Assembly (NCBI GenBank): GCA_964532175.1
Contig: CAZHGP010000002.1
Location: 18,908 to 65,209 of the forward strand
Direction of reading: 5' to 3'
Source of the DNA: an uncultured Nitrososphaeria archaeon
GTDB taxonomy: Archaea > Thermoproteota > Nitrososphaeria_A > Caldarchaeales > JAVZCJ01
DNA: 46,302 bases
The position numbers and the translations under genes are program-made. Position 1 is the first letter of the stretch. Every line of letters begins with the position of its first letter. Below the pieces are notes generated by a model. The model was not told the origin of the DNA. It ran no database searches and saw only the letters and a program-made list of their open reading frames with translations. This document shows positions 1 through 46,302 of the stretch, piece after piece.

Positions 1-140
1 GGCCAATAGGTCGTGTCAACTCTATGTATGCTAGCATTACACGAATAATATTTCCCAACGACATGGTAACTAACACTGAAAACCAAGCTTCAACATAATT
101 TATATATTGATTCGCTTTTAAACTTATCAAAATAGTATCT

Positions 141-507
141 CTAAATTATGAGCTTTAATTTCCCAGAAGAAGTAGAAATCATTAATATGGAATAAAGACT
201 TATCTCATTATAACCACTTTTATTTTTTCGGACATCCATCCCATTCTGTGGCACGCTTTCATAACCTCTATCTCCATTATTACTGCAAGCTAAGTTGTAG
301 GTCAGCACTTGACTGAGAGTATAAAAAACATCTGAGCTCATAATCTATTTTCCATGAGCTACGGCTTTCTTTTTGAGTTATCCGTATAGTTCCTTTTTTA
401 TCTTCATGTCTTTTAAAATAAGTTATTTTTACTTTAGGAAGTAATATTAAAGGTTTTTCACTTTCAATCAAATTATATTTAACTATATGACTAATTTCTT
501 TTTTCAT
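141..507 (-). pseudogene. Unidentified gene split over two overlapping frames (507->280, then 341->141). The frames can be joined by a 1-nt change in an A6/T6 run.
   Basis: The two track ORFs overlap at 280-341. The homopolymer aaaaaa at 323-328 lies at the frame switch, and deleting one base fuses both frames. No family recognised. G+C is visibly higher than the surroundings. Confidence 0.3.
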
Positions 508-706
508 TCTTTATATCTTTGATATAAAAAATATGAGAGAATTATTTATACTTTTTACTTTTTTATTTAATGAGTTCTTTAATAGTCTATATACTTCTTA
601 GTCTTAACTTCTTTATCAATTTTAGCAAAACTATGTTTTTATTTTATCTTAAATTTTAAGCAATCATAAATATTAAAATATATCTTTTTTATAGTGAAAT
701 ATAATT

Positions 707-1582
707 ATGTTAAATAATAATTTTTTCATAGAAGAAAAAAGTAAATTTGATATTTCAATCCTTTTACCAGCATCTTTTACTATCGAAACCCCTCATTTAA
801 GAGAAAAAACTTTTAGAATAGGTTTTATTGCAAGAGCATTAGCAACTTATAGAATTGGAACAGTTATTTTCTATCCTGAAAATAAAAAAATTTCAAATAT
901 TGAAAGAGAAAATTTTAATATTATAAAAAAAATATTAGATTATATTAATACTGCTCCATATCTTAGAAAATTTTTATTTAAAATTTCTCCAGAACTTAAA
1001 TATGCTAGTTTACTTCCTCCTCTTCAAATTCCTACTCATGCAGAAAAAATAAATTTTAAAAATATTATTTCTCATTATAGACAAGGTTTAGTTATTAAAA
1101 CTGGGAAGAATAGTATTATTGAAGCTGGATTGAATAAAAAAATTATTTCAAGAAAAAAACTTAAGAAAAATAAAAGAGTAATTATTAAAATAGATAAATC
1201 TGAAAAAGGATTTAAATTAAAAATTCTTTCAAGAAAAAAAGCAAGTGTATATGATGGTTTTAGAACATATCTTTATGAAGGAGACTTGAAAAAACTTATT
1301 GAAAGCTTTGATTTATCGATTGCTACTTCAAAATATGGCTTATCTATATTAAATTTAATAGAAGATTTAAGAAAAAAATTAAAAGAAGCAAATAGGGTTT
1401 GTATAGCATTCGGTCCAGCTAAATATGGATTATATAAAGTTTTTAAAAATCATGGTTATAATTTAGAAGAAATTTTCGATTATGTAATAAATACTATTCC
1501 ATATCAAGGAGTAAAAACAATAAGAACTGAAGAAGCTTTATTTTCTACTCTTTCAATTATTAATATATTAGCAAATTTATAA
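707..1582 (+). CDS. Putative SPOUT-superfamily RNA methyltransferase (DUF171/COG2106-like)
   Basis: 291 aa. The C-terminal segment CIAFGPAKYGL...VINTIPYQGVKTIRTEEAL resembles a SPOUT knot region. Lies directly upstream of L3. Confidence 0.55.
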   Translation: MLNNNFFIEEKSKFDISILLPASFTIETPHLREKTFRIGFIARALATYRIGTVIFYPENKKISNIERENFNIIKKILDYINTAPYLRKFLFKISPELKYASLLPPLQIPTHAEKINFKNIISHYRQGLVIKTGKNSIIEAGLNKKIISRKKLKKNKRVIIKIDKSEKGFKLKILSRKKASVYDGFRTYLYEGDLKKLIESFDLSIATSKYGLSILNLIEDLRKKLKEANRVCIAFGPAKYGLYKVFKNHGYNLEEIFDYVINTIPYQGVKTIRTEEALFSTLSIINILANL

Positions 1583-1644
1583 TATTCAATGAAAACTTAA
1601 TATTTCTCCATTTTTCTGCATAAAAATATACCGGTGGAAAAACT

Positions 1645-2628
1645 ATGGGTCATAGAAAACAATCTAGACCAAGGCATGGCTCTTTAGCATATTTGCCTAG
1701 AGGTAGAGCTTCTAGAATAATTCCTAAAATTAAATACTGGCCTCCATATGATAAAGAACCTAAACCATTAGCTTTTGTTTGTTTTAAAGCAGGTTTAACA
1801 AGTGCTTTTATTATAGATAATACTCCTCATTCTCCTACTTATGGTACTGAAATAATGGTTCCAGCAACAGTTTTAGCAGCTCCTCCAATGTTTGTTGCTG
1901 GAATAGTTTTTTATGAAAAAATTGAAGATGGATCATTGAAAGCATTATTTACTATTTGGAGTGAAAAAACTCCTGAAAATATACGTAGGCTTCATCCTTC
2001 TTTTAAACCAAATCAAGATAAATTAAATAATATTGAAAAAATTATTGATAGAATTTATGAAGTTAGATTATTAATGATGACTCAACCATATTTAATTGGT
2101 TTATCAAAAAAGCCTAGATTGATTGAAATAAAAGTTGGTGGAAAAAATATAAAAGAATGTGTAGATTATGCAATAAAAAAATTAGGTTCAGAAATAAGTA
2201 TTAAAGAATTATTTAAAAAAGGAGATTTTGTAGATGTTATTGCAGTATCTAAAGGTAAAGGATTTCAAGGAGTTGTAAAAAGATATAGAGTAAAGCTTCA
2301 ACCTAGAAAATCTAGAAAAATGAAAAGAGCTGTAGCATCTATTGGTCCATGGCATCCAGCATATGTAATGTATACTGTTCCAAGAGCAGGGCAAATGGGT
2401 TATCATAGAAGAACAGAATTTAATAAAGAAATATTAGATATAGAAGATGATGGAAGCAAATATACTCCTAAAGGTGGATGGAAACATTTTGGAGTAATTA
2501 AAACAACTGCAGTATTAATTAAAGGAACTATTCCAGGGACACAAAAAAGACCAATAATTTTAAGAATTCCAGCAAAACCACCAAAAATAGAAATTAAAGA
2601 AAAACAAATAACATTTGTTAAAGTGTGA
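1645..2628 (+). CDS. rpl3: 50S ribosomal protein L3 (uL3)
   Basis: MGHRKQSRPRHGSLAYLPR N-terminus and GKGFQGVVKR motif; first gene of the conserved cluster. Confidence 0.95.
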   Translation: MGHRKQSRPRHGSLAYLPRGRASRIIPKIKYWPPYDKEPKPLAFVCFKAGLTSAFIIDNTPHSPTYGTEIMVPATVLAAPPMFVAGIVFYEKIEDGSLKALFTIWSEKTPENIRRLHPSFKPNQDKLNNIEKIIDRIYEVRLLMMTQPYLIGLSKKPRLIEIKVGGKNIKECVDYAIKKLGSEISIKELFKKGDFVDVIAVSKGKGFQGVVKRYRVKLQPRKSRKMKRAVASIGPWHPAYVMYTVPRAGQMGYHRRTEFNKEILDIEDDGSKYTPKGGWKHFGVIKTTAVLIKGTIPGTQKRPIILRIPAKPPKIEIKEKQITFVKV

Positions 2629-3455
2629 TTAACATGTTATCAACAATAGAAATTCTTAAAAATGAAATTCCTAAAAAGAAAATAAATGTATTAGATTTAG
2701 AAGGGAAAAAAGTTAAAACAATTCCTTTACCAAAAATTTTCTTAATTCCATATAGACCAGATCTTGTAAAAAGAGCTTTTCTTTTTATGCAAACATCAAA
2801 ATTTCAACCAAAAGGGGCTTCAAAATTATCAGGACATAAATATTCTGTTGAATCTCTTGGAGCTGGTTATGGAATGGCTAGAGTAGCAAGAATAAAAGGA
2901 GGAGGACCAAAAAGAATGAGTGCTGCTTTTGTTCCTTCTGCAGTAGGAGGAAGACCAACTCATCCACCAAAACCTGAGAAAAAAATAAAGAAAAGATTGA
3001 ATAAAATGGAAAAAATTTTAGCTCTTTTATCTGCAATATCAATGTCTGGAGATCCTGAAATAGTTTCAAAAAGAGGGCATAGAATAGGTAAATTGAAACT
3101 TCCAATAGTATTAACTGATGATATTCAATCTATTAAAAAATCAAGTGAGCTTAAAAAAGTACTTGAAAATATAGGATTAAAAGAAGAAATTGAAAGATGT
3201 AGTAAAAAGAATATAAGAGCTGGAAAAGGTAAAAGAAGAGGTAGAAGATATAAAAGAAGAGTAGGTCCATTAATAATTGTAGAAAAAGATGATGGAATAA
3301 TAAAAGCTGCATCAAACATTCCTGGTTTAGAAGCAATAACATTGGATAAATTAAATATATTACATTTAGCTCCTGGTGCACATCCTGTAAGATTAATAAT
3401 ATGGTCTGAATCTGCAATAAATAATATAGATAAAATGTTGGAGAAATTGAAATGA
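2625..3455 (+). CDS. rpl4: 50S ribosomal protein L4 (uL4)
   Basis: Position after L3 with a 4-nt overlap; GRPTHPPK and [12 protein letters not shown] motifs. Confidence 0.9.
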
Positions 3456-3721
3456 GTAAAAAAATAGAAAATGATATTATAAAAAGAGTTGTTATAACTG
3501 AAAAAGCAGTTTCTCTTATAGAATCTGAAAATAAATTAGTATTCATTGTTGATTTAAAAGCAACTAAAGAAGATGTTAAAAAAGCAATAGAAAAATTATT
3601 TGAAGTAAAAGTAGATAAAATAAATTTATTAATTACCCCTTTAGGAGAGAAAAAAGCTTATGTTAAATTAAAACCAGAATATAAAGCTTCAGATATAGCT
3701 ATTAAATTAGGAGTATTTTAG
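3452..3721 (+). CDS. rpl23: 50S ribosomal protein L23 (uL23)
   Basis: 89 aa; VVITEKA...LVFIVD...KKAYVKL pattern; synteny; ends in TAG. Confidence 0.9.
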
Positions 3722-3732
3722 GTGAGTAAAAA

Positions 3733-4467
3733 ATGGGTAAAAGAATAAGAGCTCAAAGGATTGGAAGAGGCTCTCCAACATTTAAAGCTGCTAAAAGAAA
3801 ATTTAAATTATATTATCCATCGAATTTAATAAATTCTAAAAAATTAGTTACTGGAATTGTTAGAGATTTATGTCATGATAGAGGTAGAGGAGCGCCTGTT
3901 GCAATAATAGAAACTGAATTTGGTGAAACTTTTGCAATAGCTGCAATTCAAGGAATGTATATTGGACAAAAAATATTAATGGGAGAGAATGTTCCTATAG
4001 AAAATGCAAATATACTTCCTTTAGAAAAAATTCCTGAAGGTACGATTGTTTCTTCTATAGAATTAAATCCTGGAGATGGTGGAAAAATTGCAAGATCTTC
4101 AGGAGCTTATGCAATAGTAGTAGGTAAAAAAGAAGATAAAGTATTTTTAAGGCTTCCATCAAAAAAAGTTATAGGTGTTCCATCAAAATCTTTAGCAATT
4201 ATTGGTGTTGTAGCTGGTGGAGGGAGAATAGAAAAACCTTTCCTTAAAGCAGGTAAAAAATATCATTGGATGAAAGCAAAAGGAAGGCCTTATCCAAGAG
4301 TAAGAGGAGTAGCTATGGCAGCTGCACTTCATCCATTTGGAGGAGGAAGCCATAAAAGACCTGGTGGGCCTACAAGCGTAAAAAGAACTGCTCCACCTGG
4401 ACAAAAAGTAGGATTAATAGCTCCTAAAAGAACTGGAAGAAAAAGAGGTACTCAAAAAACTCAATAA
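3733..4467 (+). CDS. rpl2: 50S ribosomal protein L2 (uL2)
   Basis: MGKRIRAQRIGRGSPTF...GGGRIEKP...HPFGGG motifs. Confidence 0.95.
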   Translation: MGKRIRAQRIGRGSPTFKAAKRKFKLYYPSNLINSKKLVTGIVRDLCHDRGRGAPVAIIETEFGETFAIAAIQGMYIGQKILMGENVPIENANILPLEKIPEGTIVSSIELNPGDGGKIARSSGAYAIVVGKKEDKVFLRLPSKKVIGVPSKSLAIIGVVAGGGRIEKPFLKAGKKYHWMKAKGRPYPRVRGVAMAAALHPFGGGSHKRPGGPTSVKRTAPPGQKVGLIAPKRTGRKRGTQKTQ

Positions 4468-4532
4468 ATAGATTCCTTACTTTTTTATCTTTTTTTATTT
4501 AAAATATATATTTTTCTAAAAATATTCATTTA

Positions 4533-4543
4533 AACTTTATAAC
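4533..4543 (+). promoter_or_regulatory. Candidate BRE/TATA element (aaactttataa) for an internal promoter ahead of L22
   Basis: AT-rich 116-nt spacer where S19 normally lies. The TATA-like box is about 40 nt upstream of the L22 TTG start, with an SD-like gtgatgg at 4574-4580. Confidence 0.25.
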
Positions 4544-4583
4544 TTAATTATTTTTTATCGTTTTTCACTAATAGTGATGGAAA

Positions 4584-5042
4584 TTGCCTCATTGGGGCTA
4601 TTCATTAAAAGAAATAGATAATGAAAGAATGGTAAAAGCAAGTTTAAGAGAAGTAGATGTATCTCCAAAATTTGCTAGAGAATTATGTAAATCCTTAGTT
4701 GGATTAATGCTTGATGATGCTAAATCTCTTTTAGAAGATGTTATTAATAAAAAAAGAGCAATTCCTTATAGAAGATATAAAAAAGATAGAGCTCATAATA
4801 AAATAGTTAAAGGACCAGGAGGTTATCCAATTAAAGCAGCAAAATTAATGCTTAAACTTTTAGAAAGTCTTGAAGCAAATGCAGAATTTAAAGGGCAATC
4901 TCCTGAAAATATAAAAATAATTCATGCTTCAGTTCATAAAGCTAGAAAAATACGTAAAATTATTGAAAGAGCATTTGGAAGAGCAACTCCTTATGATAAA
5001 CAATTAGTTCATATAGAAGTTATAGGGGAGGAGATTAAGTAA
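4584..5042 (+). CDS. rpl22: 50S ribosomal protein L22 (uL22), TTG start
   Basis: YS...MVKASLREVDVSPKFARELCKSL matches the archaeal L22 N-terminus. An in-frame TGA at 4575-4577 excludes earlier starts. Confidence 0.85.
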   Translation: MPHWGYSLKEIDNERMVKASLREVDVSPKFARELCKSLVGLMLDDAKSLLEDVINKKRAIPYRRYKKDRAHNKIVKGPGGYPIKAAKLMLKLLESLEANAEFKGQSPENIKIIHASVHKARKIRKIIERAFGRATPYDKQLVHIEVIGEEIK

Positions 5043-5043
5043 A

Positions 5044-5679
5044 ATGGGAGTAATTAAAGAAATTCTTAAGAAAAATATTAGAAAATCAGAAATAGAAGAA
5101 TATTTAAGAGAAACTCTTAAAGATGCATTTTTTGGAGGAGTAGATATAGGCTTTTCTCCTTTAGGAACTAGAGTAACAATTTATGCAATGCGTCCTGGAA
5201 GAGTTATAGGATTAAGAGGAAAAACTATTAAAGAAATTTCTCGTGTTTTAGAAGAAAAATTTGGATTAGAAAATCCTCAAATAGCTGTTGCTGAAATTGA
5301 AGTTCCTGAATTAAATCCATATATTATGGCTTCAAGAATAGCTTCTGCTATAGCAAAAGGTATAAGATTTAGAAGAGTAGCTTTTTGGGCTTTAAAAAGA
5401 ATAATGGATGCAGGTGCTAGAGGAGTAATAATAGAAATTAGTGGAAAAACTACTTCTGCAAGAGCTAGAACAGAAAAATTTGTTGAAGGATATATTCCAA
5501 GATGTGGTGATCATGCAGTTAAATATTTACGTAAAGCATCTGTTTCAGTTCAATTAAAAATAGGTGTTTTTGGAGTTAAAGTAATTATTTATCCTCCTGA
5601 TGCTCCTATTCCAGATTCTTATAAAGTAAAATCTTCAATTGAAAATCAAAAAATTGAGGAGATGAAAAATGACAAATAA
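5044..5679 (+). CDS. rps3: 30S ribosomal protein S3 (uS3)
   Basis: KH-domain pattern RVTIYAMRPGRVIGLRGKTIKEI; synteny. Confidence 0.95.
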   Translation: MGVIKEILKKNIRKSEIEEYLRETLKDAFFGGVDIGFSPLGTRVTIYAMRPGRVIGLRGKTIKEISRVLEEKFGLENPQIAVAEIEVPELNPYIMASRIASAIAKGIRFRRVAFWALKRIMDAGARGVIIEISGKTTSARARTEKFVEGYIPRCGDHAVKYLRKASVSVQLKIGVFGVKVIIYPPDAPIPDSYKVKSSIENQKIEEMKNDK

Positions 5680-5881
5680 AGAAATTAAAGAACTTAGAAA
5701 TCTTTCAAATGAAGAACTTTTAGAACAACTTTCACAATTAAGAATAGAACTTAGAAACCTTAGAACTAAAATAGGATCAGGAGGAGTAATTGAAAAACCA
5801 TCTAGAATTAAAGCTATTAGAAAAAGAATAGCTAGAATTCTTACAATTTTAAATGAAAGAAAGAGGGGTATAAATGTTTAA
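5669..5881 (+). CDS. rpl29: 50S ribosomal protein L29 (uL29)
   Basis: 70 aa; ELRNLSNEELLEQLSQLRIELRNLR; synteny. Confidence 0.85.
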   Translation: MTNKEIKELRNLSNEELLEQLSQLRIELRNLRTKIGSGGVIEKPSRIKAIRKRIARILTILNERKRGINV

Positions 5882-6167
5882 ACAAATTCCTATTACTCCT
5901 AAAAATATTCTTAATCATGAAATTATTGGATTAGAAATTAAAATAGTTTCTAGTAAAAATCCTTTACTTAATAATTTAGAAGGAATAGTTATTGGAGAAA
6001 CTAAAAATACATTAAAAATTCTTTCTAATAATAAAAAGAAAATAATTCCAAAAAATGTATGTATTTTTCAATTTAAATTAAAAAGTGGAGAAATAGTTGA
6101 AATTAATGGAGAAAAGCTTGTTGGTAGACCTGAAGAAAGATTGAAAAGGAGGTTTAGAGAATGGTAG
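5874..6167 (+). CDS. rnp1: RNase P protein component 1 (Rpp29/Pop4)
   Basis: 97 aa; GLEIKIVSSKNP...GIVIGETKNTLKI pattern; canonical archaeal position between L29 and S17. Confidence 0.75.
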   Translation: MFKQIPITPKNILNHEIIGLEIKIVSSKNPLLNNLEGIVIGETKNTLKILSNNKKKIIPKNVCIFQFKLKSGEIVEINGEKLVGRPEERLKRRFREW

Positions 6168-6496
6168 AAGTTAGAAATATTGGAATAAATATTCCTATTC
6201 CAAAAGAATCATGTAATGATCCATTATGTCCTTTTCATGGAAAATTATCTATTAGAGGAAGATTACTTGAAGGTATAGTTTTAAAAAATAGAGCTGAAAG
6301 AACAATTGTTGTAAGAAGAGAATATCTTCATTATATTCCAAAATATAAAAGATATGAAAAACGTAGAAAAAATATTTCTGCACATTGCCCACCTTGTATA
6401 TCTGTTAAAGAAGGAGATAAAGTGACTATTGCTGAATGTAGACCTATTAGTAAAACAGTATCTTTTGTTGTTATAGAAAAAAAGGAGGGGAAATAA
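6161..6496 (+). CDS. rps17: 30S ribosomal protein S17 (uS17)
   Basis: CNDPLCPFHG...GDKVTIAECRPISKT; synteny. Confidence 0.9.
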   Translation: MVEVRNIGINIPIPKESCNDPLCPFHGKLSIRGRLLEGIVLKNRAERTIVVRREYLHYIPKYKRYEKRRKNISAHCPPCISVKEGDKVTIAECRPISKTVSFVVIEKKEGK

Positions 6497-6931
6497 ATGT
6501 CTAAGAAAAGTAGAGCTGTAGCAGCTGTAGGAATTCTTGAAAGGAAACCAAACATTCCTAGATGCATACCAGTAGGTGCAGAGCTTGTTTGTGCAGATAA
6601 TTCTGGAGCACAAACACTTAAATTAATTCAAGTACATGGTATTTCTCCTAGATTAAGACAATATCCTTCAGCAGCTGTTGGAGATTTAGTTTCTGTAAGT
6701 GTTAAGAAAGGGCCTCCTGAATTAAGGAAAAAACCTATGCATGCAGTAATAATTAGACAAAGGAAGCCTTATAGAAGGCCTGATGGAACATGGATAATGT
6801 TTGAAGATACTGCAGCTGTATTAATTACTCCTGAAGGAGATTTAAAAGGTACTCAAATTAAAGGTCCTGTAGCTAAAGAAGCTGCAGAAAGATGGTCTAG
6901 AATAGCTAATGCAGCAAGTATAATAATATGA
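6497..6931 (+). CDS. rpl14: 50S ribosomal protein L14 (uL14)
   Basis: LVCADNSGAQTLKLIQV...AVIIRQRKPYRRPDG motifs. Confidence 0.95.
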   Translation: MSKKSRAVAAVGILERKPNIPRCIPVGAELVCADNSGAQTLKLIQVHGISPRLRQYPSAAVGDLVSVSVKKGPPELRKKPMHAVIIRQRKPYRRPDGTWIMFEDTAAVLITPEGDLKGTQIKGPVAKEAAERWSRIANAASIII

Positions 6932-6943
6932 AAGGTGTATTTT

Positions 6944-7321
6944 ATGAGTACTTCAAAGAAACCTAGAAAACAAAGAAAAAAAATCTTCACAGCTCCTATT
7001 CATAAGCTTTTCAAATTAACTTCTGCTCATTTATCTCCTGAATTGAGAGAAAAATATGGTTGTAGGTCTTTACCTATAAGAACTGGAGATCGTGTAAGAA
7101 TAATGAGGGGGGAATTTAAAGGTTTAGAAGGGAAAGTAACTAAAGTTGATCATGAAAGACAATTCGTATATATAGAGAATATAACTATGAAAAAAGCTGA
7201 TGGATCAACTGTATTAAAACCAATTCATGCTTCTAAAGTAATGATAACGAATTTATATTTAGATGATAAATATAGAGTTAAAAAATTAGAAGAAATTATG
7301 AAATTAAAAGGGGTAAGTTAA
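6944..7321 (+). CDS. rpl24: 50S ribosomal protein L24 (uL24)
   Basis: KOW motif GDRVRIMRGEFKGLEGKV. ATG at 6944 preceded by SD aaggtg; the track start at 6935 is the GTG inside the SD. Confidence 0.9.
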   Translation: MSTSKKPRKQRKKIFTAPIHKLFKLTSAHLSPELREKYGCRSLPIRTGDRVRIMRGEFKGLEGKVTKVDHERQFVYIENITMKKADGSTVLKPIHASKVMITNLYLDDKYRVKKLEEIMKLKGVS

Positions 7322-7323
7322 AA

Positions 7324-8043
7324 ATGCATTTAAAAAGATATGCTGCTCCAAGAGAATTGCCCATACCTGTTAAAGAAAAGAAATTCGTTACTCGTTCTAT
7401 TCCAGGACCGCATCCATTAAGAAAATCAATTCCATTAATAATAGTTATTAGAGATATATTAAAACATGCAGAAACAGCTTCTGAAGCAAAAAAGATAATA
7501 TCAAGTGGGAAAGTATTAATAGATGGAAGAGTTATTAAAGAACATAGATTTCCAATTGGTTTAATGGATGTTCTTGAAATTCCTGAAACAAAAGAAATTT
7601 ATAGATTTTTACCAATTCCAGGTAAAGGTTTAAGACCTATAGAAATTCCATTTGAAGAGAAAAATTTCAAATTATGTAAAATCATTAGGAAATTTCATGT
7701 AAAGAAAGGATATTTGCAATTCACTTTACATGATGGTAGAAATATAAGATTTAATTCTGAAAGTGAAATAAATCCTAGGAAATTTATGGTAGGAGATACT
7801 TTTAAAATAAGTTTACCTAATCAAGATTTTATGGAACATTTATCATTCAATAAAGATTTTTATGCATTAATAATAGATGGTCCAAAAGAAGGGCTTCATG
7901 GAAGAATTCTAGAATTTACTGAAGGAACGTTTTTCAGAAAACCAATTGCAACAATTATTTTACAAAATGATGAAAAAGTAATAACTCTTAAAGATTATGT
8001 TTTTATAATTGGGAGTGATAAACCATGGATCAAACTACCTTAG
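7324..8043 (+). CDS. rps4e: 30S ribosomal protein S4e (eS4)
   Basis: MHLKRYAAP...IPLIIVIRD...VLIDGRV pattern; synteny. Confidence 0.9.
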   Translation: MHLKRYAAPRELPIPVKEKKFVTRSIPGPHPLRKSIPLIIVIRDILKHAETASEAKKIISSGKVLIDGRVIKEHRFPIGLMDVLEIPETKEIYRFLPIPGKGLRPIEIPFEEKNFKLCKIIRKFHVKKGYLQFTLHDGRNIRFNSESEINPRKFMVGDTFKISLPNQDFMEHLSFNKDFYALIIDGPKEGLHGRILEFTEGTFFRKPIATIILQNDEKVITLKDYVFIIGSDKPWIKLP

Positions 8044-8564
8044 AAAAAACAATAGTGAAAAAAATGGATAAAATAATAAAAATAGATAAAGTTGTTGTAA
8101 ATTGCAGTGTAGGAGAATCTGGTGTGAAACTTGAAAAAGCTTCTAAAATAATTGAACAATTAACAAATCAAAAACCAATTTTATGTAAAGCTAGGAAAAC
8201 TATTAAATCATTTGGAATACATAAAGGAGAACCTATTGCTGTTAAAGTTACTCTTAGAAAAAATAAAGCATACGATTTCTTACAAAAAGCTTTAAAAGCA
8301 ATTAAGAATAAAATTCCAAAAGATAGTTTTGATGAAAATGGTAATGTTTCATTTGGAATATCTGAACATTTGGATATTCCTGGAACAAAATATGATCCTT
8401 CTCTTGGAATAATTGGAATGGATGTGTGTGTCTCACTTTGCAAGCCAGGAAAAAGAGTATCTTTAAGGAGAAGAGCTAGATCAAAAATTGGGAAAAGGCA
8501 AAGAGTCACAAAAGAAGAAGCAATGAAATTCTTTATTGAAACATTTAATGTAGAATTAGTTTAA
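8025..8564 (+). CDS. rpl5: 50S ribosomal protein L5 (uL5)
   Basis: IDKVVVNCSVGESG motif. The start may instead be the ATG at 8064. Confidence 0.9.
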   Translation: MDQTTLEKTIVKKMDKIIKIDKVVVNCSVGESGVKLEKASKIIEQLTNQKPILCKARKTIKSFGIHKGEPIAVKVTLRKNKAYDFLQKALKAIKNKIPKDSFDENGNVSFGISEHLDIPGTKYDPSLGIIGMDVCVSLCKPGKRVSLRRRARSKIGKRQRVTKEEAMKFFIETFNVELV

Positions 8565-8737
8565 TGGTGAGAAGAATGAAAAATAAGCCACCTAAGAATA
8601 GGAAATTTGGTAAAGGAGTTGTAAAATGTAGGAGATGCGGTACAACTGTAGGTGTTATTAGAAAATATAATCTATATATTTGCAGAAGATGTATAAATGA
8701 AATTGCTCCATTATTAGGTTTTAAAAAATATTCATAA
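8564..8737 (+). CDS. rps14: 30S ribosomal protein S14 (uS14, zinc type); not in the ORF track
   Basis: Hand translation gives MVRRMKNKPPKNRKFGKGVVKCRRCGTTVGVIRKYNLYICRRCINEIAPLLGFKKYS, with CxxC...CxxC. Canonical slot between L5 and S8. Alternative ATG at 8576. Confidence 0.85.
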   Translation: MVRRMKNKPPKNRKFGKGVVKCRRCGTTVGVIRKYNLYICRRCINEIAPLLGFKKYS

Positions 8738-8750
8738 AAAGTGATAAAGA

Positions 8751-9140
8751 ATGACTAGACATGATTTAGTATCTGGTTTATTCAATATAATTCAAAATAA
8801 TGAACTTGTAGGAAATAGAGAATGTATTTATCCTGCTTCAAAACTTATAGCAGCAATTCTAAAAATATTGCAAAAATATTCTTACATAGGAGAATTTGAA
8901 TATATTGATGATGGCAGAGGAGGAAAATTTAAAATTCAACTTCTTGGAAGAATAAATAAATGCGGCTCGATAAAGCCTCATTATAGTGTTAAAGTAAAAG
9001 AATTGGAAGAATGGGAAAAACAATATCTTCCAGCAAGAGATATTGGAATATTGATTTTAACTACTCCAAAAGGAGTTATTTCTCATATAGAAGCTAAAAA
9101 ACTTAATGTTGGTGGAAGATTATTAGGATATGTTTATTAA
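8751..9140 (+). CDS. rps8: 30S ribosomal protein S8 (uS8)
   Basis: 129 aa; YIGEFEYIDDGRGGKF...GGRLLGYVY; synteny. Confidence 0.9.
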   Translation: MTRHDLVSGLFNIIQNNELVGNRECIYPASKLIAAILKILQKYSYIGEFEYIDDGRGGKFKIQLLGRINKCGSIKPHYSVKVKELEEWEKQYLPARDIGILILTTPKGVISHIEAKKLNVGGRLLGYVY

Positions 9141-9145
9141 AAAAA

Positions 9146-9706
9146 GTGATGAGTATGGAAGAAAAAATTGTTGAGAATAAAATAATAATTCCAAATAATG
9201 TTTCAATTAAAATTGAAAATTGTAATGTAATAGTTAAAGGAGAATTAGGAGAAATTAAAGAAGATTTTTCTCACGCATCTCCAATTTTTATTTTACAAGG
9301 AAATGAATTAATAATCAAAATAAAAGGGAAAGGAAAACGTGCTAAAGCATTATTAGGAACAATTACTTCATTAATTAAAAATATGATAATAGGTGTTTCA
9401 AAAGGTTATACTTATAAACTTAAAGTTGTTTCTTCTCACTTTCCAGTTTCTGTAAAAGTTTCAGGAAACATGGTTTTAATAGAAAATTTCCTTGGAGAAA
9501 AATTTGTAAGGAAAGCTAAAATAGTTGGAGAAAATACTAAAGTAATTCCAAAAGGTGAAGATATTATTGTAACAGGAATAAATAAATATGAAGTTAGTCA
9601 AACAGCTGCAAATATTGAAAAAGCTGTAAGAATAAAGAAAAAAGATCCTAGAAAATTTCTTGATGGAATATATGTATATGAAAAACAAGTAGGTATATTA
9701 AAATGA
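9146..9706 (+). CDS. rpl6: 50S ribosomal protein L6 (uL6)
   Basis: VKGELGE...GYTYKLKVVSSHFPV pattern. The true start is probably the ATG at 9149 or 9155. Confidence 0.9.
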   Translation: MMSMEEKIVENKIIIPNNVSIKIENCNVIVKGELGEIKEDFSHASPIFILQGNELIIKIKGKGKRAKALLGTITSLIKNMIIGVSKGYTYKLKVVSSHFPVSVKVSGNMVLIENFLGEKFVRKAKIVGENTKVIPKGEDIIVTGINKYEVSQTAANIEKAVRIKKKDPRKFLDGIYVYEKQVGILK

Positions 9707-10137
9707 TAGTTAAAAGTGAAATTCTTAAAGAAAAAAAGAAATTAAAAAAAGAAATTAAAAAAATATTAGAAATACGTAGAAAAAGGCCTAAATTTGTTAG
9801 ACAAGAATCTTGGAGATATGTAAGATTAAAAGAAAATTGGAGAAGACCAAGAGGAAAAGATAGTAGAATGAGACTTCAAAAAAGTGGTTCTCCACCACTT
9901 GTTTCTATTGGTTATGGAAGTCCTAAAAAATATAGAGGATTGCATCCTTGTGGATTAAAAGAGAAAATAATTCATAATATTAATCAATTAAATAATCTTG
10001 ATCCAAAAATTTATGCTATAAGAATTTCTTCAAAAGTTGGAAAGAAAAAACGTATAGAAATATATGAAAAAGCTATTTCTAATGGTTTTAAAGTATTAAA
10101 TCCACCAATTTTAGAAAAATTAACTAAGGAGGAATAA
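9703..10137 (+). CDS. rpl32e: 50S ribosomal protein L32e (eL32)
   Basis: RPKFVRQESWRYVRLKENWRRPRGKDSRMR motif. Confidence 0.85.
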   Translation: MIVKSEILKEKKKLKKEIKKILEIRRKRPKFVRQESWRYVRLKENWRRPRGKDSRMRLQKSGSPPLVSIGYGSPKKYRGLHPCGLKEKIIHNINQLNNLDPKIYAIRISSKVGKKKRIEIYEKAISNGFKVLNPPILEKLTKEE

Positions 10138-10139
10138 AA

Positions 10140-10577
10140 ATGGTTTTAACAACACAAAAAAGAATTGCTGCAAAAATTTTAAAATGTGGTGAAAATAGAG
10201 TACGTTTTGATAATGAAAGAATTGAAGAAATAGAAGAAGCTATAACACGTAAAGATATAAAACGTTTAATAAAAGAAGGTGTTATTTATAAAATTCAGAA
10301 AAAAGGAATTAGTAGAGCAAGAGTAGAAAAAAAGAAAAGAGGACCAGGAAGTAAAAAAGGAGCAAAACATTCTCGTCTTTCAAGAAAAGAAAAATGGATT
10401 CAAAGAGTTAGAGCACAAAGAAAAAAACTTAGAGAATTGAAAAATAAAAGATTAATTGAAAGAAGTGTTTATAGAGATATTTATCAAATGATAAAATCTG
10501 GTGCATTTAAATCTACTAGACAAATGATTGAATATTTAAAAGAAAATAAACTTTTAAAGAAAGGGTTACTGCTATGA
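10140..10577 (+). CDS. rpl19e: 50S ribosomal protein L19e (eL19)
   Basis: QKRIAAKILKCGENRV...RGPGSKKGAK motifs. Confidence 0.9.
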   Translation: MVLTTQKRIAAKILKCGENRVRFDNERIEEIEEAITRKDIKRLIKEGVIYKIQKKGISRARVEKKKRGPGSKKGAKHSRLSRKEKWIQRVRAQRKKLRELKNKRLIERSVYRDIYQMIKSGAFKSTRQMIEYLKENKLLKKGLLL

Positions 10578-11140
10578 AAATTTATAAAAGAACTAAGCCT
10601 AAAAGGCAACGTAAAGGATTAACGAATTATTATAAAAGAATAAAATTAGTTAAATCAAATTTACCAAGGCTTGTAGTTAGAAAAACTAATAGATATATTA
10701 TTACACAAATCATTTTATCAAAAGCTGGAGGAGATCATACATATTTAACAGTAACTTCGAAAGAATTAAGTAATTATGGCTGGAAAGATAGTTTTAAAAA
10801 TACTCCTGCAGCTTATCTGACTGGACTTTTAATAGGTATTAAATCTAAAAAAATTGGTATAAATAAAGCTATTTTAGATATTGGTCTTCATAAACCTACT
10901 AAAGGTTCTAAAGTATTTGCAGTAGCTAAAGGAGCAATTGATGCAGGTTTAGAAATTCCAATTTCTGAAGAAGTTATACCTTCAGAAGAAAGGATTAAAG
11001 GAAAACATATAGAAGATTTTAAATTAAAATTATTTGGAGAATCTAAATTAGCTGAATTAGATTATATTCCAATTACATCTCTTTTTGAAAAAGTTAAAAA
11101 TAATATTTTAAAAGAAATTGAGATGATAAAAAATGAGTAG
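10574..11140 (+). CDS. rpl18: 50S ribosomal protein L18 (uL18)
   Basis: [16 protein letters not shown]...[11 protein letters not shown] motifs. Confidence 0.9.
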
Positions 11141-11747
11141 TTCAGAATGGGTTCCAAGAACAAGTTTAGGAAAAGCTGTTTTAGAAGGGAAAATTACTTC
11201 AATTAATGAAGTTTTTGCAAATCATTTAAAAATATATGAGCCTCAAATAGTTGATATTCTTCTTCCGAATCTTGAACAAGAAGTATTAGATGTTAAAATT
11301 ACACAAAAACAAACTGATGCTGGTGAACGTTCTAGATTTAAAGCAATAGTAGTTGTTGGTAATAGAGATGGATATGTTGGTCTTGGAACAGGTAAAGCTG
11401 TACATGTTGTAGCTGCAATTGAAAAAGCAGTAAATGATGCAAAACTTTCAATAATTCCTGTTCAAAGAGGTTGTGGAAGTTGGGAATGTGGTTGTGATGC
11501 CCCTCATTCTCTTAGAACTAAAGTAATTGGAAAATGTGGAAGTGTTAGAATGGTTTTGCTTCCTGCTCCTAAAGGTGTTGGATTAGTTGCTGGTGAAATA
11601 GCTAAAAGAGTTTTAGAATTAGCTGGAATAAAAGATTGTTGGACAAGAAGTTTTGGTGAAACACGTACTACTCTTTCAATGGCTAGAGCAACTTTTGAAG
11701 CTTTAAAGAATACTAATAAAATTATCCTTCCATCAATGTGGGGCTAA
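11133..11747 (+). CDS. rps5: 30S ribosomal protein S5 (uS5)
   Basis: [22 protein letters not shown]...GVGLVAG motifs. Confidence 0.95.
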
Positions 11748-11750
11748 GAT

Positions 11751-12218
11751 ATGGTTGAGAATAATCAATTAATAGCTATTATTAGATTAAGAGGCCCATC
11801 TGGCATGTCTCATGATAATGAATATACTTTAAGACTTTTAAATCTTAAAAGAGCAAATCATGCTACCGTATTAAATTATTCAAAAAATATAGCTGGAATG
11901 CTAAGAAAAGTTAATGGATTTATTACTTGGGGAGAAATTAATGAAGAAACACTTTTAAATTTACTTTCTAAAAGAAGTAATTTAAATATTGAAATGATTA
12001 AAAAAGCAGGTTATAATTCTCTTGAAGAATTGGTTCATGCTTTATATAAAGGAGAAATAGATATTTCAAAATTAAAAAAAATTGGTTTTAAACCAGTTTT
12101 TAGATTGCATCCACCATCTCATGGTTTTAAAAAATCTATTAAAAGAAAATTTAAATCTAATGGTGAAGCAGGTTATAGAGGAGGAGCAATAAACGATTTA
12201 TTAAATAGAATGATTTAA
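11751..12218 (+). CDS. rpl30: 50S ribosomal protein L30 (uL30)
   Basis: LIAIIRLRG...TLRLLNLKRANHATV pattern; synteny after S5. Confidence 0.85.
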   Translation: MVENNQLIAIIRLRGPSGMSHDNEYTLRLLNLKRANHATVLNYSKNIAGMLRKVNGFITWGEINEETLLNLLSKRSNLNIEMIKKAGYNSLEELVHALYKGEIDISKLKKIGFKPVFRLHPPSHGFKKSIKRKFKSNGEAGYRGGAINDLLNRMI

Positions 12219-12307
12219 TTTGATTAAAAAATTGAAAAATAGTTTTACTTTTAATATTTAGATTTAAAATAGAATTAAAAACATTTATTAAAGCTCTTTA
12301 TTTTTTT

Positions 12308-12856
12308 ATGAGTGGAAATAGTATGGATGATAATAAAAAATGGAAAAAGAAAAAAGATTGGAATTTTGATGATATATTTGAAAATTTTGAAAAATTAACA
12401 GAATTTCTTGAAGAAGAATTTAATAGAATATTTGAAGAACCCAAATTTAATACTTTCGATAATTTTTTTAAAGAAAAACCTTTAATTTATGGTTTTAGTA
12501 TTTCAATAGATCCTACTGGAAAACCTAGAATACAAGAATTTGGAAATATTCGTTCAAAAGGAGAAAAACCATTAATAAGTGATAAAAGAGAACCTCTTAT
12601 AGATATTTTTAATAATGAAAATGAAATAATTATAATAGCTGAAATTCCTGGTGTTAAAAAAGATGATATTAAATTGAATGTAACTGAAGATAATCTTATT
12701 ATTTCTACTTCAAATTCTTATAGAAAATATTATAAAGAACTTAATTTTGAAGAAAAAATAGACCCTAATTCAATTCAATCTAGTTATAATAATGGTGTAT
12801 TACAAATAAAATTAAGAAAAAAGGGATTTGAAGGAAAGGAAATAAAAATAAGTTAA
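12308..12856 (+). CDS. Small heat-shock protein, Hsp20/alpha-crystallin family
   Basis: The alpha-crystallin domain spans PLIDIFNNENEIIIIAEIPGVKKDDIKLNV...SSYNNGVLQIKL. Confidence 0.8.
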   Translation: MSGNSMDDNKKWKKKKDWNFDDIFENFEKLTEFLEEEFNRIFEEPKFNTFDNFFKEKPLIYGFSISIDPTGKPRIQEFGNIRSKGEKPLISDKREPLIDIFNNENEIIIIAEIPGVKKDDIKLNVTEDNLIISTSNSYRKYYKELNFEEKIDPNSIQSSYNNGVLQIKLRKKGFEGKEIKIS

Positions 12857-12866
12857 GGTGATATTC

Positions 12867-13322
12867 ATGCCAACACGTCTTAGAAAAATTAGGAAATATA
12901 GAGGGTCAAGAACTTGTGGTTGGGGACAAATAGGGCAGCATCGTAAAAGAGGAGCTAAAGGTGGAAGGGGTTTAGGTAAAAAAGCTGGACATAAACATAA
13001 ATATACATGGGTTTTAGAAAATGCTCCTAATCATTTTGGAAAGGAAGGTTTTAAACCTCCTGTAAAAAAACCTATTAAAAAAATAATTAATTTAAAAGAT
13101 TTAGAAAATATTATTAAAAAAATCGAATCAAGTAATGAAGCAAAATATATTAATGGTTTGCTTTTAGTAAATCTTGTTGAACATGGTTACGATAAGCTTT
13201 TAGGTTCTGGAAATATAAGCAAGCCTGTAATAATTGTATCGAATGAATGGTCTAAAAAATCTGAAGAAAAAATTAATAAGATTGGAGGTAAAATAATTAA
13301 ACCATCTCAATTAAACATGTGA
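12867..13322 (+). CDS. rpl15: 50S ribosomal protein L15 (uL15)
   Basis: MPTRLRKIRKYRGSRTCGWG...GGRG. ATG at 12867 after SD aaggtga, which overlaps the hsp20 stop. Confidence 0.9.
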   Translation: MPTRLRKIRKYRGSRTCGWGQIGQHRKRGAKGGRGLGKKAGHKHKYTWVLENAPNHFGKEGFKPPVKKPIKKIINLKDLENIIKKIESSNEAKYINGLLLVNLVEHGYDKLLGSGNISKPVIIVSNEWSKKSEEKINKIGGKIIKPSQLNM

Positions 13323-13329
13323 TTTAAAA

Positions 13330-14754
13330 ATGTCTTCTATAAGAAATTTCTTTCAATCCATTGAAAAATTTTTACCTACTGTTACTCCACCTAAAAAGAA
13401 ACTTAGTCTTACAGAGAGGCTTATATGGACTTTATTAGCTTTAGTTATATATATGTTAATGAGTGAAATTTTCTTATATGGATTACCAATTAAACCCCAA
13501 CCTGGAGTAACTTCTCCAATCATATTAAATATAATATTTGCTTCTCGTATTGGTACTTTAATGACTCTTGGAATAGGTCCAATTGTAACTGCTGGAATAA
13601 TAGTTCAGCTTTTAGCTGGAGCAGAATTGATTAAATTAGATTTATCTAAACCTGAAGATAGATCATTATTTACTTCTTTAAGTAAGCTTTTAGCTATTTT
13701 AATAACTATTTTTCAATCTGCAGCATATGTTCTTACAGGATACTTTGGAAGTATTTCTCCTCAAACATCTTTATTAATATTCATTCAATTATTTTTAGCA
13801 ACAATGCTTGTAATGTTACTTGATGAAATGATTCAGAAAGGTTGGGGATTAGGAAGTGGTATAAGCCTTTTCATTGCTGCAGGTGTTGCACAAACAATTT
13901 TTTGGAGTCTTTTATCACCTATAGAAATAAGTAATGAAACACCAAAATTTTTTGGAATTATTTTAGCTTTATTTGAAACAATTTCTTCCAGAGCTAGTAT
14001 TGATAAAGTATTGTATAGAGGTAATTTTCCAGATCTTATTGGGCTTTTTTCAACAATATTTTTAATACTTTTATTAATCTATTTGGAATCTGTAAGAATA
14101 GAAATTCCAATTTCTTATGCAAAATATGGTAGTTATAGAGCTAAATATCCTGTAAAACTTTTATATGTATCAAATATTCCAGTAATATTTGCTTCAACAA
14201 TATTTGCTAATGTATATTATTTAACTTCAATTATATGGAGTAAATTTAATCCAAATAATGATAATATATTATTAAATATTCTTGGAAAATATACTCAAAC
14301 TGAAGGAGGCCAACCTAATCCAATTGGAGGATTAGCATATTATATGACTTCTCCAAGAAACTTAACTTCAGTTATGGAAGATCCATTAAGAGCAATTATT
14401 TACCTTCTATTAATGATTTCTTTCTCAGTAGTTTTTGCTATTTTCTGGGTTGAAGTAGGTGGTCTTAGTGCTTCTAAAGTTGCTGAACAATTAATAGATG
14501 CGGGAATGCAAGTACCAGGATTTAGAAGGAATCCTATTGTAATATCTAAAATAATTGAAAAGCATATTTACATTGTAACAATTTTAGGAGGTTTAATAAT
14601 TGGTATAATTGCAGGTGTAGCAGATTTAATAAATGTTTTTGGTTCAGGTGTAGGTATTCTTTTAATGATTGGAATATTATTCCAATATTATGAATTACTT
14701 ACTAAAGAACAATTACTTGAAATGTATCCTTCATTAGGTAAATTACTTGAATAA
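13330..14754 (+). CDS. secY: Preprotein translocase subunit SecY
   Basis: 474-aa polytopic membrane protein; GIGPIVTAGIIVQLL motif; canonical position after L15. Confidence 0.95.
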   Translation: MSSIRNFFQSIEKFLPTVTPPKKKLSLTERLIWTLLALVIYMLMSEIFLYGLPIKPQPGVTSPIILNIIFASRIGTLMTLGIGPIVTAGIIVQLLAGAELIKLDLSKPEDRSLFTSLSKLLAILITIFQSAAYVLTGYFGSISPQTSLLIFIQLFLATMLVMLLDEMIQKGWGLGSGISLFIAAGVAQTIFWSLLSPIEISNETPKFFGIILALFETISSRASIDKVLYRGNFPDLIGLFSTIFLILLLIYLESVRIEIPISYAKYGSYRAKYPVKLLYVSNIPVIFASTIFANVYYLTSIIWSKFNPNNDNILLNILGKYTQTEGGQPNPIGGLAYYMTSPRNLTSVMEDPLRAIIYLLLMISFSVVFAIFWVEVGGLSASKVAEQLIDAGMQVPGFRRNPIVISKIIEKHIYIVTILGGLIIGIIAGVADLINVFGSGVGILLMIGILFQYYELLTKEQLLEMYPSLGKLLE

Positions 14755-14781
14755 TGTATTAAAAATGAAAGAGGTGAAAAT

Positions 14782-15306
14782 ATGTTAAATTTAATAAAAA
14801 TATTTGAATCGAATTATGCAATAAGTTCTCTTTCAGTCTTTTTAGTAAGTTTTGTTTTAGCAATTTTTTCTATTACAATTTATAAAATAATATTTGGAGA
14901 AGAAACATTTAAGAAAATGCGTGAAACAAACCTTTGGAAACGTAAATTGCTTGAAGCTAGAAAGAATAAAGATGAAAAATTATTAGCTAAGCTTGAGAAA
15001 AAGAGAGAATACATGGAAAAAATAGATGCTGAAATTGCAAGTAAGCAATTAAAAGTTACTTTAATAACAATTATTCCAAGTTTTTTAAGTTTCTATTTTT
15101 TATCAACTCTTTATGGAGTTAATGCTGTTGCTTTAATGCCTAAAGGAATGAGTATTCCTTTTCTTTCCCATCCAGATGGTGGCTTACCATTTTTCACATG
15201 GTATTTATTAACATTTTTTGCAATTTATAATCCATTATCTAAATTATTTAAAGTAAGTATGGGGGTTGAGGATTATGCCGAGGAGAGCATTAAGAACAAG
15301 AAGTAA
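14782..15306 (+). CDS. DUF106-family membrane protein (archaeal YidC/Oxa1/EMC3-like insertase candidate)
   Basis: TM1, K/E-rich coiled coil, TM2, TM3 architecture; conserved position downstream of secY. Confidence 0.55.
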   Translation: MLNLIKIFESNYAISSLSVFLVSFVLAIFSITIYKIIFGEETFKKMRETNLWKRKLLEARKNKDEKLLAKLEKKREYMEKIDAEIASKQLKVTLITIIPSFLSFYFLSTLYGVNAVALMPKGMSIPFLSHPDGGLPFFTWYLLTFFAIYNPLSKLFKVSMGVEDYAEESIKNKK

Positions 15307-15556
15307 AGCTAGAATATTTGTTAGAACTCCTGGAGGAAAAGTAGTTATACATTATAGAAAAAGGAAATCAAATCCTAAAATCTGTCCATTATGTAAAAAA
15401 GAAATTCATGGAATTCCAAAAATGAATTCTTCAAATTCTTCAAAATTCCCATTGTCAAGTAAAAGAATTTCAAGAATTTATGGTGGCGTATTATGCGGAA
15501 AATGTTTAAAGAATCTTTTAAAGAAGGAAGTAGCGAAAACTTGGTTATTACAATAA
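15275..15556 (+). CDS. rpl34e: 50S ribosomal protein L34e (eL34)
   Basis: MPRRALRTRSKARIFVRTPGGK...CPLC...CGKC. ATG at 15275; the track start at 15266 is a TTG. Confidence 0.85.
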   Translation: MPRRALRTRSKARIFVRTPGGKVVIHYRKRKSNPKICPLCKKEIHGIPKMNSSNSSKFPLSSKRISRIYGGVLCGKCLKNLLKKEVAKTWLLQ

Positions 15557-16077
15557 GCGGTTTACATGGAGTTGGAAAATCAACAATAGCTAAGTTAATT
15601 TCTAAAGAATTTAATTTAAGATATATTTCTGCTGGTTTATTATTTAGAAAAATTGCTGAAGAGAAAAATTTAAGTTTATTAGAGCTTTCAGAAAAAGCTA
15701 TGCTTTCTCCAGAAATTGATGCTATGATAGATAATATGCAAAAAGAAGAAGCTTCTAAAGGTAATGTAGTTATTGATGGTTTAATATCAAGCTTTATATG
15801 TAAAGATTTTGCAAATATTAAAATTTATATTAAAGCAAATTTAGAAACTAGGATTAATAGGATAGCTAAAAGAGATGGAATTGATTTTGATAAAGCTTTA
15901 GAAGAAACTTTAGAAAGAGAAAATAATGAAAGAGAAAGGTTTAAAAAATTTTATGGTTTTGATATAGATGATACATCAATATATGATTTAGTGATTGATA
16001 ATTCTTTTATTTCAGCCTCTATTTGTGTAAAAATTATTAAAATGTATATTAATGAATATCTTAAAAATAAAGGTTGA
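15493..16077 (+). CDS. cmk: Cytidylate kinase, archaeal type
   Basis: P-loop [13 protein letters not shown] followed by YISAGLLFR. The true start is probably the TTG at 15540 (MVITISG...). Confidence 0.8.
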
Positions 16078-16082
16078 TAAAA

Positions 16083-16367
16083 ATGATAGGGAGAGTTTGT
16101 GTAAAAGTTGCTGGTAGGGAAGCTGGAAAGAAATGTGTGATAGTATCAATTATTGATAAAAACTTTGTGCTTGTTACAGGGCCCAAATCTCTTACTGGTG
16201 TAAAGAGACGTAGGGTAAATGTAATGCATCTTGCATTCACACCATATACTATAGATATAAAAAATGATGCGTCTGATGAAGAAGTATTAAAAGCTATTGA
16301 GAAAGCCGGACTTATGGAATATTTCAAAAAGGGAGTAAGGATTAAGGAAGGAATACCTGTGCTATGA
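16083..16367 (+). CDS. rpl14e: 50S ribosomal protein L14e (eL14)
   Basis: KOW-like [19 protein letters not shown]; ATG at 16083. Confidence 0.85.
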
Positions 16368-17068
16368 ACTTAGAAAAAATAAATGAAATTTTTAAAAAAG
16401 CAATAATTGAAAAAAGGAAAATATTAACTATTTATGAATCAAAAGAAATACTTTATCATTATGGTATTCCTATTTCAAAACATTATTTATTAAAAAATTT
16501 AAAAGATATAAATATAGCTTTAAAAGAAATCTCTTTTCCAATTGCTTTAAAAATTTCTTCTCCACAAATTATTCATAAAACAGATATTGGAGGAATAAAG
16601 CTTAATATAAATTCTAAAAAGGAATTGATAAAAGCTTATAATGAAATAATTTTTAATATAAAAGAAAAATTTCCGAATATTTCTATTGAAGGAATTTTAA
16701 TAGAAGAAATGATTAAAAAAGGATTAGAAATAATAATTGGTGGAATACAAGATCCTGTTTTTGGTCCATGCATAATGTTTGGCTTAGGTGGAATATTCGT
16801 AGAAGTTTATAAAGATACTTCATTTAGAGCATGTCCTTTATCATTAAACGATGCTTTAGAAATGATTATGGAAATAAAAGGCTTTCCTATATTAAAAGGG
16901 ATAAGAGGAGAGAAGCCAATAAATATTGAAGAATTATGCAATATAATAATTAAATTATCTGATTTAATGATAAAATATGAAAATATAATTTCTGAATTTG
17001 ATATAAATCCAATTATAGCATCTTCTGAAAGAATAGTAGCTGTTGATGCTAGATTTTTATTAAAATAA
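16364..17068 (+). CDS. ATP-grasp protein resembling the beta subunit of ADP-forming acetyl-CoA synthetase (AcdB-like)
   Basis: 234 aa; [12 protein letters not shown]...[18 protein letters not shown]...GLGGIFVEV...DINPI pattern typical of ATP-grasp_5 / ACD beta. Confidence 0.6.
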
Positions 17069-17111
17069 TTATATTTATCTTTAATAAATAAAAAAATAGG
17101 AGGTTTTAAAA

Positions 17112-17705
17112 TTGAGAATAATAGGTATTTCAGGCGAATCTCATAGTGGAAAAACTTTATTAATTGAAGAATTAACTAAATATTTCTCTTCTAAAGGTTA
17201 TAGTATAGCTACTGTTAAATGCAGTAAGCATGAACAATTTGATATAGCTGGTAAAGATACTTTAAGACATAGAATTGCTGGAGCATGTTATACAATTGGT
17301 TTAGCTGAAAAAGAAACAATTCTATTAACTAAAAAAATTTCATTATTTGATGTTATTAATCTTTTACTCCCTCCAGTAGATTATGTTTTTGTAGAAGGAT
17401 GTGATAAAGAAAAATTGCCTAGAATATATGTAGGTAAGAATATTAATTCTTCAGAAGCTTTTGCATATTGGAAACCTGGTGAAAAAATAGATGAAATAAT
17501 TAATAAAATAAATTCTCTTCCTGAAGAATCAATTCAATTAATTATAGATAATAAAAAAATTCCAATGAACCCTTTTGTTCAAAAAGTATTCTTTAAATTA
17601 TTATATAGTTTAACATCAATATTAAAAGATGTAAATATTAAAGAAGCAAAATCGTTAATAATAAAAATGAATTTAAAAAATAATATTCATAATGAAAAAG
17701 TTTAA
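17112..17705 (+). CDS. mobB: MobB-like P-loop protein (molybdopterin-guanine dinucleotide biosynthesis adapter family)
   Basis: IIGISGESHSGKTLL...VKCSKHEQFDIAGKDTLRHRIAGA. Confidence 0.7.
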   Translation: MRIIGISGESHSGKTLLIEELTKYFSSKGYSIATVKCSKHEQFDIAGKDTLRHRIAGACYTIGLAEKETILLTKKISLFDVINLLLPPVDYVFVEGCDKEKLPRIYVGKNINSSEAFAYWKPGEKIDEIINKINSLPEESIQLIIDNKKIPMNPFVQKVFFKLLYSLTSILKDVNIKEAKSLIIKMNLKNNIHNEKV

Positions 17706-17734
17706 ATACCTCATTTTTTTAAAAAAATACGAAT

Positions 17735-19858
17735 ATGTCTCAAAAACTAAAAATTTATGAACAAAGTACAGACCATAGCAATCACATAGTTTTATTAACT
17801 TTGAATGGTTTAACAAGATTAGCTGCTGACCATATCCTTCATAAAGAAATGGTAGGACATTTAGAAGAAACTATAGGGAATGTGATTCGAGCATTGAACA
17901 TTGAATTTCAAAAATCTTTAATAGATTTTAATAAAAAAGAGAATTTCTTAATTCGTGCAAGAGCTTACGATTTATTAATACAAATAGCTCTTAATCTTTA
18001 TGGATTAGAAAGTAAGATAATTGGTTTTTCTAAAAAGGAGAAAGAAAGAACTTTAAAAATAATAGAAAATGCTTTAAGAGATTGGGAATATACTGAAAAA
18101 GAAGCCTCTAAGAAATTTGGAGGAGCATTAGCTTCTAAATTTGTTATTGAAGAAAATTTATCTGAAATGAAGAAAGTAATGTCACCATCAGGTTACTTTA
18201 GAGCTCCTGGTTCTATGATATCATACATGGCAGAAAATATAGAAAAAGGATTAAAAGAAGATTCATTTTTACTTTCTTTTCTATTTGAAGCGAAAAAACA
18301 AATTGAAGAAAACATATACTATAAATTAAGTGAAAAAGGTTTTTGCAAATTTGGTAATGATTATGCTCTTGGACTTAGATGGATGAGGCATCTTGGTTTT
18401 GTTCAAGTTTCAACAAATCCTTCATTAGCTGCAATAGCTTATCTCGATGATCCAAGCCTTTGGGAAGGATATGAAGAAAAATTCTATAGTGAAAATCTTT
18501 GTAAAAGTTTTAAGAAAATAATCGAAGAATATGCTGAATTATTAGAAAATCCTGAAAAACATGGAGATGAACTTGCTGCATATGGTACTGAAGTTTCAAT
18601 ATGGCCAAATTTAGCTATTTTTAGACCAATTGCTATAAATTCAAATATGTTTCTTGGAATGGTTAGTTTACAATTGAATCCAACAATAGCTGATAGCTAT
18701 GAAAAAAGTATTGAAAATGCTTTAAAAATATATTCTGATGCGCAAGAATTTTTCAAAGAATATGATAAATATCTCCTTTGGGGATATTCTCAAAATATAG
18801 AAAGAGGTAGGCCGAATATAGTTTTTAAAGTAGCTGGTAGTTCTCCAGCCGCTATTAATATTACTTCTCATTTAGAAAGCTTAGGTATAGGAACAAATAA
18901 TACAGTAACTTTTACAGTATCGCAAGAAGTTGAATTAATATTAGCTAAAATAGAAGGAAGAGCTAAAGCTATTAAGAAAGGAATACCTTTAACAACTGTT
19001 TATGAAACGAACATGGGAGGTAGATTTGAAGATTTTATTAGAGAATATAAAGCTGAGAAATTATTAAGAAAAGCTTTAGAAAAAGTAAGCGATAAAGAAC
19101 AAGCATTAAATGATTTAGCAGAAAAATTGGGTATTGGAAAAGAAATAAAAAATATTAAATCTATTAATGAGAAAATAATAAAAATTTCAAGTCATTTAAG
19201 GCCTTTGGATATACAACCATTCATTGATTTCTTATCAAATGCTGGAGTTCCTGATGCAAAAAATCTTTCACAAATAGAGAAAGATATTAGTCAAGCAAGT
19301 ATATGCATCACAAAAAGAGTTTATGAAATATTTTTCCATCCTAAAAATAGACTTAAATGGTTAAAATATATCCAATCAAAATATGGATTAACTAAAGATC
19401 AAGCATATGAAGTATTAAAAGGTATTCATGTATTACCTGCTTCAAAAAGGAAACCAGCTGAAACTTTAGAAACACTTGCAAATGATTACATGGTACATAC
19501 AGAATTCCCAAATCATCAAAAGAATGTACTCTTAGAAAGTATGAAACCTGGTTTTAAAATTGAAAAATTAAAAAATTCTGTTCTAAAACCAATAGATCGA
19601 AGACTTATTTCTAGACTTCTTAAAGATGAGGATATAGGTGAAATTTTTAAGAGTTCTTGGGAACTTACTCCAAATTTAATAGAAAAACTTAAAGAAGCAA
19701 AGATATTAAATGCTGAGAAATATGGAACAAATGGTATTCCTCCAGAAAAATGGGCAGACTTTGGATCAACAATAAGAACGATGAATGAATTTTCAAATAG
19801 TTATGAAAAATTCAAGAAAGAATGCATTGAACATGTTATAAAATGGTTTAAAAAATAA
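17735..19858 (+). CDS. Large (707 aa) protein with a central transaldolase/Fsa-like TIM-barrel region
   Basis: VQVSTNPSLAA (TTNPSL signature), NIVFKVAGS (Schiff-base Lys position) and GIGTNNTVTFTVSQ (CNLTLLFS-like) occur in the order seen in transaldolases. About 200 aa N-terminal and about 280 aa C-terminal extensions belong to no recognised family. Confidence 0.5.
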   Translation: MSQKLKIYEQSTDHSNHIVLLTLNGLTRLAADHILHKEMVGHLEETIGNVIRALNIEFQKSLIDFNKKENFLIRARAYDLLIQIALNLYGLESKIIGFSKKEKERTLKIIENALRDWEYTEKEASKKFGGALASKFVIEENLSEMKKVMSPSGYFRAPGSMISYMAENIEKGLKEDSFLLSFLFEAKKQIEENIYYKLSEKGFCKFGNDYALGLRWMRHLGFVQVSTNPSLAAIAYLDDPSLWEGYEEKFYSENLCKSFKKIIEEYAELLENPEKHGDELAAYGTEVSIWPNLAIFRPIAINSNMFLGMVSLQLNPTIADSYEKSIENALKIYSDAQEFFKEYDKYLLWGYSQNIERGRPNIVFKVAGSSPAAINITSHLESLGIGTNNTVTFTVSQEVELILAKIEGRAKAIKKGIPLTTVYETNMGGRFEDFIREYKAEKLLRKALEKVSDKEQALNDLAEKLGIGKEIKNIKSINEKIIKISSHLRPLDIQPFIDFLSNAGVPDAKNLSQIEKDISQASICITKRVYEIFFHPKNRLKWLKYIQSKYGLTKDQAYEVLKGIHVLPASKRKPAETLETLANDYMVHTEFPNHQKNVLLESMKPGFKIEKLKNSVLKPIDRRLISRLLKDEDIGEIFKSSWELTPNLIEKLKEAKILNAEKYGTNGIPPEKWADFGSTIRTMNEFSNSYEKFKKECIEHVIKWFKK

Positions 19859-19903
19859 TTTTTATATTTTTAAATAGCATTGACATGCTATACATACTAT
19901 ATA

Positions 19904-20011
19904 TAGCCCGGGGGAGATTCGAACTCCCGTCGATGGGTTACTCCTTATTTGATCCAGAGCCCATCATCCCTAGTCCCTTTCTAACCAGTTTGACCACTAG
20001 ACGACCGGGCT
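19904..20011 (-). tRNA. tRNA-Gln (anticodon CUG) with two introns: a 15-nt canonical 37/38 intron (19939-19953) and a ~20-nt D-loop intron (19970-19989)
   Basis: - Reverse complement starts AGCCCGG and ends CCGGGCUA, a 7-bp acceptor stem plus discriminator A.
- T arm GGGAG-UUCGAAU-CUCCC.
- Anticodon stem AUGGG/CCCAU with loop CUCUGGA after intron removal.
- D stem GUCU/GGAU. Confidence 0.85.
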
Positions 20012-20046
20012 ATATATTGAATATATTTTTAATATTCTTAATAAAG

Positions 20047-20054
20047 TTTATATA
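20047..20054 (+). promoter_or_regulatory. Candidate TATA box (tttatata, preceded by A-rich BRE-like aaag) for tfb at 20128
   Basis: Consensus-like archaeal TATA about 75 nt upstream of the ATG, in the divergent spacer shared with tRNA-Gln. Confidence 0.3.
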
Positions 20055-20127
20055 TTGGCTTCTAAAAAAGTTTACAATAGTTTTATGATAATTGGCTTAT
20101 TTCTCCTAATTCTTAAAAGGTGTTTTA

Positions 20128-21063
20128 ATGAATAAAGAAAAGAAGCTTTTTTTAAAGGATCAAATTTGCCCTGAATGTGGTTCACCTTTTTTAATTAAGG
20201 ATAGTAGTACTGGAGAAGTATCTTGTCAAGAATGTGGATATGTAATTATAGAAAAAGGAGTTGATAGAGGGCCTGAATGGAGAAATTTTAATGAAGAAAG
20301 TGAAAAACGTAGCAGAGTAGGCGCTCCATTATCTATAATATATCATGATCAAGGATTATCAACAGTTATTGAAAAAATCCATAAAGATGCAAGTGGGAAG
20401 AATCTTCCAAAAGAAGTTAGAGAATCTCTTTTAAGATTAAGAAAACTTGATGTTACTTCACAAGTTAATCCATCTGAAACAAGAAATTTACAACAAGCAA
20501 TAAATATATTAGAGATTTATGCTGATAAATTACATTTATCAACTCCAGTTATTGAGAAAGCAATGCAAATATATAGAAAAGCTTTTAAAAATGGGCTTGT
20601 AAGAGGCAGGTCTATAAGAGCAATTATAGCTGCAGCAATTTATGCTGCTTGTAGAATAAATTATACTCCAAGAGATTTAAGAGAATTTGAAAAAGCATAT
20701 CCAATTGTTAAGAAAAAAGCTATAGCTCAAGGTTATAGGCTTTTAGTTAAATATCTTAATTTAAAAATTCCAGTAATAGACCCAACTATATATGTTAATA
20801 AAATTGCTTCAAAGCTTGGTTTAAGTCAAAATATTATTCAAGAAACAATTAAAATATTAAATAAAGCTGAAGAAGTTGGAGCAACAATAGGTAAAGATCC
20901 TGTAGGAATTGCAGCTGCAGCATTATACATGTCATGTCAAAAATTGCATCCAGAAATAACTCAGAAAGACATTGCTAAAGTCGCAGGAGTTACAGAAGTA
21001 ACTGTACGTAATCGTTTTAAGAATTTAAAAGATACGTTTAACTCTCACAAGATATTAATATAA
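20128..21063 (+). CDS. tfb: Transcription initiation factor TFB (TFIIB homolog), paralog 1
   Basis: Zn ribbon CPECGS...CQECG, B-reader/linker GPEWRNF...RVGAP, two cyclin-like repeats, C-terminal VTEVTVRNRFK. Confidence 0.9.
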   Translation: MNKEKKLFLKDQICPECGSPFLIKDSSTGEVSCQECGYVIIEKGVDRGPEWRNFNEESEKRSRVGAPLSIIYHDQGLSTVIEKIHKDASGKNLPKEVRESLLRLRKLDVTSQVNPSETRNLQQAINILEIYADKLHLSTPVIEKAMQIYRKAFKNGLVRGRSIRAIIAAAIYAACRINYTPRDLREFEKAYPIVKKKAIAQGYRLLVKYLNLKIPVIDPTIYVNKIASKLGLSQNIIQETIKILNKAEEVGATIGKDPVGIAAAALYMSCQKLHPEITQKDIAKVAGVTEVTVRNRFKNLKDTFNSHKILI

Positions 21064-21242
21064 TAATCTCTATTCTTACTATTCCTTAATTTCTCCCTTT
21101 TTTATTTTACTTTTAAAAAGATTTTTTGTATAGAGAAGAAATAACTATGAAAAGAACTACTTTTTTCTTATTGAAATACTCTTAAAATTTTTCTTTTTTA
21201 AACTTTTTCTTATACCTTTTTTAAATATTTTATTGATTTAAG

Positions 21243-21458
21243 ATGCCTTATTGTATAGAATGTGGTGGCTTACTAGAATATGATAGAGAGCTTAAATCAT
21301 ATTATTGTAAAAGTTGTGGTGCAACTTTTTCACTTCAAGAATTATTAACATTAAGAGATAAAAAGAAATTAATTAATAATAAAAATAAAAATGAGAAAAA
21401 GAAAAAAATGGAATATTTAGAATGGTGGTTATCTGAAAAAGAGAAAAAAAGTAAATAA
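21243..21458 (+). CDS. Small zinc-ribbon protein with a K-rich tail
   Basis: CIECGG...x13...CKSCG followed by a lysine-rich C-terminus. Family not recognised. Confidence 0.4.
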   Translation: MPYCIECGGLLEYDRELKSYYCKSCGATFSLQELLTLRDKKKLINNKNKNEKKKKMEYLEWWLSEKEKKSK

Positions 21459-21495
21459 AAAAGTAAATAAATATTAAAAAAACTAAAGAGTTGAA

Positions 21496-22257
21496 ATGTA
21501 TTCCTTATTCATTCTAGGAACAGCAGGATCAGGTAAATCTACTTTAGCTTATTCATTTAGTGAATGGCTTAAAGATCAGGAACAATCTTGTATAAATGTA
21601 AACCTAGACCCTGCAGCAATAACTTTACCTTATGAACCAGATATAGATATAAGAGATTATATTGATTATGAAAGAATAATGGCTGAAAGAGGTTTAGGAC
21701 CAAATGCAGCATTGATAGCTTCTTTAAGAGAATTTTGTGAAGAAATAGATGATTTTAAAGAAGAAATAGAAAACTATAATGTCGATTATTGTATTATTGA
21801 TACTCCTGGGCAACTTGAGCTTTTTGCTTTTAGAAAAGAAGGTGAATTTTTAGCAAATAATTTAGTATCTTATCCTAAAGGAATAATATTTTTAATAGAT
21901 CCTGTATTTTGTTCTTCACCTAAAAATTTTGTAGCAAGCTTATTTTTATCAATTTCAGTATATACTGTTTTTAATTTACCAACAATTCTTGCTTTATCCA
22001 AATCAGATTCATTAAATAAGAAAGAACTTGATAAAATTATTAATTGGTTTGAAGAAAAAGATAGATTATTATTAGATATAGATTCTTCTCTTAAGGGTTT
22101 ATCTTCAGCAATTTCTTTTGAAATTGCTTCAGCTATTTTAGAAATAGTAAATTCTTTAGACTTTGTTCCAATATCATCTTTTGAATTAACTGGTTTTACA
22201 GAACTTCATGCAGCTATAACACGTATGTTAGGAGAAGGTGAAATAGAAATTAGATAA
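21496..22257 (+). CDS. GPN-loop GTPase (Npa3/XAB1 family)
   Basis: P-loop GTAGSGKST, the GPN signature GLGPNAA, and DTPGQLE. Confidence 0.8.
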   Translation: MYSLFILGTAGSGKSTLAYSFSEWLKDQEQSCINVNLDPAAITLPYEPDIDIRDYIDYERIMAERGLGPNAALIASLREFCEEIDDFKEEIENYNVDYCIIDTPGQLELFAFRKEGEFLANNLVSYPKGIIFLIDPVFCSSPKNFVASLFLSISVYTVFNLPTILALSKSDSLNKKELDKIINWFEEKDRLLLDIDSSLKGLSSAISFEIASAILEIVNSLDFVPISSFELTGFTELHAAITRMLGEGEIEIR

Positions 22258-22273
22258 AAGGAGGTTAAATAAT

Positions 22274-23143
22274 TTGGAAAACTTAGAAGAAATAAATGAA
22301 ATTGAGAATTTAAAAGCTAAGATAAATGAAATAAATGAAAAAATAAATGAATTAATTAATGAAAAAAGTAAAATAATTGAAGAAAGAAATAAATATTTAC
22401 AAACATTAAAAACATTAAAGTCTGAAGTATATCAACTTAGAATAGGTAAAAATAATTTAAATGAAAGAATAAAGAAAATAATTGAAGAAATTAGATTAAC
22501 TAAAAAATCTCTATTAGAGAATATTAATAAAATTAAAGAATTAAAAAATAATATTAAATCATTAAATAAACCAAATTTATCAATTGAAAATATAAAAAAA
22601 AGAATAGAGAAAAATGAATGGATTATTCAAACAGAACTTCTTACACCTTTTGAAGAAAAAAAGCTTTATGAAGAAATTAGAAAATTAGAAAAACTTTTAA
22701 TAGATGCTGAAAAAATTAAAGAAATGAATAATGAAATAAATAGATTATTAATAGAAATAAATAATAAAAAAGAAATAATAAATAAAAATGCTTTAGAATT
22801 GCAAAAGCTCAAAGAAAAGAGAAATAGAATATTTAATGAATTTAAACCTCTTTTAGAAGATTATAAAAATATTAAAAATGAAATTATTATTCTTTCCAGA
22901 AAATATAATGATATAAAAAATAAGCATAGATTTTTAGAAGCTGAAAAAATATTATTAAATTCCAAATTAATTGAACTTATGTATAAAATAAAAAGTAAAA
23001 AGGAAGAAGAATTAAAAAGAAAAGAGGATGAAATCAAGAAAAAAATAAAGGAAGAAGCTTTAATGAAAATTAAAAATGGTAAAAAATTGACTTTCGAAGA
23101 ATTTAAGATTCTTTTTGAAGATCAAGAATCGGTTATTAAATAA
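22274..23143 (+). CDS. K/E/N-rich coiled-coil protein (possibly the conserved archaeal COG1340-type coiled-coil protein)
   Basis: 289 aa, heptad-like low-complexity sequence throughout, TTG start. The family assignment is only by size and composition. Confidence 0.4.
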   Translation: MENLEEINEIENLKAKINEINEKINELINEKSKIIEERNKYLQTLKTLKSEVYQLRIGKNNLNERIKKIIEEIRLTKKSLLENINKIKELKNNIKSLNKPNLSIENIKKRIEKNEWIIQTELLTPFEEKKLYEEIRKLEKLLIDAEKIKEMNNEINRLLIEINNKKEIINKNALELQKLKEKRNRIFNEFKPLLEDYKNIKNEIIILSRKYNDIKNKHRFLEAEKILLNSKLIELMYKIKSKKEEELKRKEDEIKKKIKEEALMKIKNGKKLTFEEFKILFEDQESVIK

Positions 23144-23147
23144 AATT

Positions 23148-24068
23148 TTAAAAAGCTACTTCTATATTCAATTTCTCGAGTAATTCTTTATATCTATTTC
23201 TAATCGTTACTTCTGTTACATGAGCAATTTCTGCTATTTCTCTTTGAGTTATATTGTAATTCAAAAGAATAGCAGCAACATATGTTGCTGCTGCAGCTAA
23301 ACTTATAGGACCTTTACCACTTGTTATTCTTGCATTTCTAGCAACATCATATATTAAATTAGCTATTTTTTCTACTTCTCCTCCTAAATTAAGATTATTT
23401 ACAAAACGTGAAATATACAATCTTACATCTGAAAGATTTGATGAAATATTTAATGAACGTATCATTAATCTATAACACTTCCCAACTTCCTTCTTAGAAA
23501 CATTTGCAGCCTTTGATACTTCTGAAAGTAATCTAACAATATTACATTGTTTACAAGAGAGATAAAGTGCTGCTGCAGCTATTCCTTTTAATGATCTAGC
23601 ACGTGGCATATTACTTCTGAATATTTTTCTAACATACATTGAAGCTGTTTCTATAACACTATTTGGCAGTCCTAAAGCCGCTCCTATTATATTTAATTCA
23701 TGTAAAATTTTAGATAATGCTCTGCTTTCACTATCCATTATTTTAGTTCTTTTATCCCATTTATCTAATAATTTAACATTCTCGACTTGTTCTTTACTTG
23801 AAATTTTTCCATTATAAACACCAATTTTTGTTGATAATCCTTTATCATGTATAGAAAGTGTGACAGGAGCACCAACACGTACTCTTAATTTATCTTTTTC
23901 TCCTTCAAAATTGTGCCACTCAGGACCAAAATCATAAGTTTTTTGAACTATTACTACACCACAATCTTTACAAGATACCTCACCAGTTCTAGAATCTATT
24001 AAGAGATTTATACTGCCACATTCTGGGCAACGAGTAATAGTTTCATCTAATGAAGTTTTACGAGGCAT
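23148..24068 (-). CDS. tfb: Transcription initiation factor TFB (TFIIB homolog), paralog 2
   Basis: Zn ribbon CPECGS...CKDCG, GPEWHNF...RVGAP, cyclin repeats, VTEVTIRNRYK. Confidence 0.9.
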   Translation of the reverse strand: MPRKTSLDETITRCPECGSINLLIDSRTGEVSCKDCGVVIVQKTYDFGPEWHNFEGEKDKLRVRVGAPVTLSIHDKGLSTKIGVYNGKISSKEQVENVKLLDKWDKRTKIMDSESRALSKILHELNIIGAALGLPNSVIETASMYVRKIFRSNMPRARSLKGIAAAALYLSCKQCNIVRLLSEVSKAANVSKKEVGKCYRLMIRSLNISSNLSDVRLYISRFVNNLNLGGEVEKIANLIYDVARNARITSGKGPISLAAAATYVAAILLNYNITQREIAEIAHVTEVTIRNRYKELLEKLNIEVAF

Positions 24069-24072
24069 TTTT

Positions 24073-24321
24073 TCACTCCTTTAAATAAACTTTTATAATT
24101 TTTGATAATAATTCTTCTTCATTAACTTTAATTTCTGCAAATGGAGAAGAAATAGGACCAAAAATATTTGAAATATATCCTATTTCATGCATTTCATCAT
24201 TAAATACTTTTTGTCCTAATTTAGGTATTTTTACATTATTATCAATTTTGACTATAATACTTTTAGTTGCTTTAATATAATGAAAAACACTCCCTAGCTT
24301 AATAATGTTATTAAGCATCAA
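24073..24321 (-). CDS. gar1: H/ACA RNP protein Gar1
   Basis: 82 aa; LGSVFHY...PKLGQKVF...IGYISNIFGPISSPFAEIKV matches the Gar1 core. Sits upstream of tfb as in many archaea. Confidence 0.75.
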   Translation of the reverse strand: MMLNNIIKLGSVFHYIKATKSIIVKIDNNVKIPKLGQKVFNDEMHEIGYISNIFGPISSPFAEIKVNEEELLSKIIKVYLKE

Positions 24322-24362
24322 TAATCACTACACATTTATTAAAAGTTAAATTTAAATCTTTT

Positions 24363-24647
24363 TTACTTAATTTTATTAATTTCATTAGCTATAAGTTTTA
24401 ATATTCTTGATTTTTTCTCTTTACAATTTTTAATAATTATCCTTCCAGTTTTCTTCCAATGAAAACTAGGATAAGAGCATTCTTTTTCTATTTCTATTTC
24501 ATAACCTAATTTTTTAATTGCTTCTGCAATTTTTTCAAGAGAAGGTTTTTCGATAGCTTTATCTAAAGATATTTTTCTTCCTTTATTTCTAGAAATTTTT
24601 TTGTCAAAATAAATTGGCCATATTATGATTCCATTTCTTTTAATCAA
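24363..24647 (-). CDS. srp19: Signal recognition particle protein SRP19
   Basis: IIIWPIYFD...SRNKGRKIS...YPSFHWKKTGRIII. The likely start is the TTG at 24647, after SD agggggt; the track ATG at 24689 would overlap S8e. Confidence 0.8.
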   Translation of the reverse strand: MIKRNGIIIWPIYFDKKISRNKGRKISLDKAIEKPSLEKIAEAIKKLGYEIEIEKECSYPSFHWKKTGRIIIKNCKEKKSRILKLIANEINKIK

Positions 24648-24660
24648 TTTAAAACCCCCT

Positions 24661-25047
24661 CTATTTGCTCTCGCTAGTAAGTATAGCATTAATTACTCCA
24701 TTTTGTCCAGGTCTAGAAGTTACAATAGCTACACCTAAAGATGTTTCAATAATAGAACCTTTAGTTATTATGCCTCTTCTTTCATAATCTTTATTAGCCG
24801 GGTTTTTTAATAATCTTATAATTTTAGCTTTTTGAGTTTTTCCAGTTTTAGGATCGGTTACATTTGCTTCATTTGTTGATGCTACAGCAACCTTTATATT
24901 TCCACCTCTTGTACGACGAATTTTAATTTTTTTCTCACCTATAGTGGTTTCTATTGGAAATCCTCCACGTTCAAATTTTCTTTTAGATCTATATGGTTTT
25001 CTTTTACCTCCAGTTTTCTTTCTTTTATGAATATCACTGTGCCACAT
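24661..25047 (-). CDS. rps8e: 30S ribosomal protein S8e (eS8)
   Basis: MWHSDIHKRKKTGGKR...RRTRGGN...GVINAIL; ends in TAG. Confidence 0.9.
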   Translation of the reverse strand: MWHSDIHKRKKTGGKRKPYRSKRKFERGGFPIETTIGEKKIKIRRTRGGNIKVAVASTNEANVTDPKTGKTQKAKIIRLLKNPANKDYERRGIITKGSIIETSLGVAIVTSRPGQNGVINAILTSESK

Positions 25048-25120
25048 TTTAATGTTTAATATTCTTTTTCCTTTATTATAAGGCTTAACATTTAAATATT
25101 GAAAATTAATCTCATAAAAT

Positions 25121-25651
25121 TTATTTATTATTTTCTATTTTCTTCTCTTTCATTAAATTTATTATAAGTTTTTTTATAATTTTTGGATCATTTTCTATTC
25201 CAAAATAATCAGCAAATAATTGAGAAGTTTTCAAAAGAAGCGTACGACCTATTTTTTCCCCTTCTATATATCCTTTCTCCATTAAAAATTTTATATGCTT
25301 ATAAGCTTGACTTCCTCTAACGGAAACTACGCGAGATTGATATACAGGTTGATTATAAGCTATATATGATAAAGTTTTTAAAATAGATTTTTTAAAAAGA
25401 GGTTTTTTAATAAATTTCTTAACTAAATTTACATATTCTGGTTTTAATTGCATTAAAAAGCGTTTATTTGATAAAGTATTTATAGTTATTGAATGTGTTG
25501 GAGAAGAATACTTCATTTTTAATTCTTCAATTATTTTTTCAGCTTCTTCTTCTGAATTTAACTTGCAAGCTTTAATAATTGTTTTTATATCTATTGGTTT
25601 ATCAGAAGAAAATAATAATGCTTCAACTAAAGCTATTTTATTAATTTCCAT
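25121..25651 (-). CDS. scpB: Segregation and condensation protein B (ScpB)
   Basis: ALVEALLFSSDKPI N-terminus, tandem winged-helix size, position after scpA. Confidence 0.8.
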   Translation of the reverse strand: MEINKIALVEALLFSSDKPIDIKTIIKACKLNSEEEAEKIIEELKMKYSSPTHSITINTLSNKRFLMQLKPEYVNLVKKFIKKPLFKKSILKTLSYIAYNQPVYQSRVVSVRGSQAYKHIKFLMEKGYIEGEKIGRTLLLKTSQLFADYFGIENDPKIIKKLIINLMKEKKIENNK

Positions 25652-25720
25652 TTTTCACTTCTTTTACATTATTAAAAGTTATTATAAATTTTTCTTATTA
25701 AATTTTGTTTTTAAAATAAT

Positions 25721-26365
25721 TTATTTAACTCGAATTATAAATATATCATCATTCTCTTCAATAAGATCTATATATTTTCTTGAAGCTATAAAAAGTAATA
25801 ATATAAAACGTTTTACAGCTTCTTTTCTATCAACATTAATTATTAATTCTCTAAAGGATATTTTTTCTTTTTTAGATAAAATATTATTTATAAATTCATA
25901 AAATTTCTCTATTTCTTCTTCAATTTTTAATATAAATTCTTCAACTTTAATATCTATTCCTTTAGGAGCTATTATTTTCTCTTCGATACTTTTTTGATCT
26001 ATTTCTCGTAAAACTTTTTCTAAAGCATCTATTAATTCTTTAAAAGTTGTTATAGTATATTCTGATTTTATAGGCAATTGTATAGGAGGTGGAACAAAAT
26101 CGTTTATTTTTTTAATAAGAGAAACTTCTTGCTTATCTATTTTTAAAATATTTTCAGTTTTCATTCTATGAATTATAGCTGATGAAAGAAGAATTGTGCC
26201 GCTTGATGAAAAATCTATATAACCACTTCTTTTTAAATCATCTAAAAATGATCTTATAAGTATTTGTAATTCAATTTCCCATGGTTTAATTTTTTGTAAA
26301 GAAATAATATTCAATAATATTTTCCATGGAGGAGAAGCTTTTTCTTTATTCATTTTTATCATCAT
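25721..26365 (-). CDS. scpA: Segregation and condensation protein A (ScpA kleisin)
   Basis: PWEIELQILIRSFLD...LLSSAIIHRMKTENIL pattern; 20-nt overlap with the end of smc. Confidence 0.7.
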   Translation of the reverse strand: MMIKMNKEKASPPWKILLNIISLQKIKPWEIELQILIRSFLDDLKRSGYIDFSSSGTILLSSAIIHRMKTENILKIDKQEVSLIKKINDFVPPPIQLPIKSEYTITTFKELIDALEKVLREIDQKSIEEKIIAPKGIDIKVEEFILKIEEEIEKFYEFINNILSKKEKISFRELIINVDRKEAVKRFILLLFIASRKYIDLIEENDDIFIIRVK

Positions 26366-29300
26366 ACTTTAATCTTGTTTTAACAACATTTGATACCCCA
26401 TCTTTAGAATAAACTCCAATTAATAAATCGCTTTTTTCAGCAATAGCATCTTTTAAAGTTATAACTATCAATTGTGTATCTTTGGAAATTTCTTTAAATA
26501 AATCAGCTAAACTTTTAGTATATTTTACATCCATATGTGCATCAACCTCATCAAATATGTAAAAAGTAGATGGGAAAAGTTTTTGAAGAGCAAGTAAAAA
26601 TGCTATTACTGCAATAGATTTTTCTCCTCCACTTACAGCACTTGATATTCTTGATGGTTTATCTAAAAATTGAAGATGCATTTCAATGCCAGATGTGAGT
26701 GGCGTATTTTCATTTTCTAATTTTAACCAAGCTTTTCCTAAAGTTAATTTATTAAAGAAAAAGTTAAAATTCTCAGATATCTCATTAAAGAATTTATTAA
26801 AAACATTAAGCTTCTCTTTATCGATTTCTTCCATAAGTTTGATTATTTCAAGTCTTTCAGCTTCTAATTGATTTATTCTTTCTGATCTAAGTTTATAATT
26901 TTTTATAAGTTCTTCATATTGTTTAGGAGCTAATTCATTTATTAAACCTATTTCATTTAATTCTTTTTTTAATTCTTCAATTATTTTTTCAGCTTTATTA
27001 ATAAAAAGAGCTTTAGTTTTAATTTCTCCAATAGATTTTAACTTTGAATCGATTATTGTAATACTAGTTTTATACTCATGAACTTTATTTTGAATATTTT
27101 CTTTTTCTGAATTTAATGTATGGTATTTTTCATCAAGCTCTTTAATTTTATTATTAAGTAAAAGCATTTCATTCATTAAATTATCTCTTTTTTCTTTATA
27201 GTTTTTTAAAAGATTTATTAAATTTTCTTTTTCGATTAAATACTCTTTCTCTTTTTCTCTTATATTTTTTAAATCATTTTCTATTTGGATAATTACTTTA
27301 TTATTTTCATTTACTTCATTATTAAGTATTCCAATTTTTTCTATTATAGAAATTTTTTCTTCATTTAATTCTTTTAAGCGATTTTCTGCTAGACCTTTTT
27401 TAAAAACTATCTGTTCTATCTCGTTTTCTAATTTTTTTAATTCACTTTCTAATTCTAATATTTTTAAATCGTTTAATTTCTTATATAAATTTTCTAAATT
27501 TTCCTTTAATTCATTTTTTTCTTTAATTAAATTCTCATATATTTTAATAGAATTATCTAAATCTTCTTTAATATTAATTAATTTTTGTTTAGTTATCTCA
27601 ATTTCCTTTTTGCAAGATTTTATTTCTCTTTCCAATTCATTTATTTTATTAATGCTTTTATTATATTCATTATTTAATAAAATTAGTTGTTTTTCATATT
27701 CTTCAAGAATTGTTTTAGATTTTATTTTTTCTTTTTCAATATTATCTATATTAGAATCTATTTCTAATAATTTTTTTTCTAAATAGGATAATTTATTATT
27801 TACTTGATTTAAAAAATTAAATAAATTATTCATTTCTTCAAAATAATACGATTTATATTCTTTTCTAGTATAAAATTCGATTATTCCAGGAGGTTTGTAA
27901 ATATTGCCATTTAAAGTGATTGCTATTCCGCCTTTATTTAAAATATTTTTTACATCTTTTAAAGAATTTGCAATATAAAATTTTTCAAATAAAATTTTTA
28001 AAATATTTTTTACATCTTCATTTTTAGTATAAAATATTTTTGCAAAAGAATTATTCTCTAAATTTTCATTTTGTTTATAAAATGAATTAAATAAGGATTT
28101 AACTATTATTCTCATATTATTTTCTTTATAAAGAGATAGAAGGAATGATAACTTTTCAGCTGTACTTAAATCTTTTACGATAATATAATTAAGAAAATCA
28201 TTTATGAAAGGATATTTTTTAGCATAATTTGGATCTATTGAAACTTCTTCTTTTAATATGCCTATAATTCCTTCAATTCTATTTTCTAAAATTAAATTAT
28301 AAAAATTATTTAAGAGATTTTTGTTAATCATTCTCTCTTTATTTATTTCATTTCTTATTTTAATTTCTTCATAGAGATTTTCAATTTCTTTTTTTAAAAT
28401 TTTTAATTTTTCAATAATTAAAGAAATATTATTAAACTCATTAGATAAATAATTGCTTTTTTTATTTTTATTTTCTATATCATTTTTTAATTCATTAATT
28501 TTTATAATTATTTCATTTCTATTTTTCTCTAATTCATTAAAATCTTCTTTAAAAAGATTCAATCTTGTTTCAATATCATTTTTAAATTTTTCAAGATATT
28601 GATTTTGAGATTTTATTTCTTCATGCTTTTTTTCTTTATTTCTAATTTCTTTATTTAAAAAATCGATTTTTTCTTCAATATTTTTCAATTTTTCCTTAAA
28701 GGATAATATTTTTTCATTCAGAATTTCTGCTTGCTCTTTCTTTTCTAAATAATATTTTTCTAAAATATTTTTTTCTTTAATTTTTTCTTCAAATAAAATA
28801 TTCAATGAATTAATATTTTCTTGAATTTCTAAAATTTTTTTATCAAGTATTTTTAGATTTTCCTCTAAATGTTTTAATTCCTCATTAATTAAATATTCTC
28901 TTGTTTTTAATCTTGATATGTTATTCTCATTTTCAATTTTAATATTAACAATCTTATTATATTTATTTTCAATATCTTTAAGTTTAAAATCTTCAATATC
29001 TTTAATTAATGAATTATATTCATTCCAATTTTTCTCTATCGATATTTTTAAATTATTTATTTGATTTTTTTCATTTTCTATTTCTTGAATATTATTTTTT
29101 ATTTTTTCAAGATCAATTATTAATTGATTTAATTTTTTCTCTATTTCTTTTTTATTTTCAATTAATAATGTTGCTTCATATTTCTTTAATTCCATTTCTA
29201 TAAAATGTTTTCTTAAACATCGATTTCTTTCAATTTCCAATTGCTTAACTCTTGCACGTACTTCATTAGTACTAGCTTTAGCTACTTCAAGATTTTTCTC

Positions 29301-29855
29301 TGCAATTGCTAATTGAATTTTAGCTTCATTCTTTTTATTTTCATATTCAGATACTCCTGAAATTTCATCCAAAAGTTTTCTTAATTCCATTGGATCCATT
29401 TCAGCAATATTTACTACAGAACCTTGAGGAACTATGTTAAAACCTGATGGACGAATTCCAGCTACGCTAAGTATGGATAAAAGATCAGATCTAGAAATTG
29501 TTTTTCCATTTATACTATATTCACTTTCTCCTGAAGGATATAACTTACGTGAAATCGTTACTATTAAAGAATCTATTGGTATACGTTTATCAGAATTGTC
29601 TAATTGAATAGTTACTTTTGCATATTTTGCTTTATTTCCTTCACCTATATCATAAATAAGGTCTGAAAACTTGCTTACTCTTAATGAATGTGCACTTAAT
29701 TCTCCTAATGCAAAACGTATAGCATCAAATAAATTAGATTTCCCACCTCCATTTGGACCAGTAATTACAACTAATCCTTTATCTAATTCTACTATTGTTC
29801 TTTTCATTCCAAATGATTTAAACCCATATATTATCAGCTTTTTAATGTAAACCAT
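26346..29855 (-). CDS. smc: Chromosome segregation ATPase SMC
   Basis: 1169 aa; Walker A GPNGGGKSN, long coiled coils with a central hinge, C-terminal signature SGGEKS and Walker B FYIFDEVDAHMD. Confidence 0.92.
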   Translation of the reverse strand: MVYIKKLIIYGFKSFGMKRTIVELDKGLVVITGPNGGGKSNLFDAIRFALGELSAHSLRVSKFSDLIYDIGEGNKAKYAKVTIQLDNSDKRIPIDSLIVTISRKLYPSGESEYSINGKTISRSDLLSILSVAGIRPSGFNIVPQGSVVNIAEMDPMELRKLLDEISGVSEYENKKNEAKIQLAIAEKNLEVAKASTNEVRARVKQLEIERNRCLRKHFIEMELKKYEATLLIENKKEIEKKLNQLIIDLEKIKNNIQEIENEKNQINNLKISIEKNWNEYNSLIKDIEDFKLKDIENKYNKIVNIKIENENNISRLKTREYLINEELKHLEENLKILDKKILEIQENINSLNILFEEKIKEKNILEKYYLEKKEQAEILNEKILSFKEKLKNIEEKIDFLNKEIRNKEKKHEEIKSQNQYLEKFKNDIETRLNLFKEDFNELEKNRNEIIIKINELKNDIENKNKKSNYLSNEFNNISLIIEKLKILKKEIENLYEEIKIRNEINKERMINKNLLNNFYNLILENRIEGIIGILKEEVSIDPNYAKKYPFINDFLNYIIVKDLSTAEKLSFLLSLYKENNMRIIVKSLFNSFYKQNENLENNSFAKIFYTKNEDVKNILKILFEKFYIANSLKDVKNILNKGGIAITLNGNIYKPPGIIEFYTRKEYKSYYFEEMNNLFNFLNQVNNKLSYLEKKLLEIDSNIDNIEKEKIKSKTILEEYEKQLILLNNEYNKSINKINELEREIKSCKKEIEITKQKLINIKEDLDNSIKIYENLIKEKNELKENLENLYKKLNDLKILELESELKKLENEIEQIVFKKGLAENRLKELNEEKISIIEKIGILNNEVNENNKVIIQIENDLKNIREKEKEYLIEKENLINLLKNYKEKRDNLMNEMLLLNNKIKELDEKYHTLNSEKENIQNKVHEYKTSITIIDSKLKSIGEIKTKALFINKAEKIIEELKKELNEIGLINELAPKQYEELIKNYKLRSERINQLEAERLEIIKLMEEIDKEKLNVFNKFFNEISENFNFFFNKLTLGKAWLKLENENTPLTSGIEMHLQFLDKPSRISSAVSGGEKSIAVIAFLLALQKLFPSTFYIFDEVDAHMDVKYTKSLADLFKEISKDTQLIVITLKDAIAEKSDLLIGVYSKDGVSNVVKTRLKYDDKNE

Positions 29856-29999
29856 GAATCATCATTATTTCCATTTAATATTTAATTCATTAACTATATT
29901 CATTATATTCTAGTAAATAAGTTTTCTCTTTTTTAAAATATTAAAATTAACGTAAATTTTATTAAATAGAATAAATATTTAGTTTTTTAAGATTGGAAA

Positions 30000-31055
30000 A
30001 TGAATAAAATTGAAGTACTTAGAAAAGAAATCGAAAAGGAGGAATTAGAAGCATTTTTGATTACTCGAAAGGATAATCTTTATTATTTCTTAAATTATAT
30101 TGGTGAAGGCACTTTATTAATTACAAAAGATAAAGCTACCTTGTTTGTTACACCATTATTTTTTGAATTAGCAGAAGAGCAATGTAGTAATAATATTGAA
30201 ATATTAAAATCATCTTTAGATATAGATCCATTGAAGTATATAATAAATGAAATAAAGAAAATTAATGGAAAAATAGGGTTTGATGAATTAAGTGCAAAAA
30301 ACTATATTTATTTTTCTTCTAATTCTTCAAAAAATAATAAATTATTAAATAAAGAAGAAATAATTTGGAATATGAGAAAAATAAAGAATGAAGATGAAAT
30401 TTTAAAAATTAAAGAAGCAGCAAAAATAACCGATATTGGATTAAAATTAGCATTAGAAATTATAAAACCTGGAATAACAGAACTTGATATTAAAGCAGAA
30501 GTTATTAAAGAAATGATGAAAAATGGAGCTGAAGAAATTGCTTTTGAGCCTATAATTGCTTCAGGTAGAAACTCTTCTTTTCCTCATGGAGGGTATATAA
30601 ATAGAAAATTAAAAAGGGGAGATATTGTTATAATCGATATAGGTGCAAAATATAAAGGATATTGTTCAGATGAAACAAGAGTTAGCTATATTCATGAATT
30701 AAATAATGAAATAAAAAAAGTTTATAATATAGTTTTAGAAGCTCAAGAAATTGCTTTACAAAATATGAAAGAAGGAATAGCAATGAAAGAATTAGATAAA
30801 AAAGTTAGAGATTTTTTTAAAGAAAAAGGATTAGAAGATAAATTTATACATGGTCTTGGACATGGAATAGGAATAAATATACATGAGCCACCAACAATTA
30901 ATCCTTTAAGTAAAGATTTTTTTAAAAGAAATATGGTTGTTTCTTGCGAGCCTGGAATATACATTCCAAAAAATTATGGTATAAGAATTGAAGATACTGT
31001 ATTAATAAAAGAGAAAGGAATAGAGATTCTTACAAAAACTCCTAAAGAATTATAA
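30000..31055 (+). CDS. M24-family Xaa-Pro peptidase (PepQ/PepP-like)
   Basis: DIGAKYKGYCSDETR, HGLGHGIGINIHEPP and EPGIY...IRIEDTV metal-ligand motifs. Confidence 0.85.
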   Translation: MNKIEVLRKEIEKEELEAFLITRKDNLYYFLNYIGEGTLLITKDKATLFVTPLFFELAEEQCSNNIEILKSSLDIDPLKYIINEIKKINGKIGFDELSAKNYIYFSSNSSKNNKLLNKEEIIWNMRKIKNEDEILKIKEAAKITDIGLKLALEIIKPGITELDIKAEVIKEMMKNGAEEIAFEPIIASGRNSSFPHGGYINRKLKRGDIVIIDIGAKYKGYCSDETRVSYIHELNNEIKKVYNIVLEAQEIALQNMKEGIAMKELDKKVRDFFKEKGLEDKFIHGLGHGIGINIHEPPTINPLSKDFFKRNMVVSCEPGIYIPKNYGIRIEDTVLIKEKGIEILTKTPKEL

Positions 31056-31838
31056 TCCATAACGTCTCTCTCTTTTTTGATAAGTTCTTATAGCTCTTAA
31101 AAGATCTATTTTTCTAAATTCAGGCCAATAAATATCTAAAAAAACTAATTCACTATAAGCTGATTGCCATAAAAGGAAATTACTTAATCTTTCTTCACCT
31201 GAAGTTCTAATTATTAAATCTGGGTCAGGTTTTGGAAGATTAGAAGTATATAAGTATTTTTCAAAAATATCTTCATTTATTTTATCAATACTTATTTTTT
31301 TCTTAAAAACATCTAAAGCAATTCTTTTAACAGCATCTATTATTTCTGTTCTACCTCCATAAGCTAAAGCAATATTTAAGAAAAAGTTAGAATAATTTTT
31401 TGTTAATTCTTCTATTTCATTAATCAATTCTATTATTCTATTTGGTAAAAGTTCCTTTTTTCCAATAACTTTAATATTTACTTTATGTTTATGTATTCTT
31501 TCATCTTTTAATGTTTCCTTAAGTTTCTCTTCTAGAATTTTCATAAGTTCGCTTATTTCTTTAGAATCTCTTTTTAAATTTTCTATCGATAATACATATA
31601 ATGTAATCGATGGTATTTTTAATTCTAAACACCAATTTAAAAGTTCATAAACTACATTTGCTCCATATTTATGTCCTATCCATGGTTCAAGACCTTTTGA
31701 TAGAGCCCATCTACGATTTCCATCGAGAATTAAAGCTACATGCTTTGGTAAAGGTTTATTCTTAATTTGACTATAAAGCCATTTTTCATAAAGCCAATAA
31801 ATTCCAAATATTTTAAGTATTTTTCTTATTAAACTCAT
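31050..31838 (-). CDS. uppS: cis-Prenyltransferase (undecaprenyl/dehydrodolichyl diphosphate synthase family)
   Basis: PKHVALILDGNRRWA and IRTSGEERLSNFLLWQSAYSE motifs. Confidence 0.9.
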   Translation of the reverse strand: MSLIRKILKIFGIYWLYEKWLYSQIKNKPLPKHVALILDGNRRWALSKGLEPWIGHKYGANVVYELLNWCLELKIPSITLYVLSIENLKRDSKEISELMKILEEKLKETLKDERIHKHKVNIKVIGKKELLPNRIIELINEIEELTKNYSNFFLNIALAYGGRTEIIDAVKRIALDVFKKKISIDKINEDIFEKYLYTSNLPKPDPDLIIRTSGEERLSNFLLWQSAYSELVFLDIYWPEFRKIDLLRAIRTYQKRERRYGL

Positions 31839-31853
31839 TTTTCTTCCATTTTA

Positions 31854-33035
31854 TTATTTTGCTTTTTTGAATATATGTAAGTATTTCCTTCTTAAAAATC
31901 TTAATGATATAATTGAAATAGTAATAGTTATTACTCCAATAATGGTTGTTAGTATTAAACCAATTATTTGAGATTCGATAGGAATTAAACTTTCTCCATA
32001 TTCGAATATAAAAGCAACTCTTTTTAATAAAACCCAAATCCATATATTAACAATAGCAGCTTGTATCATTTTCCAAAAATTTTTATCTCTAACAAAATAA
32101 TAGAATATTCCATTTCCTATAATTAATAAATATATTCCAATAATTAATACATCTATACTTCTATTAATAAATATTCCTAAAAATAAAGGCACATTTGAAG
32201 CCCAAAACCATAAATCTATTTTTTCAATGGGTACTTCAATTAAAATAGATGAAACTTTATTAATTATTGACCCAATACCTAAGTATAATGCAACCATAAT
32301 TATTAAAAATGAAGAAATATATGTAAAAAGTCTTATTTGATTAGCTGCTGTAGTTGTTGCATAAAAAATAAGTTTTTTAATAAAACTTTCAATGGCTGAA
32401 TCTATATTAAAGCCTCTTATAAACATTAATAATCCTGCTAAAGCTATTAAAGCTGGAAAAACTAAATAACCTAAGCCTGATAACATTAAAAGACCTATAA
32501 TTAAAAAAATAATTCCAGGTATGCCTAAAAGAATTCTAGAATATTTTTGTTCAAAAACAGCTTTTTTTAAATATCTTGAAAGCAAAGCCCATGTTTCTTC
32601 AACAGATTCGCTATGTCTAATAACTATTCTTTTAACATGCATTATAGGTATTTTAGAAGAAATAATAGGTATAACTTCTTGATCAGTAACACCATCACTA
32701 ACAAATATACATGAAGTTGCAGGAAATTTCTCTAAAACTTTGGATAATTCATTAACTATTTTATGATCAGCTTCCAAACCTTCTTCAGGAAGACCTGTAA
32801 CAGATGCTATTTCAATATTTTCACCATATTTTGCTTTTAATTCATCAAACATTTTAATAGCTGCAAAAATAGTATTTGCATCTGCTTCTTCAGGATCCGC
32901 TATAGCTAATTGTGTAGCAGCCTTTAAATTCTCTTCTCTTCCAATTATAGGAGATTTAATATTAGTTTTTAAACCAATATCATTATCTCTATCGACTATT
33001 AATATTAGAATTTTATTTTCTTTACTTGAAGCCAC
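31854..33035 (-). CDS. DUF373-like archaeal integral membrane protein
   Basis: Soluble N-terminal domain ILILIVDRDNDIG...ADPEEADANTIF, followed by about 7 predicted TM segments. Confidence 0.5.
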   Translation of the reverse strand: MASSKENKILILIVDRDNDIGLKTNIKSPIIGREENLKAATQLAIADPEEADANTIFAAIKMFDELKAKYGENIEIASVTGLPEEGLEADHKIVNELSKVLEKFPATSCIFVSDGVTDQEVIPIISSKIPIMHVKRIVIRHSESVEETWALLSRYLKKAVFEQKYSRILLGIPGIIFLIIGLLMLSGLGYLVFPALIALAGLLMFIRGFNIDSAIESFIKKLIFYATTTAANQIRLFTYISSFLIIMVALYLGIGSIINKVSSILIEVPIEKIDLWFWASNVPLFLGIFINRSIDVLIIGIYLLIIGNGIFYYFVRDKNFWKMIQAAIVNIWIWVLLKRVAFIFEYGESLIPIESQIIGLILTTIIGVITITISIISLRFLRRKYLHIFKKAK

Positions 33036-33115
33036 ATAAAAAAATTATTTAAGGAAGGAAATAAATATTTCCTTAAATAGGATAAAAAATAACCGATCTT
33101 TTTAAGGTGAAATAA

Positions 33116-33511
33116 TTGGGTAGCAAAATGAGTAAACTTGAAGAAAAAGCAATAAAACTATTGCTTGAATCTGGAAAAAAAGGTATTTTACAATCAGAAC
33201 TTTGGCATAAGCTTAATGTAACGAGTAGAGAAGGTTCAAGAATAGCTATAAAACTTGAGAAAAAAGGAATTGTTAAAAGAGTTAAGGAATTTGCAAATGA
33301 AAGATGGACTAGAAGACTTATTTCTTTAATTAAAAAAATTAATATTGATTGTTTAGATGGATTACCATGTTTTTTATGCGAATATGAATCTACATGTTTC
33401 CCCTCAAATCCAATAAATTCAACAACATGCGTTAAATTTGAAAATTGGCTTATTTCTTCATTTAATAAAAAGAAAGGTTTAGAAAATAAGATGGAAAAGA
33501 ATAATGAATAA
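33116..33511 (+). CDS. Winged-helix protein with a C-terminal Cys cluster; candidate TFE-beta / RPC34-like subunit
   Basis: The wH-like segment is ILQSELWHKLNVTSREGSRIAIKLEKKGIVKR. It is followed by C-x5-C-x2-C-x5-C-x10-C (CLDGLPCFLCEYESTCFPSNPINSTTC). Confidence 0.45.
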   Translation: MGSKMSKLEEKAIKLLLESGKKGILQSELWHKLNVTSREGSRIAIKLEKKGIVKRVKEFANERWTRRLISLIKKINIDCLDGLPCFLCEYESTCFPSNPINSTTCVKFENWLISSFNKKKGLENKMEKNNE

Positions 33512-34109
33512 AAGATGGTTAGAAGAAAGAAAAAAAGATATTTTTGTAAAACTTGCTAAAGATAAAGGATTTAGAAGTAGAGCTGCTTTTAAATTATTAC
33601 ATATACAGAAAAAATACAATATAATAAAAAAGGGAGATATTATAATTGATTTAGGTGCAGCTCCAGGAGGAATTTCCCAAGTAGCTTCTCAACTAACTGG
33701 AGATAAAGGATTAGTCATATCAATAGATATTAAACCAATAAAGCCATTTAAAGAAAAAAATATTAAAGTTTTGCAAAAAGATATAAATGACCCTTTTTTA
33801 ATTAAAGAAATATTTAAAATTACTAATGGAAAAAAGGTTAATGTAATAATTTCAGATGTTTCTCCTCATTTATCTGGTATTCGTGAAATCGATATTGCTA
33901 AACAATTAGATTTAGCATATAGATGCTTAGAAATAGCTAATGAATTATTAAAGGAAAATGGATATTTTATAATAAAATTATTTGAAAGTCCTGAAGCTAA
34001 AGAATTTGAAAAAAATATACTAAAAGAATATAAGTTAATTAAAAAAGAAATAACTCCTGCTACACGAAAAGGTAGCTCTGAATTCTTTTATATATTGCTT
34101 AAAAAGTAG
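33504..34109 (+). CDS. rlmE: 23S rRNA 2'-O-ribose methyltransferase RlmE (FtsJ/RrmJ)
   Basis: RSRAAFKLLHIQKKY...DLGAAPGGISQV...ISDVSP motifs. Confidence 0.85.
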   Translation: MNKRWLEERKKDIFVKLAKDKGFRSRAAFKLLHIQKKYNIIKKGDIIIDLGAAPGGISQVASQLTGDKGLVISIDIKPIKPFKEKNIKVLQKDINDPFLIKEIFKITNGKKVNVIISDVSPHLSGIREIDIAKQLDLAYRCLEIANELLKENGYFIIKLFESPEAKEFEKNILKEYKLIKKEITPATRKGSSEFFYILLKK

Positions 34110-34207
34110 CGATATAAATAAAATTCTTACTTTCTAAAAAAGAGGGGAATTTTTAACTTTCAATTAATCCTTAATCACTCTCTTTTTTTATTTATAAGTT
34201 TTATTTT

Positions 34208-35392
34208 TTAATAATTTTTAAAAACTTCCAATATAAATTCTAAAGGAGCGTTTGTTTTAAATCCTTTAGGATCAAAATGTGTAGGAGTAGCTAAAAAATT
34301 TTTTGAATTAATTTTCTCTATTATATAATTAAGTTTAGGCGGAGGTTTTTTAATATAAGAACTTATTTCATGAGAAATATAATAGAATGGTGGATAATCT
34401 ATTTCTCCTTTTAATAATTTAATAATTTTTTTAGCTTTAGAAAAATTATTAGGATAGCTTTCATTAATTTCATTTAACATTTTTTGACAAAAATCTTTAT
34501 CACAAGTATTTCCTATCCATAAAGGTCCTGCATAATCTACTTCATGATTGCAAAGTTGACAATAAGGATCTATTTTTGGCCATATTCCTTCTATTACTTC
34601 TCTATGCAAACATTTTTTACAATAAGTTAACCATCCTAATTTTTCTAAATTTTTATCTACTTTCTTAGCTCCTTTATCAATTTTTCCAAAAACTCTAATG
34701 TAGTATTCATCAAAGAAACTTATAATTGGATTAAAAGATAATTTAAATCTAGCTGCAGTTAATACAGCAAAACTAATTAATATTCTAAGAGCAACTTCCT
34801 TAGAAAATGGAGATTTTAAAGGTTTTGCATAATATTTTCTAATGCATGTTCTTGGATATGTTCCACACAATGGTGCAATATCTGTAGCTGTAAATCCTAT
34901 TATGCCATTTTTTTCTAAACTTTTAAAAGCACTTTCCAAGAAGGGTACGGGTGATCCGGTTGGATCAATATCTATATAATGAAATTTTTTTCTTGAAATA
35001 GCATAAGATAAAAGTAAATAATTTGCATCAATATTGTATACTTCCACATAATTTTCAACTTTATTTAAAGTAATATTATGTTTTATTATTTCTATAGCTT
35101 TAGGATTTATATCTCCTACTATAGCTTTTTCAATATTATTAGCTTCCTTTATAATTCTAATAGTCCTTATACCACACCCTGCAAGTGGCTCACAAATTCT
35201 AATGGGTTCTTTGAAAATCTTTGATAAAATTTTTACAACTATCACTGAAAAATCTCTACTAAGTTTTGCTTTAGGATTAAAGAAAACTGGTAGCTTTGAT
35301 GGAGAAAATCCATGCTTTATTTCTTCTTTACTTATTGAAGGTGCTAAAAATTTTACCTTGCCTTCATCGTAGTATTCATATTCTTTTTCCAT
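34208..35392 (-). CDS. trm1: tRNA (guanine26-N2)-dimethyltransferase Trm1
   Basis: FFNPKAKLSRDFSV...EPLAGCGIRTIR...DIDPTGSP, plus a C-terminal Cys cluster. Confidence 0.85.
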   Translation of the reverse strand: MEKEYEYYDEGKVKFLAPSISKEEIKHGFSPSKLPVFFNPKAKLSRDFSVIVVKILSKIFKEPIRICEPLAGCGIRTIRIIKEANNIEKAIVGDINPKAIEIIKHNITLNKVENYVEVYNIDANYLLLSYAISRKKFHYIDIDPTGSPVPFLESAFKSLEKNGIIGFTATDIAPLCGTYPRTCIRKYYAKPLKSPFSKEVALRILISFAVLTAARFKLSFNPIISFFDEYYIRVFGKIDKGAKKVDKNLEKLGWLTYCKKCLHREVIEGIWPKIDPYCQLCNHEVDYAGPLWIGNTCDKDFCQKMLNEINESYPNNFSKAKKIIKLLKGEIDYPPFYYISHEISSYIKKPPPKLNYIIEKINSKNFLATPTHFDPKGFKTNAPLEFILEVFKNY

Positions 35393-35514
35393 TAAAATCT
35401 CCTTGAATTTGATTATTAATAATTCTTAAAATCATCTTTTTAGATTTTTCTAATTCTTATAAATGGAAAAAATAATTATTTATTGTTAAATAAGGAGCGC
35501 ATTAAGCTAAAGTA

Positions 35515-36627
35515 TCATGAATTAGTTAATATCTTAGAATAAATGATTTTATTAATTTCTTCCCTAAACTTAGATTTTTCTTTAAATCTAGTAATTATAT
35601 CTATTGAAGATGGATCTACTTTATTAAGAATTGCTGAATAAAAACTAATGAAATCTCCTATATATATTGATGATAGCACTTCTTCTAAATAATTATTACC
35701 TCTTGCTTTAATTTCATGAAAATTATTTATTCCTAGGGATGTTATTTCTTCAATCAAATTTAATATTTTTTCAGTAATATATGAAGGCTCAAAATTACTT
35801 CTAAATAATATTATTGAAGATTTTTTCGGTTTAATCTTTTTCATCCATGCAGCAAGTTCATTATGACATAATTCTGGAAAATATTCAACTCTACAAAAAT
35901 TTTTTGAAACTTCATTAAGTTGTGTTTTAAATCTATAAGCAACAGATTTTAAATGTACGCTACTATATATTACTGGGAAACTGTTAAATATCCTTGCGGC
36001 AATTTTCTTTGCTATATTTTTGCTTAAAGGAGAATCTACATTTATTTCTTTTTTAAGATCATCAATTAAATATGATGCTTTTAATAAATCATTAATCGAA
36101 AAATATTTTATACCTAAATTATTTAAAGATAAAAGTATTGAAGAAAATAAATATGGTAATGCTGCTCTAGGTTGAAAACCTTTGGGAATTTCTATAAAAG
36201 GTATTTTTAAATTTTTCGCTAATTCAAGAAGTAAACCATTAGAAGTAATTATGATTATTTTAGACTTTTTATCATATGCATTTATAAAAGAACTTAAAGT
36301 TTCTTCTGTATCACCTGAATAACTAATAATAAAAACTAAATCTTCTTTATTTATAAAATTAGGTAACCAATAATCTTTATGAATTATTATTGGAATGGAT
36401 AATTTATCTAATAGTATATCTCTTACTAATTCCCCTCCAATAGCTGAACCACCCATTCCAGCAAAAATTATTTTATTAAAATTATAATAATCATTTGGAA
36501 AGGAATATTCTTTAAATAAATTTATGGTATCTCTTATCATATTTGAAAAATTTTCTAAAGAGAAAAGATAATTTTCTTTATCTATTTTTCTTATCTCATC
36601 TTTGTTATCTAAAATGCTAATTTCCAT
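35515..36627 (-). CDS. SIS-domain bifunctional phosphoglucose/phosphomannose isomerase-like protein
   Basis: FAGMGGSAIGGELVRD and ISYSGDTEETL SIS motifs. Confidence 0.7.
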   Translation of the reverse strand: MEISILDNKDEIRKIDKENYLFSLENFSNMIRDTINLFKEYSFPNDYYNFNKIIFAGMGGSAIGGELVRDILLDKLSIPIIIHKDYWLPNFINKEDLVFIISYSGDTEETLSSFINAYDKKSKIIIITSNGLLLELAKNLKIPFIEIPKGFQPRAALPYLFSSILLSLNNLGIKYFSINDLLKASYLIDDLKKEINVDSPLSKNIAKKIAARIFNSFPVIYSSVHLKSVAYRFKTQLNEVSKNFCRVEYFPELCHNELAAWMKKIKPKKSSIILFRSNFEPSYITEKILNLIEEITSLGINNFHEIKARGNNYLEEVLSSIYIGDFISFYSAILNKVDPSSIDIITRFKEKSKFREEINKIIYSKILTNS

Positions 36628-36694
36628 ACATTTTTATAAATAAAGAGAACTATATAAATAATTATAAGCGACTTTCATTATTCACTTAACTAAT

Positions 36695-37216
36695 TTAAAA
36701 TTTTAATATTTTTTTCAAAATCTCTTCTGGTAATTTATTTCTATTTTCTAAATTTACTTCAATTATTTCTCCATATTTTCTAAATTGATTAATGAAATCT
36801 CTATGTAATACTGCAATTATTATTTTGTTAGAGGTTAGAATTTCATATATTTTTTCTTTAAATTTTAAACTAAAAAATTCCATACGACCAATTTCATCTA
36901 TTGCTATTACATCGCAATTTTTTAATGAAAAATCTAATGCTTTTAAAGCTACTTTTTCAAAATCATTTACATCAATAATATATCTTCCAAATTTTGGTTT
37001 ATCGCTTATAGACATGCAAATTCTAGCTAGTATTCCCTCTTCTCCAGAAACAATATCTTTAACAATAAACCCAATTCTTTTATCTTTTTCTCTTTTTTCA
37101 GGTGTAATAATTCCACCAACTTTTATTCCTTTCTGTTTAAGCAATTCAATTATTTTCATTAAAACTGTTGATTTTCCAATTCTAGGAGGTCCTGTTAGAA
37201 AAATAACTTTACTCAT
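36695..37216 (-). CDS. Nucleoside-triphosphatase THEP1/NTPCR family
   Basis: IFLTGPPRIGKST...GGIITPEKRE...IGFIV...IAIDEIGRME. Confidence 0.75.
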   Translation of the reverse strand: MSKVIFLTGPPRIGKSTVLMKIIELLKQKGIKVGGIITPEKREKDKRIGFIVKDIVSGEEGILARICMSISDKPKFGRYIIDVNDFEKVALKALDFSLKNCDVIAIDEIGRMEFFSLKFKEKIYEILTSNKIIIAVLHRDFINQFRKYGEIIEVNLENRNKLPEEILKKILKF

Positions 37217-37298
37217 TTTTGAATAATTTTTCTTTAATGATCTTATATATAAAAATTAATAAGATGCTATCTTTAATTAAATAAGGTAAAAAATTAAA

Positions 37299-38609
37299 AT
37301 GAATAGAATTGAAGAAGTTTTAATTAAACTACAATCTATTATTAATTATTTAAAAAAGCATTATAAAATTCGTAATAAGAAAATATTCATTGGCTATTCT
37401 AAAGAAGAAGAGCCTATTAAGAAATTGATATCAAAAATTTCTTTTTATTTATCTATAAATAATATAATTCCAATAATATCTTTAAGACCTACACCTATCC
37501 CAATTATAGCTCATCAAATTTTCTTAAAAAGATACATAGGAGGATTATTGGTTTATAAAGATAAAAATGATAATTATGAAATATTTTTTCTCCCAGAATA
37601 TGCTGGCCCTCCTAAACCTGACATAATTCATGAAATTAATAATCAATCTCCTATTAGTATTCATTCTAATAAGAGAACTAAAAGACTTAAGAAAAGGAAA
37701 ATTCATAAAATAGATCCAATTGATGAATATATCAAATTTTTATTAAATTCTGTTAATAAGGAGAAATTTAAAAGAGCTGGATTAAGAATAATGCTTAATT
37801 ATATTGATGAATCACTTTATGGTTATCTTGATGAGATATTATTGGAATTAGGATGTGATATTTTTATAATAAAGAATATTTCACATAATGATTTTTATTT
37901 AAAAATGAAAGATATGATTAAAAAAGGTAATAGATTTGACATAGGACTTACTATAAAGAATAATGGTGAATTATTAATGGCTTATGATGAAAAATGTGAA
38001 AATATAAAAATGAATGAATTGTTTTCGATACTTTACCATTATTTTATTAATAATAAGAAATTGGGGAATGTTGCTAGAACTCCTGCTTCTACACATTTAG
38101 TTGATGCAATAGCTATAAAACATGGATGTAATTCAATAGAAGTGAATGGAGGATTTGAAGAAATTAGTGAAATTTTACTTAATAATCTAGCTGTATTTGG
38201 AGGAGATGAGGAAGGAGGATTTTCTTCATGTTATCATATTCCTATAAGAGATGCTATGTATTCTTCTTTAATATTAATTGAAGCTTTATGTGATCATAAA
38301 TTGTCTGAGCTTTGTAAAATTATTAAAGAGAAATATGGAATGACTTATTGGAGAAAACGTGTAATCAAATCAAATTTAGAAATGAATGATATTTTTGAAA
38401 AAATAAATAAAATAAAAGAATTATATGATTTAAGAATAAAAAACATTAAGAAATTTCCTAATGGTTTTAAAATAATTCTTGAAGAAGATAATTGGATTTT
38501 TTTAATGAAAAATGAGAAGTTTGGATTAATAAAAATTTTTGGCGAATCTTATTCTCAAAAAATTATTAAAGAAATTATGAATGAAATTATTGAATATATT
38601 AAAAATTAA
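37299..38609 (+). CDS. Phosphoglucomutase/phosphomannomutase-fold paralog lacking the catalytic motifs
   Basis: Collinear with archaeal PGM/PMM: RPTPIPIIA, then GGDEEGGF...IRDAMYS at the sugar-binding loop. However, TASHNP is replaced by VYKDKND, DGDADR by KNNGEL, and RASGTEP by KNEKFGL. Confidence 0.6.
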   Translation: MNRIEEVLIKLQSIINYLKKHYKIRNKKIFIGYSKEEEPIKKLISKISFYLSINNIIPIISLRPTPIPIIAHQIFLKRYIGGLLVYKDKNDNYEIFFLPEYAGPPKPDIIHEINNQSPISIHSNKRTKRLKKRKIHKIDPIDEYIKFLLNSVNKEKFKRAGLRIMLNYIDESLYGYLDEILLELGCDIFIIKNISHNDFYLKMKDMIKKGNRFDIGLTIKNNGELLMAYDEKCENIKMNELFSILYHYFINNKKLGNVARTPASTHLVDAIAIKHGCNSIEVNGGFEEISEILLNNLAVFGGDEEGGFSSCYHIPIRDAMYSSLILIEALCDHKLSELCKIIKEKYGMTYWRKRVIKSNLEMNDIFEKINKIKELYDLRIKNIKKFPNGFKIILEEDNWIFLMKNEKFGLIKIFGESYSQKIIKEIMNEIIEYIKN

Positions 38610-38622
38610 GAAGGTGCTTTTT

Positions 38623-39300
38623 ATGAAAAAAATTTTAGGAATAGATGAGGCTGGTAGAAAATAGCAATTATATTGCTATTTGTCAAAAGGGCCAGTAATA
38701 GGACCTATGGTAGTATGTGGCTTCTTAATTGAAGAGAGTAAAATAGAAAAATTAAAAGAAATTGGCGTTAAGGATTCAAAATTACTTTCATCTATTAAAA
38801 GAAAGAGAATAGCGTTAATATTAAAAAGAATTGCGAAAAATATTGTTTTAATAAAAATTTCTGCAAATGAAATTGATCGATTAAGGAAAAAAATTAATTT
38901 AAATGAAATAGAAATAAATAAAATTAGTGAAATAATAAACTCTCTTTCTCCAAATATTGTAATTATAGATTCTCCTGAAGTTAATACAAAAAAATTTATA
39001 AATAAAATAAAAAAGAAATTGAAAAATAAAAATATAAGAATAATTGCTGAAAATTATGCTGATAGAAAATATCCAATAGTTAGTGCTGCTTCAATATTAG
39101 CAAAAGTTGAAAGAGATAAAGAAATTGAAAAAATTAAAAAAAGAATTGGTTACGATTTTGGCTCTGGTTATGCTAGTGATAAAAAAACAATAAATTTTCT
39201 TAAATATTGGTTAAAGAATCATAAAGAACTTCCAAATTTTGTTAGAAAAAGTTGGATAACTGTAAAATTGTTGAGTAAAGAAAATATAAAAAGAAAATAA
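38623..39300 (+). CDS. rnhB: Ribonuclease HII, interrupted by a 30-nt insert (exon 1 38623-38657, exon 2 38688-39300 after predicted splicing)
   Basis: ATG at 38623 after SD aaggtg gives MKKILGIDEAGRK, then TAG at 38662. The same frame resumes as ...GPVIGPMVV...DSKLL...VSAASILAKVERD...GSGYASD...VRKSWIT. Removing 38658-38687 yields the canonical GIDEAGRGPVIGP. Confidence 0.8.
38658..38687 (+). other. Candidate bulge-helix-bulge (BHB) intron within the rnhB mRNA
   Basis: - 10-bp inner helix 38659-38668 / 38672-38681.
- 4-bp central helix 38652-38655 (UGGU) / 38682-38685 (GUCA).
- 3-nt bulges 38656-38658 (AGA) and 38686-38688 (AAA).
- Closing pair C38651-G38689. Confidence 0.6.
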
Positions 39301-39304
39301 GATT

Positions 39305-40675
39305 TTATCGTAGCATCATTTCTTCAAATTGTTTAAGCTCTTCAACTGATCTTTTTACATCAGAGAATAACTTTTCAACTTGAATTATATCTTCTGGTAA
39401 TACTTCTTTTCTATTATTAGATTTAGCTACTTGAAATGCAGGTGTTAATAATTGAACAGCATATCTGAGAGTTTTTGATACTCCTATTTCTGTTAATTTT
39501 TCAAGAGCTTCAGGAGTTAACTTAACGTTTTCTTCATTAGCTCTTATTTTTAATATTTCTTTAACTTCTTCTTTATTATAGGGTCTGGTAGTTATTATTA
39601 AAAGCCTATCTATTAAGTCTAATGGAAGACCATGCGGCGATATTATATCTGTGCCTCTAACTCTTGTAATCCCTCTATTGCTGGCTAATATTAATATTGG
39701 TGCTAACTCACTTTCCATTGCAGCATTTAAGAATGAGAATGCTTCTATATCAAGTAAATGTACTTCATCAATAAATAATACTCCAGGTATTATCTCTGCT
39801 GTTTGTTCTTCTACTCTACTCTTAACCATTTCATCAACTTCTTTCCTAATTTCAGGATCTATTTCTTTAGAAGGTGGTGCTCCAAAAAAGAATCCTAATA
39901 ATCCCCCTCTTGAAGATTGTGCTGTAAGTTGATCTAAATCATGTAATGTAAGAACATATACAAATTCTTTCTCTTTCTCTATAGTTCCTGAAGGTCTAGG
40001 AACTGGTTTTTCACTAGCTGTTGCTATTTCATATTTTTCAGAAGCTCTTTCCGATCTTCCAATTTTTATTACTCTACCACTTTCAGCATCGATTTGTATA
40101 ACATCTCCAATAGTTATCCCTTGCTGCAATATATAATTTGCTATTGTTGCTCCAGCTCTAAAAGTCTTGCTTTCATCTGTTGTTGTTAAAGTTATCGTTA
40201 CAGAATCTGGTACTTCTTGATAAGGATTATATGGATGTTTCCTAGTTTTTATATCCAATCCCGTTATTTCTCCTTCATAAACTCTCCTTTTTTCATGAAG
40301 TCTAACACCTATTGCTTTTCTTAAAGCTTGTGTTAAAACTTCCGTTTTCTTTAATTCACTTGAATATATTTCAGAACCACTTAAGCTTATGAAAGGTACA
40401 TCTTTTCCAAGTTCTCTTGCAATCGCAATAGCAATTGCTGTTTTTCCTGTTCCAGGTGGACCAGCAAGCAATATTGCTCTTCCAGCCATTTTCCCTTCTT
40501 TAATCATTCTAACAACTATTCCTGCAGCTTCTCTTGCTTCTATTTGACCAACAAGCCCATCTGCAACCATTTTTGCTTTTAATCCTTCTAAACCTAAACC
40601 TTTAACATGACTATGTGCTCCAACTCTAACAAATCTTTGTAATGGAACTAAGCTTTTAGAAGAATCAAGAGACAT
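39305..40675 (-). CDS. TIP49/RuvB-like AAA+ ATPase (RuvBL1/2 homolog)
   Basis: VGAHSHVKGLGL...GLVGQIEAREAAGIVV...MAGRAILLAGPPGTGKTAIAIAIA...KKTEVLTQALRKAIGVR...VYEGEI is near-collinear with eukaryotic RuvBL1. ATG at 40675 after SD aaggtga. Confidence 0.9.
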   Translation of the reverse strand: MSLDSSKSLVPLQRFVRVGAHSHVKGLGLEGLKAKMVADGLVGQIEAREAAGIVVRMIKEGKMAGRAILLAGPPGTGKTAIAIAIARELGKDVPFISLSGSEIYSSELKKTEVLTQALRKAIGVRLHEKRRVYEGEITGLDIKTRKHPYNPYQEVPDSVTITLTTTDESKTFRAGATIANYILQQGITIGDVIQIDAESGRVIKIGRSERASEKYEIATASEKPVPRPSGTIEKEKEFVYVLTLHDLDQLTAQSSRGGLLGFFFGAPPSKEIDPEIRKEVDEMVKSRVEEQTAEIIPGVLFIDEVHLLDIEAFSFLNAAMESELAPILILASNRGITRVRGTDIISPHGLPLDLIDRLLIITTRPYNKEEVKEILKIRANEENVKLTPEALEKLTEIGVSKTLRYAVQLLTPAFQVAKSNNRKEVLPEDIIQVEKLFSDVKRSVEELKQFEEMMLR

Positions 40676-40764
40676 AAAAATCACCTTTTATGTCTAAATA
40701 GATTTTTTAATAATATATTTTTCTAAAAATTCTAAAAAATTTAGGAGGTATAAAAATTTTTCTT

Positions 40765-41448
40765 TTAATATTTTCCTAATAGCATTATATGGTCTCTTTC
40801 ATATGGTTCTAGATTTATTTCTTCAATTATTTCAAAGCCATTTTTTATTAATATTTCTCTTTCTTTTTTAAATATTCTTGATGGTGCTTCTATAGAATCG
40901 ATGCTTCTTGCTTTTATTGCTATCATAATCCATCCACCTTTTTTAAGCATAGCATAAGCATTCTCTGATAATGGTTCTGCTTGTTTAGGTTGAGCTATAT
41001 CACAATAAATGAAATCTACTTCTCCAACTAAATGTTTATATAATGAAGGTTTTCTTGCATCTGAAAATATTGGTATAACGTTTTTCCTATATTTTGCAAC
41101 ATTTTTCTCAAATTGAATTAAAGCTTTTGGTGCAAAATCTATACCATAGAGTATTCCATTCTCGCCTATTATATCTGATACATGGCTTGAAGTAGTGCCA
41201 GTAGCTACACCTAAATAAAGTACTCTTGAACCATTTTTAATAGGTAAATTATTTAATCCATTTAAAATTGCTGCAGCAAGCTTACTTCTATATGGTATCC
41301 ATTCTCTATATTCTTCTCCTTCATATTCAAAAATTCTTTCTCCATAAACTCTTATTTTTCTAGCAAGATTTTTTGTAGCAAGTTTTCTTTCTTTATTTTC
41401 AATTATCCAATATATTCCATTAAATTTTTCATGAGGAATTATTTTCAT
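40765..41448 (-). CDS. flpA: Fibrillarin-like rRNA/tRNA 2'-O-methyltransferase
   Basis: SKLAAAILNG...VLYLGVATGTTSSHVSDI...DIAQP motifs; 4-nt gap after nop5. Confidence 0.9.
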   Translation of the reverse strand: MKIIPHEKFNGIYWIIENKERKLATKNLARKIRVYGERIFEYEGEEYREWIPYRSKLAAAILNGLNNLPIKNGSRVLYLGVATGTTSSHVSDIIGENGILYGIDFAPKALIQFEKNVAKYRKNVIPIFSDARKPSLYKHLVGEVDFIYCDIAQPKQAEPLSENAYAMLKKGGWIMIAIKARSIDSIEAPSRIFKKEREILIKNGFEIIEEINLEPYERDHIMLLGKY

Positions 41449-41452
41449 TTTT

Positions 41453-42619
41453 TCACCTTTTTTTCTTATGTTTTACTTCAGGCTTTGAATATTTTTGCTT
41501 TATTTCTTTAATCCTTTTTTCAAGTGCTTCTCTCAATTCGCTCCCTCTATATTCACCTGAAAAATAATCTATTTTAGCAGCAATAGAAATTTTTGCTGCT
41601 ATTGCACGTGCTATTTTTCCTCTTTGCCATTTTGGTGCAGTATGAATATATGGATGTTGGAAAATTACCCCATGCTTAGGAGCACCTTTTCTTGTTCTTA
41701 AAAATCTAAATAAAGCTTTTTCAGCTCCTATTATTTGAATAGTGCTTGCTGGGAGCATAGCTAATTTTTCTAATCCACCTGCCAGTGCAATTAATTTAGC
41801 TCCAAGAATTGGCCCAGTTACAGCTACAATATTTGGTGCTTCATATTCCATTAAGCTAGATATATAATCTTCCATTTTATTCCTTAAAGAAATTAATCTA
41901 AGCCCTTCTTCAGCTAAATTTCTAATTTGATCCTCATCCTCTTTATTTAATTCTATTCCAATAGATTTTTTTGCTGCATTAATTATTTCATTAAAATATT
42001 TATGCTTTCCAATTGTTTCTAAAAGTTTCTCCTCATTAATATTATTCCTTGAACCAATTTTACTAATTATTTTTAAATATTCTTCAGGTTCTTTTATAAA
42101 ATCTTGAAGTTCAGGAAAATGTATACCATACCATTCTCTACATCTTGTATAAATTAAATTAATTTGCTTATTTAAATCCTCAATTACATTTACTCCATGA
42201 ACAATCATTAAATCTCTTCTACTAACAGAAATTTTTAGTTTCTCTCTTAATAATTGAAGAGCAACTTCTTTTGCTAATTTCCTATATTCTTCACTATTCT
42301 TAAAAATATTATTTTTAATTAGAATATCCTCTATATTTTTTATTGAAATTGTTTTTATAAAGATTTCTTCTTTTAAAAAGCTTTTTAAAAGATTAGCAAG
42401 CCTTTCATCTTCAATAAATATTTTTTCATATTTTTCTTTCTTAAGAGATTCAAAGAATTTTTTAACATCATCTTCAATTATATTTTTATCTAATTTTATT
42501 AAAAAATCAACTATTTTTTCAATATTCCTATTATGTGGAAAAAAATCTATAACTTTCTCACTTTCTTCATCTATAGCTATTAAACCTAAGAATGTTATTA
42601 ATACATTTACATTAGGCAT
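41453..42619 (-). CDS. nop5: C/D box RNP core protein Nop5 (Nop56/58 homolog)
   Basis: NOP domain APNIVAVTGPILGAKLIALAGGLEKLAMLPASTIQIIGAEKALFR...PKHGVIFQHP. ATG at 42619; the track TTG is at 42634. Confidence 0.9.
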   Translation of the reverse strand: MPNVNVLITFLGLIAIDEESEKVIDFFPHNRNIEKIVDFLIKLDKNIIEDDVKKFFESLKKEKYEKIFIEDERLANLLKSFLKEEIFIKTISIKNIEDILIKNNIFKNSEEYRKLAKEVALQLLREKLKISVSRRDLMIVHGVNVIEDLNKQINLIYTRCREWYGIHFPELQDFIKEPEEYLKIISKIGSRNNINEEKLLETIGKHKYFNEIINAAKKSIGIELNKEDEDQIRNLAEEGLRLISLRNKMEDYISSLMEYEAPNIVAVTGPILGAKLIALAGGLEKLAMLPASTIQIIGAEKALFRFLRTRKGAPKHGVIFQHPYIHTAPKWQRGKIARAIAAKISIAAKIDYFSGEYRGSELREALEKRIKEIKQKYSKPEVKHKKKR

Positions 42620-42667
42620 AAAAATCAAAAGCAAAATAGATATTTTCTTATATAAAGTTTAATTTTT

Positions 42668-42838
42668 TTAACCAATTTCAGAGCCTTCGGTGGATTCTTT
42701 TGAAGCTAAAATTCTTTTAAAGTAATTACTCCTATTTCTTATACGTGGAATGGGGCTTCTGCGAGGTTTAGCTTCTAATTTAGGAGTAGCACTTCTCACT
42801 TTTCCAGCTTTTGTTATACTTCCATGACTAGGACACAT
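42668..42838 (-). CDS. rps30e: 30S ribosomal protein S30e (eS30); not in the ORF track
   Basis: Hand translation gives MCPSHGSITKAGKVRSATPKLEAKPRRSPIPRIRNRSNYFKRILASKESTEGSEIG. The HGSxTKAGKVRSxTPK signature is present. Confidence 0.85.
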   Translation of the reverse strand: MCPSHGSITKAGKVRSATPKLEAKPRRSPIPRIRNRSNYFKRILASKESTEGSEIG

Positions 42839-42902
42839 TTTTTATCCCCTTAATTTAGTATTTTATTATTTTAAGAATTTATTTATATACTTTTAATTAA
42901 TT

Positions 42903-42968
42903 TTTATCAGACTGCCCGTCGAGTATCATCGCTTTTAGCTCAACATGGATATTGCTCATCATCATATT
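42903..42968 (-). ncRNA. Box C/D sRNA (2'-O-methylation guide)
   Basis: Minus-strand read:
- C box AUGAUGA (42956-42962)
- 12-nt guide GCAAUAUCCAUG
- D' box UUGA (42940-42943)
- 7-nt spacer
- C' box GCGAUGA (42926-42932)
- guide UACUCGACGGGCAGU
- D box CUGA (42907-42910)
The element is a G+C-richer island in an AT-rich spacer. Confidence 0.6.
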
Positions 42969-43244
42969 ATAAAAAATAAAGAATTAATATAAAAAGTTTT
43001 ATAAAAGATATTTTTTAAAAACTCATTTTTCTTAAGAATTCAATAAAATCTAATAAAGCATCCTTTACATTCATTAATACAATAAATTATTAAGAAACTT
43101 TTTTAAAATTTTTATAAAAAAGCTTAAATAATTAGAAAAGCTCGATTTTTATTATTAGTTATTTAATTTATTTTGATTTTTAGAAAAATTAATGTAAAAA
43201 GTTTTTGAGAAAAACTTTATAGATAAGTTAGATAATATAAAATT

Positions 43245-44918
43245 ATGCCAGCTGTAGAGAATACGAGGATAATCTTTATTACAGGCGGAGTTTTATCTGG
43301 TTTAGGAAAAGGAATCACAGCAGCTTCAATAGGGAAAATTTTTCAATTTAGAGGATACAATGTTAAAATGGTGAAGATTGATAATTATTATAATGTAGAT
43401 CCTGGCGTCCTAAATCCCATTGAGCATGGTGAAGTCTTTGTGTGTGAGGAAGTGTGGGAGTATTCACCTTCAAAAAATTTTACTTTTAGAATCGCTGAGA
43501 TAGATGAAGATTTTGGACATTATGAAAGGTTCTTGAACATAAATATGCATCCATCTCAGAATATCACAGCTGGGCAAATATATTTAAAAATTCTTTTAGC
43601 AGAAAGAGAAGGAGTTTATTTAGGTAAAACTGTTCAAGCAATCCCTCACATTACAGATGAGATTAAGGGAAGGATATTTTCATGTATATCACAAGATACA
43701 GATATTCTAATTGTAGAACAAGGCGGTACTGTTGGAGATTTTGAAGCAATGTTATTCCTTGAAGCTATTAGGCAAATTAGGCTAGAAAAACCTCTACCTT
43801 ATACAGCTTTAGTGCATGTAGCTTTAGTTCCATTTTTAGAATCTGTAGGACAACTTAAAACTAAGCCTGCTCAACAAAGTGTTCGTATTTTACAAAGCTA
43901 TGGATTGCAACCAGATGTAATAATTGGTAGAAGCAATAGGCTACTTGATGAGGAATCAAAAAAGAAATTAGCATTATTTTGTAATGTTCCTTATGAAGCT
44001 GTTTTTTCAAATCCAGATTTGGAAATTACTTATAAATTACCTATAATATTTGAAGAGCAAGGTTTAGGAAAATATTTAATAAAAATACTTTCATTAAATC
44101 GCTATAATCCTATAGAAAAAGAATATAATGAATGGAATAAAATGTGTGATCTTTATGTTCATACTAAGTATAATTTAGATATTGCAATGCCAGGAAAATA
44201 TTGGCAAATATTAGATAGTTATATAAGCATGGTTGAAGCTCTTAAACATGCAGGAGCACATAATAGTGCTAAAATAAATATTAAGCTTATTGATACTGAA
44301 AAATATGAAAGCAATCCGGAAAAAGTAGAAGAACTAAATAATGTAGATGGCGTATTATTTACTCCTGGCTTTGGAAGTAGAGGAACTGAAGGAATGATAG
44401 AAGCTGCAAAATATATAATTAAAAACGATATTCCTTCATTAGCTATTTGTTTTGGTTGTCAAATATTATTCATTGCTTTTTGTAGAGAATTTTTAGGTCT
44501 TAAAGAAGCAAATTCAACAGAAATAAATCCAAATACTCCATATCCAGTCGTTGACCTTCTTCCAGAACAGAAAAAAGAAACATGGAAAGGCGGAACTATG
44601 AGATTAGGGGCTCATATTATAAAAGTTTTGCCTAATACAAAATTATATGAAGCTTATGGCTCAACTGAGATTAAAGAAAGGTTTAGACATAGATATCATT
44701 TAATTAAAGATTATATTGATAAAGCTTCTTCTTATGGATTAATTGTTTCAGGTACAAGTATTGATGGAAAAATAATTCAAGCAATAGAATTACCTGGTTA
44801 TTGGATTGTAGGTACTCAATTTCATCCAGAATTTAAAAGTAGGCCTAATTTTCCATCTCCTATATATAATGCATTTATTAAAGCAGTATTAAAATATAAA
44901 ATGTCTAAAAAAGATTAA
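43245..44918 (+). CDS. pyrG: CTP synthase
   Basis: IFITGGVLSGLGKGI, GHYERF, IPHITDEI, GGTVGD, and the glutaminase AICFGCQ...RHRYH...QFHPEF. Confidence 0.95.
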   Translation: MPAVENTRIIFITGGVLSGLGKGITAASIGKIFQFRGYNVKMVKIDNYYNVDPGVLNPIEHGEVFVCEEVWEYSPSKNFTFRIAEIDEDFGHYERFLNINMHPSQNITAGQIYLKILLAEREGVYLGKTVQAIPHITDEIKGRIFSCISQDTDILIVEQGGTVGDFEAMLFLEAIRQIRLEKPLPYTALVHVALVPFLESVGQLKTKPAQQSVRILQSYGLQPDVIIGRSNRLLDEESKKKLALFCNVPYEAVFSNPDLEITYKLPIIFEEQGLGKYLIKILSLNRYNPIEKEYNEWNKMCDLYVHTKYNLDIAMPGKYWQILDSYISMVEALKHAGAHNSAKINIKLIDTEKYESNPEKVEELNNVDGVLFTPGFGSRGTEGMIEAAKYIIKNDIPSLAICFGCQILFIAFCREFLGLKEANSTEINPNTPYPVVDLLPEQKKETWKGGTMRLGAHIIKVLPNTKLYEAYGSTEIKERFRHRYHLIKDYIDKASSYGLIVSGTSIDGKIIQAIELPGYWIVGTQFHPEFKSRPNFPSPIYNAFIKAVLKYKMSKKD

Positions 44919-44951
44919 TTAAAAGTTTTCTTTTTAAAAATAGGGAAAAAT

Positions 44952-46076
44952 ATGTCTAATGATAATGAATTCATTGTAACTCCATGGGAAGTAAAAGGAA
45001 AAATAGATTATGATAGATTAATTAAAGATTTTGGTCTTCAACCTTTAACAGATGATTTACTTAAAAGATTAGAAAAACATACTGGTGAATTGCATTTCTT
45101 TTTAAAAAGGAAAATATTTTTTGCACATAGAGATTTAAATTGGATATTAGATGAATATGAAAAGGGAAATCAATTCTATTTATATACTGGTAGAGGACCA
45201 TCTGGTTTTACTCATATAGGCCATTTAATTCCATGGGTTTTTGCAAAATGGCTTCAAGAAAAATTTAATGCAAAGTTATATTTTCAAATAACTGATGATG
45301 AAAAATTCTTATTTAAACCAGAACTTACATTAGAAGAAATAAAAGAATTTTCTTATGAAAATATTTTAGATATTATTGCAATAGGTTTCGATCCAAATAA
45401 AACAAAGATTTTTATGGATACAGAATATATAAAAACTCTTTATAAAGAAGCAATAAAAGTAGCTAAAAAAGTAACGTTTTCAACTGTAAGAGCTGTTTTT
45501 GGTCTTGATGAAAGTTCAAATATTGGAGAAATATTCTTTACTTCATTACAATCAGTTCCTGCTTTTTTAGAATCTATTAAGCAAGGAAGAAATATTCCTT
45601 GTTTAATACCTTTAGCAGTTGATCAAGATCCTCATTTTAGAATAACTAGAGATGTAGCTCCAAAACTTGGTTTTTATAAACCAGCAATAATTCATAGTAA
45701 ATTTTTACCAAGTTTAGCTGGATTAGATAAAATGAGTTCAAGTGCTCCTCAATCATGTATATTTACTATAGATAAAGAAGAAGATGTTAAGAAAAAAATA
45801 TGGAATGCTTTTACTGGTGGAAGAGGAAATATAGAAGATCAAAGAAAATACGGTGGAAATCCAGATATATGCACTGTATATTATTATCTATATTACTTTT
45901 TTGAGAAAGATGAAAAATCTTTAAAAGAACAATATGAAAATTGCAAAAGTGGTAAACTTCTTTGTGGAGAACATAAAATATACTTAACAAAGCTTATAAT
46001 AGATTTTTTAAAGAATCATCAAAAGAATAGAGAAAAAGCTAAACAAATAGTGGATAAATTTATTTTAAGGGATTAA
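44952..46076 (+). CDS. trpS: Tryptophanyl-tRNA synthetase (archaeal/eukaryotic type)
   Basis: TGRGPSGFTHIGHLIP (HIGH) and KMSSS class I signatures. Confidence 0.9.
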   Translation: MSNDNEFIVTPWEVKGKIDYDRLIKDFGLQPLTDDLLKRLEKHTGELHFFLKRKIFFAHRDLNWILDEYEKGNQFYLYTGRGPSGFTHIGHLIPWVFAKWLQEKFNAKLYFQITDDEKFLFKPELTLEEIKEFSYENILDIIAIGFDPNKTKIFMDTEYIKTLYKEAIKVAKKVTFSTVRAVFGLDESSNIGEIFFTSLQSVPAFLESIKQGRNIPCLIPLAVDQDPHFRITRDVAPKLGFYKPAIIHSKFLPSLAGLDKMSSSAPQSCIFTIDKEEDVKKKIWNAFTGGRGNIEDQRKYGGNPDICTVYYYLYYFFEKDEKSLKEQYENCKSGKLLCGEHKIYLTKLIIDFLKNHQKNREKAKQIVDKFILRD

Positions 46077-46084
46077 TTGTATTT

Positions 46085-46302
46085 TTATATAACTTCTATA
46101 TTTTCTTCAGGTATTCCAAGTTCTGCTAGAATTTCTTTAGCTTTATATCTATGGTCTCCTTGAAGTATTATAATGCCGTTTTTATATCCTCCACCACAAG
46201 CGCAAGCTGATTTAAGTTTTGAAGCAATTTCATTTAAATCTTTTTTACTTCCATTTAATCCCTCTATAATAGTTGTTGGTCTTTTATACTTTCTTGTTTC
46301 AA
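46085..46302 (-). CDS. sui1: Translation initiation factor aSUI1/eIF1 (partial; N-terminus lies beyond the window end)
   Basis: Hand translation of the minus strand gives ...KRPTTIIEGLNGSKKDLNEIASKLKSACACGGGYKNGIIILQGDHRYKAKEILAELGIPEENIEVI, with stop at 46085-46087. Confidence 0.85.
   Translation of the reverse strand, partial: ETRKYKRPTTIIEGLNGSKKDLNEIASKLKSACACGGGYKNGIIILQGDHRYKAKEILAELGIPEENIEVI

What the first reader, a model, noticed from the sequence alone, without database searches (positions are those of the whole stretch)
38623..38710. rnhB is interrupted by a 30-nt TAG-containing insert that folds as a bulge-helix-bulge intron
**Seen in the sequence**
- An SD-preceded ATG at 38623 encodes MKKILGIDEAGRK, followed by TAG at 38662-38664.
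- The same frame continues as QLYCYLSK-GPVIGPMVV..., the rest of RNase HII.
- Relative to the universal GIDEAGRGPxIGP motif there are exactly 10 extra codons, lying between the R and the G.
- The track ORF starting at the TTG at 38680 would lack the catalytic Asp-Glu, so it cannot be the functional product.

**Hand fold of the insert**
- Perfect 10-bp hairpin: 38659-38668 AAAUAGCAAU, loop UAU, 38672-38681 AUUGCUAUUU.
- Immediately outside it, a 4-bp helix: U38652-A38685, G38653-C38684, G38654-U38683, U38655-G38682.
- Two staggered 3-nt bulges: AGA at 38656-38658 and AAA at 38686-38688.
- Closing pair C38651-G38689.

**Predicted splicing**
- I applied the rule that places the canonical 37/38 intron of the tRNA-Gln in this same window, namely cleavage after the 2nd bulge nucleotide.
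- This gives cuts after 38657 and 38687.
- The ligated sequence is GGU AG|A GGG CCA, which reads G-R-G-P and restores the canonical motif in frame.

**Context**
- The outer helix is weak (1 bp), so this is a relaxed BHB.
- From established knowledge, the known precedent for endonuclease-spliced mRNA in archaea is essentially cbf5 in Crenarchaeota.
- I am not aware of an rnhB case.
Basis: partly seen in the sequence, partly recalled or inferred. Interest (0 to 1): 0.85.

Follow-up and report, generated by a model that had tools for sequence, protein, structure and literature searches.

The report
tRNA-type mini-intron inside RNase HII gene
The RNase HII gene of this archaeon is split, inside its catalytic motif, by a 30-base insert that has the shape cut by the tRNA-splicing enzyme. 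The same insert sits at the same spot in dozens of distant archaea (including many Asgard genomes), so it is very probably a new example of the rare archaeal "protein-gene intron", and public records have mis-annotated these genes as truncated.

Summary
ATG 38623 opens MKKILGIDEAGR, TAG follows at 38662-64, and the same frame resumes as GPVIGP… Removing 38658-38687 gives a full-length RNase HII.

The window alone is weak evidence:
- Perfect 10-bp hairpins and BHB-like motifs are not rare in this 25% GC DNA.

Comparison with other genomes decides the case. 47 rnhB loci (33 distinct sequences) from the window's clade, Asgard archaea, Aenigmatarchaeota and Woesearchaeota carry an insert at the identical codon boundary. 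Lengths are 28, 29, 30, 38 and 40 nt. All 31 sequences checked have in-frame stops.

- The hairpin covaries at every pair.
- The 4-bp central helix is 97.5% paired, with compensatory changes (UGGU/RYYA, AGGU/GCCU, GGGA/UCCU, UGGC/GCCA).
- Exon-1 codons change only synonymously, but are frozen where they form the helix and bulge.
- In two loci the genomic codon is AGU. Only a cut after the 2nd bulge nucleotide rebuilds Arg.

Bypassing, pseudogene and readthrough are rejected.

I found no prior report; reviews list only cbf5 and HVO_1309. No RNA or enzyme evidence was obtainable. Verdict: a new member of a known kind, interpretation supported.

The parts
38613..38616 (+). GGTG Shine-Dalgarno-like motif, 6 nt upstream of the exon-1 start codon
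   Evidence: Read directly from the sequence. Relatives have GGTG or AAGGTG at the equivalent position.
38623..38657 (+). rnhB exon 1. It encodes M K K I L G I D E A G plus the first two bases (AG) of the Arg codon, and it contains the catalytic Asp-Glu.
   Evidence: Across 31 distinct intron-bearing sequences these codons vary only synonymously, with one exception: Ala to Ser in L083.
38651..38651 (+). 5' member of the only outer-helix (h) pair compatible with a 3-nt bulge, C38651-G38689
   Evidence: The pair is invariant because both bases are fixed by codons (GCN, GGN), so it carries no covariation information. The outer helix is weak in this window.
38652..38655 (+). 5' strand (UGGU, exon) of the central 4-bp helix H
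   Evidence: Pairs with 38682-38685. The helix is 97.5% paired across 30 distinct rows, and 2 of its 4 pairs change on both sides. The synonymous sites here are frozen in intron-bearing genes only.
38656..38658 (+). 5' three-nucleotide bulge AGA. The predicted cut is between 38657 and 38658.
   Evidence: The cut position is fixed by L027 and L008, where the bulge is AGU and only a cut after AG restores Arg.
38658..38687 (+). Predicted 30-nt intron (BHB type)
   Evidence: Its removal restores GIDEAGRGPVIGP and a full-length RNase HII. Homologous inserts of 28-40 nt occur at the same codon boundary in 47 loci.
38659..38681 (+). Inner helix h': a perfect 10-bp hairpin (AAAUAGCAAU / AUUGCUAUUU) with loop UAU
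   Evidence: All hairpin pairs show changes on both sides across clades. It occurs once in the window.
38662..38664 (+). In-frame TAG stop, the 2nd full codon after the 5' splice site. It would terminate translation of unspliced mRNA after 13 residues.
   Evidence: All 31 distinct inserts carry an in-frame stop (TAA 23, TAG 7, TGA 1), usually at this codon. TAG is an ordinary stop elsewhere in the window.
38682..38685 (+). 3' strand (GUCA, intron) of the central helix H
   Evidence: Variants in relatives are GCCA, GCUA, GUUA, ACCA, GCCU and UCCU. Each matches its own exon strand.
38686..38688 (+). 3' three-nucleotide bulge AAA. The predicted cut is between 38687 and 38688.
   Evidence: Variants are AUA, ACA, ACG, AGG, UAA and GUA. 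The third base supplies the last base of the Arg codon.
38688..39300 (+). rnhB exon 2. It starts with the A that completes AGA (Arg), continues GPVIGPMVV..., and ends with stop TAA at 39298-39300.

Best explanation
The 30 nt at 38658-38687 are an archaeal bulge-helix-bulge (BHB) intron inside the rnhB (RNase HII) mRNA.

**Proposed structure in the transcript**
- Exon bases UGGU (38652-55) pair with intron bases GUCA (38682-85) to form the 4-bp central helix.
- This helix is flanked by the 3-nt bulges AGA and AAA.
- A 10-bp intron hairpin forms the inner helix.
- A weak exon-exon outer helix completes the motif, which is therefore relaxed.

**Proposed mechanism**
- The tRNA-splicing endonuclease EndA cuts after the 2nd nucleotide of each bulge, that is after 38657 and after 38687.
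- An RtcB-type ligase joins the exons to read GGU AG|A GGG CCA.
- This restores the catalytic motif GIDEAGRGP and a 215-aa enzyme.
- Unspliced mRNA is translated only into a 13-residue peptide, because of the TAG inside the intron.

**What is shown and what is inferred**
- Shown: the anatomy, its conservation and covariation, and the in-silico restoration of the protein.
- Inferred: the enzymes involved and the splicing event itself.
For: 1. **Protein restoration.** Removing 38658-38687 gives a protein that covers the whole Pfam RNase_HII profile. It is colinear with solved RNase HII structures across the junction.

2. **Recurrence at the same site.** The same codon boundary is interrupted in 47 fetched loci, 33 distinct sequences. 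They come from the window's clade, many Asgard MAGs (including complete chromosomes), an Aenigmatarchaeota MAG and Woesearchaeota-like contigs.

3. **Insert lengths.** Lengths are 28, 29, 30, 38 and 40 nt, so in several relatives the exons are in different frames.

4. **Covariation**.
   - 87-90% of cells are paired, against 74-75% in shuffles (0 of 500 shuffles reach the observed value). Slid partners give 30-47%.
   - All inner-helix pairs change on both sides.
   - The central helix is 97.5% paired, with these exon/intron combinations: UGGU/RYYA, UGGC/GYYA, AGGU/GCCU, GGGA/UCCU.

5. **Codon usage**.
   - Exon-1 codons vary only synonymously, so exon 1 is translated.
   - The codons that form the helix and bulge are frozen in intron-bearing genes: GCT 29/31, GGT 26/31, AGA 30/31.
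   - They vary freely in 93 distinct intact genes.

6. **Cut position.** L027 and L008 have AGU at the junction. Only a cut after the 2nd bulge nucleotide gives Arg. This is the rule stated for cbf5 introns (PMC2738675), and the window's own tRNA-Gln intron obeys it.

7. **Thermodynamics in relatives.** The BHB conformer is the MFE, or within 0.2 kcal/mol of it, in L027, L104, L113, L125, L152, L163, L171 and L172.

8. **Endonuclease specificity.**
   - The window's tRNA-Gln also needs a non-canonical D-loop excision, which implies a broad-specificity endonuclease.
   - Asgard archaea are reported to have the broad-specificity (alpha-beta)2 EndA (PMC5829648).
Against: - There is no direct RNA evidence.
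  - No spliced transcript was found. Ten exact spliced proteins are absent from the 15-billion-protein collection.
  - No near-identical intron-less hit appears.
- EndA and RtcB are not in the window, and the organism's EndA type is unknown.
- In the window's own sequence the BHB conformer is 4.9 kcal/mol less stable than the MFE at 37 C, and it is positive in free energy at 70 C.
- With 3-nt bulges the outer helix here is a single C-G pair.
- BHB-like motifs and 10-bp hairpins are common by chance in this AT-rich DNA.
- Many of the Asgard sequences are related to one another, so cell counts overstate the number of independent events.
Confidence: 0.85

Rival explanations
1. Programmed translational bypassing, as in phage T4 gene 60. 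The ribosome takes off at AAA (38659-61) just before the UAG stop, which lies inside a hairpin. It skips 27 nt and lands on AAA (38686-88). The product would be GIDEAGRKGPVIGP.
For: The window and its four closest distinct relatives have identical take-off and landing codons (AAA/AAA), a stop right after the take-off codon, and a hairpin. This is a real resemblance to gene 60 (my own knowledge of that system).
Against: - The take-off and landing codons match in only 6 of 31 distinct sequences. They fail in L083, L171, L172, L152 and nearly all Asgard genes.
- The product would carry an extra Lys inside the invariant DEAGRGP motif.
- Bypassing does not explain the covarying 4-bp exon-intron helix.
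- It does not explain the frozen synonymous sites upstream of the take-off codon.
- It does not explain the AGU junction codons of L027 and L008, which would give Ser instead of Arg.
Confidence: 0.03
2. The insert is removed from the RNA, but not by EndA and RtcB. Some other nuclease and ligase would act, or the conserved structure would serve mainly as a regulatory or stability element while a small fraction of transcripts is repaired by an unknown route.
For: - The enzymes were not tested.
- The outer helix is weak in the window, and the BHB conformer is not the MFE there.
Against: - The geometry is exactly what defines EndA substrates: a 3-nt bulge, a 4-bp helix and a 3-nt bulge, with the cut two nucleotides into each bulge. 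This geometry holds across inserts of 28-40 nt.
- The same rule places the tRNA-Gln intron in this window and the cbf5 introns.
Confidence: 0.07
3. The gene is a pseudogene, or a truncated pseudo-enzyme translated from TTG 38680 (from an ATG inside the insert in Asgard). A small palindromic insertion would have disrupted it.
For: - Gene callers and NCBI annotate these genes as 193-213-aa 'ribonuclease HII' that starts after the insert.
- The hairpin looks like a small palindromic element.
Against: - Exon 1 is conserved with only synonymous changes across four lineages. This includes a 28-residue Asgard-specific N-terminus.
- The SD motif precedes exon 1, not the TTG.
- A product from the TTG would lack the catalytic Asp-Glu.
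- The insert itself is under structural selection.
- The hairpin is not repeated in the window.
- No close intact paralogue appears among the homologues.
Confidence: 0.03
4. The insert is translated as a tolerated 10-residue loop, with the stop read through or TAG recoded.
For: One database protein (P0009) reads GRKQQVYCYLSKGP straight through the insert.
Against: - The DNA of that locus has TAG. The 'Q' came from the gene caller's alternative code, and the locus does not translate to the query.
- Inserts of 28, 29, 38 and 40 nt break the frame.
- The stops are TAA, TAG or TGA, and some inserts have two.
- TAG ends ordinary genes in the window.
Confidence: 0.01

Closest known systems
cbf5 pre-mRNA intron of Crenarchaeota (Desulfurococcales and Sulfolobales; Watanabe 2002, Yoshinari 2006, Yokobori 2009 = PMC2738675)
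   Same: [quoted passage not shown]
- Cleavage between the 2nd and 3rd bulge residues.
- The intron sits inside the codons of the catalytic motif. In cbf5 it lies within the catalytic Asp codon. Here it lies within the Arg codon of DEAGRG.
- Patchy, lineage-specific presence and absence.
- Gene prediction fails as a result.
   Different: - A different gene: RNase HII rather than pseudouridine synthase.
- A different and much wider host range: Asgard, Aenigmatarchaeota, Woesearchaeota-like contigs, and a clade that NCBI labels Nitrososphaerota.
- Splicing of cbf5 was shown experimentally. Here it is inferred only.
- Whether cbf5 introns carry a conserved in-frame stop was not checked.
Archaeal tRNA introns (canonical hBHBh' and relaxed HBh'/hBH forms)
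   Same: - Identical geometry and cut rule.
- The 15-nt intron of the tRNA-Gln in this very window has H = CUCU/GGAG and bulges GG|A and UA|A.
- The length of 28-40 nt falls in the tRNA-intron range of 11-175 nt.
   Different: - The host RNA is an mRNA.
- The exon strand of the helix is constrained by codons.
- The outer helix is exon-exon pairing within the coding sequence, not an anticodon stem.
HVO_1309 mRNA of Haloferax volcanii (an EndA substrate; Schwarz 2020, as summarised in PMC10485636)
   Same: An archaeal mRNA that is cleaved by the splicing endonuclease at a BHB and found spliced in RNA-seq.
   Different: - It is known from one euryarchaeon that has an alpha2-type enzyme.
- It is not rnhB.
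- I did not examine its sequence.
Phage T4 gene 60 translational bypass
   Same: A stop codon lies directly after a potential take-off codon, inside a hairpin, with a matching landing codon downstream. This holds in the window's close clade only.
   Different: - The codon match is not conserved.
- The product would disrupt the motif.
- The exon-intron helix covaries, which points to an RNA-processing substrate and not a ribosome signal.
IRE1/RtcB unconventional splicing of HAC1/XBP1 mRNA in eukaryotes
   Same: Non-spliceosomal, protein-catalysed excision of a short mRNA intron at stem-loop structures, followed by tRNA-ligase-type joining. The reading frame depends on splicing (my own knowledge; RtcB role cited, PMC8718801).
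   Different: - A different endonuclease (IRE1 rather than EndA/TSEN) and different cleavage motifs.
- A regulatory role is established there and is purely speculative here.

Membership tests
Archaeal BHB (EndA-type) intron | Two 3-nt bulges on opposite strands, separated by a 4-bp helix | tested here: met
   In the window: AGA / UGGU:GUCA / AAA. Across 30 distinct rows the 4-bp helix is 97.5% paired with compensatory changes, and the spacing is kept in inserts of 28-40 nt. In the window itself this conformer is not the MFE (+4.9 kcal/mol).
Archaeal BHB (EndA-type) intron | Inner flanking helix h' | tested here: met
   A 10-bp hairpin at 38659-81. Every pair covaries across clades.
Archaeal BHB (EndA-type) intron | Outer flanking helix h (at least 2 bp in the strict motif) | tested here: inconclusive
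   - In the window there is only C51-G89 with 3-nt bulges, or GGC/GCC if the 3' bulge is 5 nt.
- Longer exon-exon helices exist in Asgard, L171, L083 and L027.
- Covariation support is weak: 80% paired, and 2 of 4 pairs are invariant.
- This makes it a relaxed motif, of the kind reported to need (alpha-beta)2 or epsilon2 EndA (PMC5829648).
Archaeal BHB (EndA-type) intron | Cutting after the 2nd nucleotide of each bulge and joining the ends yields the functional product | tested here: met
   In silico this restores GIDEAGRGP and a full-length RNase HII. L027 and L008 (AGU junction) give Arg only with this cut.
Archaeal BHB (EndA-type) intron | Cleaved by the splicing endonuclease EndA and ligated (RtcB), so that spliced RNA exists in cells | not testable with these tools
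   No transcriptome access. The exact-match search for spliced products was negative but is uninformative.
Archaeal BHB (EndA-type) intron | The host encodes an EndA able to process relaxed motifs | not tested
   - No EndA in the 46-kb window.
- Indirect evidence: the window's tRNA-Gln has a second, non-canonical D-loop insertion.
- Asgard archaea are reported to have (alpha-beta)2 EndA with the L1 loop.
Programmed translational bypass (T4 gene 60 type) | Matching take-off and landing codons that flank the skipped segment | tested here: not met
   The codons match in 6 of 31 distinct sequences only.
Self-splicing group I / group II intron, or any curated RNA family | A ribozyme-sized conserved core, or an Rfam model hit | tested here: not met
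   The insert is 30 nt. An Rfam scan of the window at gathering threshold finds only the tRNA.
RNase HII (PF01351), for the host gene | Full-length domain that includes the N-terminal catalytic Asp-Glu | tested here: met
   Met only after removal of the insert: profile 1-199/199, E=5e-54. The product is colinear with 1EKE, 1UAX and 1IO2.

The most novel reading that the evidence does not exclude
The N-terminal catalytic motif of rnhB may be a recurrent landing site for mobile BHB introns, with splicing acting as a gate on RNase HII synthesis.

**Evidence pointing this way**
- The same site is occupied in at least four distant lineages, by unrelated hairpins.
- A different 15-nt BHB intron sits 6 nt upstream in L084.
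- L027 keeps a relic 'exon 1 + intron' next to a LAGLIDADG-like/wHTH ORF, which hints at DNA-level homing as in archaeal rRNA introns.
- The conserved in-frame stop is consistent with a requirement for splicing before translation.
- The window has a competing conformer: UGGU can pair with exon-2 GCCA instead of the intron. This could make RNase HII production depend on EndA/RtcB activity, as an Asgard-and-beyond analogue of HAC1/XBP1-type unconventional splicing.
Probability: 0.2. Interest if true: 0.88.

Novelty: new member of a known kind. Interest (0 to 1): 0.74.

Why it matters
- **A third spliced mRNA.** Only two archaeal mRNAs (cbf5 and HVO_1309) are recognised as substrates of the tRNA-splicing machinery. 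A 2023 review says more "remain to be discovered". This would be a third.
- **Wide distribution.** It would be by far the most widely distributed example, and on present evidence the first in Asgard archaea (the closest relatives of eukaryotes) and in DPANN-type lineages.
- **An annotation error.** Hundreds of public "ribonuclease HII" entries are gene calls that start inside or after the intron and lack the catalytic residues. Examples are the 213-aa Asgard proteins and the 193-206-aa proteins of this clade. Gene callers silently truncate such genes, so other BHB-interrupted genes may be hidden in the same way.
- **A ready substrate.** It offers a compact, conserved natural substrate for studying recognition of relaxed BHB motifs.
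- **A testable question.** It allows a test of whether protein-gene splicing by EndA/RtcB is regulatory.

Tried and rejected
- **ARAGORN** (default settings) found no tRNA. Rfam found it.
Evaluating the exact hand fold showed it is unfavourable in isolation. I therefore did not rely on thermodynamics.
- **Collection scans.** The genome and metagenome scans with the spliced protein returned only relatives at 57% identity or less, not the close clade. The close relatives had to be fetched one protein at a time.
- **Exact look-up** of ten precisely spliced proteins, in the hope of finding assembled cDNA: none found.
- **Asgard protein search:** no near-identical intron-less counterpart that could be a spliced transcript.
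- **Generic BHB-motif scan** of the window, to find further interrupted genes: not specific in 25% GC DNA (131 hits against 65-93 in shuffles).
- **Hairpin rarity test:** not significant.
- **Pfam annotation** of 40 window ORFs, looking for EndA, RtcB or other split genes: none found.
- **Stop-codon recoding** was rejected because TAG ends ordinary ORFs.
- **P0009 'readthrough' protein** turned out to be a gene-caller artefact.
- **MITE or repeat origin:** the hairpin is unique in the window.
- **First regex.** It required an Arg or Lys codon and missed the split-codon introns. A relaxed rescan recovered L027, L008 and L084.
- **Literature.** Ten full-text searches found no paper that links RNase HII or rnhB with BHB or EndA. 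The library omits most subscription journals, so prior description cannot be fully excluded.
Full report
**1. The observation**

- A GGTG motif at 38613-16 precedes ATG 38623.
- The frame reads MKKILGIDEAGRK, then stops at TAG 38662-64.
- The same frame continues QLYCYLSKGPVIGPMVV... to TAA at 39298-39300.
- The only mechanical ORF starts at TTG 38680 and lacks the Asp-Glu.

Deleting 38658-38687 gives a 215-aa protein. It matches the complete Pfam RNase_HII profile (1-199 of 199, E=5e-54). It aligns from residue 3-4 onward, with no gap at the junction, to solved archaeal RNase HII structures such as M. jannaschii 1EKE, which reads IIGIDEAGRGPVLGPMVVCAF.

TAG ends about five ordinary long ORFs in the window, so recoding is not indicated.

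**2. The window alone is not convincing**

- ViennaRNA gives the 61-nt region an MFE of -15.7 kcal/mol (z = -2.66). That structure pairs exon GCUGGU (38650-55) with downstream exon GCCAGU (38691-96) and leaves a 9-nt 3' loop.
- With more flank, the best BHB-constrained structure is 4.9 kcal/mol above the MFE at 37 C and unstable at 70 C.
- Perfect 10-bp hairpins occur three times in the window, against 0-9 in shuffles.
- A generic BHB scan gives 131 hits, against 65-93 in shuffles.
- The hairpin sequence is unique in the window.

**3. Comparative evidence**

*Truncated gene calls.* A protein search with the spliced product showed that the 13 closest relatives (74-100% identity; those with a source name are called "Nitrososphaerota archaeon" by NCBI) are almost all N-terminally truncated gene calls.

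*DNA of the relatives.* Their DNA carries the insert at the same place.
- L001 has a 28-nt version that has lost one apical base pair. Its exons are therefore in different frames.
- The one "readthrough" protein (P0009) is a gene-caller artefact. Its DNA has TAG.

*Distant loci.* Scanning 160 more distant rnhB loci showed the same interruption between the Arg and Gly codons of DEAGR|G in about 30 loci. Most come from Asgard MAGs labelled Promethearchaeota, Hodarchaeota and Odinarchaeota, including the complete chromosome CP070805.

*Split-codon cases.* A relaxed rescan added an Aenigmatarchaeota MAG (L008, 40 nt) and a Woesearchaeota MAG (L027, 38 nt).

*Totals.* 47 loci and 33 distinct sequences carry the insert. 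Lengths are 28, 29, 30, 38 and 40 nt. 96 loci matched the strict motif with no insert, and about 29 more proved intact with variant motifs (DDAGRG, EEAGRG, ADEAGRG).

*Annotation.* In Asgard, more than half of the top 120 database hits are 213-aa "ribonuclease HII" calls that start at an ATG inside the insert.

**4. Structure**

Every insert has the same architecture:
- exon ...C-UGGU
- 3-nt bulge (AGA)
- a hairpin of 21-33 nt
- a 4-nt segment
- 3-nt bulge (mostly AAA)
- exon GG...

*Hairpin.* The sequences are unrelated between clades but always pair: AAAUAGCAA/UUGCUAUUU, AAUUC/GAAUU, AAUCC/GGAUU, AGGCUUUGA/UCAAGGCCU and GAUUAAUA/UAUUAAUC.

*The 4-nt segment.* It is always the complement of its own exon strand.
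- GUCA, GCCA, GCUA, GUUA or ACCA with UGGU
- G-initial variants with UGGC, and never ACCA
- GCCU with AGGU (L152)
- UCCU with GGGA (L027)

*Formal counts.*

| Measure | Alignment A1 (31 sequences) | Alignment A2 (33 sequences, hairpin loops trimmed) |
|---|---|---|
| Cells paired | 87.3% | 90.4% |
| Cells paired in shuffles | 74.2% | 75.2% |
| Shuffles reaching the observed value | 0 of 500 | 0 of 500 |
| Cells paired with slid partners | 30-46% | 31-47% |
| Pairs changed on both sides | 12 | 12 |
| Central helix paired | 97.5% | 97.5% |
| Central-helix pairs changed on both sides | 1 of 4 | 2 of 4 |

*Outer helix.* It is weak in the window, with one C-G pair. It is longer in Asgard, L171, L083 and L027.

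*Thermodynamics in relatives.* The BHB is the MFE, or within 0.2 kcal/mol of it, in L027 (-33.7), L104, L113, L125, L152, L171, L172 and L163. L163 is an 87%-identical relative of the window.

**5. Coding constraints**

- In intron-bearing genes, the seven codons before the insert vary only synonymously (GGT/GGG/GGA/GGC, ATT/ATA/ATC, GAC/GAT). Asgard genes share a conserved 28-residue exon 1. So exon 1 is translated.
- The codons that form the helix and bulge are frozen: GCT 29/31, GGT 26/31, AGA 30/31.
- Intact genes, including Asgard ones, use all synonymous codons: GCT 31, GCA 22, GCC 21, GCG 18; GGA 40, GGT 27, GGC 20, GGG 6; AGA 48, AGG 23, CGN 20.
- All 31 inserts checked carry an in-frame stop (TAA 23, TAG 7, TGA 1), usually as the 2nd codon.

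**6. The splice junction**

In most sequences A|A ambiguity allows two equivalent 30-nt deletions. L027 (GGA AG|U ... AU|A GGC) and L008 (GGC AG|U ... AA|A GGA) remove the ambiguity. The genomic codon is AGU (Ser), and only a cut after the 2nd nucleotide of each bulge rebuilds AGA (Arg).

[quoted passage not shown] It also places the 15-nt intron of the window's tRNA-Gln(CUG) at 37/38, with H = CUCU/GGAG and bulges GG|A and UA|A.

**7. Rival explanations**

- *Bypassing.* It fits only the window's close clade. Take-off and landing codons match in 6 of 31 sequences. The product would be GRKGP, and the model explains neither the covarying exon-intron helix nor the AGU junctions.
- *Pseudogene or truncated product.* This is contradicted by purifying selection on exon 1, by the SD position, and by structural selection on the insert.
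- *Readthrough.* This is excluded by the out-of-frame lengths.
- *Self-splicing intron.* This is excluded by size and by the Rfam scan.

**8. Distribution**

On an NJ tree of the spliced proteins, the intron occurs in three places.
- Every member of the window's clade has it. That clade includes L171, L172 and L083 at about 50-65% identity, and its sisters are intact Aenigmatarchaeota-type genes.
- One Woesearchaeota-like sequence has it (L152).
- It is scattered among intact genes within Asgard.

Together with L008 and L027, this means either an old intron with many losses or repeated insertion at one site.

Two further observations suggest this motif is intron-prone.
- L084 has a different 15-nt BHB intron 6 nt upstream, with H = GACG/CGUC.
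- L027 has a relic exon 1 plus intron next to an ORF with a weak LAGLIDADG match.

**9. Comparison with what is known**

- Reviews and primary papers up to 2025 list only cbf5 (Crenarchaeota) and HVO_1309 (Haloferax) as EndA-spliced archaeal mRNAs.
- Asgard archaea are reported to have the broad-specificity (alpha-beta)2 EndA.
- Ten full-text searches found no paper that connects RNase HII or rnhB with BHB or EndA.
- The rnhB intron shares several features with cbf5: a relaxed BHB, the cut rule, a position inside a catalytic motif, patchy distribution and mis-annotation.
- It is therefore a new member of a known kind, with a much wider host range.

**10. Limits**

- There is no RNA, protein or enzyme evidence.
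- Exact spliced proteins are not in the public collection.
- EndA and RtcB are not in the window.
- The host's EndA type is unknown. The second, non-canonical insertion in its tRNA-Gln suggests a permissive enzyme.
- Related sequences inflate the cell counts. The independent support comes from the roughly five unrelated hairpin families and the four distinct exon/intron helix combinations.

Noticed in passing
window 19904-20011 (minus strand): tRNA-Gln(CUG) is 108 nt long and carries two insertions.
- One is a canonical 15-nt 37/38 intron.
- The other is an extra 16-18 nt in the D-loop.

ARAGORN finds a complete tRNA only after both are removed. The best BHB-like candidate for the D-loop insert is UCUA GUG...UAGA AAG, a relaxed HBh' form. 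Its exact borders are unresolved. This implies a splicing endonuclease with broad specificity.
   Followed up: partly
L027 1633-2740 (Woesearchaeota MAG WJKY01000069.1): Upstream of the functional intron-bearing rnhB lies a relic second copy of exon 1 plus an intron-like segment (MIICGIDEAG; UGGC AAG ... GCCA UAA) with no exon 2. A 337-aa ORF (1727-2740) follows. It has a weak LAGLIDADG_3 match (E=0.0026, below the Pfam cut-off) and a TrmB-type winged helix. Its stop overlaps the start of the functional rnhB. This could be a trace of DNA-level mobility at this site.
   Followed up: partly
L084 about 3003-3017 (metagenome contig Ga0080004_1153281): A different mini-intron in rnhB: 15 nt (AUCUUUUGACGUCAA) between the Glu and Ala codons of GIDE|AGRG, 6 nt upstream of the main site. 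It has an in-frame TGA and a perfect BHB core (H = GACG/CGUC, bulges AA|A and AA|G). The geometry matches the window's 15-nt tRNA-Gln intron.
   Followed up: partly
Asgard loci, e.g. L065 (CP070805.1) 3027-3056; proteins P0121-P0136: The Asgard inserts often contain an ATG (..UAUAUGUUAAAA|GG..). Annotation pipelines use it as the start codon, giving a uniform 213-aa 'ribonuclease HII' that lacks the 28-residue exon 1 and the catalytic Asp-Glu. This is a widespread and consistent mis-annotation.
   Followed up: yes
Asgard loci L009, L032, L037, L053, L064, L065, L074, L103, L108, L110, L146 (exon 2 start): Many intron-bearing Asgard genes (MAGs labelled Promethearchaeota or Odinarchaeota) read GRG-S-VLGP (GGC UCU GUC) instead of GRG-P. 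The Ser codon allows an extra A-U pair and a longer exon-exon outer helix (GACGAGGC / GGCUCUGUC). Selection on RNA structure may have changed an amino acid next to the active site.
   Followed up: partly
window 38650-38655 with 38691-38696: Exon 1 GCUGGU can pair with exon 2 GCCAGU. This competes with the intron strand GUCA for the same UGGU and forms the MFE. In L163 the two conformers are nearly iso-energetic (-17.4 against -16.7). It could be a splice-competent versus incompetent switch, or simply a consequence of Gly and Pro codons being complementary.
   Followed up: no
window 12236-12856 (+): An ORF with an Hsp20/alpha-crystallin domain (E=3e-10) sits inside the ribosomal-protein cluster, between the L30 and L15 genes. 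This is an unusual neighbour for that operon.
   Followed up: no
window 17723-19858 (+): A 711-aa ORF whose only Pfam match is a partial, weak transaldolase/FSA hit (residues 227-408, profile 21-151 of 285). It is otherwise uncharacterised.
   Followed up: no
window 20110-21063 (+) and 23148-24080 (-): Two TFIIB/TFB paralogues lie within 3 kb of each other, next to the intron-containing tRNA-Gln.
   Followed up: no
L002 555-1226 / protein P0009: A database protein translates the in-intron TAG as Gln. A gene caller applied an alternative genetic code, which created an apparent full-length RNase HII with a 10-residue insert. The tool itself flags that the locus does not translate to the query.
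   Followed up: yes
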